A DNA stretch of 64,000 nt from a virus, in IMG/VR virus record IMGVR_UViG_3300043410_001708, positions 1 through 64,000 of that record, one strand, 5' to 3'. The stretch's first letter is position 1, and every line of letters starts with the position of its first letter. The translations under genes and the position numbers were made by a program. The notes beneath the pieces are model-generated. The model saw only the letters and a list, made by a program, of their open reading frames with translations. It was not told where the DNA came from and made no database searches. Below are positions 1-64,000 of this stretch, one piece after another.

Positions 1-516
1 ACCGGTTGCTACTCCTTCAAAGGCACCAAAGCCGTGCGTGCTGACAATAAAGCTGCATGGCAGGACGCTGGTTGGGTTGACACTATGGTGGCTGCTCTCA
101 AAAAACAAAGCTATTTCCGTTGGTTTGATAGCGGCGATATGTATAGCTTGTCCTTGGCCGTTAAAATGTACGAGGTAATGGCAGCTACGCCCCATGTAAA
201 GCACTGGTTGCCAACCCGCATGTATAAATTCGCTAAATTTGACGCTATACTGGCTAAAATGGAAGCTTTACCTAACGTCATGGTCCGCCGTAGCTCGGAT
301 GCTATTGACGGTACATATACTGCTGGTGTGCATGGCTCTACAATTTTACCTGATGCTACCTCAGTGCCTGCTGGTGTTACATTGTGCCAAGCATATGAGC
401 ATGGTGGTAAATGTAATGGATGCCGTGCTTGCTATGATAAGGCGGTGGCAGTGGTTGGATATCCCGCCCATGGCCGCAAAATGGCCAAGGTTATTCGGTT
501 GGCTGTAGCGGCTTAA
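1..516 (+). CDS. Gene-88-like (GP88 family) Cys-rich phage protein, 5'-partial
   Basis: Frame open from base 1 (TGCYSFKG...); FRWFDSGD, HWLPTR and C-x7-CxxCxxC motifs typical of phage gp88 family. Confidence 0.65.
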   Translation, partial: TGCYSFKGTKAVRADNKAAWQDAGWVDTMVAALKKQSYFRWFDSGDMYSLSLAVKMYEVMAATPHVKHWLPTRMYKFAKFDAILAKMEALPNVMVRRSSDAIDGTYTAGVHGSTILPDATSVPAGVTLCQAYEHGGKCNGCRACYDKAVAVVGYPAHGRKMAKVIRLAVAA

Positions 517-545
517 GGTTTTCGCTCGGGCTCTGGGAGCTCTTT

Positions 546-579
546 GGACTGGTTGAGCTGTGCTCCCAGTCCTTTTTTT
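546..579 (+). terminator. Rho-independent terminator
   Basis: GGACTGG...CCAGTCC hairpin followed by a T run after the gp88-like gene. Confidence 0.6.
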
Positions 580-686
580 GGCTCATGGGGGCTGCTGTCC
601 GAGCAGTAGCGGTAAGGGGTGGGGGTGCCGTAGGTAAGCGATTAGCTAAAAAAGCTCCACCAGGTCAAACTCTTTTTTCCAATTTT

Positions 687-887
687 TTATTTTCTGGGGC
701 TCCCAAGCACCCCAGAATTTTTTTCCAGGAGGAATTTTTGCCGGATATCGCATGTCTCCATATCACACAGATAACCGTCTACATGAGCACAACCAATTTC
801 TCTATAAACTTCACAATGTTTTACTGGATCGTTTCTCAAAGAATTCTCAAGCATCTCTATCATTCTCTGTACATCTGAATCACGCAT
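687..887 (-). CDS. hypothetical Cys/His-rich protein
   Basis: ORF overlapping upstream gene; CAHVDGYLC motif. Confidence 0.55.
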   Translation of the reverse strand: MRDSDVQRMIEMLENSLRNDPVKHCEVYREIGCAHVDGYLCDMETCDIRQKFLLEKNSGVLGSPRK

Positions 888-1062
888 TTCTGTTTTTCCA
901 CATAATGATTGCTTTATCTAGTTGGTCAATTTGTTCTAGGCGAATCTGATCCATTATATTGAACGAATCGGCATTCATATTCTGTTGTGTCATCTTCCAT
1001 AGTACTGCACGGTGTTTCTGCAATACGTCTACCACTACATCATAATCTTTTTCTTCGGTCAT
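880..1062 (-). CDS. hypothetical protein
   Basis: ATGA-coupled ORF in tightly packed run. Confidence 0.6.
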   Translation of the reverse strand: MTEEKDYDVVVDVLQKHRAVLWKMTQQNMNADSFNIMDQIRLEQIDQLDKAIIMWKNRNA

Positions 1063-1295
1063 CTCAACTCCGGGTCTTTATCATAACAAGTGAAACATAC
1101 TGCATCATACTTTGGACCCATACAATGGTAAATTGCACCATCGCAATACTTACAAAGTATAAATGCATGGGTTACAATTGAACCTTTAGGTGGACCATAC
1201 AAGGGATAAAATCCTTCTTCACGTTCAGTATACCCAATATGTTCTCTCTCACGGGGATCCATTCCGCCATCTGAGATTAGGTCACTATAACTCAT
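1059..1295 (-). CDS. hypothetical protein with CxxC...CxxC
   Basis: Coupled ORF; CKYC and CFTC pairs. Confidence 0.6.
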   Translation of the reverse strand: MSYSDLISDGGMDPREREHIGYTEREEGFYPLYGPPKGSIVTHAFILCKYCDGAIYHCMGPKYDAVCFTCYDKDPELR

Positions 1296-1528
1296 TCTTC
1301 AACTCCAAAGTGTTCTCTAATCTTTCTGCCAATTGCGCTTCTAGGATGCTTACAGTTTACATGTTCTTCACAGGTACAATCTTTCACATAATCATCCGCA
1401 ATACCAACACATTTTTGAATAAGCAACTCAGCGAATCTTTCAGCAACTACATTAGTATCAATATCACCGAGATTTTCCATAACATCTAGATGAGCCTGAG
1501 CCAATAATGATTTAATTCGTTCGTTCAT
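1292..1528 (-). CDS. hypothetical protein (MNERIK-type small phage family)
   Basis: Coupled ORF; MNERIK...ERFAELLI...IREHFGVEE pattern. Confidence 0.65.
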   Translation of the reverse strand: MNERIKSLLAQAHLDVMENLGDIDTNVVAERFAELLIQKCVGIADDYVKDCTCEEHVNCKHPRSAIGRKIREHFGVEE

Positions 1529-1635
1529 TTCTTACTACCAATCTTACGCATATAGCCACGGAAGATAGTTCTAGGATCTTCTACAATAATCCACTCATAT
1601 CCTGGTGGAATGTACTTCGGTGCTTTCCATTTCAT
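1525..1635 (-). CDS. small hypothetical protein (36 aa, not in ORF track)
   Basis: MKWKAPKYIPPGYEWIIVEDPRTIFRGYMRKIGSKK; GAGGA SD; ATGA overlap with next gene. Confidence 0.5.
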   Translation of the reverse strand: MKWKAPKYIPPGYEWIIVEDPRTIFRGYMRKIGSKK

Positions 1636-1900
1636 ATCGTTTATCCTCATAATAATCAAGTGCTTTTCTTAAAGCGGGGTTATCTACTCTACTGGCAGCA
1701 ACAAGTTGTACCAGAATGTTATATATGTCTTTTCTTTCATACCAAGTACCAATAAAGACACCGTGTGGATCTCTTATACCTCTAAGAATATCTGGTCCGC
1801 CAACAAAGACGAAATCTTTCCTATCAACACCTCTTTCCCATGTCCATTGTTTGTACTGGTCATAGTTACCAGAAATAATATAATGTCTTTTCATTACCAA
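1595..1900 (-). CDS. hypothetical protein
   Basis: ORF track, packed gene run. Confidence 0.6.
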   Translation of the reverse strand: MVMKRHYIISGNYDQYKQWTWERGVDRKDFVFVGGPDILRGIRDPHGVFIGTWYERKDIYNILVQLVAASRVDNPALRKALDYYEDKRYEMESTEVHSTRI

Positions 1901-2100
1901 CCACTTTCGTCCACAATAGTTTTCTCTATTACTACCATATCGCCGTTGACGACAGCAGGCAAAGACACTTTGACAATCGAACCGATACCAGAAGAAGAAT
2001 CAACGGTCACGGTGACGTATTCGGAGTCCGGATACTTGTCACAAAAGGTCTTGATTGCCAACAGGTCTTCTTGGTGTAATGATAGTTTATTCTTGCTCAT
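1894..2100 (-). CDS. hypothetical protein
   Basis: Coupled ORF; DSSSGIG motif. Confidence 0.6.
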   Translation of the reverse strand: MSKNKLSLHQEDLLAIKTFCDKYPDSEYVTVTVDSSSGIGSIVKVSLPAVVNGDMVVIEKTIVDESGW

Positions 2101-2282
2101 GGATTATCTTTGGGTGGTGGATTGAAATGTTTGATAGTTTCTTTGACTGCTCCGTAACTTAGTCCAGCCATTATAACAAGTCCTACTGAACCGACAAGTA
2201 GATATAGGCAAATAAAGAATATCTTTACCAGTTTGCCAATCGTATACTCTATGATTGACAATAGTTTTTTTATCGCATCCAT
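2097..2282 (-). CDS. small membrane protein
   Basis: Hydrophobic central segment. Confidence 0.55.
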   Translation of the reverse strand: MDAIKKLLSIIEYTIGKLVKIFFICLYLLVGSVGLVIMAGLSYGAVKETIKHFNPPPKDNP

Positions 2283-2572
2283 GCCGATATTTCTGAACCG
2301 CTACTGGCCTCTCCGGCACTTAATACGCAAGCAAGTCTAGAATCGTATTCGATGAGAGTCCAACTACGTTTCTCTTTGTTGACCATGAGTGTTGTGTAAG
2401 TATTGAAAGATGTTTTGCCAACCCAAACTGGCTTCTCTCCATAGTTTTCTGCGAAATGGTTCATCACAAACTCAGCATTAGAACATTTAATCTCTTTCGC
2501 CAGATTAATTACTTCTTGTGAGAACGATGTGGTGGATATCAGGAGAGCTAGGGTGATGAATGTTTTACGCAT
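2270..2572 (-). CDS. secreted hypothetical protein
   Basis: N-terminal signal peptide, GAGGA SD. Confidence 0.6.
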   Translation of the reverse strand: MRKTFITLALLISTTSFSQEVINLAKEIKCSNAEFVMNHFAENYGEKPVWVGKTSFNTYTTLMVNKEKRSWTLIEYDSRLACVLSAGEASSGSEISAWMR

Positions 2573-2679
2573 TGTGGTTCCTCTAAGTTATTCATTGCTC
2601 GGTCATGGAGTTTATCCCATACGTCTGGTTCTCCCCAGAAAAGGAAGAATAGTAATAGAATAACTAGAAGGTCAGACAT
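2548..2679 (-). CDS. small membrane protein (43 aa, not in ORF track)
   Basis: MSDLLVILLLFFLFWGEPDVWDKLHDR...; fills gap between neighbours. Confidence 0.5.
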   Translation of the reverse strand: MSDLLVILLLFFLFWGEPDVWDKLHDRAMNNLEEPQCVKHSSP

Positions 2680-3160
2680 TTTTAAGTACCTCTAAAAATT
2701 CTTGTGGTAGGCGGACGTTCGTAAGTCCGGAAGCGCTGGAAAACATCGGTGCTATTTGAGAAGGAGTATAACCAGCAAGGCCACATCCAATAGCAGTAAC
2801 GTTAAAAACTAGGTTAGGCATATGTTTAGCAAACTCTATGAATTGATTAACATATACTTTAATGTAATCTAGCGGTAAGGTTTCTATGTTTTGGTCTTTG
2901 GTTGGAATACCATAAGAATCACCTTGTAGTCCAACACCGACACCATAGATGGCACCATGGTTATCTAGAGCAAACTTTGCAGCACCTGCACCGTGGCGGC
3001 CGGCCAGATTAGAACCAAAAACAAATATTTCTCTCAGTGGTTTATCTGGTCTTCCGTAACGACCAATACAAAGTTCACAATTTGGATCATCACAGATATC
3101 TTCCAACCATTCGTTGGTTTGTTCATCATAGTATGCGTCAAATTGTTCCGAATATTTCAT
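2672..3160 (-). CDS. A1S_2505-family (macro-like) phage protein with small Cys-containing N-terminal domain
   Basis: IFVFGSNLAGRHGAGAA and TAIGCGLAGY motifs. Confidence 0.75.
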   Translation of the reverse strand: MKYSEQFDAYYDEQTNEWLEDICDDPNCELCIGRYGRPDKPLREIFVFGSNLAGRHGAGAAKFALDNHGAIYGVGVGLQGDSYGIPTKDQNIETLPLDYIKVYVNQFIEFAKHMPNLVFNVTAIGCGLAGYTPSQIAPMFSSASGLTNVRLPQEFLEVLKNV

Positions 3161-3175
3161 AATATAAATCCAATT

Positions 3176-3319
3176 TTAGGTATTTGTGTTGAGATAATAA
3201 TACTTATATAGTTTCACAAAATATGAGAATTGCATTGGTTCGTGGTCGGGGTCCGGCAATTTATCACCATAATGAGATTTTAATTTCTCATATAATTCTA
3301 AAGCTTCTTGGTCACTCAT
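3176..3319 (-). CDS. small hypothetical protein (47 aa, not in ORF track)
   Basis: MSDQEALELYEKLKSHYGDKLPDPDHEPMQFSYFVKLYKYYYLNTNT. Confidence 0.55.
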   Translation of the reverse strand: MSDQEALELYEKLKSHYGDKLPDPDHEPMQFSYFVKLYKYYYLNTNT

Positions 3320-3770
3320 AGTAACGCTTATTCAGGCCACGAATAATCTTCATAACATCTTTGACGGTCATTGAATTGTCACCATCAAGTCTATCTTCTA
3401 ATGGAAGAATGTCCCATGTATCAGTTTCAACATCATACCATCCGTAAATACAAACTTCTTCCTTTGGTCTGTGCCCAATCACTCGGCCAAATGTAAATGC
3501 ATATACATCATGTTCTGGAAATTCAAAATCATCTTTCAGTGTATCTTTGTGTAGAAAGATGGCGTATGATTCCATGTTCTTGTTACCACCTTCGGTATAA
3601 ACATACTCTCCATCAATTTCTTCTTCAAGGTCACCATAACCCTCAAAAGTGATTTTGACTTCAGGAATATCTGAAATGTTTTTACCAATTTCTAGGTTGT
3701 CAGGATCCCCTAATGAATCAATCAATAAATTTGTAAGAACTCTATCATACAACTCATAATCATATTTCAT
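3312..3770 (-). CDS. acidic hypothetical protein
   Basis: ORF with GAGG SD. Confidence 0.65.
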   Translation of the reverse strand: MKYDYELYDRVLTNLLIDSLGDPDNLEIGKNISDIPEVKITFEGYGDLEEEIDGEYVYTEGGNKNMESYAIFLHKDTLKDDFEFPEHDVYAFTFGRVIGHRPKEEVCIYGWYDVETDTWDILPLEDRLDGDNSMTVKDVMKIIRGLNKRYYE

Positions 3771-3772
3771 AT

Positions 3773-4051
3773 TTAAACCTCTTTATAGATGTTTGACCAG
3801 ATTTTCAGTTTCTCTTTTTTGGCCTGTCTGGCTGCGTTGACATTACTATCAGAAACAATACACTTCTCTACCATAATATCAATCATAGCCAGAAGGTCAC
3901 CAACTTCTTCTTCTAAACTCTGCATATTACTTTTATTCGTAACTGGATGTACAGAATCGAAACCGAAACGGAAAATCTTTGAGATTGCCTGTGTTACTTC
4001 GGCACATTCTTCCTGAGCAATACAGAAAATCTCTTTGGTCTTTTTATCCAT
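3773..4051 (-). CDS. MazG-like NTP pyrophosphohydrolase
   Basis: EECAE...EEVGD motif; start reassigned to ATG 4051 after GAGG. Confidence 0.75.
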   Translation of the reverse strand: MDKKTKEIFCIAQEECAEVTQAISKIFRFGFDSVHPVTNKSNMQSLEEEVGDLLAMIDIMVEKCIVSDSNVNAARQAKKEKLKIWSNIYKEV

Positions 4052-4274
4052 TAATAACCTCATTCAACAAAATTTGATTGCCGTCACCACCTTGGCACCA
4101 AGATTCAGCGAAATCATCTGCTTCACTTTCCGAGCGCATTGTGGTTCTTTGAACAACCTTATTCTCAACATACAAAGCAACTTCCCAAACATCAAATTGT
4201 CTATCAAGTCCTCTGCTGAGTCTTGTAACTGTGGCTTTTCTACCATCACCATAATATTCTGAGTAAATCTCCAT
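4044..4274 (-). CDS. hypothetical protein
   Basis: AGGAG SD, packed. Confidence 0.6.
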   Translation of the reverse strand: MEIYSEYYGDGRKATVTRLSRGLDRQFDVWEVALYVENKVVQRTTMRSESEADDFAESWCQGGDGNQILLNEVING

Positions 4275-4283
4275 AATAACTCC

Positions 4284-6380
4284 TTATGCAATTAGTCCAA
4301 TAAAACGATTCAGTACAACTCGGCTGTTATGTTTACCACTATTGTACTTCGTAAATGCTGAGGCAATACCTCTGAAGGTTGAATTTTCTTTAACCTCAAA
4401 AGAAGAATCCTCATCGGTATCTAGGCCATTTGACCGCAAGATATAATATTCATCATATCCGGTATTTTCTAAGATAGCAAATTTTGATTTCCTAAAGTTA
4501 TCTTTCATTTCTTCATGGTTCATTTGTTTTGGAAACCATTCATGAACTTTACGATTGAAGTCTCTGCCATTGATAACATAGAAACCAATAACGTTAGAAC
4601 CTGTTCGTGCTTTCAATAAACGAATCAGTGCATTTGTCTGTGCGGCATAACCACTTCTATTATCAATTTTCTGTTCATGTTTGGTAACAGGATCACGGAT
4701 AATCAATCGTTCACATTTCATATGAGTATCAGTTAGTCCGTAATAAGGATCTTTTTGATAATAACGATTCGTATTATTACTTTCACCATCAGTCAAAAAG
4801 ATTGTATTGACAATTTGCAATTTGTTTTTCTTTTGAAACTCTGGAACAATGGTCATTGCATGAACGATTGCCGAGTTCAATGGTGTTCCTTGCATATTCA
4901 TCCAGCTTGGAAAATAACCACGGGTTTTGGATAAACCAGCCATGCATACTAGTGAAGAACACGCATATGTGAATTCAGCACTAGTCATTCTGGATGACAA
5001 GAGATTCATCAAACCATAAGGTTTGAAATGCATATCGTTTTCTTTTGGCACTTGTCTAGTTAGATTTTTTGAATCAGTATCTTCAATGAACGCATACACA
5101 TCATATGGTATATTCATTTTCTTACAGAACAATACCAAGTTGATTAGTTGTTTCATTGTATTACCAATATGGTCAATCATAGAACCTGACCAATCGAGGA
5201 ACATAACAAGTCCATGTGATTTGCCACCAGGAACAACCGAGATTTTCTTAAAGATATCTTCACTGAAACCATAAGAGTAAATCTTACTCATGTTCAATTC
5301 ACCAGTTTTGGCTGTTGTTGCACGTTTCAACTGGTCGGCATTCTTACGCATTTCAAATTCTTTGACAAGATAAGAAACAACCTTATTACTTTCATTACGA
5401 ATTTTCAAAAAGGCTTCTGGTGAAGAAATATAGTTTTCTTCTTTATATCTTTCCCAAATTACTTTGTGGTCAACAACTTGTTTTGGATCAAGATATGGAA
5501 CATTTGCGTAAATAATATGGTTAACACTATTATCGAATAGTTGTTTTTCGTTTTCTTTATATGCAGCATCGGTGAAGGAACGAATCTGGTCTTCAAGACT
5601 TACTTGCTTATCTTCTTCTACAGAATCGACTTCATCACTATCGGATAGTTTATTACTATCAATTTCTTTTTCTGGTGCATCTTCACCATCTTCAAAAGAT
5701 TGTTCTTGTGAATTACCTTGGTCATCAAAGTCAACTTCTTCATATTCATATTCTTCTTCGGCTTCACCATCACCACTTTCACCTTCTTCAGCTTTGGCTT
5801 TGGCACGCTTCTGTTCTTGTTCTTCTAACTGACGTTTCATGTATTCGACAATCTTCTTCGATACATCAATAACATCATCATAAGTTTCGGTGGTTTCAAC
5901 TTCATTTAATAAACCACGTTCTTCATCATTAAATTGAATACGTAGTGCTGCGCCACCTTTGCAGTGTAGGTTAATGCGGTCAATAAAATTCATCTTATTG
6001 ATATCAGTACCTTTGATACCAAAGAAATCTCTGTCCATAAGCTCACCATAAGCTTTGACAAAGGAGTTTTTAAGACCTGGATATTTGTATTTGATTTTAC
6101 GTTCAATACGTGAATCTTCGACTACGTTGGCCACATCTCCGTTAATCTTTAATTCTTTGGCTTTCAACATACCTTCCATTGGTGTGTAGAGAGCATGGCC
6201 GACTTCGTGGCCTGTAAAAAGGTCATAAAGAGCACTAGAGATATTTCTGTCTAGAACCGGAAGTGTCAAAATCCGATTCTTAACGTCAAAGGATGCTGTT
6301 TGTACCGGACGTTGTTCAACAACAAGGTTCTCGGTCGCCATTAGTTTGGCCAACAGTGATTTTGATTCAATTAATTCCAT
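4284..6380 (-). CDS. metallopeptidase-like (HExxH) + vWA domain protein (CobT-like, T4-like phage family)
   Basis: HEVGH, NVVEDSRIE, acidic linker, DWSGSM MIDAS, LTDGE. Confidence 0.8.
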   Translation of the reverse strand: MELIESKSLLAKLMATENLVVEQRPVQTASFDVKNRILTLPVLDRNISSALYDLFTGHEVGHALYTPMEGMLKAKELKINGDVANVVEDSRIERKIKYKYPGLKNSFVKAYGELMDRDFFGIKGTDINKMNFIDRINLHCKGGAALRIQFNDEERGLLNEVETTETYDDVIDVSKKIVEYMKRQLEEQEQKRAKAKAEEGESGDGEAEEEYEYEEVDFDDQGNSQEQSFEDGEDAPEKEIDSNKLSDSDEVDSVEEDKQVSLEDQIRSFTDAAYKENEKQLFDNSVNHIIYANVPYLDPKQVVDHKVIWERYKEENYISSPEAFLKIRNESNKVVSYLVKEFEMRKNADQLKRATTAKTGELNMSKIYSYGFSEDIFKKISVVPGGKSHGLVMFLDWSGSMIDHIGNTMKQLINLVLFCKKMNIPYDVYAFIEDTDSKNLTRQVPKENDMHFKPYGLMNLLSSRMTSAEFTYACSSLVCMAGLSKTRGYFPSWMNMQGTPLNSAIVHAMTIVPEFQKKNKLQIVNTIFLTDGESNNTNRYYQKDPYYGLTDTHMKCERLIIRDPVTKHEQKIDNRSGYAAQTNALIRLLKARTGSNVIGFYVINGRDFNRKVHEWFPKQMNHEEMKDNFRKSKFAILENTGYDEYYILRSNGLDTDEDSSFEVKENSTFRGIASAFTKYNSGKHNSRVVLNRFIGLIA

Positions 6381-6556
6381 TATTTTTTCTCTGTCATTAC
6401 AATAACATTACCAGTAGGAGTTTCTTCTACTCGCAAATTCAATACGGTGCCTTCTTTCCAACCAACTTCAGCAATAAATTCTTCGGTAAACTGTATGATT
6501 GCATCACCGGAACCATCGTCAGCTTCAATTACATCAAATATGTAATTTTTAGGCAT
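6380..6556 (-). CDS. AbrB/SpoVT/MazE-like DNA-binding protein (58 aa, not in ORF track)
   Basis: DGSGDAIIQFTEEFIAEVGWKEGTVLNL matches swapped-hairpin pattern. Confidence 0.6.
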   Translation of the reverse strand: MPKNYIFDVIEADDGSGDAIIQFTEEFIAEVGWKEGTVLNLRVEETPTGNVIVMTEKK

Positions 6557-6695
6557 AATATTCTTTCAATTTTTTGTACCAATCTTGGTCATTTTCATGT
6601 CCTGATAGTGCTGCCCATTTTCTTACAGCTTCATCCAAAGCTTTCCACTCAATCGGTGCTTGCGGTTCTTGTTTTAGCTCAGTATTTTGCGACAT
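6549..6695 (-). CDS. small hypothetical protein (48 aa)
   Basis: AGGAG SD; MSQNTELKQEPQAPIEWKALDEAVRKW... Confidence 0.55.
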   Translation of the reverse strand: MSQNTELKQEPQAPIEWKALDEAVRKWAALSGHENDQDWYKKLKEYYA

Positions 6696-6696
6696 T

Positions 6697-6849
6697 TTAA
6701 TCTCCTAGAGCAGCAATTTGCGACAAAATCGCTTTTTTCTCGTCCTTACGACTGTATTTTACGACATTTTTGTGAGCCTGCACCGGTTTAATTGGTGTAC
6801 GACACACAGGACGTTGTAATTTTACAACAAAACTCATTTTCTTACTCAT
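6697..6849 (-). CDS. small basic protein (50 aa)
   Basis: MSKKMSFVVKLQRPVCRTPIKPVQAHKNVVKYSRKDEKK...; GAGG SD. Confidence 0.5.
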   Translation of the reverse strand: MSKKMSFVVKLQRPVCRTPIKPVQAHKNVVKYSRKDEKKAILSQIAALGD

Positions 6850-6850
6850 T

Positions 6851-7180
6851 TTAGCGCCTCATTTTTGAAATTTCTACAGCTGATTCACTATTAAACACAG
6901 GAACAGCGTTGGATTTGTGCATTGTTGCGATACCTAACATATTTGTACCAGTATAGACCTTTGCTGCAGCTTTAGTTGCACCAGTTTCACCAGTATTTAA
7001 TGACGGATGCCGCACGGTTTCACGACCGGCAGGCACCGTTAACTTGTATGTTAGTTGATTGCTTGTGGATTTTATAGGTTTTGATGTTTGGTGTGATTTC
7101 AACCAAGCATCATATTGTTCACGCACGGCTTTTGGTCCTAGTTTTTTCTTGGACTTTGCGGTTCGAACATAAATCATCAT
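6851..7180 (-). CDS. conserved T4-like hypothetical protein
   Basis: GIATMHKSNAVPVF motif; AGGAG SD before ATG 7180. Confidence 0.7.
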   Translation of the reverse strand: MMIYVRTAKSKKKLGPKAVREQYDAWLKSHQTSKPIKSTSNQLTYKLTVPAGRETVRHPSLNTGETGATKAAAKVYTGTNMLGIATMHKSNAVPVFNSESAVEISKMRR

Positions 7181-7205
7181 AAAAAATCTCCTGAACAATG
7201 GTTGT

Positions 7206-7258
7206 ATTATACACCATTTATCAAAGAGTGTCAATAGTTGTGTTGTTAATCTACAACA
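7206..7258 (-). promoter_or_regulatory. sigma70 early promoter with upstream TGTTGT-N6-ACAACA palindrome
   Basis: TTGACA-17-TATAAT; palindrome 7241-7258 lies 6 bp upstream of -35. Confidence 0.85.
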
Positions 7259-7444
7259 TTAATAGTATTTAAATTTTTGGGATTTTTGATTGTGGCGATG
7301 GTGTGATTCAAAAGATTCGTAATCATCGTAATACTTTTGTTTTCGCTGTTGTTTTTGACGTTTCTTATTTTTGTTTTCCTCACGGAAGTACTGCTCATCG
7401 TCATAGTCTCGCTCATTACGAAACTTTCCAGAAAATTTAGACAC
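7259..7444 (-). CDS. charged hypothetical protein
   Basis: GTG start after AGGAG. Confidence 0.55.
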   Translation of the reverse strand: MSKFSGKFRNERDYDDEQYFREENKNKKRQKQQRKQKYYDDYESFESHHRHNQKSQKFKYY

Positions 7445-7449
7445 TTTAA

Positions 7450-7839
7450 TTAAACTCCTTGATTGATAATACTATAAGTTGTGAATGTTACACCACGAAT
7501 ACGTGATTCAGGCATATTTTCGACACCATTTTTTGAAACATAAATTATATTTGACATTGGATAACATAATTTTACAAGTTTTAAGAGATTACATGATGTT
7601 CCATCAAAATCATTGAAAGCAAAAACTTCATCTACAAAAGGAAAACTTATCAAGACTTCTTTTCTTTGTTCAAATGTGTTGTTAACACGTCCATAACATA
7701 ATTCTAAGAAAGAATCGGAATGTAGGCCAAGAATAAGCCAATCACATTTATTTTTGCAAGCTTTTAATAACTTAAATTCGTTGTAAGTTATAGGATCAAA
7801 TTCACCTGATACAATGATTATGTTTTCTTTTAAAATCAT
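7450..7839 (-). CDS. cytidylyltransferase-like (TagD/RfaE fold) protein, degenerate HxGH motif
   Basis: VSGEFDP...LILGLHSD...R...VDEVF pattern. Confidence 0.7.
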   Translation of the reverse strand: MILKENIIIVSGEFDPITYNEFKLLKACKNKCDWLILGLHSDSFLELCYGRVNNTFEQRKEVLISFPFVDEVFAFNDFDGTSCNLLKLVKLCYPMSNIIYVSKNGVENMPESRIRGVTFTTYSIINQGV

Positions 7840-8261
7840 GGTAACATATCTGGAAATGCCTCTTTTACAAATTTATAGTCCAAACCTTTTACTCCCAAAT
7901 CTTTTTGAAAGATACCCAATAAAACTTCTGCTTCCCGTGGTTCAATAGATTCTAACATTTGAATTAGTAATTCATTTTTACGGTGTTCATTTAATTTTTC
8001 TGCGGTTGGATCACCAACCCTAAACATATACAATCTACGTATTTGTCCATTAATACTATCATGTGTGATACCTGGTAACATATCGGTTGGAACACGATAA
8101 TTTTCCGGTAACTCTTTTACTGTCCATTGTATATCTGGATGATATGCCAATTTTAACACATCTACTAATGTTTGTGATAGATTCTTGGCAATTACATCCA
8201 TTCTTTCTTTTTTATTCTTTGCCATTTCAAAGTCATCAAATACTTCATATAAAGCTTTCAT
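7836..8261 (-). CDS. conserved T4-like protein (DUF6433-like)
   Basis: LIQMLESIEPREAEVL...KDL...VKEAFP; position next to rnh. Confidence 0.65.
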   Translation of the reverse strand: MKALYEVFDDFEMAKNKKERMDVIAKNLSQTLVDVLKLAYHPDIQWTVKELPENYRVPTDMLPGITHDSINGQIRRLYMFRVGDPTAEKLNEHRKNELLIQMLESIEPREAEVLLGIFQKDLGVKGLDYKFVKEAFPDMLP

Positions 8262-9124
8262 TAAAATTCCCCAATAACATCTATTAAACTTTTCAGTTTG
8301 TTTGCAATCAAATAATCCAGTATTTTACCCTTAGGTGCTGGTTTGGTTTCTTCATAAGTATTTATAATTTTGGTCTGTATGTCACCTGGTATGTTTCTCA
8401 AGTCAATCAATGTCTGGTTGCGTGAAAAACCAATACGTGCATTTTCATCATCATAATCACCATAGTTTTGTGACATGAATTTGGTAAGTTTGGCCTCTGT
8501 CATAACCTTTTGACGAATTTCACGTACAAAGGTGTCACTTGGTGAAAGAATGTTGGGAATACCATCACCTTTATCACCATGAATGATTTTCTCTTTCAAT
8601 TCATCCATTGGATTCTTGGAAATGAGAAACTTCTTCTGTGCAGGATTGTATTGCTTAACGGTGTAGTCACTTCTGCCATTATACATCTGTAATTGCAAGA
8701 AATCACCATCACTTGAAATGATTAGGATGTTTTCATGCATGATATGTCGAGGCACAAGTGTACCGATGATATCATCAGCTTCTGCACCTTCAACATCAAT
8801 AACTTTATATGGGAAATTATCTCTGAGCTCTTGCTTAAATTTGGAAAGCATGTCAAAGATTAAATGCCAGTCGAGGTCAGACTTCTCTCTGGTTTTTTTA
8901 CGGCCGGCTTTGTAGAAAGGAAAGAATTCCTTACGCCAGTATTTACGGTTGTCAGCACACAATACAACTTCACCATATTCTTCACGGAAGTTTTTTAGGT
9001 GAGTCCTGAGAATGTTCAGGACCATGTGTCTGATAAGACCTTCTTCTAATTTCACACCTTTTTGACTGGCAATTTGTGCCATCAATCCGGCTAATAGTAC
9101 CTGGTTAAGGTCAACAAGAATCAT
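8261..9124 (-). CDS. rnh: RNase H / 5'-3' flap exonuclease (T4 type)
   Basis: MILVD, YKAGR, EADDIIG, SSDGDFLQ, GDKGDGIPN motifs. Confidence 0.95.
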   Translation of the reverse strand: MILVDLNQVLLAGLMAQIASQKGVKLEEGLIRHMVLNILRTHLKNFREEYGEVVLCADNRKYWRKEFFPFYKAGRKKTREKSDLDWHLIFDMLSKFKQELRDNFPYKVIDVEGAEADDIIGTLVPRHIMHENILIISSDGDFLQLQMYNGRSDYTVKQYNPAQKKFLISKNPMDELKEKIIHGDKGDGIPNILSPSDTFVREIRQKVMTEAKLTKFMSQNYGDYDDENARIGFSRNQTLIDLRNIPGDIQTKIINTYEETKPAPKGKILDYLIANKLKSLIDVIGEF

Positions 9125-9153
9125 AATATACTTTCAGTTTAGATATTCGTATT

Positions 9154-9498
9154 TTACATCATCGACTTGAATTTGTCAATAGCGTCATCTAAGAAATTGT
9201 TGGATGTTGTGGTTTTCTTTGCAATTATACCATACCAACCTTGTGGAATTAATCCAGATATGTATTCTCTAGGATCCGAGAATATGGCATCGAAAGTATC
9301 AAGGTGTTCAACTGCACCACTTTCTTCGTTGCATTTGAACAACAAAATGTGCCACCATTTACCGATATCGCTGCCGTTAATTTCTTCTCCAGGATTTTTA
9401 TACTTATTTGTTATGATGTTGATGCTATCATCATCTTCCATTGGTAGAAAAAATAGTGCATCGAATTCTTCACCAACATCTTTCAAATATTCTAACAT
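9154..9498 (-). CDS. hypothetical protein
   Basis: ORF track. Confidence 0.6.
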   Translation of the reverse strand: MLEYLKDVGEEFDALFFLPMEDDDSINIITNKYKNPGEEINGSDIGKWWHILLFKCNEESGAVEHLDTFDAIFSDPREYISGLIPQGWYGIIAKKTTTSNNFLDDAIDKFKSMM

Positions 9499-9905
9499 TG
9501 TAGTCCTTTAATGTGTGATTTTCTTACTCTAACCATAATCCAAGAATTGTAATAGTCATCTGTTTCCAGAGCACCATTTACAAATTGTTCTTTTGCTTCA
9601 AGATAACCACACTCACCTTTGCTTTTGCATAGGTGAATAATTTCTCGGCTAAACGATTCTTGTCCATGTATTATAACATCTTTTTTCAATTCCTCATTGC
9701 TACCGTAATAAGTTTGCCAGTCCGAAGAAATTTTGAAACGTTTCTTCTTACCTTTTACTTGTTTGGTTTTTGAGGAGTAGAAAAATTTCTTACCAATGTA
9801 TTTTTTATTTGTTACATTGTTGGTTATAACATACACAAACCCGTAATTGTCACCAATTAATTCTTCTGTAAATTCTTTATTTTTATATGTCCAATTCAGT
9901 TCCAT
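9492..9905 (-). CDS. GIY-YIG family endonuclease
   Basis: GFVYVITN...KKYIGKK...YYGS...E...YYN. Confidence 0.85.
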   Translation of the reverse strand: MELNWTYKNKEFTEELIGDNYGFVYVITNNVTNKKYIGKKFFYSSKTKQVKGKKKRFKISSDWQTYYGSNEELKKDVIIHGQESFSREIIHLCKSKGECGYLEAKEQFVNGALETDDYYNSWIMVRVRKSHIKGLQC

Positions 9906-10084
9906 TTATCATCATCATTGAGTTCATCATCCTCTATATATTCTTCTTCGGATATTGAATCAATGGGTTCACCACAGAATGGGCAAAACTCTGGCAATTC
10001 TTCTGATACTAATTCTTCCATATAAATTACATCATAACTGGATTCACAGTTACTGCACTCCGCTGTTATTGTTCTTGTTGACAT
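9896..10084 (-). CDS. small zinc-ribbon protein
   Basis: CSNC...CPFCG. Confidence 0.7.
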   Translation of the reverse strand: MSTRTITAECSNCESSYDVIYMEELVSEELPEFCPFCGEPIDSISEEEYIEDDELNDDDKWN

Positions 10085-10093
10085 GTGTTTCCT

Positions 10094-11080
10094 TTAATTG
10101 GCCCAAACATCACTCCAATCTCCAGACAATGCTCCCTTTGCATAATCGGTTGCACGGTTCTCAAAGAAGTTAGTGTGTGTTGGTGCGTTAATCATCTCCT
10201 CAACCCAAGGTAGAGGATTCTTTTTCACCTTAAAAATACCTTTAAGACCAAGAGATATAAGACGCCTATCGGCAATATAACGGATATACTTCTTGACATC
10301 CTCACTAGAAAGACCGTCCATAGCGCCCATAGAAAAGGAGAGGTCAATAAACTTATCTTCCAGTTCGACCATTTTTTCCGCAATGCTATAAATGCGTCCT
10401 TTAAGTTCATCGTTCCATATCTCTTTATTTTCTTCTATGTAGGTACGGAATAATTTAATCATTGATTCAGCATGTTGAGTTTCATCAACGATTGACCAAG
10501 TAACAATTTGGCCCATGCCTTTCATCTTACCCATGCGAGGGAAGTTTAATAACATAATAAAGGAGCTGAACAACTGCATCCCTTCAGTGAAAGCACTGAA
10601 CACGGCGATGTGGGTTGCAGTTGAAGCAGCATCTCCATTTTTTGAACTAATGTCCAAAATATAATCATGTTTATCTTTCATTTCTTGGTATTCCAAGAAT
10701 TGATTGTATGTGGCTTCCGGTAAGCCTAATGTTTCAATTAAGTGACTGTATGCAGCAACGTGTAATGCTTCTCTTGCAGCAAAGCCCAACAACATCATAC
10801 GAACTTCAGGTTGAGGAAAATATGGAAGATAATTCTTTACATATCCGCCGGCAACGTCAATATCACCTTGTGTGAAAAAACGAAAGATGTGCGTAAGAAA
10901 TTGTTTTTCTTCTTTGCTAAGTTTCTTTTTCCAATCTTTAACATCTTCCATCATTGGTACTTCTGTGTGAAGCCAATGTGACTGTTCATGTTTCAGCCAA
11001 GCATCATATGCCCATGGATAGTTGAAAGGTTTGAAACTATTTCTTTCATCTGTAAGTCTGGAATCGACTTTCTTAATCAT
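10094..11080 (-). CDS. nrdB: ribonucleotide reductase class Ia beta subunit
   Basis: EALHVAAYS, EGMQLFSSF, DETQH, NFFE. Confidence 0.95.
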   Translation of the reverse strand: MIKKVDSRLTDERNSFKPFNYPWAYDAWLKHEQSHWLHTEVPMMEDVKDWKKKLSKEEKQFLTHIFRFFTQGDIDVAGGYVKNYLPYFPQPEVRMMLLGFAAREALHVAAYSHLIETLGLPEATYNQFLEYQEMKDKHDYILDISSKNGDAASTATHIAVFSAFTEGMQLFSSFIMLLNFPRMGKMKGMGQIVTWSIVDETQHAESMIKLFRTYIEENKEIWNDELKGRIYSIAEKMVELEDKFIDLSFSMGAMDGLSSEDVKKYIRYIADRRLISLGLKGIFKVKKNPLPWVEEMINAPTHTNFFENRATDYAKGALSGDWSDVWAN

Positions 11081-11319
11081 ACTGTGGCCCACTCTTTTAA
11101 TTCTAAAATTGTTCTAGGACCCATTGTACGTTTGACTTCAATATTTCCATCCATCAATACTAATGTTGGAACACCACGTACACCATATTCGATTGCTACA
11201 TCAGATTGAACATCGATATCAACAACTTCAATTGGTATACCAAGGTCGGCTCCTTCTAAATTCTGTGCTAATGTTTTGCATGGCGCACACCATGATGCTG
11301 TAAATCTTAATATTTTCAT
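11077..11319 (-). CDS. thioredoxin
   Basis: WCAPC, GVPT. Confidence 0.9.
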   Translation of the reverse strand: MKILRFTASWCAPCKTLAQNLEGADLGIPIEVVDIDVQSDVAIEYGVRGVPTLVLMDGNIEVKRTMGPRTILELKEWATV

Positions 11320-11435
11320 TTCTTTTCTTCCTTTTTTTCTATTGGTGGCGGAAAGTATGGCTCAATAACATAATGAGTTGCTGTCCACCATCCAAACGCA
11401 GTTATTATACCTGCAACAAACACTTCTAAAACCAT
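11316..11435 (-). CDS. small membrane protein (39 aa)
   Basis: MVLEVFVAGIITAFGWWTATHYVIEPYFPPP...; coupled both sides. Confidence 0.5.
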   Translation of the reverse strand: MVLEVFVAGIITAFGWWTATHYVIEPYFPPPIEKKEEKK

Positions 11436-12074
11436 TTACTTCTCCATTAATCTATCTACAAAGTTTAATAACAACTTGTGTTGTTTTCCGTCATGGTAGT
11501 GACCTTTCATCCAACTATATGATTCATACCAATGTGGTTGACTTTCAGGATGACAACCAATTAAACCTAACTTGCCTTGAATGATGGCCATTGGATCATC
11601 ATTCTTATATTTTGCTATAATCTCATACTGACCTGGACCAAAAGCACAACCATCATAAAAGAACATCTTTTCTTCTTTGCCTAACCAATCAATTCCTAAA
11701 TTTTTTGCATGTGGCCTTCGTGTGTCTGTATTTGGTCTCTTTATGTATTGCTCAACTTCTACATCACATAAAAAATTAAAATAATGATTGCTAGCCCAAT
11801 AAGCACCCATGCAAATTCCCAAATAACGACCACCATTGTTAACAAAATTAACTATACGTTCACGATTGTTTTTAAACAAATAATCAAAACTATCGCTGTC
11901 ACCTAAACCACCAGGAAAAGCAACAATATCAACACCATCAAAGAAATCATTTTCCAATTCATGTCTTGTGAATATTTTGAAATGATAATGTGATTCTAAT
12001 GCTTTGATTATACCATTTCCGGATTGAACTGAACATTTTGGTTGATGTAAGAATAATGCTATTGTAGGTTTCAT
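11436..12074 (-). CDS. BPL_N / class I glutamine-amidotransferase-like protein
   Basis: FPGG, GGRYLGICMGAY, GCHPE. Confidence 0.8.
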   Translation of the reverse strand: MKPTIALFLHQPKCSVQSGNGIIKALESHYHFKIFTRHELENDFFDGVDIVAFPGGLGDSDSFDYLFKNNRERIVNFVNNGGRYLGICMGAYWASNHYFNFLCDVEVEQYIKRPNTDTRRPHAKNLGIDWLGKEEKMFFYDGCAFGPGQYEIIAKYKNDDPMAIIQGKLGLIGCHPESQPHWYESYSWMKGHYHDGKQHKLLLNFVDRLMEK

Positions 12075-12313
12075 TTGTCATTTCTTTTTAGTATCATACC
12101 GACATATGTTCCAAAAAATGCTCCTGCGATTGCAGGTAACATTAACCAATTATTTTGTGTATAGTTAATGACAGCAACACTACCTAAGACATAACAAGCA
12201 ACAGCCCATAAACTTGCAGCCATTGCTTGATTGTTTTGTACACATCTTAGATAATAAGTATAAACAACATCTAAAATTGCAATTGCAAAAAATGTTACAA
12301 CATAATCTAACAT
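12071..12313 (-). CDS. 3-TM membrane protein
   Basis: Hydrophobic helices, GAFFGTY. Confidence 0.65.
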   Translation of the reverse strand: MLDYVVTFFAIAILDVVYTYYLRCVQNNQAMAASLWAVACYVLGSVAVINYTQNNWLMLPAIAGAFFGTYVGMILKRNDK

Positions 12314-14098
12314 TTATCCCTCACAGGCAATACAATCGTTACCTTGTGCTACTTGTACCATATCAAGTTCTTTGATTACTTGGCGTTCAATTTTCTTGGA
12401 AACTTTATCAGCTTTACCAATCTTTTCTGAACGGCAGTAATAAAGTGTTTTCAATCCTTTTTTCCATGCCATAAAATGAATTGCATGAATATATTTAATA
12501 TGTGCATCTGGACGGAAGAACAAATTCAAAGATTGTGCTTGGTCAATATATTGTTGACGGTCAGCAGCCAATTCAATTACCCAACGTTGGTCAATTTCCA
12601 TGGATGTTTTGTATATCGCTTTTTGGTTTTCATCCAAAATATCTAAATGTTGAACTGATCCATCATTAGCAATAATAGAAGACCAAACATCATTATATTC
12701 TTCTTCTGTCTGTGTTAATCCTTTGATAATTCTGTCAAGATACTTATTCTTGTTTAGAAAAGCTCCTGAAAGAGTATCTTGACGGTATGCATTAGCACGA
12801 TAAGGCTCAACACTAGGGCTAGTATTTCCCATAATGATAGACGAAGAAGCATTTGGAGCAATAGCCATAAGGTGACTGAACCGCTGGCCAGTGCCAACAG
12901 CATCAGGAGCCTCACCTCTAGTTTTTCCGAGATATTGGTTAGCATCATCCAATCCTTTTCTGATGTGTTTAAAAATTTGGTTATTTGAGACTTTGGCCAT
13001 TACACCTTCAAATGCTATATTGTTCTTCTGTAAATATGCATGAAAACCTAAGGCACCAACGCCAATAGAACGCTCACGGCTAGCAGAGTATATAGCCCTG
13101 GAAATGGTATCAGGTGCATTAGTAATAAAATACTCCAAAACGTTATCGAGCATTTCAGCAACATCCCTAAGGAATAAAGGGTCATTCTTCCATTCATCAT
13201 AGTACTCCAAATTTAAAGATGATAGACAACACACGGCTGTTCTTTCTTCATTTGTTGGTAAAATGATTTCAGAACAAAGATTCGATTGATGTACTTTCAA
13301 TCCTTTATCTTTTAAGAATTGCGGCAACATATTATTGCTTGTGTCAATAAAGTGAATATAAGGTTCACCTGTATGCATACGCAATTCTAGAATTTGTTGC
13401 CATAAATGCTTAGCTGAAACTGTTTCTCTAACTTCTCCTGATTTTGGATCAACCAAAGGCCACGAATCATCTGCTTCTGGATCCAACATACAGTTTTCAA
13501 TTAACTGCATGAAGTTATCTGTAATATTAATACCATGATGTAAGTTCAGGCAACGCACATTAGGGTCACCTGTTGGTTTACGCATTTCTAAAAATGGTAT
13601 AATATCGGGATGACTGATATCAAGATAAGCAGCATAACTTCCACGGCGAGTACGACCCTGACGGTAAGCAAGAGATGAAGCATCGTAAATTTTGAGGTGC
13701 GGCATAACACCAGTACTCTTGTCGTCTGCACTACGTATACCGAAGCCAATACCAACACCACCGCCAAGCATAGAAAGCCAATTAGTTTCGCTAAGATTAT
13801 CAACTAGACCCTCCGCTGTATCTTCAATATAGTTGAGAAAGCATGAAATAGGCATACCACGCTTAGAACGGCCGTAGCTAAGAATTGGAGTACTATAACT
13901 GAGCCAATGATTAGAGGCGTAATTGTAAAGGCGCTGAGAATGTTCAGTATTACTTCCAAATGACGATGATACATATGCAAACCTCTGTTGTGGTGATGTT
14001 TCATCATCACGCATGTAAGATTCTTGTAATCTTTTAATTCCCAATTCATCAAATAGTTTATCTTTTTCCAAATCTATTTTGACACCCATATATTCCAT
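12314..14098 (-). CDS. nrdA: ribonucleotide reductase class Ia alpha subunit (no ATP cone)
   Basis: SCFL, GGGVG, SNLCSEI, CCLSS, APNASSS, C-terminal CIACEG. Confidence 0.95.
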   Translation of the reverse strand: MEYMGVKIDLEKDKLFDELGIKRLQESYMRDDETSPQQRFAYVSSSFGSNTEHSQRLYNYASNHWLSYSTPILSYGRSKRGMPISCFLNYIEDTAEGLVDNLSETNWLSMLGGGVGIGFGIRSADDKSTGVMPHLKIYDASSLAYRQGRTRRGSYAAYLDISHPDIIPFLEMRKPTGDPNVRCLNLHHGINITDNFMQLIENCMLDPEADDSWPLVDPKSGEVRETVSAKHLWQQILELRMHTGEPYIHFIDTSNNMLPQFLKDKGLKVHQSNLCSEIILPTNEERTAVCCLSSLNLEYYDEWKNDPLFLRDVAEMLDNVLEYFITNAPDTISRAIYSASRERSIGVGALGFHAYLQKNNIAFEGVMAKVSNNQIFKHIRKGLDDANQYLGKTRGEAPDAVGTGQRFSHLMAIAPNASSSIIMGNTSPSVEPYRANAYRQDTLSGAFLNKNKYLDRIIKGLTQTEEEYNDVWSSIIANDGSVQHLDILDENQKAIYKTSMEIDQRWVIELAADRQQYIDQAQSLNLFFRPDAHIKYIHAIHFMAWKKGLKTLYYCRSEKIGKADKVSKKIERQVIKELDMVQVAQGNDCIACEG

Positions 14099-14103
14099 AT
14101 TTT

Positions 14104-14463
14104 TTACCTTTTTATAATTGCTTTAATATTAGGTGGTGTCCAACCTTCTGGTTTTAACACTTTACCATCTTCTCTTTTTAATACTTTTCCGTTTTCGGAA
14201 ATTTTCGCTAAATTGCTACGTGCAACTTCGTTCCAAACTTCTTGTTGTGGAATGTTGAGTGTGTGTTCAAGGCCTTCAATGACCCATTTTAAATCCGCAG
14301 TTGCATCTGCGATTTCTACAAGGTTTCTATTACCATATGCAGTAACGAGTTCCTTAAATTCTTCGATTATCAAGTCCATATAGAGTTCTGCTTGTGGACC
14401 AAAATCTCTTGCCTTTTGGTCACATGCATCCATAAAGATTCTTACATCATTCTTACTGTCCAT
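14104..14463 (-). CDS. MazG-like/PRA-PH nucleotide pyrophosphohydrolase
   Basis: EEFKE...DATAD...SNLAK...REDGKVLKP. Confidence 0.8.
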   Translation of the reverse strand: MDSKNDVRIFMDACDQKARDFGPQAELYMDLIIEEFKELVTAYGNRNLVEIADATADLKWVIEGLEHTLNIPQQEVWNEVARSNLAKISENGKVLKREDGKVLKPEGWTPPNIKAIIKR

Positions 14464-15103
14464 TGGTGTACTCCTTAATCATAGGAAAAATTGGTTCAAT
14501 GGCATCAGCACAGGCTAATGCAACATCTTGATGCTCTTTCTGTGTCCCGTTTGCGCTACGGAGTTGTATATAGTGTACCCAACTACGAAGCGTTCCGTTC
14601 ATATACAAACGTGAACCTGTCATGCCTTCCGGCAGTACTGCTCTCGCTTGTTCCTTTGCAATTCCACTTTCAAGTGCCCATTGATAAGCTTCCTGACACT
14701 CCCTTAAAACTCTCTTTTGTCGTTCTTCCCACCAAGCCTTTAATGCAAGGTTATCAGTATCAACACTATTTTGACGATTCTTTAAGTCTTGTAACCTACA
14801 TTCTTTTAATTGGAATTCTAATTGGGACGCATCAGCATACCGTTGACTAAATTCCTGAAAAGAAAATGAACGATGACGTAAAATCTGTCTTGCAATATCT
14901 CTTGTAGTGTCTATCTCTAAACAAATGCTCACCATTTCAAGTGGCGACCAATGTTGGTTTTTGATAAGATACCGAACCAACTTTTCAGAAGTTTCGGTAT
15001 TATTTTGATTGGCAGGATTTGAGACTCTGGCTGCAAAAGCAACCTGTTCTAACAAATTCTTACCGTCTGTTCCCTGTGTGTATGATATCAATTTGACTTG
15101 CAT
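14453..15103 (-). CDS. thyX: flavin-dependent thymidylate synthase
   Basis: HWSPLE, RHRSFSFQEFSQRY. Confidence 0.95.
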   Translation of the reverse strand: MQVKLISYTQGTDGKNLLEQVAFAARVSNPANQNNTETSEKLVRYLIKNQHWSPLEMVSICLEIDTTRDIARQILRHRSFSFQEFSQRYADASQLEFQLKECRLQDLKNRQNSVDTDNLALKAWWEERQKRVLRECQEAYQWALESGIAKEQARAVLPEGMTGSRLYMNGTLRSWVHYIQLRSANGTQKEHQDVALACADAIEPIFPMIKEYTNGQ

Positions 15104-15118
15104 AACAAAATCTCCATT

Positions 15119-16132
15119 TCAAGTTTTTTTCCAATTAATAAATTCCATCTTTGCTCTCAAATTCACAAAGGTATGTTTACTTATGATATCTTGGATTTCA
15201 TCAGGTGAGAAACCATTTAAAACCATATCATTTATATCTTTTTCTTCAATCATTTCTGGCCAAATTACCACATTGTAATGTTCTTCAATGGCTTTGTCCA
15301 TCTGCTTATGTAGTTCTTTATTTCTTGGTTCATTATCATATACCAAGACAATCTTAGACTTGTCAAAATGCTTGGAAGCAGCCATCAAATTTGAATCCGC
15401 AGTGGCCACGGCATTCTCCAAGAACATGGAGTCAATAGGACCTTCCACGACATAAATCATTTGTTCCTTGTCGATCCTATCAGTGCCGAACAACTTGTGA
15501 TTCTCTTTGTCTGTCTTTACTGTTATGTATCTGAGTTTAGATTCACCTAGAGCACGACCTTGAAATGCCACAAGGTTCTTATCTTCATCATAAAAAGGAA
15601 TCACCAACCTGGGGTCATCTTCTTTGAGTCCTTCTTTTTCAATCTGTAAGGATTCCACGAAACTCTTGAAATCTTCTGCAAAGTATAAATCCGAATAAAA
15701 TCTCTCCGGTATTCTGCGTGACTTAACATACACTTTAGCATAATGTTCTTCTGGTAAAGAGTTGACCGATGGGATTTCCAAAGACTTCTTAAACTTAGGT
15801 GTTTCTGTTTTGATTTCTTCAAATGTGGGTTTAACATAATTATCACGTCCTTGTTCACCATTCTTATATCTTTCAAGTGCATATTCTTTAACTAAAGTTG
15901 AATCGACTTTTTCCAGGAAATTATAAAAAGAAGTGGATGCACCACAATTGTGGCACATATAAAAATAATTGTTCTTTTTTTCGTAAACATAACCACGGGC
16001 TTTGGTTTTGTTTTTACTTGAATCACCACAGAGAGGACACCTGAAATTATACAGGTTCTCTTTCTTCTGTGTGAATTTTTGAAGCTTTGGTGATACCCTC
16101 AGCAGAAAGGTTCTATCAATAAAAACGGACAT
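15119..16132 (-). CDS. 61: DNA primase (T4 gp61)
   Basis: FRCPLCGDS...CHNC zinc finger, VEGPIDS, KDIND. Confidence 0.95.
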   Translation of the reverse strand: MSVFIDRTFLLRVSPKLQKFTQKKENLYNFRCPLCGDSSKNKTKARGYVYEKKNNYFYMCHNCGASTSFYNFLEKVDSTLVKEYALERYKNGEQGRDNYVKPTFEEIKTETPKFKKSLEIPSVNSLPEEHYAKVYVKSRRIPERFYSDLYFAEDFKSFVESLQIEKEGLKEDDPRLVIPFYDEDKNLVAFQGRALGESKLRYITVKTDKENHKLFGTDRIDKEQMIYVVEGPIDSMFLENAVATADSNLMAASKHFDKSKIVLVYDNEPRNKELHKQMDKAIEEHYNVVIWPEMIEEKDINDMVLNGFSPDEIQDIISKHTFVNLRAKMEFINWKKT

Positions 16133-16164
16133 AACAAAAAGGTGTGGAGTTTACAAGAAACTAG

Positions 16165-16193
16165 ATTATACACCAATTAATGAAAAAATGCAA
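16165..16193 (-). promoter_or_regulatory. sigma70 promoter for primase operon
   Basis: TTGCAT-17-TATAAT. Confidence 0.6.
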
Positions 16194-16482
16194 GTATCTT
16201 ATCGTAGTGTCCAGAAAATATTCCAAGTACCGCAACACCACCGGCAACCATCCACATAGTTCTCTCACGGATTTTTTCCAAACCACTTATTTTTTTGGCA
16301 AGTTCGGCATGTTGTGTGCATGATGCATCATACATTTCATCCAGTTTTTTTAATAAACCGTCTCTGGTATTATCCAAACAATCATGCATTTCTTTAACAT
16401 CAACTTTTAAGTCATCCAATTTTTCATTAAGGTTCTCCACCTTAGTTTCAACAATACCGATTCTTTCTACTGTGGTTGCCAT
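16177..16482 (-). CDS. coiled-coil protein with C-terminal TM
   Basis: Heptad pattern then hydrophobic tail. Confidence 0.65.
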   Translation of the reverse strand: MATTVERIGIVETKVENLNEKLDDLKVDVKEMHDCLDNTRDGLLKKLDEMYDASCTQHAELAKKISGLEKIRERTMWMVAGGVAVLGIFSGHYDKILAFFH

Positions 16483-16494
16483 TGGTTGCTTTCT

Positions 16495-16689
16495 TTATTT
16501 CTTTACAGGTACTTCCGTGCCTTCTAGTTTCTTGTGAACTTTCATTTCTTTGCAATTTTGTTTTGGATTGCCTTTTTTGTCTTTAACAACTTGACCTTGT
16601 TTGTCTTTTACATCAACACAAACTTTAGTTGTTTCTGCTTGAGCAAACAATGATAGGCATAGGCCTGCGGCTAAAATAATCTTTTTCAT
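16495..16689 (-). CDS. small secreted protein
   Basis: Signal peptide, two Cys. Confidence 0.6.
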   Translation of the reverse strand: MKKIILAAGLCLSLFAQAETTKVCVDVKDKQGQVVKDKKGNPKQNCKEMKVHKKLEGTEVPVKK

Positions 16690-16910
16690 TTTTCGTCCTT
16701 TTTAGTAAATTTTTCAGAAGCTGTAAATCCTAAACCTGCAATTACAATGTACATCATTGAATCTAATGTATGTGGTTTCACATCCAATCCAAAGGCAAGT
16801 TCACAAATAAATTCTATTGCACACAATAAGAAAGCCAATAATGTAACCACTCTCTTACTTGAGATGGTGCCATTGACACCATCTGTTAACATACTCTTTA
16901 AGAAATTCAT
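16686..16910 (-). CDS. holin-like 2-TM protein
   Basis: SSKR + 2 TM + charged C-terminus, near endolysin. Confidence 0.5.
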   Translation of the reverse strand: MNFLKSMLTDGVNGTISSKRVVTLLAFLLCAIEFICELAFGLDVKPHTLDSMMYIVIAGLGFTASEKFTKKDEK

Positions 16911-16914
16911 TTAT

Positions 16915-17388
16915 TTAGATTTCTGGTTGTGGGGCTGGTGCAGGTGCTGGTTTGCCACCGAAGCCTGTGATGACTTGTGCTGTTGGTGCAGCTGCTGCTT
17001 GTGTTGTTGTTGCATTTGTCGCTGGCGTTCCAAATGTAACATTGTTGCTTGGTGTATTTGTTGAAGGCGCATTTGGTGGTGGTCCTGAAACTACTGGTGG
17101 TTTATTGGCTGCTTCTAGTGCTTTTGCTCTTAGGTCTTTATCGTTACCAGCCAACATAATACCAGATAAAGTACCAGTTAAAAATGTTGCAATTGGAATA
17201 ATCAACTCAAAAAACTTTTGGTCAATTGGACTAATAGCATTCAATGGTTGAGTTACAAAAATGATGGAGTATAACACAACAAATACAATACCTGTCAATG
17301 TTAATGCCAAACAAATACCAATGAAGAATTTTAGTCGAGCCATCAACTGTTCTTCTGTGTACATGAAATTATTATTATTATTTTCCAC
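16915..17388 (-). CDS. 2-TM membrane protein with Pro/Thr-rich tail
   Basis: GTG start after AGGAG; two TMs. Confidence 0.6.
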   Translation of the reverse strand: MENNNNNFMYTEEQLMARLKFFIGICLALTLTGIVFVVLYSIIFVTQPLNAISPIDQKFFELIIPIATFLTGTLSGIMLAGNDKDLRAKALEAANKPPVVSGPPPNAPSTNTPSNNVTFGTPATNATTTQAAAAPTAQVITGFGGKPAPAPAPQPEI

Positions 17389-17653
17389 AATTCGCTCCTT
17401 GTGTTGGTGTAGTACATTGTGCTGGTGATGCAATCTTAGGTACATCTGGTCCCAATCTTGGATCACGTTGTCCTTTGAAAATGTGTTCAGGACAAGTTCT
17501 TGTCACATCACACTTTGGCATTTTGCAAAAGTCTTTATCCCAATTGTCAGGGTCTTGGCAAGGATAACGGAATCTATCACCACCAAAAAAGGCTAATGAT
17601 AATGGTAAAAGTATCATTGCAACTGCTACGTATAAAAGTTTTCTATCGGACAT
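17378..17653 (-). CDS. membrane-anchored Cys-rich protein
   Basis: RYPCQDP.NW...C....C....TC. Confidence 0.65.
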   Translation of the reverse strand: MSDRKLLYVAVAMILLPLSLAFFGGDRFRYPCQDPDNWDKDFCKMPKCDVTRTCPEHIFKGQRDPRLGPDVPKIASPAQCTTPTQGANCGK

Positions 17654-17655
17654 AA

Positions 17656-18279
17656 TTACACTCCAAAAACGTGAAGTGCATGTTCGTAATGTTTGATACG
17701 GTCTTCAAGACCGATAGTACCACCATTAATACGTTTTGTCAAAGTAACAATATCACCTTTATCTGCCCATTGATTCAAGTTATTTGTTTCCCAGAACCAA
17801 CATGCTGATTGTGCTGCACCTTCAAATGTTTGTAGATATTCAGATGCTTCTTCGACAGAGATGCCTAATGAACCTGCAAAGAATGTATAGTTGTCACGGC
17901 CTGTCAATTGAATCAAACCACGGCCACAGAACTTGTAACCATCACCAGAAGATTCATCACCATTACCCATGCGTGATGCATAGATGCGGTTTGCGATTGC
18001 TTCTTGTTTGTTTGGTTTAGATGCATACTCATTTGCAATATCATCATTTGGAAAATACTTACCAAACAACTTACGTAGTGATGCTGCTTTGTAATTTAGA
18101 TTCTCTTTGAGAACCATGAAACCACCAGACTCATGTGAACATTGTGCTATGAAAGCAGCCATTCTCTGAGGTGTATTGATTTCATAATCAGGTAATAAAA
18201 TTGACAATGCATGGTGCCAGTGGTCAATGTACGGGTTTTTTGGAAGTAATTGTTTTAATTGTTCTTTTGTTAATTCCAT
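17656..18279 (-). CDS. GH19 chitinase-like endolysin
   Basis: FIAQCSHES, ENLNY, GRGLIQLTGR.NY, INGG..GL.DR. Confidence 0.9.
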   Translation of the reverse strand: MELTKEQLKQLLPKNPYIDHWHHALSILLPDYEINTPQRMAAFIAQCSHESGGFMVLKENLNYKAASLRKLFGKYFPNDDIANEYASKPNKQEAIANRIYASRMGNGDESSGDGYKFCGRGLIQLTGRDNYTFFAGSLGISVEEASEYLQTFEGAAQSACWFWETNNLNQWADKGDIVTLTKRINGGTIGLEDRIKHYEHALHVFGV

Positions 18280-18288
18280 TTTCAGTCC

Positions 18289-18810
18289 TTATAATGTTAT
18301 CGGTAACCATAACAAAGCACCTTGAGACATTAATAAAACTGCAAATACACCAAGACTGATTCCAATCCAGTACATTCTTTTACTAAACGTCAACATAGAT
18401 GCGGCCAAAATAACAATTGCAATTTGATAGAAAGCATTAGAGTATGTGTACCAAGGACTTCTTAGTTCTGCTACTGCTCTCTCCGCTTCAATTGCACGAG
18501 CCTTTGCCATCAATTCTTTTTTACCCTCGCCAGTTGAAGGTTCTGATTCATAACGTTCCATTTTGGCTTTCATTACTTCAGCCTTTTTTCTGTCACCAGC
18601 ACGGACCGCATTATCATATGATATTTCAGCTAATGATTGTTTAATACTTTTTGCCTGATAGAAAGACCAAACATTGTTCGCTTGAATTGTGTTATCCAAA
18701 ATCTGTGCTGAATTACCACCATCAAGTAATGATGTGATGGCCAAAAATGCGGCCAAAAATGTGATAATCCAACCAGTGCGTTCTTTTGTTTGTTCTTGTT
18801 CTTCTGTCAT
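18289..18810 (-). CDS. DUF4337-family membrane protein
   Basis: N.WSFYQAKSIKQ motif, 3 TMs. Confidence 0.75.
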   Translation of the reverse strand: MTEEQEQTKERTGWIITFLAAFLAITSLLDGGNSAQILDNTIQANNVWSFYQAKSIKQSLAEISYDNAVRAGDRKKAEVMKAKMERYESEPSTGEGKKELMAKARAIEAERAVAELRSPWYTYSNAFYQIAIVILAASMLTFSKRMYWIGISLGVFAVLLMSQGALLWLPITL

Positions 18811-19523
18811 GCTGCATCCAATGCGAATATTGAACTACCAGCCCATTGTAAGAATGATGCTGTTGTGCCAGCGAATTGTACACTGCCGCCACTGTCACCC
18901 CAAGGATCATCGGTTGAAAAAACGACAGAACCAACTTGGTTGACATTTGGTCCAGTATTTGGGTTCCAATTACCATCTAAAAATGGGTATAATAATACAG
19001 TTTCGGTTACAGCAGCAGTTCTTCCGCTAGGATAATATCCAGGTTGAATATACTTAACACCACCTTTCATAATGTGAAAATCAGAGATACGGCCTTTCCA
19101 ATGGAAGTTTGTATCGCCGCCAAGATAGAAAGGTGTTGTTGCATCAGTGATTGCAGGACCGACACGGGGTGTATTGACTTTCTCAACGCCATCCATGTAA
19201 ACATATAAATTGGTGCCGTCTGAATTGACGGAAAAATGATGCCATTGATTTACAATAGAACCTACAGAAAACGGACCTGCAGCTGCTGTTGATCCAGTTG
19301 CACCGGTCCAAACAAAATCACCACCCTGTTCATTTGAATAACCGATAGACGCAGATGTGTCTACACCAACAGCAAAAACTCTTGGACTGGTTACAACTTG
19401 TGGTGAAAGTTTCTTTTCCCACCATTCTATAGTCCAACTACGATATGTTGGGCCGCCGCCACCGCCACCTCCTCCTTGAGAAGAAGCGGAGATAGATGCC
19501 ATAATTGCTTGAATAATTGACAT
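18807..19523 (-). CDS. LamG/concanavalin-A-like virion protein
   Basis: WTIEWW, QWHHFSV, YVYMDG, GRISDFHI. Confidence 0.75.
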   Translation of the reverse strand: MSIIQAIMASISASSQGGGGGGGGPTYRSWTIEWWEKKLSPQVVTSPRVFAVGVDTSASIGYSNEQGGDFVWTGATGSTAAAGPFSVGSIVNQWHHFSVNSDGTNLYVYMDGVEKVNTPRVGPAITDATTPFYLGGDTNFHWKGRISDFHIMKGGVKYIQPGYYPSGRTAAVTETVLLYPFLDGNWNPNTGPNVNQVGSVVFSTDDPWGDSGGSVQFAGTTASFLQWAGSSIFALDAA

Positions 19524-19537
19524 TCTATCTCCTAATA

Positions 19538-21265
19538 TTAATCAACTGTAATGCCGGAACCAGATAACATCCAATCATTGAAATAATTGTCCATACCTGT
19601 TCCAATTTTAATTAAGGTACAGATATTGCCGCCACCATTATCGGGAATATCCCAACCTGTTGAAGAACTTGATGTGCCAGCACCGTAAATTGTACCACTC
19701 TCATCATCGTTTTGTTTGTAAAGATATACTGTACCACCTGTACGATTGATAATTGTAATAGTTGCACCGATTGGGAAATCATATGCACCACCATCAGGTA
19801 ATTTTAATGTATTTGTAGTATTACCATCAAGAATAATCATTTTACCAATATCAGCAGGAGTGATATATCGGTCACCAACTTGAGAAGTTTTTTGACTTGC
19901 AGCTTTGATTGTACCTGCAATTTTTTCTGAGTATGCTGTTTGTTGAACAGTACCATCATTGAATCTCATACCAGATGTTAGTTTGTTAACATCAATTAAA
20001 CGGCGAGTATATGAGAAACCTGGATAACTATAGTCGTTACCTTGAGCCCAACGAGTAAACACGATAGCATAATACTTGTCGTTTTGTGTATCATGCATTA
20101 CAAGTTCTTTACCAACAATACGCTTGCCTAAGTTTTGTCCAGCCCATAAATCATCAAACAACATAAATTGACGAGACATTAGATTTGATAGGTCTTCATG
20201 TCCTTCTGCATTCCATAATGTTCCATATGGACTTACATCTTCATCATAACCATTTTCTAAATTACCAGGTTGAGTAAGATTCAAATAAATGAATGTTGGA
20301 TTAACTGTATCAGCGGACCAATCCAATGTGAATGATGATGTAACTGAATCCCATGCTGTCACAACAGTTTGAGATGTACCGTCATTATTGCCAGTATAGT
20401 CAATCCAAACAGGATCACCAACTTGCATTTGTTGAAGTGCAATTAATAATTCATTTTGTGGATTTTCAATAGTAACTTTATGAGTTCCTGTTTCCAATGT
20501 TATGCTGTCACAGTAATCTGTAACAGGATCAAAATGGAAATTGTTAGTAACTGGACCAATACCCCAGTTAAAAATAGCTTGGCCATTGCCACGGGTGATG
20601 TTTAGATTTTCAGCAATTGGATCGCCATTAACATATGCTGTTTCTTCATCATTCGTATCTTCACGATTGAAATATATTGCAGTATTGATTTCACGGCGCA
20701 TGTAACTGAAGGCACCAGTTGCTTGGTTACTACCTGAATCCCATGATAAGAAACGAATAGCATAATACTTGTCGTTCATTGTATCATGCATAATCCATTC
20801 ATGTTTTGTTGTAGCCCAACCACCGCCAGAGAAAGATGGAGTAAAGTTTTGGTAATAACGGGTTTTGGTGGTTGATAGGTCTTGCCAACCATCTGTATTC
20901 CATTGTGTGCCATAAGGAGTGCTTACACTACCGTTAGAATCTAATGTACCTTCTCCATCAGGAGCAGAGTTCCATAAAGATCCACTTTCACCTTGTGGAT
21001 CACGGGTAATCCATAGATTGTCTGCAATTTTATCGACAATTTCGGGAGAATCATCTGGACGTGCAAAGTAAACCCAATCACCAATGAAAAGACTTTCCAT
21101 TGGACTAGATTCGGTGAAACTGTGGCCACCTGGAGTAACACCATCACCCACTCTTAGAGCACCAGACTGTGCATCAAAGAACATTTCACCTGGTTTGCCA
21201 ATGAATGTTTCGACATTTCGGCCGCCCATCTGTTCTGTTAAAATTCTATTGACTACTTTTGACAT
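19538..21265 (-). CDS. tail-fibre/adhesin-like structural protein with internal duplication
   Basis: GEMFFD...LRVGDGVTPGG N-terminus; FNDGTVQ; two copies of a ~100-aa unit. Confidence 0.7.
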   Translation of the reverse strand: MSKVVNRILTEQMGGRNVETFIGKPGEMFFDAQSGALRVGDGVTPGGHSFTESSPMESLFIGDWVYFARPDDSPEIVDKIADNLWITRDPQGESGSLWNSAPDGEGTLDSNGSVSTPYGTQWNTDGWQDLSTTKTRYYQNFTPSFSGGGWATTKHEWIMHDTMNDKYYAIRFLSWDSGSNQATGAFSYMRREINTAIYFNREDTNDEETAYVNGDPIAENLNITRGNGQAIFNWGIGPVTNNFHFDPVTDYCDSITLETGTHKVTIENPQNELLIALQQMQVGDPVWIDYTGNNDGTSQTVVTAWDSVTSSFTLDWSADTVNPTFIYLNLTQPGNLENGYDEDVSPYGTLWNAEGHEDLSNLMSRQFMLFDDLWAGQNLGKRIVGKELVMHDTQNDKYYAIVFTRWAQGNDYSYPGFSYTRRLIDVNKLTSGMRFNDGTVQQTAYSEKIAGTIKAASQKTSQVGDRYITPADIGKMIILDGNTTNTLKLPDGGAYDFPIGATITIINRTGGTVYLYKQNDDESGTIYGAGTSSSSTGWDIPDNGGGNICTLIKIGTGMDNYFNDWMLSGSGITVD

Positions 21266-21523
21266 TTATTTTATTCCTTCGAATATGTGTTTTTGAATAT
21301 TGTACCACTCAATCCATGCATCGTTTTTCACTGCACATTCATAATAGGTTGTATAATTTACTGTGACCGTCTTACTTATGTCGCTTAATTTTGCTTCTTC
21401 TTTTAGTTTTTCCAGTTGAGGACATTTCTGCATCAATCTATCTGGTATCTGAGGAAACTTAGCTGTTACTGGAACAATTGTTGAACATCCCACTAACATT
21501 AGTAATATTAATATATATTTCAT
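21266..21523 (-). CDS. o-spanin (Rz1-like lipoprotein)
   Basis: LVGC lipobox, Pro-rich, NY..YYEC. Confidence 0.75.
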   Translation of the reverse strand: MKYILILLMLVGCSTIVPVTAKFPQIPDRLMQKCPQLEKLKEEAKLSDISKTVTVNYTTYYECAVKNDAWIEWYNIQKHIFEGIK

Positions 21524-21975
21524 TTTGGTGCCTCTGCCGCATCGTTATGTGCCTTGATAAACTCTTTAGGTATCTCACAGGCACCACCTGGTGCAAACTT
21601 TGTGTCATACTTGACCACTTCTCTATCTACATATTTAACAATGTCCTGGCCACGGGTTTTTACTACTTGTACCTTGTTTACCACTTTAGTTACAATCTTA
21701 ACATTTTCTTCTTTTGATTGTACTTCTGCTGCGGCAACCTTTTCTTCCATTTCTTTGACTCTTGCTTCCCATGCATCGTTATCATGTATTGCACCGGCCA
21801 TAAAAGTGCCAATAGCAATTGCTGCAATAGAACCAAGTTGTATAGGTGTTTTGTAAACGTAAAGAAAAGGAATGAAACTTAAAAATCTAATAAAATATGT
21901 TAGTACCAAACCAAAAACGCCGGCTAGTAAGACGGCGTAGAATATCCAATTAGGTAACCATTGCAGTATCCACAT
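21520..21975 (-). CDS. i-spanin (Rz-like)
   Basis: N-terminal TMs, coiled coil, C.IP..F...HNDAA. Confidence 0.75.
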   Translation of the reverse strand: MWILQWLPNWIFYAVLLAGVFGLVLTYFIRFLSFIPFLYVYKTPIQLGSIAAIAIGTFMAGAIHDNDAWEARVKEMEEKVAAAEVQSKEENVKIVTKVVNKVQVVKTRGQDIVKYVDREVVKYDTKFAPGGACEIPKEFIKAHNDAAEAPK

Positions 21976-21976
21976 A

Positions 21977-22279
21977 TTACATCTTTGGTTGTTTACGTTT
22001 AAAGAATGACATTACTGGATTTCTTTTCTTAGAAACACCAGGTTCTCCGCCGGCGCCACCTGAACCAGCAATATTTCCGCCGCCAACATTGTTTGCTGGT
22101 GCACCAACTGCTCCTGCACCCATACCATCTTCTTTCATGTGCTTGAAGTATTGTACTTGTGCTTCACGTTTTTTGATACCTGATAAACTAGATGCAGTGC
22201 CTAGATTTTTACCAGATGATTTGGAAACTAATTTGTAACCACTATCTGTTTTAACGATATGTTCCAAAAAAGTTTTCAT
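21977..22279 (-). CDS. probable head-internal protein
   Basis: MKTFLE N-terminus; REAQVQYFKH; Gly-rich GEPGV tail. Confidence 0.6.
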   Translation of the reverse strand: MKTFLEHIVKTDSGYKLVSKSSGKNLGTASSLSGIKKREAQVQYFKHMKEDGMGAGAVGAPANNVGGGNIAGSGGAGGEPGVSKKRNPVMSFFKRKQPKM

Positions 22280-22704
22280 TAGCAATTCCACTTACGTAAA
22301 GATTTATTAATACGTGAATCCGGATCTCTAGCGGTTGCTGCTGAAGTTAATCTTTTCTTCATGCCAGACATTCTAGCACAGAATGATTTACGGCGATTGG
22401 CTGCAGCGGAACCTGGTTTTAATTTTGATGGTTTAGTTGTAACTGCTGTTTTTAGTTTGGAACCAGGATGTTCTCTACGATAAGAGTCAACACCTTTTTG
22501 ATTCAAACCACCAGATTCTCTTTTGCCTTCTTTGCGTTGCCATGCAGCAGTTTCATCCAATTCAACTTCTTCTGGCACACAGTTAGGAACTTTTCTGCCA
22601 CCTTTCATTTTCATACCGACAGCAGTGTATCCTGTCCAACAAACTTTCTTTAGGTCACCAGTTGGTTCTTTTACTTCGTTGATGAATTCGTTAAATTTTT
22701 TCAT
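22279..22704 (-). CDS. DUF6321-like probable internal virion protein
   Basis: MKKFNEFINE; CW.GY...VPNCV; RRKSFCARM...LRKWNC. Confidence 0.75.
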   Translation of the reverse strand: MKKFNEFINEVKEPTGDLKKVCWTGYTAVGMKMKGGRKVPNCVPEEVELDETAAWQRKEGKRESGGLNQKGVDSYRREHPGSKLKTAVTTKPSKLKPGSAAANRRKSFCARMSGMKKRLTSAATARDPDSRINKSLRKWNC

Positions 22705-23087
22705 ATGTTTCGTAATATCTCTGCGACATTTATATCTAAAGGTAAATCGGATGATGATATAGTTTTTCCATTAATACCATAAACAAAATCAGGCATAATA
22801 TCAAGGTAATCTAAAAAAGTTTTTAGAATATCATAATCACGTTCATCAGTTTTATAGAACAATATTCTTGCGGTTGCTTCTGGCCCAAAAACATTATTCA
22901 ATAAAATGATATGATTTAAAATCAATCTCTCTTTAAGAGATTTTGTTATTTTATATCTTCTGAACAATCTTTTTAAATATTTTGTTCTTTTGATATCTCC
23001 TTCAAATTCAGACATGATGCAGTGTGGTGAAGTATAACATTTCATCGCATACATCATAAAATTGTCGTCATTCAAATCATCAAACAT
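22701..23087 (-). CDS. conserved T4-like hypothetical protein
   Basis: KYLKRLFRRY...LILNHII...NVFG. Confidence 0.75.
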   Translation of the reverse strand: MFDDLNDDNFMMYAMKCYTSPHCIMSEFEGDIKRTKYLKRLFRRYKITKSLKERLILNHIILLNNVFGPEATARILFYKTDERDYDILKTFLDYLDIMPDFVYGINGKTISSSDLPLDINVAEILRNI

Positions 23088-23099
23088 AGTATTCCAATA

Positions 23100-23126
23100 A
23101 AATAGGGGGTGGATTAACCACCCCCA
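23100..23126 (-). terminator. Rho-independent terminator
   Basis: GGGGGTGG-TTAAT-CCACCCCC then T-rich. Confidence 0.7.
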
Positions 23127-23132
23127 TTATCA

Positions 23133-23858
23133 TTAAGTAGTAATCAGAATTCTAGCGTTAGCAGAGTACTCTGTTACACCAGCATCGCTGTTGTATACTT
23201 TAGCACGGAATAGATAATTGTTTGCTGTAGTACCTGTTGGATCCAATACCAATGTTGTGGTATTTGCACCTGTTTTGGTCATGTTTCCTGGTTGACCAGT
23301 TGTTACACCAGTTCCGTTTGGAAGGTCAACCCATACACCACCAGAGTTGTTATTAACTTGCCACTGATAAGACAATGAACCGCCTGTAGCACCATCAGTA
23401 ATTTCTGCACCAACTGTCAATGTGATTGTATCAGAACTTGCAGCACTTACTGGACCAGATAGAGATTCAGGTTGTGTTGTAATTGCAATTACCATATCAG
23501 GTAATACAGTATCATCACTATTGTTATCGGAAGCAACTTGTGAAAGTGCAACCAATGTTTCCCATTGTACACGACCTGCACGACCACCAGAACCAGTTGT
23601 TTTAATATTCCAACCAGTATGAGCAGGTGGTGTTCCAGCTGCTTCTTGTACGTCCATTTCGTTTCCATCAACTAAGAATAGACCAATTGTTTCACCAGAT
23701 GTATATACACTAGAAGTTGTATTGCCGTAAAGCAATGCAACGTTTGCTGCATCAGGTGCAGCCGCAACAGATTTTACGTCCGCTGCATTTACTATTGCTG
23801 AGTTAACGGCCCAATATGGTGCGTTAGCTGCGTTATCGTTTTTGCCCCAAGATGACAT
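23133..23858 (-). CDS. virion structural protein with C-terminal Ig-like domain
   Basis: H.GW.....G.GGRAGRV..ETLVA; ITTQP...LSYQWQ. Confidence 0.75.
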   Translation of the reverse strand: MSSWGKNDNAANAPYWAVNSAIVNAADVKSVAAAPDAANVALLYGNTTSSVYTSGETIGLFLVDGNEMDVQEAAGTPPAHTGWNIKTTGSGGRAGRVQWETLVALSQVASDNNSDDTVLPDMVIAITTQPESLSGPVSAASSDTITLTVGAEITDGATGGSLSYQWQVNNNSGGVWVDLPNGTGVTTGQPGNMTKTGANTTTLVLDPTGTTANNYLFRAKVYNSDAGVTEYSANARILITT

Positions 23859-23893
23859 TTTATTCTCCTTTTAACCGTGGGTTATCTTACTAT

Positions 23894-25465
23894 TTATCTT
23901 TTTCCAGAAATTGGTTTACGCATCTTCATCATAGGATCGATTTCGATGGTATCTCGCTTTTCACCAGTCATGGTGGTGCCACCCGTAAGTATCGCAGCGG
24001 CTTTTGGTTCCTCTAAACCTGCACCAGCTTGTTGCATCTTTGGTTTTTTACCATATGTTGCAACAGACTTGCCTTCTTTTTCATGGTCATAAATTTCCTC
24101 TTTCATACCTTTCTTTTTGTAAAGGTTTTTAATGATTCGAGCAGACTTAGACATTTGAATCAATTTTTTATTCTTATCTTTTGGTTCAACATCATCAGGA
24201 CTATTTGCACAATCACAAGGCATTGATGTGGCAGCCATTGGGTCTTGTGTATTTTCGTGTATTGTGTAACCTTGTTTTTTTAAATGTGCTCTTGCAGCAG
24301 GTTTAGCTTCAGCGTGAGTTTTTTGAGAATTAGAAATAGTTACTGTGCGATTGTGTTTCTCACCACCATCTTTAGAAACATTAAATGTAATTTTATGTGT
24401 TATTCCTGGATCTGGAACATGGTACTCATCATCTTCTCTACGAGGACGACCAAACGAGTGATAACTAGGAACACCGTGTCTGTAACCACGACCTTCTTCT
24501 AATTCTGTTTCCTCATTCTTTTGAGTGCCGTCAGCCTTCTTATGTGACTTGTAACCTTTGTTCTTCATGGACCATGCAAGTGCCCAAGGATTATCAATCT
24601 TCTTGTACTTTTTCATTGCTTTGACGGTACCTTCAAAACCTGGAGGTGCAACTTCTGTCATGTCTTGTTTTTTAGGTTGCGTGTCTGCTGGTTTCTTGTT
24701 CAACAATTCGTTGCCCAATCGTTCTTCACGTTCACGTTTTTGTTTAGCTTGTTGTAAAGCTTTGTACATACGAATAGAAGCTGATGTGGCTTCATTAATA
24801 TCTTCATTCTTACTGTTTAGATAGTTACCAACAGTATCAATGTAGTCTGATGCCAATGTCAATTTAGATTGAACCCATGCAGGTAGTTGTTTTTCATAAT
24901 CAGTACCAATGTAATCACGAACCATCTTTACGGCACGCTCCATTTGATCCAACTGATTCAAAACCATACTACCTTCATCATCCATCATCTGACCCATTGC
25001 AATTGCAATATGGTTTTCATCGAGGTCAAGGTCTTCTTTCAATTTTGTCACAAAGTTGTAATCTTTCATTGACAAGACACCTTTTTTACGGATGTGAATC
25101 AATTTTTCAACCATTTTGTGCAAAGCAATATCAGTCTTTAAATCTTCTCTGGTAAATTCCAAAACACGAATCAACAAAGGAATGTCAAATGTAACAACAT
25201 CCATTTTGTCAATTGCTTCAACAAGAGATTCGACCATGTGGTCTCTTTTCCACTTGATGAATTGACCCATCTTGGAATGTGCAACCTTTTGGTCTTTGGT
25301 AACATGTTTTGGATTAATACCTCTAGAAATGAGATATTGATTCAAAGCAGCATCTTCCGAAATGTTTGCTTTTGCGGACCATGGATCCCAAGGATTGGTA
25401 CCAAAAGATGATTTTTCTAAACCACCTTTTTTTACTATAGACTTTACTGTTTGTGCTTTGCTCAT
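23894..25465 (-). CDS. large modular internal virion protein
   Basis: DIPLLIRVLE, LPAWVQSKLTLA.DY modules separated by (L/I/V/M)xE motifs. Confidence 0.65.
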   Translation of the reverse strand: MSKAQTVKSIVKKGGLEKSSFGTNPWDPWSAKANISEDAALNQYLISRGINPKHVTKDQKVAHSKMGQFIKWKRDHMVESLVEAIDKMDVVTFDIPLLIRVLEFTREDLKTDIALHKMVEKLIHIRKKGVLSMKDYNFVTKLKEDLDLDENHIAIAMGQMMDDEGSMVLNQLDQMERAVKMVRDYIGTDYEKQLPAWVQSKLTLASDYIDTVGNYLNSKNEDINEATSASIRMYKALQQAKQKREREERLGNELLNKKPADTQPKKQDMTEVAPPGFEGTVKAMKKYKKIDNPWALAWSMKNKGYKSHKKADGTQKNEETELEEGRGYRHGVPSYHSFGRPRREDDEYHVPDPGITHKITFNVSKDGGEKHNRTVTISNSQKTHAEAKPAARAHLKKQGYTIHENTQDPMAATSMPCDCANSPDDVEPKDKNKKLIQMSKSARIIKNLYKKKGMKEEIYDHEKEGKSVATYGKKPKMQQAGAGLEEPKAAAILTGGTTMTGEKRDTIEIDPMMKMRKPISGKR

Positions 25466-25474
25466 TATTGTGCC

Positions 25475-25624
25475 TTATTTGTTCATCATTTCTTTTTGAA
25501 CTCTATCTAAAGATTTTTTAGCCAAGTATCTTGCATGATTCAATGGCTTCAAATCGTGTGTATCATTGATACTAGAGACAAAAGGTCCGTCTTCCTGACT
25601 GGTTGGTCCTTTTGCCTCATTTAC
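25475..25624 (-). CDS. -1 frameshift extension of the upstream internal protein
   Basis: -1 frame open VNEAKGPTSQEDGPFV...EMMNK after A_AAA_AAG. Confidence 0.7.
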   Translation of the reverse strand, partial: VNEAKGPTSQEDGPFVSSINDTHDLKPLNHARYLAKKSLDRVQKEMMNK

Positions 25625-26346
25625 TTTTTTTCGTCAGTGTCCTTTTCAGGTACGTCTTTTTGTTTAGAGCCACCATAACGTGAACCTTGTTTAACACCTG
25701 AACCACCGTTTGGTTCTGGATCAGGTTTCTTTTTCCAATCAAATGCATTTTCTTTAAATTGTTTCAATGTTTTTGGCATGATTTCTTCTTTTGTTAAACG
25801 TTCAACTGCTTTGTCAATACCTGCGTGACGCTTTTGAGCGATGGAATTGAATCTGTCAGAAAGACGAGAGTTCGCTGACTTGGAACTAGGTTTTCTAGAT
25901 TTGTTTGCATTATTTGCAAAGTTGGCACCAAGTGAACGAGAAGCACCAACATCTTTTGCTGCATTTTTCACATAAGAACCTAAAGTTGATTTTGATAATT
26001 CATCAATCTGTTCAACTTCTTCACCCATAGCCTTGTCTGATGGTTTCTTACCAGTTTGTGGAAGATTCATCTTGCGTTGAAGGTCTTTAAGTTGGTCTTC
26101 ATCTGAACCACCAGTCAAAGCTTTGAAAGCTTTCTTAGCAATTTCTTTAATACCTTCTTCAACTGTTTCTTCTGCAACTTCTTTCTTTTTGGCTTTCTTT
26201 TCACCACGAAGAATCTCAAAGTCTTCCGCATCGACTTTGTTGTTATGGTTCTTGTCGATAGCTCCTTGGTTACCCTTTAGTGCTTCTTGTTGTAGAATGC
26301 CTTTTACTGCATCTGCAATAGGATCTTGTTTTTTTAAGTTAATCAT
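25621..26346 (-). CDS. internal virion protein
   Basis: AAGGAG SD before ATG 26346; LKG.Q..ID.N.N.K.DAEDF..LR and IDELSKSTLGSY modules. Confidence 0.7.
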   Translation of the reverse strand: MINLKKQDPIADAVKGILQQEALKGNQGAIDKNHNNKVDAEDFEILRGEKKAKKKEVAEETVEEGIKEIAKKAFKALTGGSDEDQLKDLQRKMNLPQTGKKPSDKAMGEEVEQIDELSKSTLGSYVKNAAKDVGASRSLGANFANNANKSRKPSSKSANSRLSDRFNSIAQKRHAGIDKAVERLTKEEIMPKTLKQFKENAFDWKKKPDPEPNGGSGVKQGSRYGGSKQKDVPEKDTDEKK

Positions 26347-26347
26347 T

Positions 26348-26560
26348 TTATGCTCCTTTAATATTTTTTGCAGCTGCAGCAAAAGTTTCACCTTTAGCTT
26401 GTGCGGCGCCGCCGTGTCCGAATTGTTTTTCTCTTTCAGCTTGGTCACCATACTCTTTTGCTTTATCCATCAAATGTTTCTTTTGACGTTTGATTTCTTC
26501 AGCATCATGGTGTACCGTTTCTGGTGTGGATTCTTTTACAAATTCTGTGAATTTTTTCAT
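26348..26560 (-). CDS. small internal protein (IP-like)
   Basis: MKKFTEFVKE N-terminus. Confidence 0.65.
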   Translation of the reverse strand: MKKFTEFVKESTPETVHHDAEEIKRQKKHLMDKAKEYGDQAEREKQFGHGGAAQAKGETFAAAAKNIKGA

Positions 26561-28323
26561 TTCTTTTTCTTCTTTGTTGAACTAGAACCAAATTTATCTC
26601 TTGGGTTTTCCATTGGTTCTTTATTTGTAGAACCACTTAAAACACCAACAACACCCATTTCGGAATCACCTGGATCATTAAATGATTCTCTGTATGTTAC
26701 ATCGCCTAAACCAGACATAGGGTATACTGTTCCCTGTTGGCGTGTATCGAATTCTGGACCAACTGTTGAAATATTTCTCATTCTTTGATTAACAGTTGGT
26801 GAATCAATAAAACGATTACGTTTTACTTTTTCTTTGTCCTTGGAGAAGTTGCTTTCTTTGGGGATTGGGCTGATTTTGAGGCTTGCGTTTTCTTCGCTGT
26901 AGGTTTTGAAGGTGTAACTTCCTCGCTTTTTGTTTCCGTCCCACTTGATGTTGTCGGCGTTGGTGTCTCCTGCACGATTATCTGGGGTGGTGTCTCCTGG
27001 ACCATCGGCTGTTGGACCTGTTCCGGATGATATTTTTGGATATCTAGAGGATGTTTCTGTGTTGCGCTTGGACTTGTAACTTTCAAAAAATCTAGAATTT
27101 TTCTTAACATTTTCATTTTCCTTAAATAATGATGTGATACTAATTTTACCACGACTTTCCAACCAAGAGAACGCAATTTCATTGTAATTTTTGTCCTCAA
27201 TGAACCTATTTATTTTTTCGTAAGTATCAGTAATATCCTCTTGAATTTCTTCAAAGGTTGAACTATTATTAAAATCTATAAAATTAGAAAAATTCTGTTT
27301 GTATGCTTCTTTTGAAGTTTGTGCTAATTGCCACTTATCATATCTAACCGATTCTGAAATCGACTTGGCCAATTTCTCATTACGTTCTTTGCTGGCTTCA
27401 TTTGTTGTATCAACAAATACCATAACAGCTTCGTAACCAAATTCTTCCAATTCTTCTCTAATGGTAATCATTCTTGTGTGGTCATCAGCAGGACCATTAA
27501 TGATTAGGGGTCCACGATTACGAATTGCTTCTCTGCGATAATCTGTTGTTTTTTCGGACAATTTTTGTTTATCCATCAACAAGTCAAATGCCTGTACTGA
27601 ATTTAATTCTACTGCTTTGCTTTCAGCAATTGCTTCACGTATGATAACATCTTTGCCTGAACCTGGACCACCAGTCACAAAGATTGCTTTGAATAATCCA
27701 CGATTGTGTTCTTCATTTAGTCCCATGCCTCTACGAACATCACGGAATAATTCTCTTGCGTGTTTTTCTGGTACATGTGATGGAACACCTTGTCTAAAAG
27801 AATTGAAATCACCATTCTTTGCATGTTCACGCATTTTAGAAGCCGACATGCCTTCTGCACCTTCGGCATCAGGATCACGTTGGCCAGCAGACTTAACTTC
27901 AATCTTTTTAAAATTAAAAAGAGAACCAGCAGCTGTTCCGTTGTATTGTTTTAATTTATCTGCATATTCATTTACACGGTCAGAACCAGCAACCATAATT
28001 AAATGGTCGTGTCCCATTTGATTCAATCTGGCTGCATGTTGCAAGAATGTTGGTTGTTCTTTACTAGACGTTTCAATATTCGTATCTGGAAAGAATCTCT
28101 TAGCGTGCTTCAATTTGGATTTTGCATCCAAAGGATTTTTCTTAGCATCAACTGAATGAGAAATGATAACGTGATGTGGTGCTTTGTAATCTTTGGCAAT
28201 TTGTTTAACTTTATCCACTAACTTTTCATGGCCAATTGTGGGTGGATTCATACGGCCAAAAGCCATCACCACTGGCTTGTGGGTTTTTGAATCTGCTTCT
28301 AATTTTTCTAAGAATGATTTCAT
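26557..28323 (-). CDS. HxGH nucleotidyltransferase fused to P-loop (zeta-toxin/AAA_33-like) kinase domain
   Basis: FGRMNPPTIGHEKL, GSDR, MSASKMR; GGPGSGKD. Confidence 0.8.
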   Translation of the reverse strand: MKSFLEKLEADSKTHKPVVMAFGRMNPPTIGHEKLVDKVKQIAKDYKAPHHVIISHSVDAKKNPLDAKSKLKHAKRFFPDTNIETSSKEQPTFLQHAARLNQMGHDHLIMVAGSDRVNEYADKLKQYNGTAAGSLFNFKKIEVKSAGQRDPDAEGAEGMSASKMREHAKNGDFNSFRQGVPSHVPEKHARELFRDVRRGMGLNEEHNRGLFKAIFVTGGPGSGKDVIIREAIAESKAVELNSVQAFDLLMDKQKLSEKTTDYRREAIRNRGPLIINGPADDHTRMITIREELEEFGYEAVMVFVDTTNEASKERNEKLAKSISESVRYDKWQLAQTSKEAYKQNFSNFIDFNNSSTFEEIQEDITDTYEKINRFIEDKNYNEIAFSWLESRGKISITSLFKENENVKKNSRFFESYKSKRNTETSSRYPKISSGTGPTADGPGDTTPDNRAGDTNADNIKWDGNKKRGSYTFKTYSEENASLKISPIPKESNFSKDKEKVKRNRFIDSPTVNQRMRNISTVGPEFDTRQQGTVYPMSGLGDVTYRESFNDPGDSEMGVVGVLSGSTNKEPMENPRDKFGSSSTKKKKK

Positions 28324-29295
28324 TTAATCTTTATGTCCCAAAGTTTTCTTGAAATTAAACAAATCTTCGTCTTTGTCTAAGTCGTATGTACTTTTATTCA
28401 AACCCTTTTTACCATCTGGATGAAAAGCAACTGTTCTGGCAAATTTATTACCTTTTTGTTTTTCCCTAATTCTCCAAGAACCTTGGCCAGATATATTAGG
28501 TAGGCCATGGCCAGTTTCATCTTTTTTACCAACACTGTATGTGCCATAACCACCAACTTGAAGTACGTGTACATGGTGGTCTTGTAGGTATGCTTGTGCT
28601 GGATCTAAATTTGGATGTTTCAGTTCAATTGTTTTTGTTCTACCTGAAGCAGTAGTCTCCACATTTTCAGGAGTATGGTAATGAGCATTCATATGGTCCA
28701 AAATACCAGCTTTCTCTATTGCCTTTGCATAAAGTGGTCTTTTCTTTCTTGCTGCGTCACCAATATGCCAACCCTTTTCTTTGGTGTGATGTATTGTTAA
28801 TTGTCCCATTGCGGCAGTAACACCGTCTTTTGTTTCACCATTTAATAAAGAACCAGAAACTGTTCCAGGATGCATGGATTGAGTTTTTTTGTTTTCGATT
28901 GCAAAGTCTGTGCCGCTGGTTGAACCTGCACCTAGGAGATGATGTGGCATAATACCGTGGTGTTTCAATCTCTCAACAAACTTAGATTCATAATCATGTC
29001 CTTTGTTTGTTGGTGCTTCACCTGGTTTATGTAATTTTGAAATAGGAATTAATTGATGATTACCAGTTTCATCTTCAGCATTTACATGGATTTTTCCGTT
29101 GATGCGTTCAACACTCTTTAATTTTACAGAAGAACCTTTTGGTAAATCTTCATGTTCGGTTGCTAGAGTGTGTGTAAATTCCTTTGAACCAAGATATGGT
29201 GTAACATATTTTTTTAAATGGTCTTCACCTGCTTGGCCAGAAGCAGTCATTTTACCACGACCTTCGGTCAACAAAAAAGACTTGAATGATTCCAT
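28324..29295 (-). CDS. hypothetical protein, possible PD-(D/E)xK-like nuclease
   Basis: G..YE...TDF...GETK pattern; MESFKSFLLTE N-terminus. Confidence 0.5.
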   Translation of the reverse strand: MESFKSFLLTEGRGKMTASGQAGEDHLKKYVTPYLGSKEFTHTLATEHEDLPKGSSVKLKSVERINGKIHVNAEDETGNHQLIPISKLHKPGEAPTNKGHDYESKFVERLKHHGIMPHHLLGAGSTSGTDFAIENKKTQSMHPGTVSGSLLNGETKDGVTAAMGQLTIHHTKEKGWHIGDAARKKRPLYAKAIEKAGILDHMNAHYHTPENVETTASGRTKTIELKHPNLDPAQAYLQDHHVHVLQVGGYGTYSVGKKDETGHGLPNISGQGSWRIREKQKGNKFARTVAFHPDGKKGLNKSTYDLDKDEDLFNFKKTLGHKD

Positions 29296-30497
29296 CAAAT
29301 GTTCCTTATACCAGCAAAGTTTCTACGTGAGAATTCTGCACGATTAACAAATTTATCAGATTCATTATTGTGGTGAAATACGTAACCTTCTGGATTAGCA
29401 TCTTCACCAGCATGTGAATGTTGAAACTGTTGGTGTTGATTTAAAGTATCAATCAATACACCTTTTGCTGATTGCAACTCTTTATGCATTTTGAAAAGGT
29501 TATTGTAATGTTTCTTATTGCGTTCAACTTTACCAAGTTCATCTTTCAATTCGGCCTGTTTTGCTGTGCGATTCTTTTCAGTTTTTAGTTTATCAATCTT
29601 CTTATTTCTATCTTTTTCCAACCAGTTTTTGAAATTCGTATGGTTAGGTTCTTCACCCGTTCTAACTGTATGATTCATATATGTTTCTAATGAACCACCA
29701 ACGCCATGGTGAGTACTAGTGCCAGCATACATATCACTACCATGAGTATCATGTATTGCTTGTGCAGCTGCAATATGTTTATTAAATTTTTTCTGACTAT
29801 CTGGACTGAAATGAACCTTTGTTGTATCCATTCTAGGATCAACTGAGTATACATCGGGATGTTTAGTAAATTTTTCATGGTTGACTTCGTGTGATGCATT
29901 TAGACTAGATGCATCTTCACCATGATAAGAAAGGTGTGTAACGACACCAATCTTTGCTTTTTTAACTTTTGCAGCTTCATCGCCATGAGCTGTGTATGTT
30001 AGACCTGATGGATTGGGATGAAATGAAGTTCCACCATTCTTCTCTTGTTTCTTATCACCTTTGTCTGTACCAAACATCATATCACCTTGATATACACCTT
30101 CTTTTGGTGCAATCTTAGGTAAATGTGTCAGTGCATCTTTTAATTTGGCGGCCAGACCAGGTGCATGGCCATGGTTCATGTCTACATCTTTTGGTGTGTA
30201 GTTAATCTTTGGTGTCTTGTTAAAAGCAGACTTTGATGCAACAAAGAATTTACCATTTTTTGGATGGTGACCATACACTAGTGCTGGTGAACCATCATAT
30301 TTTGTAGTTAATTCAGAGGTTTTTTTGCCTGACTTAATGTGTTCTGCTGCAGCAGTTAGTGAAGAAATAGCGTGTTTTGCACCCTTTTCACCTGTTTGTA
30401 GAGGTCGGTCTTCCACATGCGTCAAGTGTTTAATCTGACGGCTGGCGCCTTCTTCAGGATCTTCTTGTTCTGTTAAAAAAGTTTTAAACGATAACAT
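29295..30497 (-). CDS. DUF6267-like protein with ligase-type KxDG motif
   Basis: HLTHVED, TKYDGSPA, QGDMMF, EGYV, KFVNR.EFS..NF. Confidence 0.75.
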   Translation of the reverse strand: MLSFKTFLTEQEDPEEGASRQIKHLTHVEDRPLQTGEKGAKHAISSLTAAAEHIKSGKKTSELTTKYDGSPALVYGHHPKNGKFFVASKSAFNKTPKINYTPKDVDMNHGHAPGLAAKLKDALTHLPKIAPKEGVYQGDMMFGTDKGDKKQEKNGGTSFHPNPSGLTYTAHGDEAAKVKKAKIGVVTHLSYHGEDASSLNASHEVNHEKFTKHPDVYSVDPRMDTTKVHFSPDSQKKFNKHIAAAQAIHDTHGSDMYAGTSTHHGVGGSLETYMNHTVRTGEEPNHTNFKNWLEKDRNKKIDKLKTEKNRTAKQAELKDELGKVERNKKHYNNLFKMHKELQSAKGVLIDTLNQHQQFQHSHAGEDANPEGYVFHHNNESDKFVNRAEFSRRNFAGIRNI

Positions 30498-30540
30498 TGT
30501 CTACCTATGAAATACAACACACTTTGGTTGTCCGTAGGGT

Positions 30541-30581
30541 TATTTATAATGGATTGTATCACAGATTCACAAATTTGTCAA
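30541..30581 (-). promoter_or_regulatory. T4 late promoter plus overlapping sigma70 promoter
   Basis: TATAAATA (30541-30548); TTGACA-17-TACAAT. Confidence 0.75.
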
Positions 30582-30610
30582 ATCTTGGCTTCGATATATA
30601 GCGCACTAAA

Positions 30611-31279
30611 TTAATCTAATTCTACCAAACCTGTTCTGGATATCTGACACCTAAAGTATACCATATCTTTTTCTACCAATTTTGTCAAATCTAATTCTGA
30701 GAAAATTACATGTTCCACATCTGGACCAACATTCATGCAACCAGCAAAAACTCTGGCCAACATTTCGTGTGTTTCGTCAAAAAGACTGTAACACAAAGAC
30801 CAACACCTTGTACTAACAAGGCTTTTTTGTGGATCCATCCAAGAAGTTATTCTTTTCTTGAAAACATATTTACCAAACAATTCCGGATTTTCATAATATG
30901 AAATATCAAATTCTTCCGAAAGTTCGCCTCGGCCTGTCAATTTAAACACTCGCTTGACATTTTTAAGATTCAAACTTTTAATAAAATCAAACGTCATACT
31001 CAAATTCAAAGTTTCAGCTGAACTTTTTAAAAATTTATTACCGAGGTCTTGAACCAAAGGATTATCAGATAATACTAGAAGTCTATCAACTTTTGAATGT
31101 AATAGAGCCAGTTTTTCTGTAGATAATTTTTTAGGTGATGATTCTGACAAAATTATAAATGAATTTGGAACTTTTTGTCTGATAGATTCTATTGTTTTAA
31201 ATGTATCGTTAAATCTTGTCTCGGTATCCATAAAACTGGATACCGCATCGATACATGATGTAATAATAAAAATATACAT
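30611..31279 (-). CDS. glycosyltransferase-like hypothetical protein
   Basis: IITS.I...R...T..TI.S.R, FKLTGR; in glyco island. Confidence 0.5.
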   Translation of the reverse strand: MYIFIITSCIDAVSSFMDTETRFNDTFKTIESIRQKVPNSFIILSESSPKKLSTEKLALLHSKVDRLLVLSDNPLVQDLGNKFLKSSAETLNLSMTFDFIKSLNLKNVKRVFKLTGRGELSEEFDISYYENPELFGKYVFKKRITSWMDPQKSLVSTRCWSLCYSLFDETHEMLARVFAGCMNVGPDVEHVIFSELDLTKLVEKDMVYFRCQISRTGLVELD

Positions 31280-31992
31280 TATTTTATAATGACTGCGATA
31301 TTATTATCCCAAATGTTGATTTTTGGAATAGTTGGATTATAAATGTTAATGATTGAAGGATCGTGAGCCCAATTTGGTGGCATTGGTAGATGCATCAAAG
31401 TTTTAAAATCACATTCAACACCACTCAGAAATTTTTCCAAAGGATAAACATCAAAATTCAAAATATCCTCAATGATAAAGATACCACCTTTTTTCAACTT
31501 GTGAAATGAATTTGCGAAAAATGTAATGTTTGCATGGGCTTCGTGAAGTCCATCATCAATGATGATATCAAATTCTTCTGGTATTTTACTCCACATATCT
31601 CTGATGATTTCTGGATCGGTTTGGTCACAGTAGAATGTTTTAATTCTATCGGTTTGAAACAAAATATCTTTATCAATGTCTGCACCAAAGATTTTTCCTT
31701 TAGGAAAATATTCTGCAAACGCTCTCATGGATGCTCCAGGCTTACCATTTGCACCCATGTTTGATTTGATACTGGTGTTGTTTGTACCAAGTCCTAATTC
31801 AAAGAAATTAACTTCTTTGTCTTTCAATCCAAAATTTTGGAATAACGCATCATAAAAATTTGTGTAGTTGTGCCATGTACTCTTATCTGATCCATGTTCA
31901 GCAAATGTTTTGCACATTTCTGTTCTTGCACCAAAAAATTCTTGTTTCATGTATGCGAAAATAATTTTTTCAATAATTTCTTTGTTTTCCAT
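31279..31992 (-). CDS. class I SAM-dependent methyltransferase
   Basis: GSDK..H.Y, ELGLG, GADID, DIIIDDGLH, GGIFIIED. Confidence 0.8.
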   Translation of the reverse strand: MENKEIIEKIIFAYMKQEFFGARTEMCKTFAEHGSDKSTWHNYTNFYDALFQNFGLKDKEVNFFELGLGTNNTSIKSNMGANGKPGASMRAFAEYFPKGKIFGADIDKDILFQTDRIKTFYCDQTDPEIIRDMWSKIPEEFDIIIDDGLHEAHANITFFANSFHKLKKGGIFIIEDILNFDVYPLEKFLSGVECDFKTLMHLPMPPNWAHDPSIINIYNPTIPKINIWDNNIAVIIK

Positions 31993-31993
31993 A

Positions 31994-32803
31994 TTATACC
32001 TCTTTATTAAAGTCACTAAAAATAACAAACGGATCAAGACCCAGTTGATGGTCGGGAATCTTATGTAGTTCAAATAAATCTGGTTCTTTAATTGTTGATA
32101 ACAACATAAGAGTTTGGTCATCATCAACTAAACCATTTTCCAATAATCCAATTAAACTAGATTTCATAAGTTCTTCAAATTTTGGCCATGCAGTTACACC
32201 ACCAACAATTTTTGCACCAAGGATGTAAACATCGTTGGTTGAAATTATCTCTTGTATTGGTTTACCATCATAGTCTTTGTAATTGAATAGATGCATCTTA
32301 TTAACATCAAAATCAAAAGACCATTTTCTACTTGCAGGAATTTTGTCAGCAGTACGGCAATAACCAAAATCTAACCAAGAAACCAAATCACTTTTAACCA
32401 TATTGTGTTTAATTGCAAGATTAACAAATATAGATTTCAAAAAATTTACAGCAACATAATGTGCATTCCAATATTCAGGATTTGCTCTCTGTGATGGACT
32501 AATTGAGTTTTGAAAGCTTTCTGATTTATGTACGTTATGTATATTTTTTATCAGTTCATCAAATTGTGTGAATATATCAAATGAAATCCAGTTTGTGACA
32601 CGACCTTCTCTTAATGGTTGTAATCTTTCGATAATATCAGGTGTCGAAAACACCACCATTTCGTTTTCCATTTTAGCCATGTGTGAAAAACGTTCAATAT
32701 ATGTGTCGGTTGTTCTTTGTAGGTAATGTGGCAAACCTTTATCTGGTGTCCAATCTCCACGTCCTATATCATAAAAAGCAGTAACTATAGTAATATCACT
32801 CAT
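31994..32803 (-). CDS. HtrL/YibB (WlaTC) family glycosyltransferase-like protein
   Basis: ITIVTAFYDIGRGDW, NPEYW, WLDFGYCR, DDDQ. Confidence 0.85.
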   Translation of the reverse strand: MSDITIVTAFYDIGRGDWTPDKGLPHYLQRTTDTYIERFSHMAKMENEMVVFSTPDIIERLQPLREGRVTNWISFDIFTQFDELIKNIHNVHKSESFQNSISPSQRANPEYWNAHYVAVNFLKSIFVNLAIKHNMVKSDLVSWLDFGYCRTADKIPASRKWSFDFDVNKMHLFNYKDYDGKPIQEIISTNDVYILGAKIVGGVTAWPKFEELMKSSLIGLLENGLVDDDQTLMLLSTIKEPDLFELHKIPDHQLGLDPFVIFSDFNKEV

Positions 32804-33663
32804 TATATTGTCCTAAAAGTAATTAATTCTTCAACTCCATACTTATCATCGTAAAATTTCTTCAATACTGGATCTCGGTCATATTGATGTACGATGTAAT
32901 ATGGTTCTCCATCACCAGTTTTCATTAATCCATCTTCAAAGATTGGATGTTTTTCTGTAATGAAAGGTGCAAAGTGGTCTTTCTCAATTGGTTTATTTGT
33001 TACGTGTAGATTGCAACAAAAGCCATCATTTAAACCACTAATATAAATTTTTTCAATGTATGGATACCAACTTGTCAATACATTATATGCAGCTTGGTCT
33101 GCAACCCAATCTGCTCTATTCATAGATAATTGATATAACATACCACACAAATCACAAACAACATGTGATTTTCCGGCCAAAGTACCAACATTTAGAACTT
33201 CATAATTTTTAATTTCTTCGTAGAAGTATGTACCAAAACATTTTAAAATGTTATCTCGGTTCCAATGTTCGTCTTTAATTTTGATACACTCTGATACACC
33301 AATCAAATCATAACCAGAATTGCGTGTCAATACATGTGACAAATACTTCATAGGGTCTTTTTGAAAGATTACATCACGTACATCTGTGCTTACAACATAA
33401 CGATATTCATCTATATGTTTTTTCAAATAATCATAAATGTGTATGAAACGTTCCATGTGAAACATTGCACCTGACATGGACTTTGCTGGAATGGCAATAA
33501 ATCCTGCTTCTGTGATTTTCGATAATGTTTCTTTTGATGCGTCAATTGCAATTAAAACTTTGTCACCGTTAAAACCACATTGATTAATAGATTCAATCCA
33601 AGGTTTGACTTGTTCGTAGTTATAGTTTTTAAATGCACCTATGATTAGGTCTTTTTTGTCCAT
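32803..33663 (-). CDS. GT-A-like glycosyltransferase
   Basis: TDVRDVIFQ.DP, N.G, DQAAYN, HQYDR. Confidence 0.7.
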   Translation of the reverse strand: MDKKDLIIGAFKNYNYEQVKPWIESINQCGFNGDKVLIAIDASKETLSKITEAGFIAIPAKSMSGAMFHMERFIHIYDYLKKHIDEYRYVVSTDVRDVIFQKDPMKYLSHVLTRNSGYDLIGVSECIKIKDEHWNRDNILKCFGTYFYEEIKNYEVLNVGTLAGKSHVVCDLCGMLYQLSMNRADWVADQAAYNVLTSWYPYIEKIYISGLNDGFCCNLHVTNKPIEKDHFAPFITEKHPIFEDGLMKTGDGEPYYIVHQYDRDPVLKKFYDDKYGVEELITFRTI

Positions 33664-34367
33664 GGTAAATCTCCATTATATTGTTTATTCATCACTTCAT
33701 TTCCTCTCAAAAAGAATTCTGCTTGTACAGAATCTCCTCTGCTTGCAACTCTATAGTTTACTGTATATTGGCCATTCGTGTCAAATTCTGGTAAATTTTG
33801 CATCATAAATGGTGACAGTATTCTATCAACTTCTGGCTGCTCTTGTGGGTGTCTTGCTCTACGATACCAATAAGGTGAAAAACCTAGTGCTGGTATTTTA
33901 GGTACCATGAAACAATTAACATCAATAAATTTATCATTGATAACAGAAGTCCATTTCCCTAATGATTCACAATCATCATTACATATGTATTCACCTTCCT
34001 GACTAACAATTTTTCGTAGTGAGTATGCCCATTTGTTACCTTTTGATACAACATCAACCAAAGATTCGATGTGATTTGGTTCATACCAATTATCTTCATC
34101 CAAGAAACATAGGAACTCACCGTTTGCAATATAGGTCATTGCACCATATATTCTGTGTCCGTTGTACTGGTCTTTTCCTGTTGGGTATGGGAGGTCAATT
34201 AGGTCTATATGTGGATATTCTCTAGCTATCACACGACCTTTTGGTTGACCATCTACGACAACCAAATGTTGTATATTATCATAAGTTTGATTTTTAACCG
34301 AGTCTAATGCTTGACGTAGACACGGTGCACCTGTGGTAGGTGTAATCACTGTCACCAATGGTTTCAT
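33645..34367 (-). CDS. GT2 family glycosyltransferase
   Basis: VTVITPT, SV.NQTY, VVVDG, FLDED. Confidence 0.85.
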   Translation of the reverse strand: MKPLVTVITPTTGAPCLRQALDSVKNQTYDNIQHLVVVDGQPKGRVIAREYPHIDLIDLPYPTGKDQYNGHRIYGAMTYIANGEFLCFLDEDNWYEPNHIESLVDVVSKGNKWAYSLRKIVSQEGEYICNDDCESLGKWTSVINDKFIDVNCFMVPKIPALGFSPYWYRRARHPQEQPEVDRILSPFMMQNLPEFDTNGQYTVNYRVASRGDSVQAEFFLRGNEVMNKQYNGDLPWTKKT

Positions 34368-34373
34368 AATTTA

Positions 34374-34676
34374 TCATCCTCTAGTTAATTTCAATATCTT
34401 TTCTATCTGTTTTTCAATTGCTGGTTTACGATTAGGCCAGTAGATGTATTCTTTATCTCCTGTACTATGTAGTTTCTTTAGGAAAGGGATAATCATCTTT
34501 TCAAGTTCAACCAATCTTTGTTCCGTTTCAGTCAAAGTATTTTTTACTGCTTCTACTGTTTGGACACTCTCTGTGATAATAGAATTATATTCTTTTTCGG
34601 AAACGGCTGAGAAACCGAAATCGTCCTCAGAATCTTTATATTCTTTTAAAATTTTATCAAAATCTGTTAGTGGCAT
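34374..34676 (-). CDS. conserved hypothetical protein
   Basis: DFGFSAV...IIPFL...KEYIYWPNR. Confidence 0.7.
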   Translation of the reverse strand: MPLTDFDKILKEYKDSEDDFGFSAVSEKEYNSIITESVQTVEAVKNTLTETEQRLVELEKMIIPFLKKLHSTGDKEYIYWPNRKPAIEKQIEKILKLTRG

Positions 34677-34678
34677 AA

Positions 34679-35794
34679 TTATTTCGACAAGTTAAACATT
34701 GAAGGACCAGACTCAACAATATTTCTTAAGTAAGGAGAATATTTTTTGCCTGCTTTGGTAGTTGTAGATTCTGTTGCAATTTTAGTTCTAAATTGAATTA
34801 TCAAATTTTGTTTACTGGTAGAACCAGCATAAACTCTTACGACAGGATCAATACCTTCAACAAACATAATTTTTAATTCATTTCTTTTCAAGACTTCTGC
34901 ATAAGTTTTTACAAAATCTTTATTGAATCTCAACTGTTTAAATTTTCCGTTGGCCAAAGAAACCAATTCAATTGTTTCATTACCTTTTGTGGCTCCCTGA
35001 AACACAAGAGTTGCAAGATTGATAAAAAATGCAGGATCTTTAGCTTTTACTTTTGCCTGCATTTGTTTTGCAGCTTCACGATAAACAATTGCTGTTGCAT
35101 TTTTTAACATATCTTTAATAACTTCAACTCTCTTATCTTCACGACTTAAAAAGAATTCAGATTTATCATATTCTTTTAAAGCAGCATCATACTTAGATTC
35201 CATCTTTTTGATATCCAATTTAAGTATGTCACTCCATAATGTTTTTTGTTTTTCAAATTCGTGGCCACTTACTTGAAAGAATTGGTCTCCACCTTTAACT
35301 TTCAGTGAAATTTGCCTTGAGTAATCTTTACCATTAACTTTTAATTTAATATCGGCTTTTGTTCCTTTTTGGTCACCCACACCATCTGAACTTATATCAA
35401 CTGAATCGATTTGACCATTTGTTGCAAAAATTAAAATTTCTTTCATCCATGTTTCTTCAATATACTCTATTGAAGATTCATAAAGGTCATAAACAACTTT
35501 TCTATCTTCTTTTGAAGATAATAATTCCGCAGCAGCAGAAGGTAAATTTATACTGAAATTGATTTTGTCGATTGATATTTTATTTTGTTTGACTAGAATA
35601 TCTTTTACTTTATATTCTTTTGAATGTGTGGCACGTTTAAAAATGTCATCCAAAACTTTATCAATCATTTGTTTGGTCAATTTGACGTTGGCATCTTTTA
35701 ATGTTTTTGGTCGGTTGATAAATTTGGCGACCAAGGCTGCACCTAGCACACCTTCACCAACATCACCTCTATTAAACTTCAAAGATTTGTCCAT
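34679..35794 (-). CDS. putative PD-(D/E)xK endonuclease-like protein
   Basis: GDVGEG...KADI...ISLK; GATAAATA late-like promoter upstream. Confidence 0.55.
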   Translation of the reverse strand: MDKSLKFNRGDVGEGVLGAALVAKFINRPKTLKDANVKLTKQMIDKVLDDIFKRATHSKEYKVKDILVKQNKISIDKINFSINLPSAAAELLSSKEDRKVVYDLYESSIEYIEETWMKEILIFATNGQIDSVDISSDGVGDQKGTKADIKLKVNGKDYSRQISLKVKGGDQFFQVSGHEFEKQKTLWSDILKLDIKKMESKYDAALKEYDKSEFFLSREDKRVEVIKDMLKNATAIVYREAAKQMQAKVKAKDPAFFINLATLVFQGATKGNETIELVSLANGKFKQLRFNKDFVKTYAEVLKRNELKIMFVEGIDPVVRVYAGSTSKQNLIIQFRTKIATESTTTKAGKKYSPYLRNIVESGPSMFNLSK

Positions 35795-35819
35795 TTTTTG
35801 TCCCTATTAAAGGAAATAT

Positions 35820-36926
35820 TTATCTAATTATTTGAATGTCCTTTCCAGAGGTCCAGACTTCTAGTTCTGTTCTTAAACGATTCTCTGATTTTAATGTATC
35901 GAACCGATTAATAGCCTTCTTGCGCCACCATTCAATCAAGTTTACCAGATTATGTTTTTCATAGTTTTCACCAGGAATAAGCATGTCGGTCTTACAGTTT
36001 ATATAATCTTTCATGTTACTGAAACCATAGTCTGAATGGTAATAACGTTTTTGTTCTGTCAACCCTTTTGCTTTCTCAATCGTTGCTGTGAATGTACCCC
36101 CTTCAGGTGTATCCTTAAGTGCAGCTTTAACCAATGAAACAATCTTCATGGTCGTTTTTAGTTTCTTACTGGACACATCCTCGTCAACGATATCACCAAC
36201 AAGGTCTTGCACATAGTCACGCAATTCTTCATAAGGTTTGCCGTGCATCATTGGTATAAAATCACTGTCGGTCAAACCATCATAACGAATATAAGGTTTC
36301 ATACCATCATATTGTGAAACAGTCTTTGAACTTCCATATAAACTGGTAGTCTCAAACAAACACAAATTCATTCCATATTTCTGGTTAGCAATCTCTCTAA
36401 CTGTATGTGAGGTGCAGATTGCAGCCAACAATTTACCACCAAGGTAATTGTATCCAAACGGTTGACTTGGCACAATCACAAAACCCATCAAAGTAGAATC
36501 GTTAAATCGTTTGGACCATTCTGGTTGTTGTGTGAACACTTGTCCAAGTAATTCGTTTCGAGGTTTCATATTGATGACTGGAGAACCAAGACGGATGAAA
36601 CCTACCCATTTACCAGTATTTGTTTCTTTGACACCTAAACGAATTTGTTTTCCAACAGGTGAAATGTTAACGTGCGATGAAGTAATATTGAGTAGTGTTT
36701 CCCATTCGGATTGTGGCATACCAACGACTTCAAAATTCATATCTTTTGGATGCATAGTGAAGTCGGAGAACAAATCTTCTTCGATTGGAAAAAGTGGATT
36801 TGATGGTAACTCTGCCAGTGAATTCAATTTCTGGTCACGCATGTATTCATCAATACGGTCAAAGTTACCAAAGTAATCTTCAAATACTTTGGCACAATGT
36901 ACTGCATCATTAAATTCTAACTTCAT
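35820..36926 (-). CDS. DUF4338/DruA-like protein (paralog 1)
   Basis: IVPSQPFGYNYLGGKLLA, TTSLYG, SQYDG. Confidence 0.75.
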   Translation of the reverse strand: MKLEFNDAVHCAKVFEDYFGNFDRIDEYMRDQKLNSLAELPSNPLFPIEEDLFSDFTMHPKDMNFEVVGMPQSEWETLLNITSSHVNISPVGKQIRLGVKETNTGKWVGFIRLGSPVINMKPRNELLGQVFTQQPEWSKRFNDSTLMGFVIVPSQPFGYNYLGGKLLAAICTSHTVREIANQKYGMNLCLFETTSLYGSSKTVSQYDGMKPYIRYDGLTDSDFIPMMHGKPYEELRDYVQDLVGDIVDEDVSSKKLKTTMKIVSLVKAALKDTPEGGTFTATIEKAKGLTEQKRYYHSDYGFSNMKDYINCKTDMLIPGENYEKHNLVNLIEWWRKKAINRFDTLKSENRLRTELEVWTSGKDIQIIR

Positions 36927-37123
36927 ACTTTAAATTCCATATGTGGTAATATATCATTATCAAAAATCTGAGCCATTTGTTTCCACAAATATTCTCTTTC
37001 TACTTGTGTCATACCTGCAATACCAGGAAAAGTATAACCACCAGGATCGGCTTCTTTTGTCAAACCATAATCATGTCGCCATGTGTAACACATTGATGTA
37101 ATTATTTCTTCACGGGTTTTCAT
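36923..37123 (-). CDS. hypothetical protein
   Basis: MCYTWRHDYGL; coupled. Confidence 0.65.
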   Translation of the reverse strand: MKTREEIITSMCYTWRHDYGLTKEADPGGYTFPGIAGMTQVEREYLWKQMAQIFDNDILPHMEFKV

Positions 37124-38511
37124 ACTTTAAATCCGTCAAAAGATTTCTTCTGTGGTTTTTCTCTGTTACCAAATGTGTTAAGTGGTTTATCTTGACCCGA
37201 ATCTGTGATGCCATCTTGGCCAGATTGTTCAACATCATAAAGCCTCATCTTTGACCTATCGATACCCAAAGTAAAACGTTTGAAATAAGTTGGATCATTA
37301 TAACGATTCTTCAATTGTTTGACCATAATCTGTCCCATTTCTTCTAGTTCTTCGGAAGAAATAAGAGCAAACATCAAGTCAGCTGTAGCGGGCAGACCAA
37401 AAGATTCAGAGGTATCTTCAAGTCCGGGGTCTGAACTCGAAAAACCGGATCTTGTGGTTTGGGTTGCAGAAACAATTGGTACTCCGAACTCAACTGCCAA
37501 ACCTCGCAATTCTTCGGCAATGGCCTTGACGTATGTATACGAATTAACGTTGGCTCCTGCTTTGATTCTAGCAGAACAGCAAATGTTAAGATAATCAATG
37601 AAAATGATATCAGGAACAAAAGATTTTTTAAGATTGAGCTCGTTGAGTAAGGTGCGAAAATGTACGCTGCTTGCAGACGCTGTTGGATACTCTTTAATGA
37701 TAAGTTTTCCAACAGTCTTTTCACGGAGTCTTTCAATTTTTCTATCATACATATCTTTCGGTAAATTTATGAGGTCATCTACTGTGACATTCAACAAGTT
37801 GGCATCAATACGTTCAGCAATCTTTTCTTCACTCATTTCCATAGTGATATAAAGAACATTCTTGCCTTGTACCATGGCACCTGCGGCTACGTGACACATA
37901 AACAATGATTTACCAACACCAGTACCTGCAAGAGCAATGTTTAGTGTCTTGTTAGGTAAACCACCTTTTGTAATTTTATTAAAAAATTCTAGGTCAAAAG
38001 GAATTCTTTCTTCGTGTCTGTGATAGAATTCATATCGTTCATCCGAATTTTCCAAATAATCGTGGCCGACCGAACTATCAAAAGAAATCGCTAGCGCATC
38101 GGAAAGTAACTTAGGTATCGACCCCTTATCTTGGGTTTTGTCTTTACCATCGAGAATGGAAATAGACCCCAATACTGCATTGTATATGGCCCTCTCTTGG
38201 CAGAATTTTTCGGTCTTGTCAACCAACCACTCAATTTTGGATTCTTCTTGTTTAGTTGCAACAATCTCCTGTAGACTAGATTCACACTTCTCCACTTCAT
38301 CATCTGTGAGATTTCGCCTTTCTTTGACGGCCAACTCAAGTGCTTCAATCGTTGGTGGAGAATTGTAAGATTCCGTGAACTTGGAAATCTCAATGAAGAT
38401 TGCTCTATCGGTCCTATCTGTAAAGTATTCCTCTTTGATGAACGGTAGTACTTTGCGTAGGAAATCTTCATTATATATTAGATTCTTTAAAATAGTCTGT
38501 TCCAGTCTCAT
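37120..38511 (-). CDS. 41: replicative DNA helicase (T4 gp41)
   Basis: AGTGVGKS, IDYLNIC, SESFGLPATAD, KNRY. Confidence 0.95.
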   Translation of the reverse strand: MRLEQTILKNLIYNEDFLRKVLPFIKEEYFTDRTDRAIFIEISKFTESYNSPPTIEALELAVKERRNLTDDEVEKCESSLQEIVATKQEESKIEWLVDKTEKFCQERAIYNAVLGSISILDGKDKTQDKGSIPKLLSDALAISFDSSVGHDYLENSDERYEFYHRHEERIPFDLEFFNKITKGGLPNKTLNIALAGTGVGKSLFMCHVAAGAMVQGKNVLYITMEMSEEKIAERIDANLLNVTVDDLINLPKDMYDRKIERLREKTVGKLIIKEYPTASASSVHFRTLLNELNLKKSFVPDIIFIDYLNICCSARIKAGANVNSYTYVKAIAEELRGLAVEFGVPIVSATQTTRSGFSSSDPGLEDTSESFGLPATADLMFALISSEELEEMGQIMVKQLKNRYNDPTYFKRFTLGIDRSKMRLYDVEQSGQDGITDSGQDKPLNTFGNREKPQKKSFDGFKV

Positions 38512-38794
38512 CGCTTACTTCCTGTTCAATGTTAGATGACATTATTTCTACCAATAAGTCACCAATATAATTTTTAAATGTGTTGTCTTTTTCCAGTTTT
38601 GCTGGTTTCATCACTGGTGATTCTAACACATCGTAAGCAAAAAGTAAATAGACCTGGTCATTTTCTTCTTTAAACTTTACCTTGCCATATTTGAAGATGG
38701 TATCTTTATATGGACCTTCCAAAAATTTAATATTAACTGCCGTTTTGTCATCCTTTGGATAGATGTAACAGTAATCTATTCCTTCAATCATCAT
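38471..38794 (-). CDS. hypothetical protein at T4 gene 40 position
   Basis: Synteny uvsX-X-41. Confidence 0.6.
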   Translation of the reverse strand: MMIEGIDYCYIYPKDDKTAVNIKFLEGPYKDTIFKYGKVKFKEENDQVYLLFAYDVLESPVMKPAKLEKDNTFKNYIGDLLVEIMSSNIEQEVSDETGTDYFKESNI

Positions 38795-39858
38795 ACACCA
38801 TTCATAGTTTCAACATCAAATGTTTCATCGACATTGCTTGTCATAATTTCTCCAGCTGCCACACGGTATTTGTTTTCAATAAAATCACGAAATGATTTCT
38901 GTTTCAAAATAGGCATCCAGAACTCTTTGGAATCAGTGTCTTTCTCACGGTAATTTTTTTCTTCAATTACACCATCAGCGTCAACACGTTGATACCAACC
39001 ATTTTTTGGTTTAACCACATGCTTGGATTCCAAAGCAAGGTCCAACAAACCAGACCAAGTGCTAATGCCACCGTCAAAAGATACGCTAACAGGTATTTTA
39101 GATTTTTCTTTGACATATCTACTTTTCTCTACGTTAATAATAAAATTATAACCGGTAACTTCTGTACCGTCTTTTTCTTGTTGTCGGCCGATGATAAAAA
39201 TATTATCAGCCGAATAATATGAACCCGTACCACCACCAACGATATCTTTGGGGAACATACCAATCTCTTTGTATGTATGATTGACAACAATCATTGGAAT
39301 ATCTTTTAGTGAAAGATGTGGTGTTACCATACGGAATAAACTCTTAACTTGTTTTGCACGACTCATATCAGCAACTGATTTCTCCGCCAATGCATCTTCA
39401 ACTTCTTTCTTGGATGCCAAGTTACCAATTGAATCGATGACAATAATTAATTTATCACCACGTTCTAATTGTGTCAACTGAGCCATAACGTCAAACTTCA
39501 ATTGTTCAATATCTGTAAGAGGAGTATGGAGCACCCTGTTTGTGTCAATACCAAAAGAATCGAAATAAGACTGAGGAGTACCAAATTCCGAATCGTAGAA
39601 AAGGAGCGCTGCGTCTTCATATTTGTCCAAATAAGATTTTGCCATCAACAAAGAAAATGCTGTCTTAAAATGTTTGGATGGACCGGCCCACATTGTAAGA
39701 CCTGGCGTTAGACCACCATCTAACTTACCAGAAAGTGCCACGTTAATAATTGGCACTGCGGTTGGAATCATATCTTTATCATTAAAGAATTTTGATTTAG
39801 CCAATATAGCAGAATCTTTGATGCTGCTGTTCTTTTTAATTTTATCTAATATACTCAT
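38791..39858 (-). CDS. uvsX: RecA-like recombinase
   Basis: GPSKHFKT, YDSEFG, DSIGNLASKKE. Confidence 0.95.
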   Translation of the reverse strand: MSILDKIKKNSSIKDSAILAKSKFFNDKDMIPTAVPIINVALSGKLDGGLTPGLTMWAGPSKHFKTAFSLLMAKSYLDKYEDAALLFYDSEFGTPQSYFDSFGIDTNRVLHTPLTDIEQLKFDVMAQLTQLERGDKLIIVIDSIGNLASKKEVEDALAEKSVADMSRAKQVKSLFRMVTPHLSLKDIPMIVVNHTYKEIGMFPKDIVGGGTGSYYSADNIFIIGRQQEKDGTEVTGYNFIINVEKSRYVKEKSKIPVSVSFDGGISTWSGLLDLALESKHVVKPKNGWYQRVDADGVIEEKNYREKDTDSKEFWMPILKQKSFRDFIENKYRVAAGEIMTSNVDETFDVETMNGV

Positions 39859-39868
39859 TTTTCATCCT

Positions 39869-41194
39869 TTAAAATGTACCACCATCACGAACATTTTTTT
39901 CTTTAAAAGAAAATGGTTCATCATAATCATACTTAGGTTCCAATTTTTTAGCAGGTTCTTCTGCTGGTACATGATGTTCCTCATACATAAAAGAATTCTT
40001 ATCTGCAAGAGGAATATCAACAGTTACTCTTTCGTGTGTAATTGGTGGTATTGTTTCACCAGTTACATCATCAATCACAATCATATTATCTTTTTTAATC
40101 TCTACTGTATCCTGTTTTGATTCTGTAACAACGAGTATTGTTTCAGGTATTGGTTCAACAGGTGCAACCATTGGTTTCAAATTCTCAAAGTGCTTGAATG
40201 GTTTTTTTAAGTAAGCATAAGGATCAACATGATTATCAACTTTTTCATTTAATTCTTGAAGTGCTTTCACCATGTGAGCCATAACCAATTCACTATTAAC
40301 AGACACAGTTTCAGGTTCTTCTTCTATTACCGCTTCAGGTATCACAGATGCAATCTCTTGTGCTACAAAACCTTGTTTAGATTCTTCATCCAATTCTTTG
40401 GCAGTTTCTCTAGCACGTTTAAAGAATGTCTCAACATCATTGTAACCTTCTTTTTCTTTCATTGACATGTTGTATGCAATCAACAATAGAATTGCCAATG
40501 GATCAAACACAACAATAATCAATAGAATAACAAGTCTTACCGCTTTGTCGATAATATCACCAGAAGTCTCCGAACCGTATGCCAAGGCTGCAATGTATTT
40601 GATTGGACCGACATCCGCTTCAACTTTCTTAAGTTGTGTAGATAGAGGCGCACGTTCCTCGGAGTATTTGGCAATGGCGGCTTGCGACTGTTGAATTTCT
40701 TGTAGTATTCTAGTCCTATCTTTCTGTTGGGAACGCCGTATTGCTTGCGCTGTTGCGGCACCCTTTTCATCAGTTGAGCGACCCATAGTTTGGTCCACAA
40801 CCTCATCATACTGTTTAATTGCCTTACGGTTTGCTTCGACATTTTCTTTCTCCGTTTTAATCTTTTCATCCAGTAATGAAATTTTATCCACAAGTGGTGC
40901 ATTATCTGATGAATGTTCCAGATGGGCCTTTGATAAGAAACCAAAGATACCCATGGAAGTAATCAACATCAAAATCGTTACGGCAACTGACAAATATGAT
41001 TTGATTAATATTGGACATTTTTTCCAGTTCCTATACAACCAAGATACAGTTACAAGTTTCGATGCTTCAAGTATCGAACCCATAATGATAACTGGCCAAA
41101 AAGAACCTGGAAAGATTTGTGCTAAACCAATAACTGAGTAATAGGCAGCAACACCAGACAAACCTAATGCTGTCAGTAACGTTAAAAATATCAT
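39869..41194 (-). CDS. membrane coiled-coil protein
   Basis: YYSVIGL, ITSMGIFGFLSKAH, GPIKYIA, VFDPLA. Confidence 0.7.
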   Translation of the reverse strand: MIFLTLLTALGLSGVAAYYSVIGLAQIFPGSFWPVIIMGSILEASKLVTVSWLYRNWKKCPILIKSYLSVAVTILMLITSMGIFGFLSKAHLEHSSDNAPLVDKISLLDEKIKTEKENVEANRKAIKQYDEVVDQTMGRSTDEKGAATAQAIRRSQQKDRTRILQEIQQSQAAIAKYSEERAPLSTQLKKVEADVGPIKYIAALAYGSETSGDIIDKAVRLVILLIIVVFDPLAILLLIAYNMSMKEKEGYNDVETFFKRARETAKELDEESKQGFVAQEIASVIPEAVIEEEPETVSVNSELVMAHMVKALQELNEKVDNHVDPYAYLKKPFKHFENLKPMVAPVEPIPETILVVTESKQDTVEIKKDNMIVIDDVTGETIPPITHERVTVDIPLADKNSFMYEEHHVPAEEPAKKLEPKYDYDEPFSFKEKNVRDGGTF

Positions 41195-43746
41195 CCGAAA
41201 AAGTCCTCTAAAGAGTTGGTTTTTTCCGCAGACCAATTCATACAGTTTAAAATGACACTGATTGGTTCCAGAAATGCTTTATCGAATTGTACATCATAAT
41301 CAATATAATTGTCAAGCTCGAATTCTTTAGGTATTCTACCAGGGAAAGAAACCACATCATTCTTAAAATGATTTGGCATTTTCAGATAGGTAAATTTCAG
41401 TTTTTCACCCTCTTGTATGAGTGGGTATTTCTTTGTCAGGCCTAATTGTTTCAGATTGTGGTTGTAAACGATTGCACCACGAACATGAATTGGTGTGCCT
41501 TTTTTGAACAACATTACTGGATCGGAATAAGTATTTAGCCCATTTAGACCCCGTGGAAAAGATATTTCTTCCGCAGGTAATTTTCTAAATTCTTTTCTAA
41601 AGTTGGCAATAAAATCCTGTACTTGTTGTTCTGTACCAGTCATCATCAACTTAATGGCATCTTTCATCTTTTCACGTATAGCAGATGGTGTGGAAGATTT
41701 AATCATTTCCAAACCCATCACTTTCATATGTGGTTCGGCATACTGAACACCTTCGTTATTGTATACATTTAGAATATAACGTTTCTTGGCAGTCCAAACA
41801 CCTTTGTCAGAAAGACCTTCACGTTTCATTTGCATTTTTTGTGCATACGCATGAACATAATCAGCCAATTCTTGGTATGATTTGTCGATATGTGGTTGTA
41901 TCTTATCTTCACAAACACGATCCATAAATTCAATAATCTTTTGTGGAGGCAGTTTAACTACATCATCAACACCATATACTTTATTTACCAAATCACCGAG
42001 GCGTAGGTAAATTGAATCGGTATCAGAAGCAATGACATAATCATTATCTGTACCGAGAAGTTTGTTCATGTATTGGTTGATTTTGGCTTCGATCCATCTG
42101 ATGGAAAGCTGGCCTGCCGTAGTGACTCCCAAAGCCATGCGTAGGTCATAAAACCTAAAATACTGACTTCCCAAAGCACCGTAGGCAGAGTTAAGGGAAA
42201 CTTTTTTTGCGAGTTGTAGGTTGTTGTATCTGGCGACTCGTTTTTCAATGTCGTATTTTTTGGATTCGTCTTTCTCATTTTCATATTCCTGTTGTGCTTG
42301 CAACATCATCTTTTTGAATTTCTTGCGGTCATCATACATTTCAACCATCATCTTAGGTAAGAAACCTTGAATGTCTGTACGGAAGAATTGACCGTTGGGT
42401 GTAATTGTGGCACCTTCTAAACTTGAAATGTCAATTTGTCTTTTCAAGAGTTTATCAACAGTAACACCTTGTGAAAGAATGTCACGCATTTCTTGTGTAT
42501 AGTTTTCTGGTTCAATCAACGTTTCTGGTGAAATATTATATTGCATCATCAAGTGAGGATACAAACTGTTCAAGTCAAACGATGCAACCCAATGATGTAG
42601 GCCAACCTGTGGTTCTTTAACGTATGCACCTTCAAACGCAGCATCTTTGTCTTGCACTTCTTTTGGTGGAACAATAATGTCTTTACCGAGTAAATAGGAA
42701 TATGTCAGAGAATCCCACATACGTGTCTGTGCAAATACATCTTCATAGTTACACTTGGTGTCATATGCAAGAGTCAAAGCCAATTCAATCAACTTTAACT
42801 TATCTTCAAGTTTGATAATCAACGCAACGTCTTTAATGTTATATTCAATAAAGAGTTGGTAATTCAATTTGTAAAGTTGGTGTAAGTTTTCATATTCATC
42901 GTATGAAATCTTACCTTCACCGAGTTCTACTTGTGCAATATTATCCAAACGATAAGATTCTTGTGACTTGCCACCTGGCGCATACCATTTGTATAGTTCA
43001 ATATAATCAAGTGATTCGATACCAACGAAACTATATGCAATCAACAATCGACCATTGATATTGGTTTTACGTTCACTGATATAATTCCATGGAGATAACA
43101 TCTTGGCTTTATCTTCACCAAGAATCTTACGAAAACGATTGACAAGATATGGTATATCAAAGAACTTGGTATTCCAACCAGTGATAACATCTGGATACAT
43201 TCTTGACCATAATTCAATAAACTTACTGCAAAGACTGTATTCATCTTTACACTTAATATATGTTACTGTATTCGGATTGTCATTACGAAAATCACCACAA
43301 CCAAACACATAGGTGTGACCATTTAAAAATGTTAATGCGATAGCAGTGATTGGTTCATCGGCTTTGTAAGGATCAGGGAAACCATTTTCTGAACCAACCT
43401 CAATGTCAATAATTGCAATGCTGATTTTATCTTGTTCCCAATCAACCATTTCTGGATGTTGTTCAGCGATAAATGCATATTCGAATCTAGTGTTTCCATA
43501 GATTTTTGGTGCACCAGGAAGACCATCATATTGTTTTACGAATTCTCTGGCTTCACGGATACCATCAAATCGTTTTGGAATAAGGTCTAAACCATCAAGT
43601 GATTTATGTGTACCTTTCCCGTTACGGGCTGGCAGATATAGTTGTGGTTCATAATCAATCTTTAGTTTGATTCGTTTACCGTCTTTGACACCACGGTAAA
43701 GAATTCTGCCACCTAGAGATTGTACATTTGTGTAAAAAGTTGACAT
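41191..43746 (-). CDS. 43: family B DNA polymerase (T4 gp43)
   Basis: DIEV, SFDLNSLYP, KVSLNSAYG, DTDS. Confidence 0.97.
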   Translation of the reverse strand: MSTFYTNVQSLGGRILYRGVKDGKRIKLKIDYEPQLYLPARNGKGTHKSLDGLDLIPKRFDGIREAREFVKQYDGLPGAPKIYGNTRFEYAFIAEQHPEMVDWEQDKISIAIIDIEVGSENGFPDPYKADEPITAIALTFLNGHTYVFGCGDFRNDNPNTVTYIKCKDEYSLCSKFIELWSRMYPDVITGWNTKFFDIPYLVNRFRKILGEDKAKMLSPWNYISERKTNINGRLLIAYSFVGIESLDYIELYKWYAPGGKSQESYRLDNIAQVELGEGKISYDEYENLHQLYKLNYQLFIEYNIKDVALIIKLEDKLKLIELALTLAYDTKCNYEDVFAQTRMWDSLTYSYLLGKDIIVPPKEVQDKDAAFEGAYVKEPQVGLHHWVASFDLNSLYPHLMMQYNISPETLIEPENYTQEMRDILSQGVTVDKLLKRQIDISSLEGATITPNGQFFRTDIQGFLPKMMVEMYDDRKKFKKMMLQAQQEYENEKDESKKYDIEKRVARYNNLQLAKKVSLNSAYGALGSQYFRFYDLRMALGVTTAGQLSIRWIEAKINQYMNKLLGTDNDYVIASDTDSIYLRLGDLVNKVYGVDDVVKLPPQKIIEFMDRVCEDKIQPHIDKSYQELADYVHAYAQKMQMKREGLSDKGVWTAKKRYILNVYNNEGVQYAEPHMKVMGLEMIKSSTPSAIREKMKDAIKLMMTGTEQQVQDFIANFRKEFRKLPAEEISFPRGLNGLNTYSDPVMLFKKGTPIHVRGAIVYNHNLKQLGLTKKYPLIQEGEKLKFTYLKMPNHFKNDVVSFPGRIPKEFELDNYIDYDVQFDKAFLEPISVILNCMNWSAEKTNSLEDFFG

Positions 43747-44057
43747 TAACCTGTAATAATTTGTTGTTGACCTGGAAGAATAATACCTACACCAAAAATT
43801 TGATTATAGTTATTGACAAAATCTTCTGCTGGAACATAGTAGTATACAATATGTTCAAGTTTCAAGGCAATAGTAGAATCCTTTTTTTGTTCTGCATGAA
43901 TTGGAAAAGGTGCAAAACCTACGTTTGGTTGGCCATCTTTACCACGAACAATTGCAATACCCAATGGGTTTTTAATTACCATTTCGTTGAAGTTTTCCGT
44001 TTCAATTTCACCAATGAGTTCTTCACCGGTTATCAATTTCATTGCATAAATTTTCAT
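43746..44057 (-). CDS. Sm-like small protein
   Basis: KLITGEELIG...NP pattern. Confidence 0.6.
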   Translation of the reverse strand: MKIYAMKLITGEELIGEIETENFNEMVIKNPLGIAIVRGKDGQPNVGFAPFPIHAEQKKDSTIALKLEHIVYYYVPAEDFVNNYNQIFGVGIILPGQQQIITG

Positions 44058-44070
44058 AATAGTCGCATCC

Positions 44071-44128
44071 TAAATAAATATAGTTGATTTGGATCAAACA
44101 TTATATCATTTTTTTAATATGTTGTCAA
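44071..44128. promoter_or_regulatory. face-to-face promoters: minus-strand sigma70 and plus-strand late-like
   Basis: TTGACA-17-TATAAT (minus, 44100-44128); AATAAATA (plus, 44073-44080). Confidence 0.65.
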
Positions 44129-44147
44129 TAGATAAAAATGGTACAAA

Positions 44148-44978
44148 ATGGATCCGTTCACACTTTTTGCCTTGGCCAACGGTGCAGTTGCCGCTGTGAA
44201 AAAAGGTTGTCAGTTATACAAAGATATTAAAGGTGCCGCTGGGGATGTTAAAGCAGTCCTCAAGGATTTGGACGACCAGTTCCACAAAAAGTATGAAGGT
44301 AAACCTGTGCCGCCTGCTGCTGCAAAGCAGTTACAGGAAGAAAAGGCTCGCATTAAAGAATTAAACAAGCGTAGTGAAGAAAGCACTAATATTTATACAG
44401 AGATAGGTGATTATCTTGGTCAATACTATGACAATTATTATAAGTGTTTAGCGGTACTTGAACAAGAAGAAAAACGTAGTGCAACAGAAGTATATACCGG
44501 CGGTGATAGTTTAGCCAAGCGTGCATTACAACGTGTTCTTATGCGTAAACAACTAGAAGCCATGGGCAAAGAATTACGTGAATTGATGATATATCAATCA
44601 CCACCCGAACTTGGTGCATTATATACTGATGTTGAACTTATGACCAAAGAGTTGGGTGCTCAACAAAAGATTCTTATTGCTAAACAGATGGAAGAACAAG
44701 CCAAAAAAGCAAAACTAAGAGCACAAAAAATTGAACATTATAAGATGGAGTTTGGTATGATTGTTGCGTTTCTTATTTTGTTTATTTTCATGGGTTTATT
44801 TTGGACTTGGTTGTATTATGATTCGAAGGAAAGACATCCACAAATATGGAATGGAACTTATCAAGCTGAATTGGAAAAACAAAAAAGATATCAGGCTCAA
44901 AAAATTATGGATGCAATCAAATACCTGGACGAACAAAATTACGAAAATAATAAGAGGTTAATAACAAATCAAGAATGA
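44148..44978 (+). CDS. helical protein with C-terminal TM
   Basis: ORF track; first gene of plus-strand operon. Confidence 0.7.
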   Translation: MDPFTLFALANGAVAAVKKGCQLYKDIKGAAGDVKAVLKDLDDQFHKKYEGKPVPPAAAKQLQEEKARIKELNKRSEESTNIYTEIGDYLGQYYDNYYKCLAVLEQEEKRSATEVYTGGDSLAKRALQRVLMRKQLEAMGKELRELMIYQSPPELGALYTDVELMTKELGAQQKILIAKQMEEQAKKAKLRAQKIEHYKMEFGMIVAFLILFIFMGLFWTWLYYDSKERHPQIWNGTYQAELEKQKRYQAQKIMDAIKYLDEQNYENNKRLITNQE

Positions 44979-45115
44979 AAAGAAATAGATACACATTTTT
45001 AGAATGGGTATTTGATGATTTAGGCCTTGCTAAATTTTTATTATTTTTTTATCTTTTTTTATTGTTATTGGCAACTGGTATATTGTCACTGGTTTGGTGG
45101 TACACTAAAAGATGA
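44975..45115 (+). CDS. small membrane protein (46 aa, not in ORF track)
   Basis: MKRNRYTFLEWVFDDLGLAKFLLFFY...; ATGA overlaps at both ends. Confidence 0.6.
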   Translation: MKRNRYTFLEWVFDDLGLAKFLLFFYLFLLLLATGILSLVWWYTKR

Positions 45116-45393
45116 AAACCAGTTATCAAGCAGCACTCATAGTTGCTGGACTTATTCTTATGCCGGTGCTTATAGTCTTACTGGCAAATTATATAAACAT
45201 AATTGTTATAATTATTACCTTTTCTTTAAGTTTTAGTTTGGTTGCATATTATTTGTATGTTGACATTAAAGAAGAATTGGATTGGACTCGTAGTGAAGAT
45301 GAACGATTAACTTATGGATTTAAAGATAATCCTTACAAAATGAGGATGTATAAATTCTATAAAAATTACTTCAACACACGCCATGAAAAATAA
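45112..45393 (+). CDS. 2-TM membrane protein
   Basis: Coupled ORF. Confidence 0.6.
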   Translation: MKTSYQAALIVAGLILMPVLIVLLANYINIIVIIITFSLSFSLVAYYLYVDIKEELDWTRSEDERLTYGFKDNPYKMRMYKFYKNYFNTRHEK

Positions 45394-45661
45394 ACTATTG
45401 TTTACAGTTGTTACAACTGCGGCAACACTCGTTGTTACACATCCAACTATCAATATAAATTTGATGCCGGATGCTGTCATATATACAAAAAGCACTTTTG
45501 AAAGTTCTGATTATTGTAAATTGGAAAAAACTTTTACTGATCCAAGAGGATTACAAGTGTGTGAATATAAATGTCCATCAACAAGAGGTGGAAACAAAGT
45601 TATACATACGACTTCCATAAACAATGCTAGAGCATGTAAATCTAAGGTGGAGGCACCGTAA
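45383..45661 (+). CDS. exported Cys-containing protein
   Basis: Signal-like N-terminus, 4 Cys. Confidence 0.6.
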   Translation: MKNKLLFTVVTTAATLVVTHPTININLMPDAVIYTKSTFESSDYCKLEKTFTDPRGLQVCEYKCPSTRGGNKVIHTTSINNARACKSKVEAP

Positions 45662-45686
45662 TGTTTAATCCCTACGGAGTATTCGA

Positions 45687-46460
45687 TTGTTACATAGAAT
45701 TTTTATTATACTGTTATTTTTTACCCTACTTCTTGGCCAACAAACAGTCAAAGCAGAATTCTTTACCGCCAAATCCTGGCTTGTGTCGGATTTAAATGGC
45801 ACTATAATAGATGGTGAAGATTATGATAAGGTTAGACCAATTGCTAGCATAACAAAATTGTTAACAGTTATGGTTGTGATGGACACAAAACCTGACATGA
45901 ATCAAATGTTGATGTTGACCACAAAAATACAAGATAAATTGCCAGCAAAAAATCAAAGTGTCAGTAGAGGAAATTTAGTACTGATGGCTATAGTACACAG
46001 TAGTAACAGAGCCGCATATACTCTGTGTGAGAATTATCCTGGTGGTATGCCCGCTTGTATTAAAGCAATGAATGACAAGTTGAAAAAATTAAAAATGGAA
46101 AATTCCATTGTTTATGAACCAACAGGTTTAGATAAAAGAAACGTTAGCACTGCAAGAGAACTCATAACATTAACAAAGGCAGCGGCTGAATATGAATCCA
46201 TAGTTTATGCTAGCCGTAAGTCTGAAATAAAAATACAAGTAAAAAAGAAATGGTTTGTTTTTCGTAATACAAACCCTATGATTGGTCATTACCAAAATAT
46301 CGTAGTAAGTAAAACTGGATTTATAAATGAATCGGGTGGATGTATCACGTTGTTACTTGATACAAGTGTTGGTGATAGAATAGTTGTGGTTCTTGGCAGT
46401 AAGAACACTAAGACTAGAATTCCTGAAGCGGAATTTATATATGAGGTGTATAAAGATTAG
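45687..46460 (+). CDS. D-Ala-D-Ala peptidase, peptidase S11 (PBP7/PbpG-like)
   Basis: SITK, SSN, KTG motifs; signal peptide; TTG start after GGAG. Confidence 0.9.
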   Translation: MLHRIFIILLFFTLLLGQQTVKAEFFTAKSWLVSDLNGTIIDGEDYDKVRPIASITKLLTVMVVMDTKPDMNQMLMLTTKIQDKLPAKNQSVSRGNLVLMAIVHSSNRAAYTLCENYPGGMPACIKAMNDKLKKLKMENSIVYEPTGLDKRNVSTARELITLTKAAAEYESIVYASRKSEIKIQVKKKWFVFRNTNPMIGHYQNIVVSKTGFINESGGCITLLLDTSVGDRIVVVLGSKNTKTRIPEAEFIYEVYKD

Positions 46461-46533
46461 TGGTTGCGGGTCACGGAGTTGCACCGGAACTGAGGATTAT
46501 GAGCCCACTGTGATACTATTTCACCAACCCGCT
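46461..46533 (-). tRNA. tRNA-Met(CAT), initiator-like
   Basis: Cloverleaf, CT-CAT-AA, GGG anticodon stem, 1:72 mismatch, CCA. Confidence 0.75.
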
Positions 46534-46720
46534 ATATTTCTTGTTTTTTCTGACGTTGAAGATTTTGTTCTAAAATTCTGTCAAATTCTTCTTGTTCAGC
46601 TTTAGCATCTTCTATTTCTTTTGGTGATGGTTTTCTAAAAATCTTGTCGTAGTTATTAGCAAATGTTTCCTGTGAAACACTAAATGGTCTTGGACTAGAA
46701 CCTTTACCACCATCAGACAT
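46532..46720 (-). CDS. hypothetical protein
   Basis: GGKGS.PRP motif. Confidence 0.65.
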   Translation of the reverse strand: MSDGGKGSSPRPFSVSQETFANNYDKIFRKPSPKEIEDAKAEQEEFDRILEQNLQRQKKQEI

Positions 46721-46722
46721 AT

Positions 46723-46968
46723 TTATTCTCCGTAGATATAAGCAATATCTTCAATCTTCACTACAAAATAATCTTGCACTGTTACAGCTTTACCCCAATC
46801 TGGTTGCACCACATCACCAATCTGTAACTCAGTAACATCTGGTCCAACTGCAAGTACTTTTGCTCTATCAGGTTCTTCGGAGTGTCTTAGGATGATTCCT
46901 GAAGCGGTCTGTTTAACATTCTCAAGCCGTTCAATCAATACTTTATCGTGCAAGGGTTTAATATTCAT
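46723..46968 (-). CDS. groES: GroES-like co-chaperonin
   Basis: KPLHDKVLI, TASGIIL, VLAVGP; GAGGA SD. Confidence 0.85.
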   Translation of the reverse strand: MNIKPLHDKVLIERLENVKQTASGIILRHSEEPDRAKVLAVGPDVTELQIGDVVQPDWGKAVTVQDYFVVKIEDIAYIYGE

Positions 46969-46981
46969 AATGTCCTCAAAA

Positions 46982-47048
46982 TGGAGCGGTCTTCTGCTTT
47001 GCTCAGATAACACAAGGGGGTGCCTTGTATCGTACTATTACAAACCGC
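46982..47048 (-). ncRNA. atypical tRNA-Gly-like RNA
   Basis: GCGGTTT/AGACCGC acceptor + TCCA; aberrant D, anticodon and T arms. Confidence 0.6.
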
Positions 47049-47054
47049 ATTAAA

Positions 47055-47128
47055 TGGAGCGGGATATCAGAATCGAACTGATGACGAAAGATTGGAAATC
47101 TCTAGTTTTGCCATTAAACTAATCCCGC
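47055..47128 (-). tRNA. tRNA-Gly(TCC)
   Basis: Cloverleaf, TT-TCC-AA, CCA. Confidence 0.92.
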
Positions 47129-47175
47129 ATATAACTATATATGCATCATTTTAAAACACACATAATGCATTTTAA

Positions 47176-47198
47176 AATGAGGACTCTTGCGAGTCCCC
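47176..47198 (-). terminator. terminator-like hairpin
   Basis: GGGGACTC-GCAA-GAGTCCTC-ATTTT. Confidence 0.5.
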
Positions 47199-47204
47199 AT
47201 ACCA

Positions 47205-48632
47205 TCACAATACTTTGTAACGGTCATCCATGATGGTTTTAAGCATCACAGATTCTGGTGTAAAGGTTTCTAAGTCACCCGCCAACAGTGGTTTTACGAC
47301 TGCTGGTGAGAAACCAGATACCAATGCAGTACCAGAAGTGTCGAACTTTACTGGAGCGTTGCCGTATGCGGCATTCAAGTTCCAGAATACAACCTTTGGC
47401 AAAGTGTATCCTGCTTCTTTGTACTTACGTGCAATCATCTGCATAGCAGAGTCATCATGTCTAACGCAAGCGTTAAATTGCATGTCTGACAGAATCAATA
47501 CCATCGCTGGCATTTCTTCTTGTGGCACGCCACCTTTTACTGCTACATCAAGGATTTTTGCAAATGCCTTGTGTAGGTCGGTAGACATACCCCAATCAGA
47601 TTTAACCATTTGGTCAATCTTTTGATTGATGTTACCTTTCAAGTGCAACAATTCTGGATTGGTAGAGAAAGTTAGGAAGGTGTCCTTGAACTTGCCTTCA
47701 TTCTTATCTGCCAAGTATAGTCCCAAAGAGACTGCTACTTCCAAACAGGTTAGACCTGATTTGGAACCATAACCACCTGCAGCGCAGGTCATTGAACCAG
47801 AAACATCCACCAAAGGTAGAATGTTTGCATCGCCAACAAAGTTAGGCAAAGCCTCCCATTGTTTTTGCACCAAGTCCAATTCGGTCTTGTCGAATTTCAT
47901 GTAACCACCGATACGGCCTTTCAGCACATCGTATGGGAACACAGCACCTGCATTAACCTTAACTTCTGGATTATCACCCTTAACCAACGAAGCAACATAT
48001 GCTGCATAAGTTGGAGTGTTACGGTTAAAAGCCTTCTTGTAACGGGATGCCGCTACGGAAGGTACGTGTGAGAAATTGATGGAATCCCAGTCTTTCGCAC
48101 ACATTTGAGTTTCAACCACTTTGGTCATTTCAACCAAAGACTTACGGTAAAACTTTGGGGACATACCAAAGAACTGACGGATTTCAGCCGCTAGTTTACC
48201 TTGGCGAGGAGTCCACTTTGCAGCCAATCCATTCTTCGCACGAAGCGCATCACCCAACATAGTGAATGCTGCTGACTTCATAACATCAGAATCGAATACA
48301 AAAATGTCGTCCCAACGGCCCAATTCAGGAACCTTTGTCAACAATGCTTTTGCGGCTTCTACGTCATTCTTTTCCAAATAACGCAAGATAGTACGGAACG
48401 ATTCACGTTCACCGGCACCACCACGAGCATCACGTAACCAAGCAGCAACACGCAAAGCGAGTTCACGGTTTTCTGCCATTGCAGCTGCGAAAGCAGGCAC
48501 AATGTTTTTGCCACGGGAAGCACCTGCATTGTAGAACAAATCTACAACTGCATTAGCAGTGGACTTACGAGCCTTCATACCGTTTGCGGTACGGGCATCT
48601 TGATTAACAACGGCATCTACAAAAGTTGACAT
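47205..48632 (-). CDS. DUF2828-family vWA protein (TROVE/Ro60-like)
   Basis: RDARGGAGER, GRWDD, AAKW.PR, DVSGSM, SDMQF, FWNL, SGFSP. Confidence 0.8.
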   Translation of the reverse strand: MSTFVDAVVNQDARTANGMKARKSTANAVVDLFYNAGASRGKNIVPAFAAAMAENRELALRVAAWLRDARGGAGERESFRTILRYLEKNDVEAAKALLTKVPELGRWDDIFVFDSDVMKSAAFTMLGDALRAKNGLAAKWTPRQGKLAAEIRQFFGMSPKFYRKSLVEMTKVVETQMCAKDWDSINFSHVPSVAASRYKKAFNRNTPTYAAYVASLVKGDNPEVKVNAGAVFPYDVLKGRIGGYMKFDKTELDLVQKQWEALPNFVGDANILPLVDVSGSMTCAAGGYGSKSGLTCLEVAVSLGLYLADKNEGKFKDTFLTFSTNPELLHLKGNINQKIDQMVKSDWGMSTDLHKAFAKILDVAVKGGVPQEEMPAMVLILSDMQFNACVRHDDSAMQMIARKYKEAGYTLPKVVFWNLNAAYGNAPVKFDTSGTALVSGFSPAVVKPLLAGDLETFTPESVMLKTIMDDRYKVL

Positions 48633-48653
48633 AACTTACTCCTCATAAAAAAA

Positions 48654-48773
48654 CAACAGAATACATTTTTTAGCGCACTACCAATTGTGCTATTCACGCC
48701 GAAGCGTAAAACAGGATTCGAACCTGTAACCTCTCCGTTATAAGCGGAAAAATTGTTTGCTGTGAGTATTCTA
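48654..48773 (-). ncRNA. Y-RNA-like element 1 (permuted tRNA module)
   Basis: AGAATAC-tca-CAGCA...GTATTCT-GTTG enclosing anticodon, T, closed acceptor and D arms. Confidence 0.75.
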
Positions 48774-48777
48774 AAAA

Positions 48778-48933
48778 CAACAGGTTAGCTTTCTACTTTT
48801 TGTTTACAGTGAGAAATCGAAACTCACCTTCGTTAGGACCATTTCAATAAACACCTTCAAAGGTCGAAACCTCCAGTGTTTACCATAGTTACCTAACAGT
48901 TCAGTATTATTGAATAATGCTGTAACTAACCTA
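48778..48933 (-). ncRNA. Y-RNA-like element 2
   Basis: AGGTTAG-tta-CAGCA...CTAACCT-GTTG; two TTCGA T-loop-like hairpins. Confidence 0.7.
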
Positions 48934-48961
48934 AAACCTTTTCAATCTTTCAATACTGTGT

Positions 48962-49014
48962 ATTGTAACACAAAAATTTGTTGTAGTCAAGCAGTATGTT
49001 GTAAACATACCACA
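48962..49014 (-). promoter_or_regulatory. sigma70 promoter with upstream palindrome
   Basis: TTGACT-17-TACAAT; TGTTGT-N6-ACCACA 6 bp upstream. Confidence 0.75.
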
Positions 49015-49019
49015 ATATT

Positions 49020-49093
49020 TGGTGCCCCATGACAGAATCGAACTGCCGTACCCGGATTACAAAACCGGTGTAATACCATTATACTAATAGGGC
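49020..49093 (-). tRNA. tRNA-Thr(TGT)
   Basis: Cloverleaf, CCA. Confidence 0.92.
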
Positions 49094-49101
49094 AAAAAAC
49101 T

Positions 49102-49176
49102 TGGAGCGGGTAGTGGGAATCGAACCCACAACTAAACCTTGGCAAGGTCTTGTGTTACCACTAGCACCATACCCGC
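49102..49176 (-). tRNA. tRNA-Gly(GCC)
   Basis: Cloverleaf, CCA. Confidence 0.92.
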
Positions 49177-49185
49177 ATCATGTGT

Positions 49186-49214
49186 ATTATATATGCTTTA
49201 CAAACAATTGTCAA
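49186..49214 (-). promoter_or_regulatory. sigma70 promoter
   Basis: TTGACA-17-TATAAT. Confidence 0.8.
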
Positions 49215-49234
49215 GCACATTTTTAAAAAATATT

Positions 49235-49318
49235 TGGTACGAGTAACCGGAGTCGAACCGGTACGCACAAGGCGGCAGATTTTAAGTCTGCTGGGTCTAC
49301 CAATTCCCCCATACTCGC
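49235..49318 (-). tRNA. tRNA-Leu(TAA)
   Basis: Type II cloverleaf. Confidence 0.92.
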
Positions 49319-49319
49319 A

Positions 49320-49904
49320 TCACATGGCAGGTCCGTTTCCATTACGGAAACCGACCTCACCACCTTCTTCTTTGATTCGTTTCATAACATCTTCAAAAAG
49401 AATAGGACGAAAATCTGTTTGTTCAACACAAACACAATGATAACGAACATCTGGTGTGTCCAGTTCTTGACCTCCGTTCCATGTCATCATCACACGACCT
49501 GTATGAAGGTGACCGTGAATGTTTGTTCCGAAACGACCAAGACTGGCGGGATGAATTGGAATATGTGAAAGAATCATTCCGTTCATTACATGATACGCAC
49601 GAAGTTCACGGAAGTGTATTCTATATTCATCATCACGGAAGATATCGTGGTTACCACGAATAAGAACTTTATCACCGTTAAGTCTATGCATAATGCTAAG
49701 TGCTTTACGATTGATTACAACATCACCAAGATGATATACTTTATCAGTTGGCTTTACTGTTTCGTTCCAACGCTTAACCATTTCTTCATCCATTTCATTT
49801 GGATCGGTCCATGGTCTAATCTTTTCACCTGTTATGGAGTCGGTGAATCTACACACACCAGCGTGACCAAAGTGTGTGTCACTTACTAAAAATACTGATG
49901 GCAT
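49320..49904 (-). CDS. calcineurin-like metallophosphoesterase
   Basis: SDTHFGH, LGD, GNHD, HGHLH; AGGAG SD before ATG 49904. Confidence 0.9.
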   Translation of the reverse strand: MPSVFLVSDTHFGHAGVCRFTDSITGEKIRPWTDPNEMDEEMVKRWNETVKPTDKVYHLGDVVINRKALSIMHRLNGDKVLIRGNHDIFRDDEYRIHFRELRAYHVMNGMILSHIPIHPASLGRFGTNIHGHLHTGRVMMTWNGGQELDTPDVRYHCVCVEQTDFRPILFEDVMKRIKEEGGEVGFRNGNGPAM

Positions 49905-49922
49905 AATAAACTCCTGAAAAAA

Positions 49923-49997
49923 TGGCCCGGCGTGAGGGAATCGAACCCCCATTCGCACTTTAGAAGAATGCTGTCCTATCCATTGAACGAACGCCAG
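49923..49997 (-). tRNA. tRNA-Arg(TCT)
   Basis: Cloverleaf, CCA. Confidence 0.9.
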
Positions 49998-50002
49998 AAA
50001 AA

Positions 50003-50443
50003 TCATACTCGGATGTATTCGTAATTAACTGTTTCTTCATTTTCTCTAAAAACAATAGCGCCGTTCTTCAAGTGAAAACGCTTTGCCATTTCAGTTTTTG
50101 GAGATAATGTCACAAATCTTTTTATGTATGGCATATTATTTTCTATGTGTGATACTGCATCAAATATAAGTGTTCCACCAGCACCTGGTGCATAACTCCA
50201 TATTGTATAAAATACCGCAATCTCTGGATCGTTTACCTTTTCAAACAATTCAGATTCTTTTGTCGGAACATTTGTCTGATAACTTACGCATGTGATTGCT
50301 AATACTTTACCATTTGTATCCCGAAGAACAAAAATATCTTTGTTATTACCTACTCTTTCCGTAGTTGGAATGTTAGGCCTGACAGGATCTTCATCCAATA
50401 AATTAAAAAAACTATCTGTGATGGATTTTATAATATGTAACAT
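50003..50443 (-). CDS. GNAT-fold-like hypothetical protein
   Basis: FYTIWSY..GAG, VTLSP, A.RFH.KNG. Confidence 0.6.
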   Translation of the reverse strand: MLHIIKSITDSFFNLLDEDPVRPNIPTTERVGNNKDIFVLRDTNGKVLAITCVSYQTNVPTKESELFEKVNDPEIAVFYTIWSYAPGAGGTLIFDAVSHIENNMPYIKRFVTLSPKTEMAKRFHLKNGAIVFRENEETVNYEYIRV

Positions 50444-50459
50444 GATAACTTAAATATAA

Positions 50460-50536
50460 TGGTGCCCCAGAGGAGACTCGAACTCCTAAAATTTGGTTTC
50501 TAAGACCAACACGTATACCAATTCCGTCACCGGGGC
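50460..50536 (-). tRNA. tRNA-Leu(TAG), short variable loop
   Basis: Cloverleaf, CT-TAG-AA. Confidence 0.85.
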
Positions 50537-50549
50537 AATAAATACTTAT

Positions 50550-50774
50550 ATGATACCTTACGAACAAAGACAAACAGTAAAACCACTTTATGAGTTATTC
50601 TCAAATGAAACATATGTGCCTCATGCTTATTATTGTATTGAATCTGATTTTATCGAATCATATGTTACTGAGATAAAATCTTTTAATGATGATGAAATAT
50701 ATATTCAACCTGAAAAAGAGTTTGTCTTAACAACATTAAAACAAGTTGGTGCTCCTACTAAGAATCGAACTTAG
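50550..50774 (+). CDS. hypothetical protein antisense to tRNA array
   Basis: AATAAATA late-like promoter immediately before ATG 50550. Confidence 0.5.
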   Translation: MIPYEQRQTVKPLYELFSNETYVPHAYYCIESDFIESYVTEIKSFNDDEIYIQPEKEFVLTTLKQVGAPTKNRT

Positions 50775-50820
50775 GATACATCCTTACCATGGATGTGGTA
50801 TGCCATTTACCTATAAGAGC
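50747..50820 (-). tRNA. tRNA-Thr(GGT)
   Basis: Cloverleaf. Confidence 0.9.
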
Positions 50821-50825
50821 ATGAT

Positions 50826-50900
50826 TGGTGGGTCGTCAGAGAATCAAACTCTGTTCTTCCGGTTAAGAGCCGGTTGCTTCATCACTTAAGCTTACAACCC
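50826..50900 (-). tRNA. tRNA-Lys(CTT)
   Basis: Cloverleaf. Confidence 0.88.
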
Positions 50901-50903
50901 ATA

Positions 50904-50980
50904 TGGTACCCAAGGTGGGATTCGAGCCCACATAATCTTGCTTTTGAGACAAGCACGTATACCAATTCCGTCACTTGGGT
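50904..50980 (-). tRNA. tRNA-Leu(CAA), short variable loop
   Basis: Cloverleaf, CT-CAA-AA. Confidence 0.85.
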
Positions 50981-50985
50981 ATATA

Positions 50986-51087
50986 CAACAGGATAGTTTT
51001 TTTACAGTGGGAATTGAACCCACAAGGTTTGCTTAGAAGGCAAATTGCGAACCATTCGCATGTGAATTTTTTGCTGAACCTATCCTA
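50986..51087 (-). ncRNA. Y-RNA-like element 3 (D, anticodon UCU and T arms inside)
   Basis: AGGATAG-gtt-CAGCA...CTATCCT-GTTG. Confidence 0.75.
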
Positions 51088-51092
51088 AAACT

Positions 51093-51168
51093 TGGTGCTG
51101 CCTAGTAGAATCGAACTACTTTCCGAGGTTCTTCAGACCCCTGCTATGACCACATCAGCTAAAGCAGC
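51093..51168 (-). tRNA. tRNA-Phe(GAA)
   Basis: Cloverleaf. Confidence 0.92.
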
Positions 51169-51176
51169 ATATTGAA

Positions 51177-51343
51177 TTTGTAAGTATTGGGACCTCCCTC
51201 ATTTCCCAACATTTTACCGGTATTTTCTGTGAAGCGGCCGACCGGTTAGAGGTACGTAGTAATAGTTGATACTTGGCATCGGCAAAGCACTATCCTCATT
51301 CTTGTATGCCTACAAAAACTTTCTCAACATCTACACTTACAAA
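51177..51343 (-). ncRNA. unknown structured RNA
   Basis: 11-bp closing stem, several internal helices. Confidence 0.5.
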
Positions 51344-51346
51344 ACT

Positions 51347-51421
51347 TGGTACCTTGTGACGGGATCGAACCGCCGACCTTCTCCTTGTAAGGGAGACACT
51401 CTACCGCTGAGTTAACAAGGC
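51347..51421 (-). tRNA. tRNA-Val(TAC)
   Basis: Cloverleaf. Confidence 0.93.
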
Positions 51422-51434
51422 ATAAAATTTACTT

Positions 51435-51509
51435 TGGGGAGATATATGAGAATCGAACTCATGATAACGGAATCACAACCCGTGGTTTTGCCACTAAACT
51501 AATATCTCC
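51435..51509 (-). tRNA. tRNA-His(GTG)
   Basis: G-1:C73, cloverleaf. Confidence 0.92.
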
Positions 51510-51557
51510 CCAAAGTAAACTTTGGAATTTTTAACCGTGTTTATTCACGGGGGTCTG

Positions 51558-52046
51558 TTAGACCTGCAAAGCTTCTTGTTCTGCCAAGATTCTTTTCAAT
51601 CTGTCAGCACAAAAACTTGCAGCTGGTGCGTCTGGTTTAACCATAGGTGTCATGTTACATGTACCCTTGATATAACCAATCGCTTGTTGTACAACACATG
51701 AACTTCCGTACAAGTCATCTTTGTTTAAGTCCAAATGAACTTCAACATGGAAATCTTCTAATACATCAGCCAAGTCTTGGAACAATTCTGAAACCTTATA
51801 CACTTCGGTCATTAACCGCATTGCAGGTTTACTTTTCTTATGGTCATAATCCAACTCACGTTGAACGAAACCAAAAATCTTACAACCATGGCGGCCATCA
51901 ATATGAACTACGACAGCCAAAGCATAGTCTGCATACCATACACCGTTTACACGGATACGTTCTGAGTCAGCACCCAAATATACTTTCGTATCTGGTCCTT
52001 GACTTGCAAGGAATTGCTTAACTTCTTGTATGTCGAACTTTTTCAT
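51558..52046 (-). CDS. RNase H-like YkuK (DUF458) family protein
   Basis: YLGADSE, RLMTEV..S, EVHLD, KP.A.AAS..AD; AGAAAGG SD. Confidence 0.8.
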   Translation of the reverse strand: MKKFDIQEVKQFLASQGPDTKVYLGADSERIRVNGVWYADYALAVVVHIDGRHGCKIFGFVQRELDYDHKKSKPAMRLMTEVYKVSELFQDLADVLEDFHVEVHLDLNKDDLYGSSCVVQQAIGYIKGTCNMTPMVKPDAPAASFCADRLKRILAEQEALQV

Positions 52047-52076
52047 ATCAATCACCTTTCTTTTTTTTACTAACAC

Positions 52077-52150
52077 TGGCATCCCGACAGGGACTCGAAC
52101 CCCGACCAACAGTTTTGGAGACTGGTATGCTGCCATTACACTATCGAGAT
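52077..52150 (-). tRNA. tRNA-Trp(CCA)
   Basis: Cloverleaf. Confidence 0.92.
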
Positions 52151-52156
52151 ATAATA

Positions 52157-52220
52157 CAACAGGATAGATTTTACTTTTCAAGTTACAAGTTTGAAGTATT
52201 TTATTGCTGTTACTATCCTA
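52157..52220 (-). ncRNA. Y-RNA-like element 4 (minimal)
   Basis: AGGATAG-taa-CAGCA...CTATCCT-GTTG. Confidence 0.7.
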
Positions 52221-52224
52221 AAAA

Positions 52225-52298
52225 TGGTCCTCAGAACAAGAATCGAACTTGTGATGGCCGGTTATCAGCCGACTGTTATACCATTTAACTATCCGAGG
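52225..52298 (-). tRNA. tRNA-Ile(GAT)
   Basis: Cloverleaf. Confidence 0.92.
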
Positions 52299-52302
52299 AA
52301 TA

Positions 52303-52378
52303 TGGAGGGTCTTGAGGGATTCAAACCCCCGACCAATTGCTTCGTAGGCAACTACTCTGTTCACTGAGCTAAAGACCC
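52303..52378 (-). tRNA. tRNA-Arg(ACG)
   Basis: Cloverleaf. Confidence 0.9.
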
Positions 52379-52384
52379 ATAATC

Positions 52385-52459
52385 TGGTGGTTCAGGTGAG
52401 AATCGAACTCACACAAGGCACCGTATGAAGATGCTGCACTGCCACTATGCTACTGAACC
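52385..52459 (-). tRNA. tRNA-Met(CAT), elongator-like
   Basis: TT-CAT-AC loop. Confidence 0.85.
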
Positions 52460-52464
52460 AAATT

Positions 52465-52539
52465 TGGTGGACCGAGGGGGAATCGAACCCCCAACTGTGA
52501 CTTGCAAGGCCACTGTGTTCCCAATTATACCATCAGCCC
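52465..52539 (-). tRNA. tRNA-Ala(TGC)
   Basis: G3:U70, cloverleaf. Confidence 0.93.
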
Positions 52540-52595
52540 AAATTTGTTGTTGACAATTTATCTCATTATACGCCGTCAACAAAGGCGAGTATTAC

Positions 52596-52669
52596 TGGTC
52601 TCGGTGGCAAGAATCGAACTTGCGCCACATGCTCCCAAAGCACGGATGATACCATTTCACCACACCGAG
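52596..52669 (-). tRNA. tRNA-Pro(TGG)
   Basis: Cloverleaf. Confidence 0.92.
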
Positions 52670-52675
52670 AAAATA

Positions 52676-52739
52676 CAACAGGATCGTTTTTGTCGCTAGA
52701 CATCCAAAAGTTAGCTTGTTTATTGCTGAACCGATCCTA
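52676..52739 (-). ncRNA. Y-RNA-like element 5 (minimal)
   Basis: AGGATCG-gtt-CAGCA...CGATCCT-GTTG. Confidence 0.7.
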
Positions 52740-52743
52740 AAAC

Positions 52744-52818
52744 TGGCTCCACAGGCAGGGATCGAACCTACGACCAATTGATTAACAGTCAACTGCACTA
52801 CCGCTGTGCTACTGTGGA
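52744..52818 (-). tRNA. tRNA-Asn(GTT)
   Basis: Cloverleaf. Confidence 0.93.
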
Positions 52819-52825
52819 ATATATC

Positions 52826-52900
52826 TGGCGGTCCCAAGGGGTAACGATCCCCTTCTTTATGCGTGACAGGCATACGTGCGTCCATGAACACTTTGAGACC
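52826..52900 (-). tRNA. tRNA-Asp(GTC)
   Basis: Cloverleaf, non-canonical T loop. Confidence 0.88.
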
Positions 52901-52904
52901 AAAT

Positions 52905-53096
52905 ATTAGTACAAGCTACTGATTTTCCACGTCAGCCCTTGATTGAGCGGTTTCTCTGTCCATCCCTTTTATCTGGTACCTGTGTGCAGAGGGATACTGC
53001 CTATCAGAGCCTGAGTATTTCTCTCGCTAACGGTTTTCTGCCACCGGATCTCTATCGTTAATCAAACGCTACTTTAACGAAAAGTAGTAACGAGAT
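52905..53096 (-). ncRNA. unknown structured RNA (~190 nt)
   Basis: Multiple nested helices in a gene-free spacer. Confidence 0.5.
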
Positions 53097-53097
53097 T

Positions 53098-53184
53098 TGG
53101 TGGAGACGGTGTGAGTCGAACACACAATGCCCTGAGGGCGGCGGATTTACAGTCCACTGGGGTTACCAATTTTCCTACATCTCC
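53098..53184 (-). tRNA. tRNA-Tyr(GTA)
   Basis: Type II cloverleaf. Confidence 0.92.
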
Positions 53185-53192
53185 AAATTTTT

Positions 53193-53267
53193 TGGTAGGG
53201 GCACAGAGAATCGAACTCTGATTATCTGGTTAAAAGCCAGGTACTTTCGCCGTTAAGTTATACCCCC
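53193..53267 (-). tRNA. tRNA-Lys(TTT)
   Basis: Cloverleaf. Confidence 0.9.
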
Positions 53268-53273
53268 ATAATT

Positions 53274-53401
53274 TACCATTTGTTTTGCTGACGCACTATA
53301 TGCTATGCTTCAACGGAATAGCTGCAGCGTTACCGTTTATTAACATAGTTACTCAGCATTGAACGTTTCTGCTGTGGCTTACATCAGCAAAACAAATGGT
53401 A
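53274..53401 (-). ncRNA. structured RNA closed by perfect 18-bp inverted repeat
   Basis: TACCATTTGTTTTGCTGA...TCAGCAAAACAAATGGTA. Confidence 0.55.
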
Positions 53402-53471
53402 CACCTAAGGAGAATCGAACTCCTCTTTCCGCCTTGAAAGGGCAGCGTCCTAACCGATAGACGATAGGTGC
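53397..53471 (-). tRNA. tRNA-Glu(TTC)
   Basis: Cloverleaf. Confidence 0.92.
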
Positions 53472-53474
53472 AAA

Positions 53475-53500
53475 AAACTACAACAAATTTTTAAAGAACA
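53475..53500 (-). promoter_or_regulatory. boxA-like antitermination element (copy 2)
   Basis: TGTTCTTTAAAAATTTGTTGTAGTTT identical to 54344-54369. Confidence 0.7.
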
Positions 53501-53528
53501 TTTGATTGATTTCTCAATTCATAGATGA

Positions 53529-53581
53529 AGTATAACACAACCATGAATCTCTGTCAACCAGTGTGTTGTATTTCTACAACG
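53529..53581 (-). promoter_or_regulatory. sigma70 promoter with upstream palindrome
   Basis: TTGACA-17-TATACT; TGTTGT-N6-ACAACG 6 bp upstream. Confidence 0.8.
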
Positions 53582-53585
53582 TGTT

Positions 53586-53661
53586 TGGAGTAGGTGACAG
53601 GAATCGAACCTGCATACAAGTGGTTTGCAATCACTTCCCTAGCCTTTCGGGTCACACCTAC
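53586..53661 (-). tRNA. tRNA-Cys(GCA)
   Basis: U73, cloverleaf. Confidence 0.9.
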
Positions 53662-53897
53662 ACTAATTTTTTCCTTGAACTACGGTGTGTTTCATCACGC
53701 CGCATAGTCCAATCGTAAGAGTTACCATCTGGTAACTTCTTATCTTTAACTTCATCATATCCAAACTTACCAACGAATTCCATTTCACCATTAGTGATTG
53801 TTACGAATTCGTTAACAGTCTTGGCAAAGAACATTGCACCTGACAATGTTTCATGTTTCCATTCTTTCAATTTTGTTTTTACTATCCACATACTCAT
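53658..53897 (-). CDS. hypothetical protein
   Basis: VGKFG.D.V....LPDG..YDW. Confidence 0.65.
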   Translation of the reverse strand: MSMWIVKTKLKEWKHETLSGAMFFAKTVNEFVTITNGEMEFVGKFGYDEVKDKKLPDGNSYDWTMRRDETHRSSRKKLV

Positions 53898-53905
53898 CTT
53901 TCATT

Positions 53906-53997
53906 TGGTACCAGCGGTGAGAATCGAACTCACTCAAGAACGCTAATCTGGCGCTAAAAGGTGTATAAGACCTCTCTGACTACCAAGTCTCGCTGGC
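53906..53997 (-). tRNA. atypical tRNA with UAU anticodon and long variable arm
   Basis: Canonical acceptor/T arm, mini D arm, CT-TAT-AC loop. Confidence 0.7.
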
Positions 53998-53999
53998 AT

Positions 54000-54089
54000 T
54001 GGTGGAGAGTCAGGGAGTCGAACCCTGTGACCTACTTTCGTAAATCTACGGATTAGCAATCCGCTGCATTACCATCCTGCCCACTCTCC
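54000..54089 (-). tRNA. tRNA-Ser(GCT)
   Basis: Type II cloverleaf. Confidence 0.92.
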
Positions 54090-54095
54090 GAATTT

Positions 54096-54185
54096 TGGTG
54101 GAAGCGGTGAGATTCGAACTCACGGACCCTTTCGGATCGGCAGTTTTCAAGACTGCTGCAATAAACCGGACTCTGCCACACTTCC
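54096..54185 (-). tRNA. tRNA-Ser(TGA)
   Basis: Type II cloverleaf. Confidence 0.92.
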
Positions 54186-54264
54186 ATATAGAAACACACT
54201 ACTGGCTATACACTCAGCGTCCCAAGTGCTACCAGAATCTAACTGGCGTAATGTGTTTTTATAT
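54186..54264 (-). ncRNA. branched hairpin RNA between tRNA-Gln and tRNA-Ser
   Basis: 17-bp closing stem, two internal hairpins. Confidence 0.5.
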
Positions 54265-54339
54265 GGCAGGGGTTATCAGATTCGAACTGATGATGACGAT
54301 TTCAAAGACCGTTGCCTTAGGCCACTAGGCGAAACCCCA
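54264..54339 (-). tRNA. tRNA-Gln(TTG)
   Basis: Cloverleaf. Confidence 0.9.
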
Positions 54340-54343
54340 ACAT

Positions 54344-54369
54344 AAACTACAACAAATTTTTAAAGAACA
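54344..54369 (-). promoter_or_regulatory. boxA-like antitermination element (copy 1)
   Basis: TGTTCTTTAAAA vs rrn boxA TGCTCTTTAACA. Confidence 0.7.
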
Positions 54370-54376
54370 AGTGTGT

Positions 54377-54428
54377 ATTGTAACAGAACCAAAGGTCCTG
54401 GCAACTACACTGTTGTATTGAAACAACA
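54377..54428 (-). promoter_or_regulatory. sigma70 promoter with upstream palindrome
   Basis: TTGCCA-16-TACAAT with extended -10 TG; TGTTGT-N6-ACAACA 6 bp upstream. Confidence 0.65.
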
Positions 54429-54431
54429 AAC

Positions 54432-54463
54432 AAAAAACCCTAGTAGATTTCTCTTACTAGGGT
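54432..54463 (-). terminator. attenuator terminator
   Basis: ACCCTAGTAAGA-GAAA-TCTACTAGGGT followed by T run. Confidence 0.85.
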
Positions 54464-54496
54464 CTTGTGTTTGGAGTCTTTTTTAGAACTTCTGTT

Positions 54497-54610
54497 TTAG
54501 TTCTCCATCTTCACACAAAACCCGGTTGCAATCGCCCATGAGCTATCAGCGCAATTAACTGTGCGATACTCTGGTTGCAACGTAAAGGGTTTATGAGATA
54601 TGAGAGACAC
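54497..54610 (-). CDS. putative attenuator leader peptide (37 aa, all 20 amino acids; not in ORF track)
   Basis: GTG start after AGAAAG; MSLISHKPFTLQPEYRTVNCADSSWAIATGFCVKMEN; 3' end pairs with terminator 5' arm. Confidence 0.7.
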   Translation of the reverse strand: MSLISHKPFTLQPEYRTVNCADSSWAIATGFCVKMEN

Positions 54611-54640
54611 TTTTTTCTTTCTAAAATTTAATATATGTGT

Positions 54641-54669
54641 ATTATATAGGAACTTTTTAACCTCGGCAA
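54641..54669 (-). promoter_or_regulatory. sigma70 promoter of leader
   Basis: TTGCCG-17-TATAAT. Confidence 0.7.
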
Positions 54670-54682
54670 GCGGTTTTTGAAA

Positions 54683-55216
54683 TTATTTTTTGAATCCTTG
54701 AAAAAATAATTCGGGAGTATCATTTGTTTCAAACTTATAAGAATGAAACATACTATCTATATCAAAGTTAGTACGAAAATCTTCTTCTGTAAGATTCTTG
54801 TAATATTCCCAACCTTTACCGACAGTCAGTGGACTATCTTCTGGTTTTGCATTTGATGTACCATGTTCAGGTGCACCAGTTGTCGGTACAGTAATGAAAA
54901 CTAATCCGTCTTTTTTGGTCATGCGATACATGTTTTGAAATGTTTCAACCCAAAATGGATTGTGTTCAAAACAATTACATGAACCTGTTGTATCGTATGT
55001 GCCGTCTGAATGGTCAACTAATTGACCCTCGCAAACTAAATCAACACTAGGTCCTTCAGCAACATCAACGCCAGTATAATCACAGTCTTTAAAATGACTT
55101 CTCATAGTACCATTGATATCTAAACTACCAACTTCTAAAACTTTTGCGTTATTGAAGTTTTGTGGAAATTGTTTTGACAAATTTCTAACATATTCTTGTT
55201 GTGCTGGATGTGACAT
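54683..55216 (-). CDS. SAM-dependent methyltransferase
   Basis: VLEVGSLDING, GVD, FEH.P.W, EHGT. Confidence 0.8.
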   Translation of the reverse strand: MSHPAQQEYVRNLSKQFPQNFNNAKVLEVGSLDINGTMRSHFKDCDYTGVDVAEGPSVDLVCEGQLVDHSDGTYDTTGSCNCFEHNPFWVETFQNMYRMTKKDGLVFITVPTTGAPEHGTSNAKPEDSPLTVGKGWEYYKNLTEEDFRTNFDIDSMFHSYKFETNDTPELFFQGFKK

Positions 55217-55219
55217 AAT

Positions 55220-55726
55220 TTATTTCTTCCATAATATTGGTGACTCAATAATTGGTGCAGACGGGTTAACAAAATCATCAAATGTTTCCCACAAATGTTC
55301 TGATATTGCAAACTTTGTAATCAATCCTGGTTCACGGCCATAGGCATCTATCTCCCATGGTTGAATCCAATAATCAATTTTGTCTGGATCAATTCTCTTT
55401 CCTCTCCATCGGGTCAATTCATCGTTAGTTTCACCTTCAATGTATTGTTTCACATGAACCATTTCATGTGCCAATGTTTCTAAAATCTTCCTAGAACCAA
55501 TATGTGGATGAATCTCTATCAAAAATTTTCGAGGTTGATTTCGTGTATTGTAATCTTCAATACTAGCAAAACCATATTCATCTATTTTGGTACTAAAAAG
55601 GATTTGTGTGGTGCAATTGTTTCTTATTCGTGTATTGGGTATCAATTCTTTAGCATAAAAATGGGCGGCTCTTTCAACAAAGGGCTTAAAATCTTTATCC
55701 GGACAGTTAACCACACGAATAATCAT
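55220..55726 (-). CDS. HExxH metallopeptidase-like protein
   Basis: TLAHEMVHVKQY, PWEIDAY. Confidence 0.8.
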   Translation of the reverse strand: MIIRVVNCPDKDFKPFVERAAHFYAKELIPNTRIRNNCTTQILFSTKIDEYGFASIEDYNTRNQPRKFLIEIHPHIGSRKILETLAHEMVHVKQYIEGETNDELTRWRGKRIDPDKIDYWIQPWEIDAYGREPGLITKFAISEHLWETFDDFVNPSAPIIESPILWKK

Positions 55727-55769
55727 CCTAGTCTCCTAAGGGCAACATTACCCTTAGTTATTTAGATGA

Positions 55770-56222
55770 TTAGATTTTTTCTACTAAAACTTTTGCCTTT
55801 TGTAAAAACTTAATACCATCATCACTCCGATAAGAGTTCCGATATAGAATGTGGTTAATACCACTTTGGTATATAAGTTTGGCACAGTCCAAACATGGAG
55901 CATGGGTAATAAACATAGTAGCACCCATACCAGATTCGTTAGACTTAGCCAACTTGGCAATGGCGTTAGTTTCTGCATGTAATACCTCCGGGCGTGTAAC
56001 TAAAATATCTTTCTTTTCTACAGGCTGGCATGTTTCAGGATCCATTACATACGGATGCGTTTCACAGTTATTGTCCCAACCAGCCGGCATACCATTGTAG
56101 CCAATAGAAATAATCCTATCTTCTTTGACTACAATGGCACCTACATGAAGTCTACGTGCTGAGGATAATTCTGCGAACACCTCAGCAGTTTTCATATACG
56201 CATCACGAAATTTTTGTTTCAC
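55770..56222 (-). CDS. cd: dCMP deaminase
   Basis: GYNG, HAE.NAI, PCLDC. Confidence 0.92.
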   Translation of the reverse strand: MKQKFRDAYMKTAEVFAELSSARRLHVGAIVVKEDRIISIGYNGMPAGWDNNCETHPYVMDPETCQPVEKKDILVTRPEVLHAETNAIAKLAKSNESGMGATMFITHAPCLDCAKLIYQSGINHILYRNSYRSDDGIKFLQKAKVLVEKI

Positions 56223-56353
56223 AGGACCTCGTAATCTTCTTTACCGCAGCCACATTCAGGACAAGTAAAGTCATCAGGTAATGTATTCCATGCACCCTCT
56301 GTTGCTTCATCATGTTCATGTCCACAAACTACACATACGTGTACTTCACTCAT
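56219..56353 (-). CDS. rubredoxin (44 aa, not in ORF track)
   Basis: CVVCG...W..LPDDFTCPECG. Confidence 0.85.
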   Translation of the reverse strand: MSEVHVCVVCGHEHDEATEGAWNTLPDDFTCPECGCGKEDYEVL

Positions 56354-56802
56354 TATAGTTCTCCTAATTTTTGTTGATATGCAGCTGCATGACGTTTTTC
56401 AATTTTGGATAATGCAGCAAAACGTTTTTCTGCCTTACGTAGGATATCAGAAAATTGTTCTGCGTGTATTTTTGATTCTTCAATTTGATGGCGAGCTTCC
56501 AATGAGGCAGATAAATTGCCTTCTGTTTTTGCATCAATTTCAAATTGTGGATACATTGTAGTGAATTCGTATGTCTCACCTTCAATGGCTTTCTCCAAAC
56601 ATTCTTTAGTTGATGGTTTACCAATTAACAATTCCAAATGACCCCATGCATGAAGTAACTCTTGGTCTGCTGTATGTTCAAAGTGTTTTGCAACATCTTC
56701 AAAACCTTCTTCTCGAGCAATCTTCGCAAAGTAACGATATTTGATATGTGCTTGACTTTCTCCAGCCAAGGCACTCTCAAGGTTTTTAATTGTAATTGAC
56801 AT
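56353..56802 (-). CDS. rubrerythrin (ferritin-like domain only)
   Basis: ALAGESQA..KY, E..HA, GETYE...MYP, E..H. Confidence 0.9.
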   Translation of the reverse strand: MSITIKNLESALAGESQAHIKYRYFAKIAREEGFEDVAKHFEHTADQELLHAWGHLELLIGKPSTKECLEKAIEGETYEFTTMYPQFEIDAKTEGNLSASLEARHQIEESKIHAEQFSDILRKAEKRFAALSKIEKRHAAAYQQKLGEL

Positions 56803-56820
56803 AATACTCCTTAATAAAAA

Positions 56821-56895
56821 TGGTGGGCCCACTAGGAATTGAACCTAGACTCAATGAATTATGAGTTCACTGCTTTACCATTAAGCTATAGGCCC
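56821..56895 (-). tRNA. tRNA-Ile2(CAT) (probably lysidine-modified)
   Basis: GGGCCT acceptor, CT-CAT-AA. Confidence 0.8.
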
Positions 56896-57077
56896 TATTT
56901 GATATATTCTAACGAATCTTTTCTCATTAATTTAGGTGTTTCCCTAATACCAATGTTTTTAATTACGTAAACGAAAGTAACACCATCAATTTCTTTAGTC
57001 TCTGGTGAACAGACGTAGTAATTCTCCATCGTGGTTTTTACACGAACTTTTTTGATGTATTGTTTTTCAGTTTTCAT
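56895..57077 (-). CDS. hypothetical protein (probably leaderless)
   Basis: ATG 57077 at predicted TSS of promoter 57084-57112. Confidence 0.55.
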   Translation of the reverse strand: MKTEKQYIKKVRVKTTMENYYVCSPETKEIDGVTFVYVIKNIGIRETPKLMRKDSLEYIK

Positions 57078-57083
57078 AATACT

Positions 57084-57123
57084 ATTATAAAGGTAAAAAA
57101 AGAGGTTGTCAAGCAACCTCTTT
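57084..57123 (-). promoter_or_regulatory. terminator hairpin overlapping a sigma70 promoter
   Basis: AGAGGTTG-CTTGA-CAACCTCT-TTTTT containing TTGACA-17-TATAAT. Confidence 0.7.
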
Positions 57124-57189
57124 ACTATTACCGGAACTTTTCAGGATAATTTAGTCGTTCCCACTCCTCATCGGAGACAGGCCACCAAT

Positions 57190-57636
57190 TCATTCTTTTT
57201 CCTTAATAGCAATTTTCTTAATGGCGTCTTGTGTTTTGACCATATTTTCTAGCCAAATTTTAAGCATACCATTCATTAGTTCCGCATCTTTGATTTCTAC
57301 TTTATCTGCGAGAGTAAAGGTACGTTCAAATGCACGGTTGGCAATGCCTTTGTACAGATAATCTTCAGATTCATCATCTTTAGATGCAGCTTTAATTACA
57401 AGTTTGTTTCCTTCCAAAGTCATTTCAATATCAGACTTAGCAAAACCAGCAACAGCCATTTCAATGACGTACTTGTTTTCTTTTACCTGTTTGATGTTGT
57501 ATGGAGGATAAGATACGGCTTTAGTTGCAGCCGTTGCAGCTTCACGCATAAGTTCCAATGTATCATTGAATCCTACTGTGAATGGTTGAATTTTACCAAA
57601 ATCAGAACCGAAAAAATCTTTCATAAGATTTGTCAT
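57190..57636 (-). CDS. small heat-shock protein (Hsp20/IbpA-like)
   Basis: YPPYNI, AVAGF, YKGIA.R.F.R.F.L, NG.L.I. Confidence 0.93.
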   Translation of the reverse strand: MTNLMKDFFGSDFGKIQPFTVGFNDTLELMREAATAATKAVSYPPYNIKQVKENKYVIEMAVAGFAKSDIEMTLEGNKLVIKAASKDDESEDYLYKGIANRAFERTFTLADKVEIKDAELMNGMLKIWLENMVKTQDAIKKIAIKEKE

Positions 57637-57783
57637 GTGTTTCTCCTAAAAGCGAGATTAAAAAATTGATACCCCGAAGGCGTATCGGTTGAGTTACTGG
57701 TTACGGGATCCAGTGTCACCCTATCGTTGTGACCGCTTTAAACGCTCCTAAGGTAGGTGGAGCACCTTCTTCCCATCCCTGGG
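57637..57783 (-). promoter_or_regulatory. structured 5' leader with ROSE-like thermometer hairpin
   Basis: UCUC-G-CU-UUU-AG-GAGA over SD plus several upstream hairpins. Confidence 0.6.
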
Positions 57784-57788
57784 AACTT

Positions 57789-57817
57789 ATTATATCAGTA
57801 TTTATACTAGTTGTCAA
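57789..57817 (-). promoter_or_regulatory. nested sigma70 and T4 late promoters
   Basis: TTGACA-17-TATAAT with TATAAATA in the spacer. Confidence 0.8.
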
Positions 57818-58221
57818 GAACCGTTCGGTTTTTTACCAATATTATACTTTGGTGTAAGTTGCCAGTCATTCTTTTCCTTGTGTGACAATATTTTAATCTG
57901 TGACAAGAAAATAGGTGCTGGCACCTCAGTTTGTTTTTTGTTGACCAACTTTACTAAACCCCAATCTTCCAATAGGTTTGCAATAGCATTCCTACGTGAT
58001 AGGTCATTTTCGGTAATGTCGGTTGGTTTACCATCTAAGGCAAATAGTTCTTTGAAATGTACCACATAGTATTGTCCACGTTTGTGGAGAATGTGGCAAG
58101 ATTGGTATAATGTTTGGTCTTTCTTTGAGGCAACACCGATACGGGTCAGTGTTTCACGTACCTTTAGAAAATCATCTTTGTCATCCAATGTCACTTCAAC
58201 TAAGTCTTTAATGTCTATCAT
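57814..58221 (-). CDS. regA: translational repressor RegA
   Basis: FLKVRETLTRIG, QSCHILHK.G.YY.VHFKE. Confidence 0.95.
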   Translation of the reverse strand: MIDIKDLVEVTLDDKDDFLKVRETLTRIGVASKKDQTLYQSCHILHKRGQYYVVHFKELFALDGKPTDITENDLSRRNAIANLLEDWGLVKLVNKKQTEVPAPIFLSQIKILSHKEKNDWQLTPKYNIGKKPNGS

Positions 58222-58597
58222 TATTCTTCACTCCGCCTGTATCTATTTTTGTTTTTATATCAGCGATTTGTTCATCGGTGAGGATACGTAGGGCTTCTTT
58301 AGCCTTGGAGTTTGAATACCCAAAATAGGTTTTCACACATTCAATATCCTTCTCAGAATCAGCTTTTTGCCATGGAACGAATTTACGTTTCATAGGCCTG
58401 ATACTATTTAGAAGATACTGGTATTGCATGTCCTTATCGATTCCAGGCCACAGGTTCATGTCATTGGCGTACAAGACACAATCTAAATGGTTGGACAACG
58501 ACCTATTGATTAGGAAAGGTGCATAATCTTTGAAGTCCAATTCACCATCCGGCACCTTCTTTCTCAGGATGTAATCGGCATAATCGAACGGACTCAT
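58208..58597 (-). CDS. 62: clamp loader small subunit (gp62)
   Basis: Y.PFLINR.LS, YFGYS..KA; synteny. Confidence 0.9.
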   Translation of the reverse strand: MSPFDYADYILRKKVPDGELDFKDYAPFLINRSLSNHLDCVLYANDMNLWPGIDKDMQYQYLLNSIRPMKRKFVPWQKADSEKDIECVKTYFGYSNSKAKEALRILTDEQIADIKTKIDTGGVKNNDRH

Positions 58598-59526
58598 TTG
58601 AATTCACATTCGACCATAATTTCTGTCAGACAGGCAATCAAATTGATTTCATGGTCTGCAACAAAGGCTGATTGATACTGATACTTGGCCAAGATTAACA
58701 CCATTTGTGGTACAGAATTTGGTTTCAACTTTTCATACAGACCATCATAGATGTTTCTAAAGATTCTGGTGATATCATTGTCAAGGTTGTTTGTAACCCA
58801 TTTACGACAAGAAGCAAAGTCCTTGTTCATAAGTGAAGTCACCAACTCATTTAGTTGCACATCGGAAACTGATGCAAGAATACCTTTGTCAATTGTGCCG
58901 CTAACACTATAACGCTGAAGCTCGTTAAGAACACGGCGATTATCAGGAAAATGTTTCGTGATAACGGCAGCAACCACTTGCTTATCATATGTAACTCCTT
59001 CTTGTTCAAGAATCCACTCAACACGTTTGAAGAAGGCAGCTGCCATCTTTTGTTTACTGCCATTGATTTTGAAGTCAACAACGGTACAACGGGAATGAAT
59101 TGGGTCAATGATTCTGTTCTTAAAGTTACATGTGAAGATGAAAGAACAGTTGGATGCAAACTCCTCAATCGCACCACGCATGGCAGGTTGAGTTGAATTT
59201 GGATTTAGATAGTCTGCTTCATCAATGATAACGACCTTGCGTCCACCAGACAAGGACATTGACGATGCATAGTTTTTGATTTTGTTCCGTAGAACATCGA
59301 TACCCGATTCGTCTGAACCGTTAATCATAATGTAATCACAACCGACTTCTTCACAGAGAGCCTTTGCAATTGTAGTTTTACCAACACCAGCAGAACCAGA
59401 CAACAAGAGGTTGGGAATCTCTTTGCGGTTTACATATTCCTGAAATGTTGCTTTGATACCATCAGGAAGAATACAATCTTCGATGGTTTTAGGACGGTAC
59501 TTCTCCACCCATAAAATGTGTGACAT
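58594..59526 (-). CDS. 44: clamp loader ATPase (gp44)
   Basis: WVEKYRP, G.GKTT, DEAD, SRC. Confidence 0.95.
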   Translation of the reverse strand: MSHILWVEKYRPKTIEDCILPDGIKATFQEYVNRKEIPNLLLSGSAGVGKTTIAKALCEEVGCDYIMINGSDESGIDVLRNKIKNYASSMSLSGGRKVVIIDEADYLNPNSTQPAMRGAIEEFASNCSFIFTCNFKNRIIDPIHSRCTVVDFKINGSKQKMAAAFFKRVEWILEQEGVTYDKQVVAAVITKHFPDNRRVLNELQRYSVSGTIDKGILASVSDVQLNELVTSLMNKDFASCRKWVTNNLDNDITRIFRNIYDGLYEKLKPNSVPQMVLILAKYQYQSAFVADHEINLIACLTEIMVECEFK

Positions 59527-59546
59527 TCAAATTCTCCATAATATAA

Positions 59547-59882
59547 TTAAATTTCGTCATGCCATTTAAAGCCAAGCAGTAACTTAGCAAAAAATCTTAT
59601 GACTGCATTTGGCTTAGTGGGTCTATACACAAACACCTTGTGTGTGATTTCCCATTTGCCAACATACTTTTCACTGGGTTTTATAACAAACTCGGATGTT
59701 GGTGGTTGTGTCCATGCAAATGAACCTGTGCCACCATTACTAATCAAGTAATTGCCACTGGTAACAGTACTCCATTGTCTCTTTCGCCACTCAGCAATCC
59801 ATTGTTCACTTGGAGTAAAATCCAAGTCTAAAGTTTTTTGCTCAGTCAATGGAAAGAAAAATTCAATTTCAAGTTGTTGCAT
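59547..59882 (-). CDS. hypothetical protein
   Basis: ORF track. Confidence 0.6.
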   Translation of the reverse strand: MQQLEIEFFFPLTEQKTLDLDFTPSEQWIAEWRKRQWSTVTSGNYLISNGGTGSFAWTQPPTSEFVIKPSEKYVGKWEITHKVFVYRPTKPNAVIRFFAKLLLGFKWHDEI

Positions 59883-60069
59883 TTGGAAATGGCCAGTTCA
59901 ATTCTTGTTTGATTTCTTCGATACGATTTTGTAACACAGAAATTGCTGTGTTAAAATGTCCAGTACCTTCTTCATTCGGATTGAATCTAGTTTTTAGAAC
60001 CTGAATTTCTTTTTCCAAAACAGCAACATATTGTTCTCTATCAAACCATGTTCGTATTTCACCCATCAT
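59869..60069 (-). CDS. hypothetical protein
   Basis: GTGHFNTAISVL. Confidence 0.6.
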   Translation of the reverse strand: MMGEIRTWFDREQYVAVLEKEIQVLKTRFNPNEEGTGHFNTAISVLQNRIEEIKQELNWPFPNATT

Positions 60070-60341
60070 TTCACCTCATTCATACTTTCAAATAAAGCTT
60101 CAAACTCTTTTGACTCAGCAACCTCAGTCTGAAATGAATTTTTAAATTGTGTCTTTGCCATCCGTTTAACAATCTTTTTAGGGATTTTTAATTCATCATT
60201 CGTAATGTCCACAATATCTTTAATAGCATCATTGTTGGCTTGATTTCTCTGCATATGCAACACAATCTCGTCAACATAACCTTTTAGTTTTTTTAATTGG
60301 TCTTCATCAAAAGAACCAAATAGTGTATTTACTTTAGTCAT
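60066..60341 (-). CDS. dsbA: T4 DsbA-like dsDNA-binding protein
   Basis: IKDI......L.IP.KIV..MAK..F...F..E....EFE.LFE. Confidence 0.65.
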   Translation of the reverse strand: MTKVNTLFGSFDEDQLKKLKGYVDEIVLHMQRNQANNDAIKDIVDITNDELKIPKKIVKRMAKTQFKNSFQTEVAESKEFEALFESMNEVK

Positions 60342-60529
60342 TATGTCATCATCCCAACAACTTCAAAATCAGTTTCTTCAACAATAATATTACCATTGAT
60401 TAAATTGATTGCCGTTTTACCGTTTTGTTCACCATCTGAAATTGTGAATACTGCCACAATATGTCTTGGGTTAACTGCAATTTTGTTTGACGATCCAATT
60501 TCTGTAATCCATATCATATTATTCTCCAA
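60341..60529 (-). CDS. FlbD-like small protein
   Basis: I.VNP.HI..V...T.I.L.NG.I.VEE. Confidence 0.55.
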   Translation of the reverse strand: MENNMIWITEIGSSNKIAVNPRHIVAVFTISDGEQNGKTAINLINGNIIVEETDFEVVGMMT

Positions 60530-61196
60530 AACTTAAATCGGATTCTTTTGCTTCGATGGCGATCCAGTATTCCATATCTTCTTTGGTGTTCTTGAAGTAT
60601 GACAAACCTTTAGATGAAATTTGTACTTCATAAGAACCGGAAATCATTTTGAAGTTTTCTGTCAAAAACAATGCCTTAAACTTCTTGCCGTTGCCATCAG
60701 CAATCTCTGTTGAATCTGTATGTGCTGAATTGTCTTTTGCATCACAGGTTGTGATAGAAATCTTTTCACCATCAGACATGATGGCAATGTTAGGTGATTG
60801 TAGAATGCTTGCAGTCTTTAGGATAGAAGCAAGTTCTTCTTCTTTCAATGTGAAAGATACATCGACAGAAGGCAAGGTCAACTCTTTATCTGGTGGAGTT
60901 ACAATCATGCTTTTTGCAGTCTTGCGATAGTTTAGTTTTTTACGACCAACTTTGAAGATAACGTGTTTGTCATCAAAATCAATTTCACCATCTTTGTACA
61001 ATGATTGTACAGATAGAAACTGGTTCAAGTCATAGATGCAGAAATCCTGTGGGAAATCATCTTTAACTCCGGCTTTTGCCAGTACAGTCTTTGTTGCGGA
61101 AATAGTTGTCAATTTCTTACCAGTCTTAAACTCAATGCCAGGATTTATGTTGGCAAAGTTTTTAAGAACCGTTAAGGTCTCATTAGATAATTTCAT
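60519..61196 (-). CDS. 45: sliding clamp (gp45)
   Basis: MKLS.ETL.VLKNFA.IN, IYDLNQFL, YWIA.E. Confidence 0.95.
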   Translation of the reverse strand: MKLSNETLTVLKNFANINPGIEFKTGKKLTTISATKTVLAKAGVKDDFPQDFCIYDLNQFLSVQSLYKDGEIDFDDKHVIFKVGRKKLNYRKTAKSMIVTPPDKELTLPSVDVSFTLKEEELASILKTASILQSPNIAIMSDGEKISITTCDAKDNSAHTDSTEIADGNGKKFKALFLTENFKMISGSYEVQISSKGLSYFKNTKEDMEYWIAIEAKESDLSFGE

Positions 61197-61858
61197 TACG
61201 ATACTCCTTGTTTCAATTCACTCATTATACCTGGACCATAAGAGGTTGTCAAGCATTTAATCAATTTGTTCTTTAAGTCTTCCAAAGAACCTTGGTTGTC
61301 AATGTTGTGGTCAACATAACCACCAATCCATCGCCATTCAGATTCGTGTACACCGGATTGTTTCAGCATAAATTCTTCTGCTTTCCAGTCACCACGATTA
61401 GCTTTGGCTGCAATCTCATACCAATGTGGTGTTGTACCACGTTCTATTTCTATGAGAATACCTTTATTACCATGAACAAATTCAATTTCATTTTGAAAAC
61501 GAACATCGGTTATAACATAATTTTGATTTGGATTATTTTGTATATAATTCTTTAATTTGATGATCCAAAAGTCTGAATGAAAAACATCACGTCCAACTTC
61601 TGTACCCATTAATTGTAATGCAAGTCTTGGTGTAAACTCACGTCCAAATTCTTCTGACCAAAACTTATCTGGTTGTTCACGCCACTGCCTAGATTGTTCT
61701 GTGTCACCTTCCAATAAATGTCGTGGCCAACCAAACATTTCTGCGGCAACATCTTTAACACCTTTAGCAAAACTGACAGGAGTAAAACCAAGGTCTTTAA
61801 GAATGTCACCGGCAGTACCTTTACCTGAACCAATGAATCCAAGTAAACCAACAATCAT
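61196..61858 (-). CDS. dNMP kinase (T4 gp1-like)
   Basis: G.IGSGK, PR.ALQ.MGTE, DVRF.NE, H.SE. Confidence 0.9.
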   Translation of the reverse strand: MIVGLLGFIGSGKGTAGDILKDLGFTPVSFAKGVKDVAAEMFGWPRHLLEGDTEQSRQWREQPDKFWSEEFGREFTPRLALQLMGTEVGRDVFHSDFWIIKLKNYIQNNPNQNYVITDVRFQNEIEFVHGNKGILIEIERGTTPHWYEIAAKANRGDWKAEEFMLKQSGVHESEWRWIGGYVDHNIDNQGSLEDLKNKLIKCLTTSYGPGIMSELKQGVS

Positions 61859-62676
61859 TACATTTCTCCAACATAATTTGCTACAGCTGGCATATCACCT
61901 TTGAAGTGATAAGTACCAATGTGGTCTGTTCGCATCCAAGGACACAACCAAATTGAACCACCAATTTTACGCCACAACTGACAGAACATATAATCTTCTG
62001 ACAAATAACGGTCAGAACCACCGCCTGTAGGCGAATCAACAGTGTCAATCAATGTGTCAAAGAAAGCATGAATATAACGTGTGCCATCAAAGTGTGCTTG
62101 GCCAACATGGTCAGGTTTGTAACGAAGATGTGGAAATGCTTGTGCAAATTTAGGAAACACTTCACGTTTAACCATCATAAAACCAGTACCAATTTCCAAC
62201 ACTTCAAGTGGATCGGCAACGCTGAACTTATCTGTGCCTCTAACTGGATTGAAAACATAATCACCAGTAACTTTCTCTAAATCACCAGCTTGCATATCTG
62301 GATTTTTCTCTAGAGCTTTCTTAACTGAGGACCATTTGATGGCTTTCTTAGGATAAGGGCCGCCGATAACATCTTTATCTAAGGCCAATAAAGCAATAAC
62401 ATCTTGTGGATTGAAGTGAATATCAGCATCAATAAACAACATGTGTGTGCAATCAGAACGATGCAAGAATTCATCAACAAGATAATTTCTAGCACGGGTA
62501 ATCAAAGATTCATTGAAAAGAAATGAGAATTTCACTTGAACACCATACTGCATACAGATGGCTTGTAAATCGAGACATGCTTTAGCATAGAGTCCATGAT
62601 TCATACCACCATACATTGGTGTTGCAACGAAAATGCTTTTCTTTGCTAATTCTTCTTTTTTAATTGAAATTTCCAT
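61858..62676 (-). CDS. GT-A-like glycosyltransferase-related protein
   Basis: NESLITRARN, FIDADI, GTGFM, LSEDY.FC. Confidence 0.75.
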   Translation of the reverse strand: MEISIKKEELAKKSIFVATPMYGGMNHGLYAKACLDLQAICMQYGVQVKFSFLFNESLITRARNYLVDEFLHRSDCTHMLFIDADIHFNPQDVIALLALDKDVIGGPYPKKAIKWSSVKKALEKNPDMQAGDLEKVTGDYVFNPVRGTDKFSVADPLEVLEIGTGFMMVKREVFPKFAQAFPHLRYKPDHVGQAHFDGTRYIHAFFDTLIDTVDSPTGGGSDRYLSEDYMFCQLWRKIGGSIWLCPWMRTDHIGTYHFKGDMPAVANYVGEM

Positions 62677-62689
62677 TTTCTCTCCAAAA

Positions 62690-62721
62690 ATAAAAATGGG
62701 GATCCGGTGAACGGACCCCCA
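62690..62721 (-). terminator. Rho-independent terminator
   Basis: GGGGGTCCG-TTCAC-CGGATCCCC-ATTTTT. Confidence 0.7.
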
Positions 62722-62731
62722 AATTGCTTAA

Positions 62732-63001
62732 TTAAGCGCTGAAGCTGTAGCCAGCTTTAAGTGCGGTACGAACCATTGCTTTAGTTGGTGTACCCAAACG
62801 GTATACAGATACCTTAGAACCATCACCACGGGTCTTGGTGTTAGTGTAGATGACATGGCCTTCTTGGCGCAATTCATCAATACGAGCGGCAACATTTTGG
62901 ATGCCGAAACGAGCACGAGCCTGTGCGGTTGAAAGGGTGTTGTAGCCTTCAGACTTGCTCAAATATTTGAGAATCTTTTCTTTGGCGGATAGTTTAGTCA
63001 T
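62732..63001 (-). CDS. winged-helix DNA-binding protein
   Basis: A...FGI..VAARI.ELR..G. Confidence 0.75.
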   Translation of the reverse strand: MTKLSAKEKILKYLSKSEGYNTLSTAQARARFGIQNVAARIDELRQEGHVIYTNTKTRGDGSKVSVYRLGTPTKAMVRTALKAGYSFSA

Positions 63002-63057
63002 AATAATCTCCTAATGACAAAGTTAAAACAAAAGTCTTGCGTTTTGCAAGTATTCAC

Positions 63058-63086
63058 ATTATACTATTACTTAGTGTGTGTGTCAA
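63058..63086 (-). promoter_or_regulatory. sigma70 promoter
   Basis: TTGACA-17-TATAAT. Confidence 0.8.
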
Positions 63087-63107
63087 GTATATTGGCGGTA
63101 TACTTTT

Positions 63108-64000
63108 TTATCTGCCAACTTGCGGCAAATACTTAGCCTTGGTTTCTTCCCAAGACAGGTATATCAAGTCATCATAAAACAATGATTCATAAGATACATT
63201 ATTCTTTTTCTTCAACATTGATATACGACCCTTGGCATATTTGGTTTTCCAAATTTGCGTCAAGGTTTCTTCACTGGTATCAAATGATTTGACCAGTTGT
63301 TCATCACCAATTTCTTTCCTAAGATACTCATTGGTGTTGTTATAGAGAGGTGAGAAATAGATGCCTCTCTGATGTTCGGTACGGATAAGTTCTTTTGGAA
63401 TACCTAACTTACCATACGCAAAATTTAATGTACGATTTTTGTGGTCACGTTTAAGTGGAAGTCCTTTTTGATTCTTGGCTTCCCACCACTCAAAATATTT
63501 ACGTGTATGATTCTCTTTTACCCAATCATAAATCATTGTTCTGGTTTTTCTGGACGGTTCAAAAGCAACAGAACCACTAGAGAAACCCATTTTGTTCCAA
63601 TGTTCAAGACCATCATACTGAGATAGACCATTGGACTTAGTATTACCATAAAGAGAAGTAGTTGTAACTCCAACAAGAACATCACCATATTGTTTTTTCC
63701 AATCATTCTGTACAGTATCGGCAAGACACAATAGTGCCAACAATTTTCCACCCATGTAATTGAAACCAAGTGGTTGTAATGGAACAATTGTGGAACCGAT
63801 TGCAGTATGATTAATCATACCTTGTTGTGTCTTAACATCTCTAGGCCAACCGATGGCCGTGTCTCTTGGAGTCAAGTCCAAGAAGTCGGATGATATACAG
63901 ATAACACCAAGATATTTGTCTGTAACTTCATCAACCACAGTGTAATAAAGATTGCGGCCAATGTTTGAATTGTTTTTCATTGTGGAAGAAAATGTACGTA
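63108..64000 (-). CDS. DUF4338/DruA-like protein (paralog 2), 5'-partial
   Basis: IVPLQPLGFNYMGGKLLA, TTSLYG, SQYDG; frame open to window end. Confidence 0.75.
   Translation of the reverse strand, partial: RTFSSTMKNNSNIGRNLYYTVVDEVTDKYLGVICISSDFLDLTPRDTAIGWPRDVKTQQGMINHTAIGSTIVPLQPLGFNYMGGKLLALLCLADTVQNDWKKQYGDVLVGVTTTSLYGNTKSNGLSQYDGLEHWNKMGFSSGSVAFEPSRKTRTMIYDWVKENHTRKYFEWWEAKNQKGLPLKRDHKNRTLNFAYGKLGIPKELIRTEHQRGIYFSPLYNNTNEYLRKEIGDEQLVKSFDTSEETLTQIWKTKYAKGRISMLKKKNNVSYESLFYDDLIYLSWEETKAKYLPQVGR

What the first reader, a model, noticed from the sequence alone, without database searches (positions are those of the whole stretch)
47205..52739. Family of five covarying Y-RNA-like ncRNAs associated with a DUF2828/vWA (Ro60-like) gene
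Seen: five minus-strand elements (48654-48773, 48778-48933, 50986-51087, 52157-52220, 52676-52739) share UUUU-[7-nt arm]-NNN-CAGCA...[variable insert]...A-rich-[complementary arm]-GUUG. The arms covary: AGAAUAC/GUAUUCU, AGGUUAG/CUAACCU, AGGAUAG/CUAUCCU (twice), AGGAUCG/CGAUCCU. Invariant CAGCA can also pair with the terminal UGUUG (pseudoknot or switch). Two copies sit in tandem between a dedicated promoter and the start of the DUF2828-type gene; three are interleaved with tRNAs. Established: bacterial Ro60 (TROVE+vWA) genes are flanked by Y RNAs with a conserved protein-binding terminal stem and a variable, often tRNA-like domain. Inference: the helical+vWA DUF2828 protein is a Ro60 analogue, and these RNAs are an unrecognised Y RNA class lacking the standard Ro60 bulged-helix sequence. 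The leader copies may also autoregulate the gene.
Basis: partly seen in the sequence, partly recalled or inferred. Interest (0 to 1): 0.9.

Follow-up and report, generated by a model that had tools for sequence, protein, structure and literature searches.

The report
Phage Ro60-like protein with partner RNAs
A 106-kb uncultured phage carries five small RNA genes in its tRNA cluster that share one conserved "handle" but hold different tRNA-like inner parts. They lie just upstream of a gene for a protein that folds like the RNA-binding ring Ro60, so they are most likely its partner RNAs, in an RNA family I found in no paper or RNA catalogue.

Summary
All five elements are real. Each has a 7-bp closing stem, a 3-nt linker, CAGCA(A), a variable insert, an A-rich run, the 3' arm and a G-starting tail. 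Chance expects 0.12 matches to the 5' pattern.

- **Stem:** across 138 model hits in relatives, 945 of 945 stem cells pair and 6 of 7 pairs show compensatory changes.
- **Strand:** every hit lies on the strand of the DUF2828+vWA gene. In 72 of 73 relatives one copy ends 9-30 nt before its start codon.
- **Protein:** the model (pLDDT 92) matches Ro60 over its whole length (Z 21.2).
- **Spread:** the pairing recurs in Felix O1, Listeria, Campylobacter, Vibrio, Cronobacter, cyanobacterial and mycobacterial phages.
- **Blind control:** of five phages, only KVP40 had the RNAs, and only KVP40 had the gene.
- **Cargo:** inserts are tRNA parts. Copy 5 is a YrlA-like permuted tRNA and copy 3 a cloverleaf without an acceptor stem.

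The proposed CAGCA:UGUUG pseudoknot is not supported. No binding or transcript evidence could be obtained.

No Rfam family or paper describes these RNAs, so this is a new variant of the Ro60/Y-RNA kind. This scan has already noted the same system on other DNA, in at least 52 genomes. The handle also resembles Dictyostelium Class I RNAs.

The parts
52676..52742 (-). Handle RNA 1: UUUU, arm AGGAUCG, linker GUU, CAGCAA, small hairpin cargo, A-run, arm CGAUCCU, tail GUUG. Lies between tRNA-Asn and tRNA-Pro.
   Evidence: Sequence; model R1 69.1 bits; stem in the minimum-energy fold; flanking tRNAs.
52157..52223 (-). Handle RNA 2: arm AGGAUAG, linker UAA, CAGCAA, hairpin whose loop holds CUUGUAA (an anticodon-loop look-alike, UGU), arm CUAUCCU, GUUG. 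Lies between tRNA-Ile and tRNA-Trp.
   Evidence: R1 62.8 bits.
50986..51090 (-). Handle RNA 3: arm AGGAUAG, linker GUU, CAGCAA. The cargo is a tRNA cloverleaf body (D-like, anticodon-like with loop CUUCUAA, T arm) whose acceptor stem is replaced by the handle. Lies between tRNA-Phe and tRNA-Leu(CAA).
   Evidence: R1 43.8 bits; Rfam tRNA 35.8 bits at 50999-51067, not called by ARAGORN; three hairpins in the fold.
48778..48936 (-). Handle RNA 4: arm AGGUUAG, linker UUA, CAGCA, 130-nt cargo with a long hairpin and a T-arm-like hairpin, arm CUAACCU, GUUG. First of the two leader copies.
   Evidence: Pairing search; fold z-score -3.4 with the closing stem. R1 aligns only its 5' part, 14.5 bits.
48654..48776 (-). 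Handle RNA 5: arm AGAAUAC, linker UCA, CAGCAA. The cargo is a permuted tRNA: anticodon-like arm with loop CUUAUAA, T arm, UUCG-capped stem, D arm. Then arm GUAUUCU and GUUG. It ends 9 nt before the ribosome-binding site.
   Evidence: Rfam YrlA 36.5 bits, E 1.4e-6 in the local search, gathering score 69; R1 36.8 bits; fold z-score -3.2.
48962..48990 (-). Promoter-like site TTGACT-17-TACAAT with TG, about 25 nt upstream of handle RNA 4.
   Evidence: Consensus scan, 10 of 12. This is a consensus match only.
47205..48632 (-). Gene for the 475-aa Ro60-fold protein: helical ring domain (DUF2828) plus a vWA domain (DUF7788) with a complete MIDAS motif. GAGGAG ribosome-binding site at 48639-48644.
   Evidence: Pfam PF11443 E 1.3e-20 and PF25043 E 6.6e-47; PHROG 850; model pLDDT 92.3; Ro60 Z 21.2 over 407 residues; D276, S278, S280, T351 and D383 conserved.
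47174..47198 (-). Terminator-like hairpin GGGGACUC-GCAA-GAGUCCUC followed by AUUUU, just after the stop codon.
   Evidence: Read from the sequence. Not listed by the scan; inference.

Best explanation
The five elements are genes for small modular RNAs that act as partner RNAs of the Ro60-fold protein encoded at 47205-48632, in the way Y RNAs partner Ro60.

Each RNA has a constant handle: a 7-bp terminal stem starting A-G and ending C-U, a 3-nt linker, single-stranded CAGCAA, an A-rich 3' strand and a G after the stem. I infer that the protein recognises this handle. Each RNA also has a variable cargo made of tRNA parts: an anticodon-arm look-alike, a cloverleaf without an acceptor stem, or a permuted tRNA as in YrlA.

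Copies 1-3 would be transcribed with the tRNA operon and released by ordinary tRNA end processing, because each fills the gap between two tRNAs (inferred). Copies 4 and 5 form the leader of the protein's own mRNA. Protein bound to copy 5, 9 nt from the ribosome-binding site, could limit its own translation (inferred).

The likely role is to present tRNA-like baits or sensors, or to recruit host RNA enzymes. This would protect or repair the phage's translation apparatus against host tRNA-directed defences (speculative).

What is shown: the RNA family, its covariation, its linkage to the gene and the protein's fold. What is not shown: binding, transcripts and function.
For: **RNA family.**
- Five exact pattern matches against 0.12 expected.
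- 184 model hits in 80 related contigs, all on the gene strand.
- In 138 aligned hits, 945 of 945 stem cells pair, 6 of 7 pairs carry double changes (202 cells), and the covariation score is 0.577 against 0.135 when shuffled. Slid controls pair at 33-50%.

**Linkage to the gene.**
- 72 of 73 relatives have a copy ending 9-30 nt before the start codon.
- Of 80 viral stretches picked by the 5' RNA motif alone, 30 hold the gene, always on the same strand.
- Of 9 further contigs, 6 hold it elsewhere, including all 3 complete genomes.
- 80 genome or MAG contigs with distant relatives of the gene carry 121 handles on the gene strand and 7 on the other.
- The same handle lies next to the gene in Felix O1, cyanophage BUCT-ZZ01, Vibrio nt-1, Listeria LMTA-34, mycobacteriophage Rumpelstiltskin, Campylobacter F336 and Cronobacter S13.
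- Blind control: model R2 hits KVP40 (54.8 and 31.6 bits) but not T4, T5, SPO1 or phiKZ, and only KVP40 has the gene.

**Protein.**
- The top 12 Foldseek PDB matches are all Ro60/TROVE, E 7e-8 to 4e-6.
- Z 21.2 to Xenopus Ro60, rmsd 3.9 A over 407 residues; vWA-only proteins follow at Z about 10.
- The four best profile matches among PDB sequences are Ro60 proteins, but weak, E 0.05-0.1.

**Cargo.**
- YrlA model hits on copy 5 (36.5 bits) and on two elements of a distant locus (41.6 and 35.1 bits), where the handle stem takes the place of YrlA's terminal stem.

**Precedent.**
- Ro60 genes have Y RNAs within 4 kb on the same strand (PMC4201824).
- A Thermus phage Ro60 binds two RNAs encoded upstream of its gene (PMC12135203).
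- Bas63 gp130, described as Ro60-like and directly upstream of the tRNA genes, counters the Ppl defence (PMC11482910).
Against: - No experiment or read data show that the RNAs exist as discrete molecules or bind the protein.
- The handle lacks the GNCGAA motif through which Rsr is thought to read YrlA, so the binding mode cannot be carried over from Ro60.
- Pfam's TROVE model does not match the protein, and sequence-level kinship to Ro60 is marginal.
- In nt-1 and KVP40 the RNAs lie 7-9 kb from the gene.
- 25 of 80 distant loci showed no handle under my strict search.
- Genomic linkage alone cannot separate 'partner RNA' from 'co-regulated RNA'.
Confidence: 0.7

Rival explanations
1. The elements act only in cis. 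They would be processing, stability or translation-control structures of the tRNA operon and of the gene's leader (for example punctuation for RNase P, Z or E), and would not be stable RNAs that form a particle with the protein.
For: Copies 1-3 sit exactly between tRNA genes. A copy lies 9-30 nt from the start codon in 72 of 73 relatives. No transcript data exist.
Against: - In Rumpelstiltskin the copies lie downstream of the gene with no tRNA annotated in the 17-kb stretch.
- CAGCAA and the stem geometry stay the same across phages of Gram-positive, Gram-negative, cyanobacterial and mycobacterial hosts, whose RNases differ.
- Presence tracks the DUF2828 gene, not tRNA arrays: T4, T5 and SPO1 have tRNA genes (my own knowledge) but no handle.
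- The elaborate tRNA-like cargos are not needed for punctuation.
Confidence: 0.12
2. The RNAs are free-standing tRNA-mimic decoys or baits for host anticodon nucleases or tRNA-modifying enzymes. They would work without the Ro60-like protein, which would merely be a neighbour in the same counter-defence island.
For: - 74 of 136 distinct elements carry an anticodon-loop-like hairpin. The commonest loops are CUUGUAA (UGU), CUUCUAA (UCU) and CUUUUAA (UUU).
Against: - The invariant part is the handle, not the cargo, and a decoy needs no conserved handle.
- The handle's presence follows the gene across very distant phages.
- Some copies carry no tRNA-like cargo.
- This idea fits inside the best explanation as the cargo's role.
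Confidence: 0.1
3. The elements are selfish or mobile repeats, such as miniature inverted-repeat elements or tRNA-derived retro-elements, that have spread within tRNA arrays.
For: Several copies per genome, short inverted termini and variable inserts.
Against: - The arms differ between copies yet always stay complementary, which points to selection on RNA pairing.
- Copies are strictly of one strand (184 to 0).
- 7-bp arms are too short for typical transposase ends.
- The position in front of one gene is fixed.
- CAGCAA is conserved over very distant phages.
Confidence: 0.03

Closest known systems
Ro60 (Rsr) with Y RNAs, above all bacterial and mycobacteriophage YrlA (Rfam RF02553; Chen et al. 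2014, PMC4201824)
   Same: - A ring-plus-vWA protein fold.
- Small RNAs encoded within a few kb on the same strand.
- A terminal stem made by the 5' and 3' ends, with a conserved motif beside it.
- A tRNA-like module with a T arm and a D arm in permuted order (copy 5).
- Several different RNAs for one protein.
   Different: - The protein belongs to Pfam DUF2828/DUF7788, not TROVE.
- The RNA motif is N3-CAGCAA next to a 7-bp stem, not GNCGAA in a bulged helix.
- Many members carry only an anticodon-arm look-alike or a plain hairpin.
- Copies lie inside tRNA operons and in the gene's own leader.
- YrlA scores stay well under the gathering score.
Thermus phage phiLo Ro60 with Yrl1 and Yrl2 (PMC12135203; PDB 9KOP, 9L5Y)
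   Same: A phage-encoded Ro60-fold protein with two partner RNAs encoded directly upstream of its gene. The model here matches it at Z 15.5-16.8.
   Different: phiLo's protein is a recognisable TROVE protein and its RNAs carry the CGAA motif. Binding is shown there and not here.
Bas63 gp130 (PhageMaP preprint, PMC11482910)
   Same: It is described as structurally like Ro60 and as lying directly upstream of the tRNA genes. Felix O1, as I recall of the same genus as Bas63, shows this arrangement. The authors guessed that some 'tRNA genes' might be Y RNAs. Loss of the gene sensitises the phage to the Ppl defence.
   Different: The RNAs were not identified there. I did not check directly that gp130 is the DUF2828 orthologue.
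Dictyostelium Class I RNAs (Rfam RF01414; Kjellin et al. 2021, PMC7919456)
   Same: - About 60 nt and AT-rich.
- A 5'-AAG start, a short covarying terminal stem whose first G is invariant, then CCUUACAGCAA beside the 5' arm.
- A variable middle and a 3' end of CUGU.
- The phage handle reads A-G-N5, N3, CAGCAA ... N5-C-U, G-U.
- RF01414 aligns end to end with copy 5 (15.3 bits) and with two Felix O1 elements (20.1 and 19.7 bits).
   Different: - All scores are far under the gathering score of 41.5.
- The two short window copies give no hit.
- The linker is 4 nt there and 3 nt here.
- Class I RNAs have their own eukaryotic upstream promoter element (DUSE).
- The known direct binder is the RRM protein Rnp1A/CIBP.
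- No DUF2828 protein is known to bind them.

Membership tests
Ro60 / TROVE protein family | Ring of helical repeats followed by a vWA domain with a MIDAS motif | tested here: met
   The model has pLDDT 92.3. Z is 21.2, rmsd 3.9 A, over 407 residues to 1yvr, and the ten best chains are all Ro60. The MIDAS residues D276, S278, S280, T351 and D383 are conserved.
Ro60 / TROVE protein family | Match to Pfam TROVE (PF05731) or clear sequence similarity to Ro60 | tested here: not met
   Pfam gives only DUF2828 and DUF7788 at E up to 0.01. phmmer against PDB sequences finds nothing. A profile search gives Ro60 as the four best matches, but only at E 0.05-0.1.
Ro60 / TROVE protein family | Binds Y RNAs or misfolded RNAs | not testable with these tools
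   No tool here predicts or measures RNA-protein binding.
YrlA / Y RNA (Rfam RF02553) | Score at or above the gathering score (69 bits) | tested here: not met
   Copy 5 scores 36.5 bits. The other copies give no match.
YrlA / Y RNA (Rfam RF02553) | GNCGAAN0-1G motif near the 5' end (the presumed Rsr contact) | tested here: not met
   A pattern search of all five elements finds none.
YrlA / Y RNA (Rfam RF02553) | 5' and 3' ends form a stem, and a tRNA-like domain has T and D arms | tested here: met
   The stem is present in all five. T and D arms are present in copy 5 and, in normal order, in copy 3; they are absent from copies 1 and 2.
YrlA / Y RNA (Rfam RF02553) | Encoded within about 4 kb of the Ro60-type gene on the same strand | tested here: met
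   All five lie 21-4100 nt upstream on the same strand.
Dictyostelium Class I RNA (Rfam RF01414) | Score at or above the gathering score (41.5 bits) | tested here: not met
   15.3 bits for copy 5. Felix O1 elements score 20.1 and 19.7 bits.
Dictyostelium Class I RNA (Rfam RF01414) | Short terminal stem, CAGCAA-containing motif next to the 5' arm, 3' end CUGU | tested here: met
   The sequence shows AG-N5, N3, CAGCAA ... N5-CU, GUUG. The published description is in PMC7919456.
Dictyostelium Class I RNA (Rfam RF01414) | Own gene with the DUSE upstream promoter element in a dictyostelid genome | tested here: not met
   The elements lie in a phage tRNA operon with bacterial-type promoter-like sites.
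tRNA (Rfam RF00005) | Complete cloverleaf with an acceptor stem | tested here: not met
   The cargo of copy 3 reaches 35.8 bits (gathering score 29). ARAGORN does not call it, and the fold shows the handle where the acceptor stem should be.

The most novel reading that the evidence does not exclude
The phage handle RNAs and the orphan Class I RNAs of Dictyostelium would be one RNA family, read by DUF2828-type Ro60-like proteins in both. Such proteins also occur in plants and fungi. That would give the amoeba's unexplained developmental RNAs a protein partner and a likely viral or bacterial origin. A first test is to look up whether DDB_G0281243, the function-unknown protein pulled down with Class I RNA DdR-21 (bioRxiv 10.1101/2020.04.05.026054), or any other dictyostelid protein, carries DUF2828 and DUF7788.
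Probability: 0.15. Interest if true: 0.9.

Novelty: new variant of a known kind. Interest (0 to 1): 0.75.

Why it matters
DUF2828 proteins occur in at least 701 sequenced phages, among them Felix O1, KVP40, Listeria and Campylobacter phages and cluster L mycobacteriophages. They also occur in thousands of metagenome proteins and in plants and fungi.

If the handle RNAs are their partners, a second large Ro60/Y-RNA-type ribonucleoprotein class exists. Its RNA code (stem, N3, CAGCAA) is simple enough to mutate and test.

It would also explain unannotated gaps and 'tRNA-OTHER' calls in phage tRNA clusters. It would give a mechanism to look for behind the reported counter-defence role of the Bas63 protein. 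And it would suggest that phages display tRNA parts on a protein ring during conflicts over tRNA.

Tried and rejected
- **Pseudoknot or switch (CAGCA with UGUUG):** rejected. In 138 aligned hits the A of CAGCA is C in 8 with no change in its partner. The last G of GUUG is A or U in 47 while its partner C never varies. Other lineages have tails GGU, GUA, GAU or GUG with CAGCAA unchanged.
- **Extending the stem through the linker:** read by eye on alignment A2; no consistent pairing.
- **RF01414 on the two short window copies:** no hit at E up to 10. It also gave no hit on six elements of locus L243.
- **Single-sequence search against PDB sequences:** nothing.
- **NCBIfam:** no family for the protein.
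- **Dictyostelium homologue:** the search for longer homologues listed plants and fungi but no dictyostelid. Avesson et al. 2011 is not in the library. DDB_G0281243 appears in one preprint only.
- **The 178-nt spacer at 51169-51346:** its fold is no better than shuffles, z-score -0.55.
- **MAFFT alignment across lineages:** it misplaced several 3' arms, so the general model R2 was built from a model-guided alignment instead.
- **Complex prediction:** not used, because it takes no RNA.

Full report
**What is in the window**

The minus strand from about 46.4 to 56.9 kb is a phage tRNA cluster. ARAGORN tRNAs there and Rfam adds one more. The window belongs to a 106-kb viral record that CheckV rates 63% complete. 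A 99% identical copy of the gene is in IMG/VR.

Each reads UUUU, a 7-nt arm, 3 nt, CAGCA(A), a variable insert, an A-rich run, the complementary arm, and GUUG. The 5' pattern has five exact matches on the minus strand against 0.12 expected. No further copy lies elsewhere in the record.

- Copies 1-3 each fill the gap between two tRNA genes.
- Copies 4 and 5 lie in tandem between a promoter-like site and the start codon at 48632.
- Copy 5 ends 9 nt before the GAGGAG ribosome-binding site.

**Is it an RNA family?**

A pairing-aware search of 80 related viral contigs gave 139 elements (144 with the window's five). All but two stray matches lay upstream of the gene, and all were on its strand, with many different but always complementary arms.

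A covariance model built from 55 short copies found 184 hits in those contigs, all on the gene strand. In 138 model-aligned hits:

- 945 of 945 stem cells pair.
- 6 of 7 pairs show compensatory double changes, in 202 cells.
- The covariation score is 0.577 against 0.135 in shuffles.
- Slid controls pair at 33-50%.

This alignment is fitted to the model, so the pairing percentage leans towards the structure. The diversity of arm sequences and the complete strand bias do not depend on that. The closing stem is therefore well supported.

The invariant positions are C, G, C, A, A of CAGCAA, the G-C second pair, and the G that follows the 3' arm.

**The proposed CAGCA:UGUUG pairing**

It is possible on paper in this lineage but is not maintained.

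- The A of CAGCA is C in 8 hits with no change in its partner.
- The last G of the tail is A or U in 47 hits while its partner C never varies.
- In other phage lineages the tail is GGU, GUA, GAU or GUG while CAGCAA is kept.

I read CAGCAA as a single-stranded recognition element, not a helix strand.

**The protein**

The 475-aa product matches Pfam DUF2828 and DUF7788 and PHROG 850, named 'RNA-binding protein'. It does not match TROVE.

An AlphaFold model built on 80 diverse relatives has pLDDT 92.3.

- The 12 best Foldseek matches in the PDB are all Ro60/TROVE structures.
- VIA-align gives Z 21.2, rmsd 3.9 A, over 407 residues to Xenopus Ro60. Ten Ro60 chains come first, and vWA-only proteins follow at about Z 10.
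- A sequence profile finds Ro60 proteins as its four best PDB matches, but only at E 0.05-0.1.

So this is a very distant Ro60 homologue by fold. Homologues occur in 701 phage records.

**Linkage of RNA and gene**

*Forward test.* 72 of 73 relatives with enough upstream sequence have a copy ending 9-30 nt before the start codon.

*Reverse test.* I picked 80 viral stretches by the 5' RNA motif alone.

- 60 have a complete element, and 30 hold the gene inside the short stretch, always on the same strand.
- Of nine further contigs, six hold the gene elsewhere, including all three complete genomes. The three without it are fragments rated 9-30% complete.

*Distant lineages.* The same handle lies next to the gene in:

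- Felix O1: four copies in gaps of the tRNA array, one with a permuted-tRNA cargo.
- Cyanophage BUCT-ZZ01: three copies upstream.
- Listeria LMTA-34: three copies upstream.
- Mycobacteriophage Rumpelstiltskin: three copies downstream.
- Campylobacter F336: two copies upstream.
- Cronobacter S13 and Vibrio nt-1.

In 80 genome or MAG contigs whose DUF2828 relatives are 31-64% identical, a strict search finds 121 handles on the gene strand and 7 on the other. 55 of the 80 loci are positive.

*Blind control.* I searched five phages before knowing their gene content. The general model R2 hit only KVP40 (54.8 and 31.6 bits). Only KVP40 has the gene; T4, T5, SPO1 and phiKZ have neither.

That is not what is seen.

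**Cargo**

- Copy 5 folds into an anticodon-like arm, a T arm, a UUCG-capped stem and a D arm. It matches Rfam YrlA over the full model at 36.5 bits, below the gathering score of 69.
- Copy 3 is a cloverleaf body whose acceptor stem is replaced by the handle.
- Copy 4 has a long hairpin and a T-like arm.
- Copies 1 and 2 carry one small hairpin each.

In a distant locus, two elements match YrlA at 41.6 and 35.1 bits, with the handle stem aligned to YrlA's terminal stem. The family therefore looks like YrlA with a different protein-binding module. The GNCGAA motif of YrlA is absent from all five copies.

Across this lineage, 74 of 136 distinct elements carry an anticodon-loop-like hairpin. The commonest loops are CUUGUAA, CUUCUAA and CUUUUAA. 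These are look-alikes of the tRNAs for Thr(UGU), Arg(UCU) and Lys(UUU).

[quoted passage not shown] That makes a bait, decoy or damage-sensor role plausible, but it remains speculation.

**What is known**

- Chen et al. 2014 (PMC4201824) found YrlA next to TROVE-annotated genes only, in 254 bacteria and 22 phages.
- A Thermus phage Ro60 binds two upstream RNAs that carry the CGAA motif (PMC12135203).
- The PhageMaP preprint calls Bas63 gp130 Ro60-like, places it beside the tRNA genes, shows that it counters Ppl, and guesses that some tRNA genes may be Y RNAs (PMC11482910).

I found no paper on the CAGCAA handle RNAs. No Rfam family reaches its gathering score on them.

Notes from earlier runs of this scan describe the same system on other DNA, in at least 52 genomes. 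They agree with my reading, which I reached from my own tests.

**Dictyostelium**

Rfam's Class I RNA model aligns end to end with copy 5 (15.3 bits) and with two Felix O1 elements (20.1 and 19.7 bits).

The reported E-values of 4.2, 0.93 and 1.2 are multiplied by 4227 families. For that one family alone they correspond to about 1e-3 to 2e-4 in the stretches searched.

The published description of Class I RNAs matches the handle closely: an AAG start, a short covarying stem, CCUUACAGCAA, a variable middle, a CUGU end, and about 60 nt.

One protein pulled down with Class I RNA DdR-21, DDB_G0281243, has no known function. I could not check its domains. The resemblance is real; common descent or a shared partner is unproven.

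**Verdict**

The main interpretation survives every test I could run, but binding, transcripts and function remain untested.

Noticed in passing
window 51558-52046 (-): A gene for an RNase H-like protein (Pfam PF04308, YkuK/DUF458 type; PHROG 11311) lies inside the tRNA and handle-RNA array. A homologue is present in 42 of 80 related viral loci and 3 of 7 distant phage loci, but in none of the 80 MAG loci. It may be an accessory nuclease of the system.
   Followed up: partly
window 49320-49904 (-) and 50003-50443 (-): A metallophosphoesterase (PHROG 547, with a weak PdeM-like match) and a small protein with a weak malonyl-CoA decarboxylase C-terminal match lie between tRNA genes. The phosphoesterase recurs in 34 of 80 related loci.
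   Followed up: partly
window 50829-50900 (-) and 46464-46533 (-): Rfam calls a tRNA at 50829-50900 (49.7 bits) that ARAGORN misses. It also calls a weak tRNA-like match at 46464-46533 (33.4 bits), just after a 62-aa ORF.
   Followed up: no
window 49186-49214 (-): A perfect 12-of-12 sigma-70 consensus (TTGACA-17-TATAAT) lies just before tRNA-Gly(GCC). A second promoter-like site is at 52524-52553. The tRNA array seems to have several internal promoters.
   Followed up: no
window 51169-51346 (-): A 178-nt spacer between tRNA-Val and tRNA-Phe has a closing stem (UUGUAAGU/ACUUACAA) but no CAGCA motif. Its fold is no better than shuffles, z-score -0.55.
   Followed up: partly
contig of L163 (handle G004), 30214-30588 and 31551-32564: The DUF2828 gene is split into two open pieces (residues 13-139 and 136-474) about 960 nt apart. 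This could be an intron or a homing-endonuclease insertion.
   Followed up: no
proteins P0152 and P0155: Longer relatives fuse DUF2828+DUF7788 to a 2H phosphoesterase / 2'-5' RNA ligase domain (PF13563) or to a CCHC zinc knuckle (PF00098). Both fusions fit an RNA-directed role.
   Followed up: partly
L213 (Listeria phage LMTA-34) 10850-16225: Downstream of the gene lies an RNA-repair set: RtcB-type 'tRNA splicing ligase', an RNA ligase, a phosphoesterase and a metal-dependent phosphohydrolase.
   Followed up: no
L216 (Cronobacter phage S13) 9896-10138; Felixounavirus records: Public annotations place a 121-nt 'tRNA-Ser' and a 113-nt 'tRNA-OTHER' just after the gene, near or overlapping handle RNAs with tRNA-like cargo. 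Several Felix O1-like records also call 'tRNA-OTHER' there.
   Followed up: partly
window 46723-47013 (-): A GroES-like co-chaperonin gene (Pfam Cpn10, E 6.9e-10) lies just downstream of the Ro60-like gene and tRNA-Gly(UCC). A homologue lies near the gene in 23 of 80 relatives and in one of the seven distant phage loci.
   Followed up: no

Follow-up and report, generated by a model that had tools for sequence, protein, structure and literature searches.

Why phages carry tRNA genes, and how the expression of these genes is timed, have been debated for decades. The tRNA region of an uncultured T4-like freshwater phage raises this question in a concrete form: are the short open reading frame (ORF) and the terminator in front of its tRNA array a switch that ties tRNA output to the speed of decoding? 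The genome of this phage is a 106-kb contig, and its DNA polymerase is approximately 50% identical to cyanomyovirus DNA polymerases. The window analyzed here is the whole stretch of 64,000 nucleotides that was examined (positions 1 to 64,000 of IMG/VR record IMGVR_UViG_3300043410_001708), and all coordinates refer to it. ARAGORN identifies an array of 27 tRNA genes, covering all 20 amino acids, which extends from tRNA-Gln to 47055.

An initial annotation of the window had interpreted the region in front of this array as a leader-peptide attenuator with a leader containing all amino acids. The promoter, the ORF, the antiterminator pairing, the terminator, and the tRNA array were all located where it had placed them. 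The separate promoter that it reported directly before tRNA-Gly(gcc) is present at 49214-49186, as is a bypass promoter ending at 54377 (54404-54377), between the terminator and tRNA-Gln. The element consists of the following parts.

54641-54669, minus strand: promoter P1 of the sigma-70 type, with the -35 hexamer at 54669-54664 and the -10 hexamer at 54646-54641 (10 of 12 consensus matches)
54622-54617, minus strand: weak Shine-Dalgarno motif, read from the sequence
54497-54610, minus strand: leader ORF with a GTG start at 54610 and a stop codon at 54499-54497 (37 codons, all 20 amino acids)
54587-54595, minus strand: segment 1 (codons 6-8), pairing with segment 2 as anti-antiterminator, from minimum-energy folds and covariation
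54524-54581, minus strand: central hairpin within the ORF (codons ~10-29), from folds and from compensatory changes seen by eye in alignments
54503-54523, minus strand: segment 2 (codons 30-36), the 5' strand of the antiterminator, which can pair with segment 1 or segment 3
54460-54476, minus strand: segment 3, the 3' strand of the antiterminator
54431-54463, minus strand: intrinsic terminator (stem 54463-54437, T run to ~54431), present in all homologs
54377-54427, minus strand: palindrome (54427-54412), then bypass promoter P2 (-35 at 54404-54399, -10 at 54382-54377)
54353-54369, minus strand: boxA-like 17-mer directly downstream of P2, with an identical copy at 53500-53484, after the next promoter
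54264-54339, minus strand: tRNA-Gln(ttg), the first gene of the array (ARAGORN)

Transcription from P1 is predicted to start near 54634, and both P1 hexamers are invariant or almost so in 12 aligned relatives. The leader ORF has 33 distinct codons among its 36 post-start codons. The central hairpin overlaps the best conserved part of the leader peptide, and a short hairpin surrounds the leader stop codon. Within segment 2, complementarity to segment 3 (54476-54460) covers 54523-54513 plus 54507-54503, and the last four bases of segment 3 (54463-54460) are also the base of the terminator 5' arm. The predicted leader transcript folds far better than shuffled sequences (z = -6.2, 0/200). A scan of positions 46000-58000 against Rfam with E-values up to 1 returned only tRNA-type and chance matches, with no family in the leader region (54430-54640) and no T-box, and the leader peptide matched no family in Pfam, NCBIfam, or PHROG.

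With moderate confidence, we interpret the sequence of this element as a ribosome-dependent (leader-peptide) transcription attenuator that heads the tRNA array and senses general decoding speed. The P1 transcript of approximately 200 nt would carry the short translated ORF, and segment 2 could pair either with segment 1, in the early ORF, or with segment 3, which follows the stop codon. Either the absence of a ribosome or a ribosome that has reached the ORF end and sits over segment 2 would allow the terminator to form, and transcription would stop at ~54431. A ribosome held earlier in the ORF would let segments 2 and 3 pair; the base of the terminator would then be lost, and polymerase would enter the tRNA genes. 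As almost all 20 amino acids are maintained in the ORF, tRNA output would go up when codons of nearly any class are decoded slowly, and would go down again once decoding recovers. We infer the direction of the switch, how wide its sensing window is, and its physiological signal; slow decoding by ribosomes probably leads the phage to produce more tRNA.

In this genome by itself, the presence of all 20 amino acids in the leader is not statistically significant. The probability that a 37-mer of independent, identically distributed residues contains all 20 is approximately 0.0016. Among the 770 small ORFs of 25-45 codons in the genome, two have all 20 amino acids, and the second of these is antisense to tRNA genes, so one such ORF could arise by chance. 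Because a single genome leaves room for chance, the case rests on comparison with relatives.

Relatives were gathered through a neighboring 168-residue protein, which yielded 80 IMG/VR loci. A hidden Markov model (HMM) of the leader region found the element in 48 of them, and a more diverged form is present in L056. In all homologs the element is just upstream of the tRNA array, which usually begins with tRNA-Gln. A second scan for related loci returned mostly the same contigs as the first. BLASTN of the leader region gave no match in 50,697 phage records, and a loose pattern scan of metagenome contigs gave chance matches; none among the matches listed fits the HMM of the element. The cultured relatives reached through the neighboring protein (Stenotrophomonas phage DLP_6 and Caulobacter phage Cr30) have no synteny with the locus, and brief inspection of the DLP_6 tRNA region revealed no small high-diversity ORF with a terminator. 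In that region (L280, positions 103314-113834 of the DLP_6 record), approximately 36 tRNA genes are interleaved with annotated small coding sequences whose ends are 7-12 nt short of a tRNA; the first such sequence directly follows a promoter-like site, and no terminators were seen on that strand.

Relatives with only 1-5 tRNA genes have a different unit in place of the leader. Eight loci without the leader (L043, L068, L071, L076, L079, L044, L062, and L067) have a strong promoter in the 300-450 nt after the neighbor gene. The promoter is followed by a conserved tRNA-like RNA of approximately 75 nt, whose ends pair and whose tail is CCA-like, then by a small basic ORF of approximately 55-60 codons, and then by the first tRNA.

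If the leader acts through a ribosome, its ORF should be kept in relatives, as the initial annotation had expected. It is open in all 48 diverged homologs despite drift of the peptide, has 25-43 codons, and ends at or just behind segment 2. A start signal, either a leaderless ATG or a start codon led by a Shine-Dalgarno motif, is present in 49 of 49 sequences. In the leaderless arrangement (28 loci), the ATG follows the -10 hexamer by 3-7 nt, which would place the transcript start at or beside the start codon. Leaderless translation generally requires AUG, and the start codon in these loci, which is always ATG, fits this requirement. The Shine-Dalgarno arrangement (21 loci, including the window) has a leader of approximately 30 nt and a start codon that is ATG, GTG, or TTG. 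Spacings between three sequence anchors take nine, five, and five values that are multiples of three, apart from two groups of relatives in which an anchor is misaligned or in another frame. The untranslated spacer has no multiple-of-three bias, with positions taken from duplex calls that are unreliable because the windows for segments 2 and 3 overlap. Judged from these comparisons, the ORF is clearly under translational constraint.

Alternative pairing of the leader RNA is the other component of the proposed switch, and the antiterminator pairs were expected to covary. They do, both in permutations of duplexes and in counts on fixed alignment columns. For 43 distinct combinations of segments 2 and 3, cognate duplexes have a mean of -17.1 kcal/mol compared to -13.1 kcal/mol for permuted partners (0/20000 permutations), a comparison in which shared ancestry remains. 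On the fixed columns of a plain MAFFT alignment, 81.9% of cells pair, compared to 29-70% for slid partners, and five of ten pairs change on both sides. Both strands have changed together in several clades (for example, L039, L064, L077, L058, and L035), and in L035 the 3' arm of the terminator has changed too. The C run that doubles as the terminator base takes part in every cognate 2:3 duplex. The signal for segments 1 and 2 is weaker than that for 2:3: the cognate 5' region gives -10.6 kcal/mol and permuted regions -9.6 kcal/mol (P = 5.5e-4), and shared ancestry remains here as well. Across the homologs, covariation is seen for all three pairings of a classical four-segment attenuator (1:2, 2:3, and 3:4).

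In minimum-energy folds, most homologs adopt the 1:2 helix together with the terminator, and L004 and L001 adopt the 2:3 form, suggesting that the two states are near in energy. The effect of a ribosome was simulated by masking its footprint in an equilibrium fold, with or without the upstream RNA also masked. The terminator formed in 20 of 21 cases when no ribosome was present, and in all but one homolog when the ribosome was near the stop codon. A single footprint gave the antiterminator in most homologs, only for stalls over roughly the first 3-15 codons; when the upstream RNA was also unavailable, approximately two-thirds of the homologs formed the antiterminator up to ~10 codons before the end. 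The initial annotation had proposed sensing across codons 2-25, and the simulations agree with it if the RNA behind the ribosome cannot pair, and disagree with it otherwise. Such a block behind a stalled ribosome could come from trailing ribosomes or from steric hindrance. In about ten homologs the terminator won in every simulated state, and at these loci kinetics would have to decide.

The amino-acid content of the leader peptides is the feature that distinguishes this element. The peptides have a mean of 19.3 different amino acids in 25-43 residues, compared to 14-16.5 in composition-based nulls. All 20 amino acids are present in 24 of the 43 distinct peptides and 19 are present in another 12, and two peptides of only 31 residues are complete. 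The peptides form 12 clusters at 55% identity, almost all of which are near-complete, and the relatives therefore have the near-complete diversity despite sequence divergence that had been predicted for them. Column shuffles, which only partly correct for shared ancestry, gave a mean of 17.5-17.8 against the observed 19.3 (0/3000) and left 2.6 complete peptides in place of 24; the difference persists when each 55% identity cluster is represented by one sequence, the least complete. Residues that are lost reappear elsewhere in the peptide, as in L064, where Cys, His, and Pro are at other positions. Conserved peptide stretches coincide with RNA helices, and we read them as RNA constraint because third codon positions are conserved there too.

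In a strict window upstream of segment 2, there are 17.3 different amino acids in 25 residues, compared to a null of 13.8. Val occurs only in or next to segment 2 in 30 of the 43 peptides, and the same is often true of Gly, Trp, or His. The earlier claim was that 18 amino acids are sensed and that Gly and Met fall outside. Across the relatives, Val and Gly usually fall outside, and Trp or His often do. With Val, Gly, and sometimes Trp or His outside the strict window, the sensor would be broad-spectrum, not strictly complete.

The initial annotation had drawn attention to the variety of codons in the leader, and ideas at the codon level found little support. Codon diversity is barely above a uniform-synonymous null (mean z 0.57), so selection of synonymous codons for maximal diversity is a weak candidate, and the G/C-ending codons that had looked atypical are accounted for by RNA pairing. 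A match of leader codons to the phage tRNAs was not supported, as the readable fraction is 0.83 for the leader and 0.88 for the phage's own genes. Reduced leaders lack amino acids that correspond only loosely to those without a tRNA in the local array.

P2 bears on whether the array depends on the element. Most homologs have this good promoter approximately 27 nt downstream of the terminator. Nine lack it (L023, L021, L026, L029, L027, L031, L058, L038, and L034, the last two read from the alignment), and in these the first tRNA begins 4-14 nt after the T run. Because no promoter fits in 4-14 nt, the tRNAs of these nine loci need read-through; a terminator that separates a promoter from the only genes behind that promoter is, by position, an attenuator. 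In the window, P2 lies between the terminator and tRNA-Gln, and the array here thus does not depend on read-through. Contigs from a freshwater RNA library have a depth of 20-38 over the ORF and 10-15 across the terminator into the P2 region, and the adjacent gene has a depth of 0-5 in the same library. These contigs are a weak hint of transcription and some read-through, as ends and levels are not readable from contigs and DNA carry-over is possible. Contig ends in common at A runs look like assembly breaks.

The boxA-like 17-mer has two exact copies compared to 0.12 expected, and it is nearly invariant in relatives with P2. Its second copy (53484-53500) is just downstream of the promoter at 53557-53529. 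We presume that the 17-mer resembles rrn boxA, and it may give processive antitermination through the untranslated array. A palindrome with two 5-nt arms and a 6-nt spacer is located a few bases upstream of the -35 hexamer of two promoters in the tRNA region (54412-54427 and 53565-53580). The same palindrome is also present at 6813-6828 and 7242-7257 (four copies compared to 0.14 expected), and it could be an operator or an RNA hairpin.

Several other features were observed in and around the tRNA region. A weak Rfam match to the Y RNA-like family YrlA (48647-48759, minus strand; 36.5 bits, below the cut-off of 69) is inside the tRNA region and adjoins an ORF (47205-48632) encoding a 475-residue protein of PHROG 850 ("RNA-binding protein"). 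Three matches to the Rfam tRNA model (50829-50900, 50999-51067, and 46464-46533, minus strand; 33-50 bits) are not called by ARAGORN and may be unusual or degenerate tRNA-like genes. The tRNA-Ile(tat) gene (53906-53997, minus strand) is 92 nt long and has an odd architecture, with its best match against the tRNA-Sec model (32.6 bits, below cut-off); the ATA codon that it would read occurs in the leader. Just upstream of the element are genes for a dCMP deaminase, a rubredoxin, and a rubrerythrin (55770-56832, minus strand), and a separate tRNA-Met (56821-56895) overlaps the called start of the rubrerythrin ORF.

Any explanation has to account for what is observed at these loci, namely the parts, their conservation, the translation-type constraints, the covariation of the helices, and the enrichment in amino-acid diversity. 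P1, the ORF, and the terminator could be a unit of their own, in which the peptide of 25-43 residues acts itself (for example, on a host protein) and P2 drives the array. The promoter and terminator of the ORF, with P2 directly behind in most homologs, fit such a stand-alone gene, as do the clear translational constraint and the common peptide core visible in the alignment. However, the conserved stretches are the RNA helices (segments 1 and 2 and the central hairpin) with conserved third positions, which indicates RNA constraint, and elsewhere the peptide drifts yet stays complete by relocation, for which a folded or binding peptide would offer no reason. The covarying 2:3 helix also overlaps the terminator, nine relatives have no P2, and the peptide matches no protein family in the databases searched; we consider a stand-alone gene quite unlikely. 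A structured small RNA, possibly trans-acting, in which translation is incidental or only tunes stability, would explain the very stable fold, the high nucleotide conservation including third positions, and a discrete transcript with a terminator end that is covered by the RNA-library contigs. Attenuator RNAs with trans functions are known, such as rnTrpL (PMC6614838). A small RNA would not explain indels in multiples of three, start signals that are replaced and not lost (leaderless ATG versus Shine-Dalgarno motif and start codon), or an ORF that always ends at or just behind segment 2, and amino-acid completeness belongs to the translated reading, not to the RNA. This explanation seems to us very unlikely, and a trans role on top of attenuation is possible.

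The element could also be an attenuator that senses general translation capacity (ribosome availability, initiation, or host shut-off) and not aminoacyl-tRNA supply, with completeness partly a by-product of a high-complexity structured sequence. Such a sensor would be compatible with the narrow responsive window predicted by equilibrium folding, the amino acids outside the sensing window, leader codons that are not matched to the phage tRNAs, and a codon diversity that unbiased use of synonymous codons explains. However, approximately 14-16.5 kinds of residue come from random or structured sequence, not 19-20, and the column shuffles and the relocation of residues argue for selection on the residue set itself. 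Without any translation, moreover, the model predicts termination and not induction, and we regard a sensor of general capacity as unlikely. The central proposal of the initial annotation, a leader-peptide attenuator with an all-amino-acid leader, is supported by the conservation of the ORF, by covariation of the 2:3 and 1:2 pairs, and by the relatives without P2. It may extend to a dedicated, self-correcting circuit for tRNA supply, in which the leader would read the whole aminoacyl-tRNA pool in one pass and the array would be turned up when any tRNA is scarce, uncharged, or cleaved (for example, by tRNA-targeting defenses or host shut-off) and down on recovery. We put this extension forward tentatively, as plausible and short of likely, and a link to anticodon nucleases or other tRNA-cleaving defenses is speculation.

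Among known systems, the enterobacterial trp, his, leu, phe, thr, and ilv leaders are alike in having a promoter-proximal short ORF, alternative 1:2, 2:3, and 3:4 pairings, a terminator stem that shares bases with the antiterminator, and a stop codon close behind segment 2. The element described here has start signals near the promoter, a terminator before the genes, a 2:3 helix exclusive with the terminator, and a 1:2 helix overlapping the ORF. Sensing of more than one amino acid is already known from the thr and ilv leaders, which respond to two or three. The classical run of regulatory codons in or before segment 1 is absent here; instead, nearly every amino acid (19-20 in all) is represented by one or a few codons, which are spread over the ORF. 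The element also differs from enterobacterial leaders in that phage tRNA genes, not biosynthetic genes, lie behind it, many of its members are leaderless, and a bypass promoter often comes next. It matches none of the operon leaders in Rfam (E up to 1). T-box riboswitches are likewise terminator/antiterminator leaders tied to the charging state of tRNA. However, a T-box binds uncharged tRNA directly, needs no translation, responds to one tRNA each, and controls synthetase or amino-acid genes. A T-box would also have no use for the ORF signals present here, and no T-box was matched in the region scanned.

In Anabaena sp. PCC 7120, the trn operon is also an extra tRNA array, and its expression rises when translation is impaired (PMC8421152; PMC10272220). 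As far as the available text of the second report describes it, this operon is cellular and not of a phage, and it is controlled at its promoter by the protein repressor TrcR, with no translated leader or terminator switch (PMC10272220). Phage tRNAs have been described as a counter-defense against tRNA-cleaving immunity (PMC10264068; PMC11464382). In their available portions, these papers address the role of the tRNAs and not the control of their expression, and they mention no sensor. A full-text literature search found no published case of leader-peptide attenuation of tRNA genes and no all-amino-acid leader.

If the tentative tRNA-supply circuit is real, the element would be without precedent both as an attenuator with an all-amino-acid leader and as a translational sensor shown to control tRNA genes. 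Leader-peptide attenuation, which covers one to three amino acids in biosynthetic operons, would reach nearly all 20 and include tRNA genes. The element is approximately 200 nt long and has a sigma-70 type promoter and an intrinsic terminator, so it should be directly testable, and it could serve as a general reporter of decoding stress. The role of phage tRNAs in counter-defense gives a phage reason to tie tRNA output to the state of the tRNA pool, and phages with this element would monitor that pool instead of expressing their tRNAs blindly.
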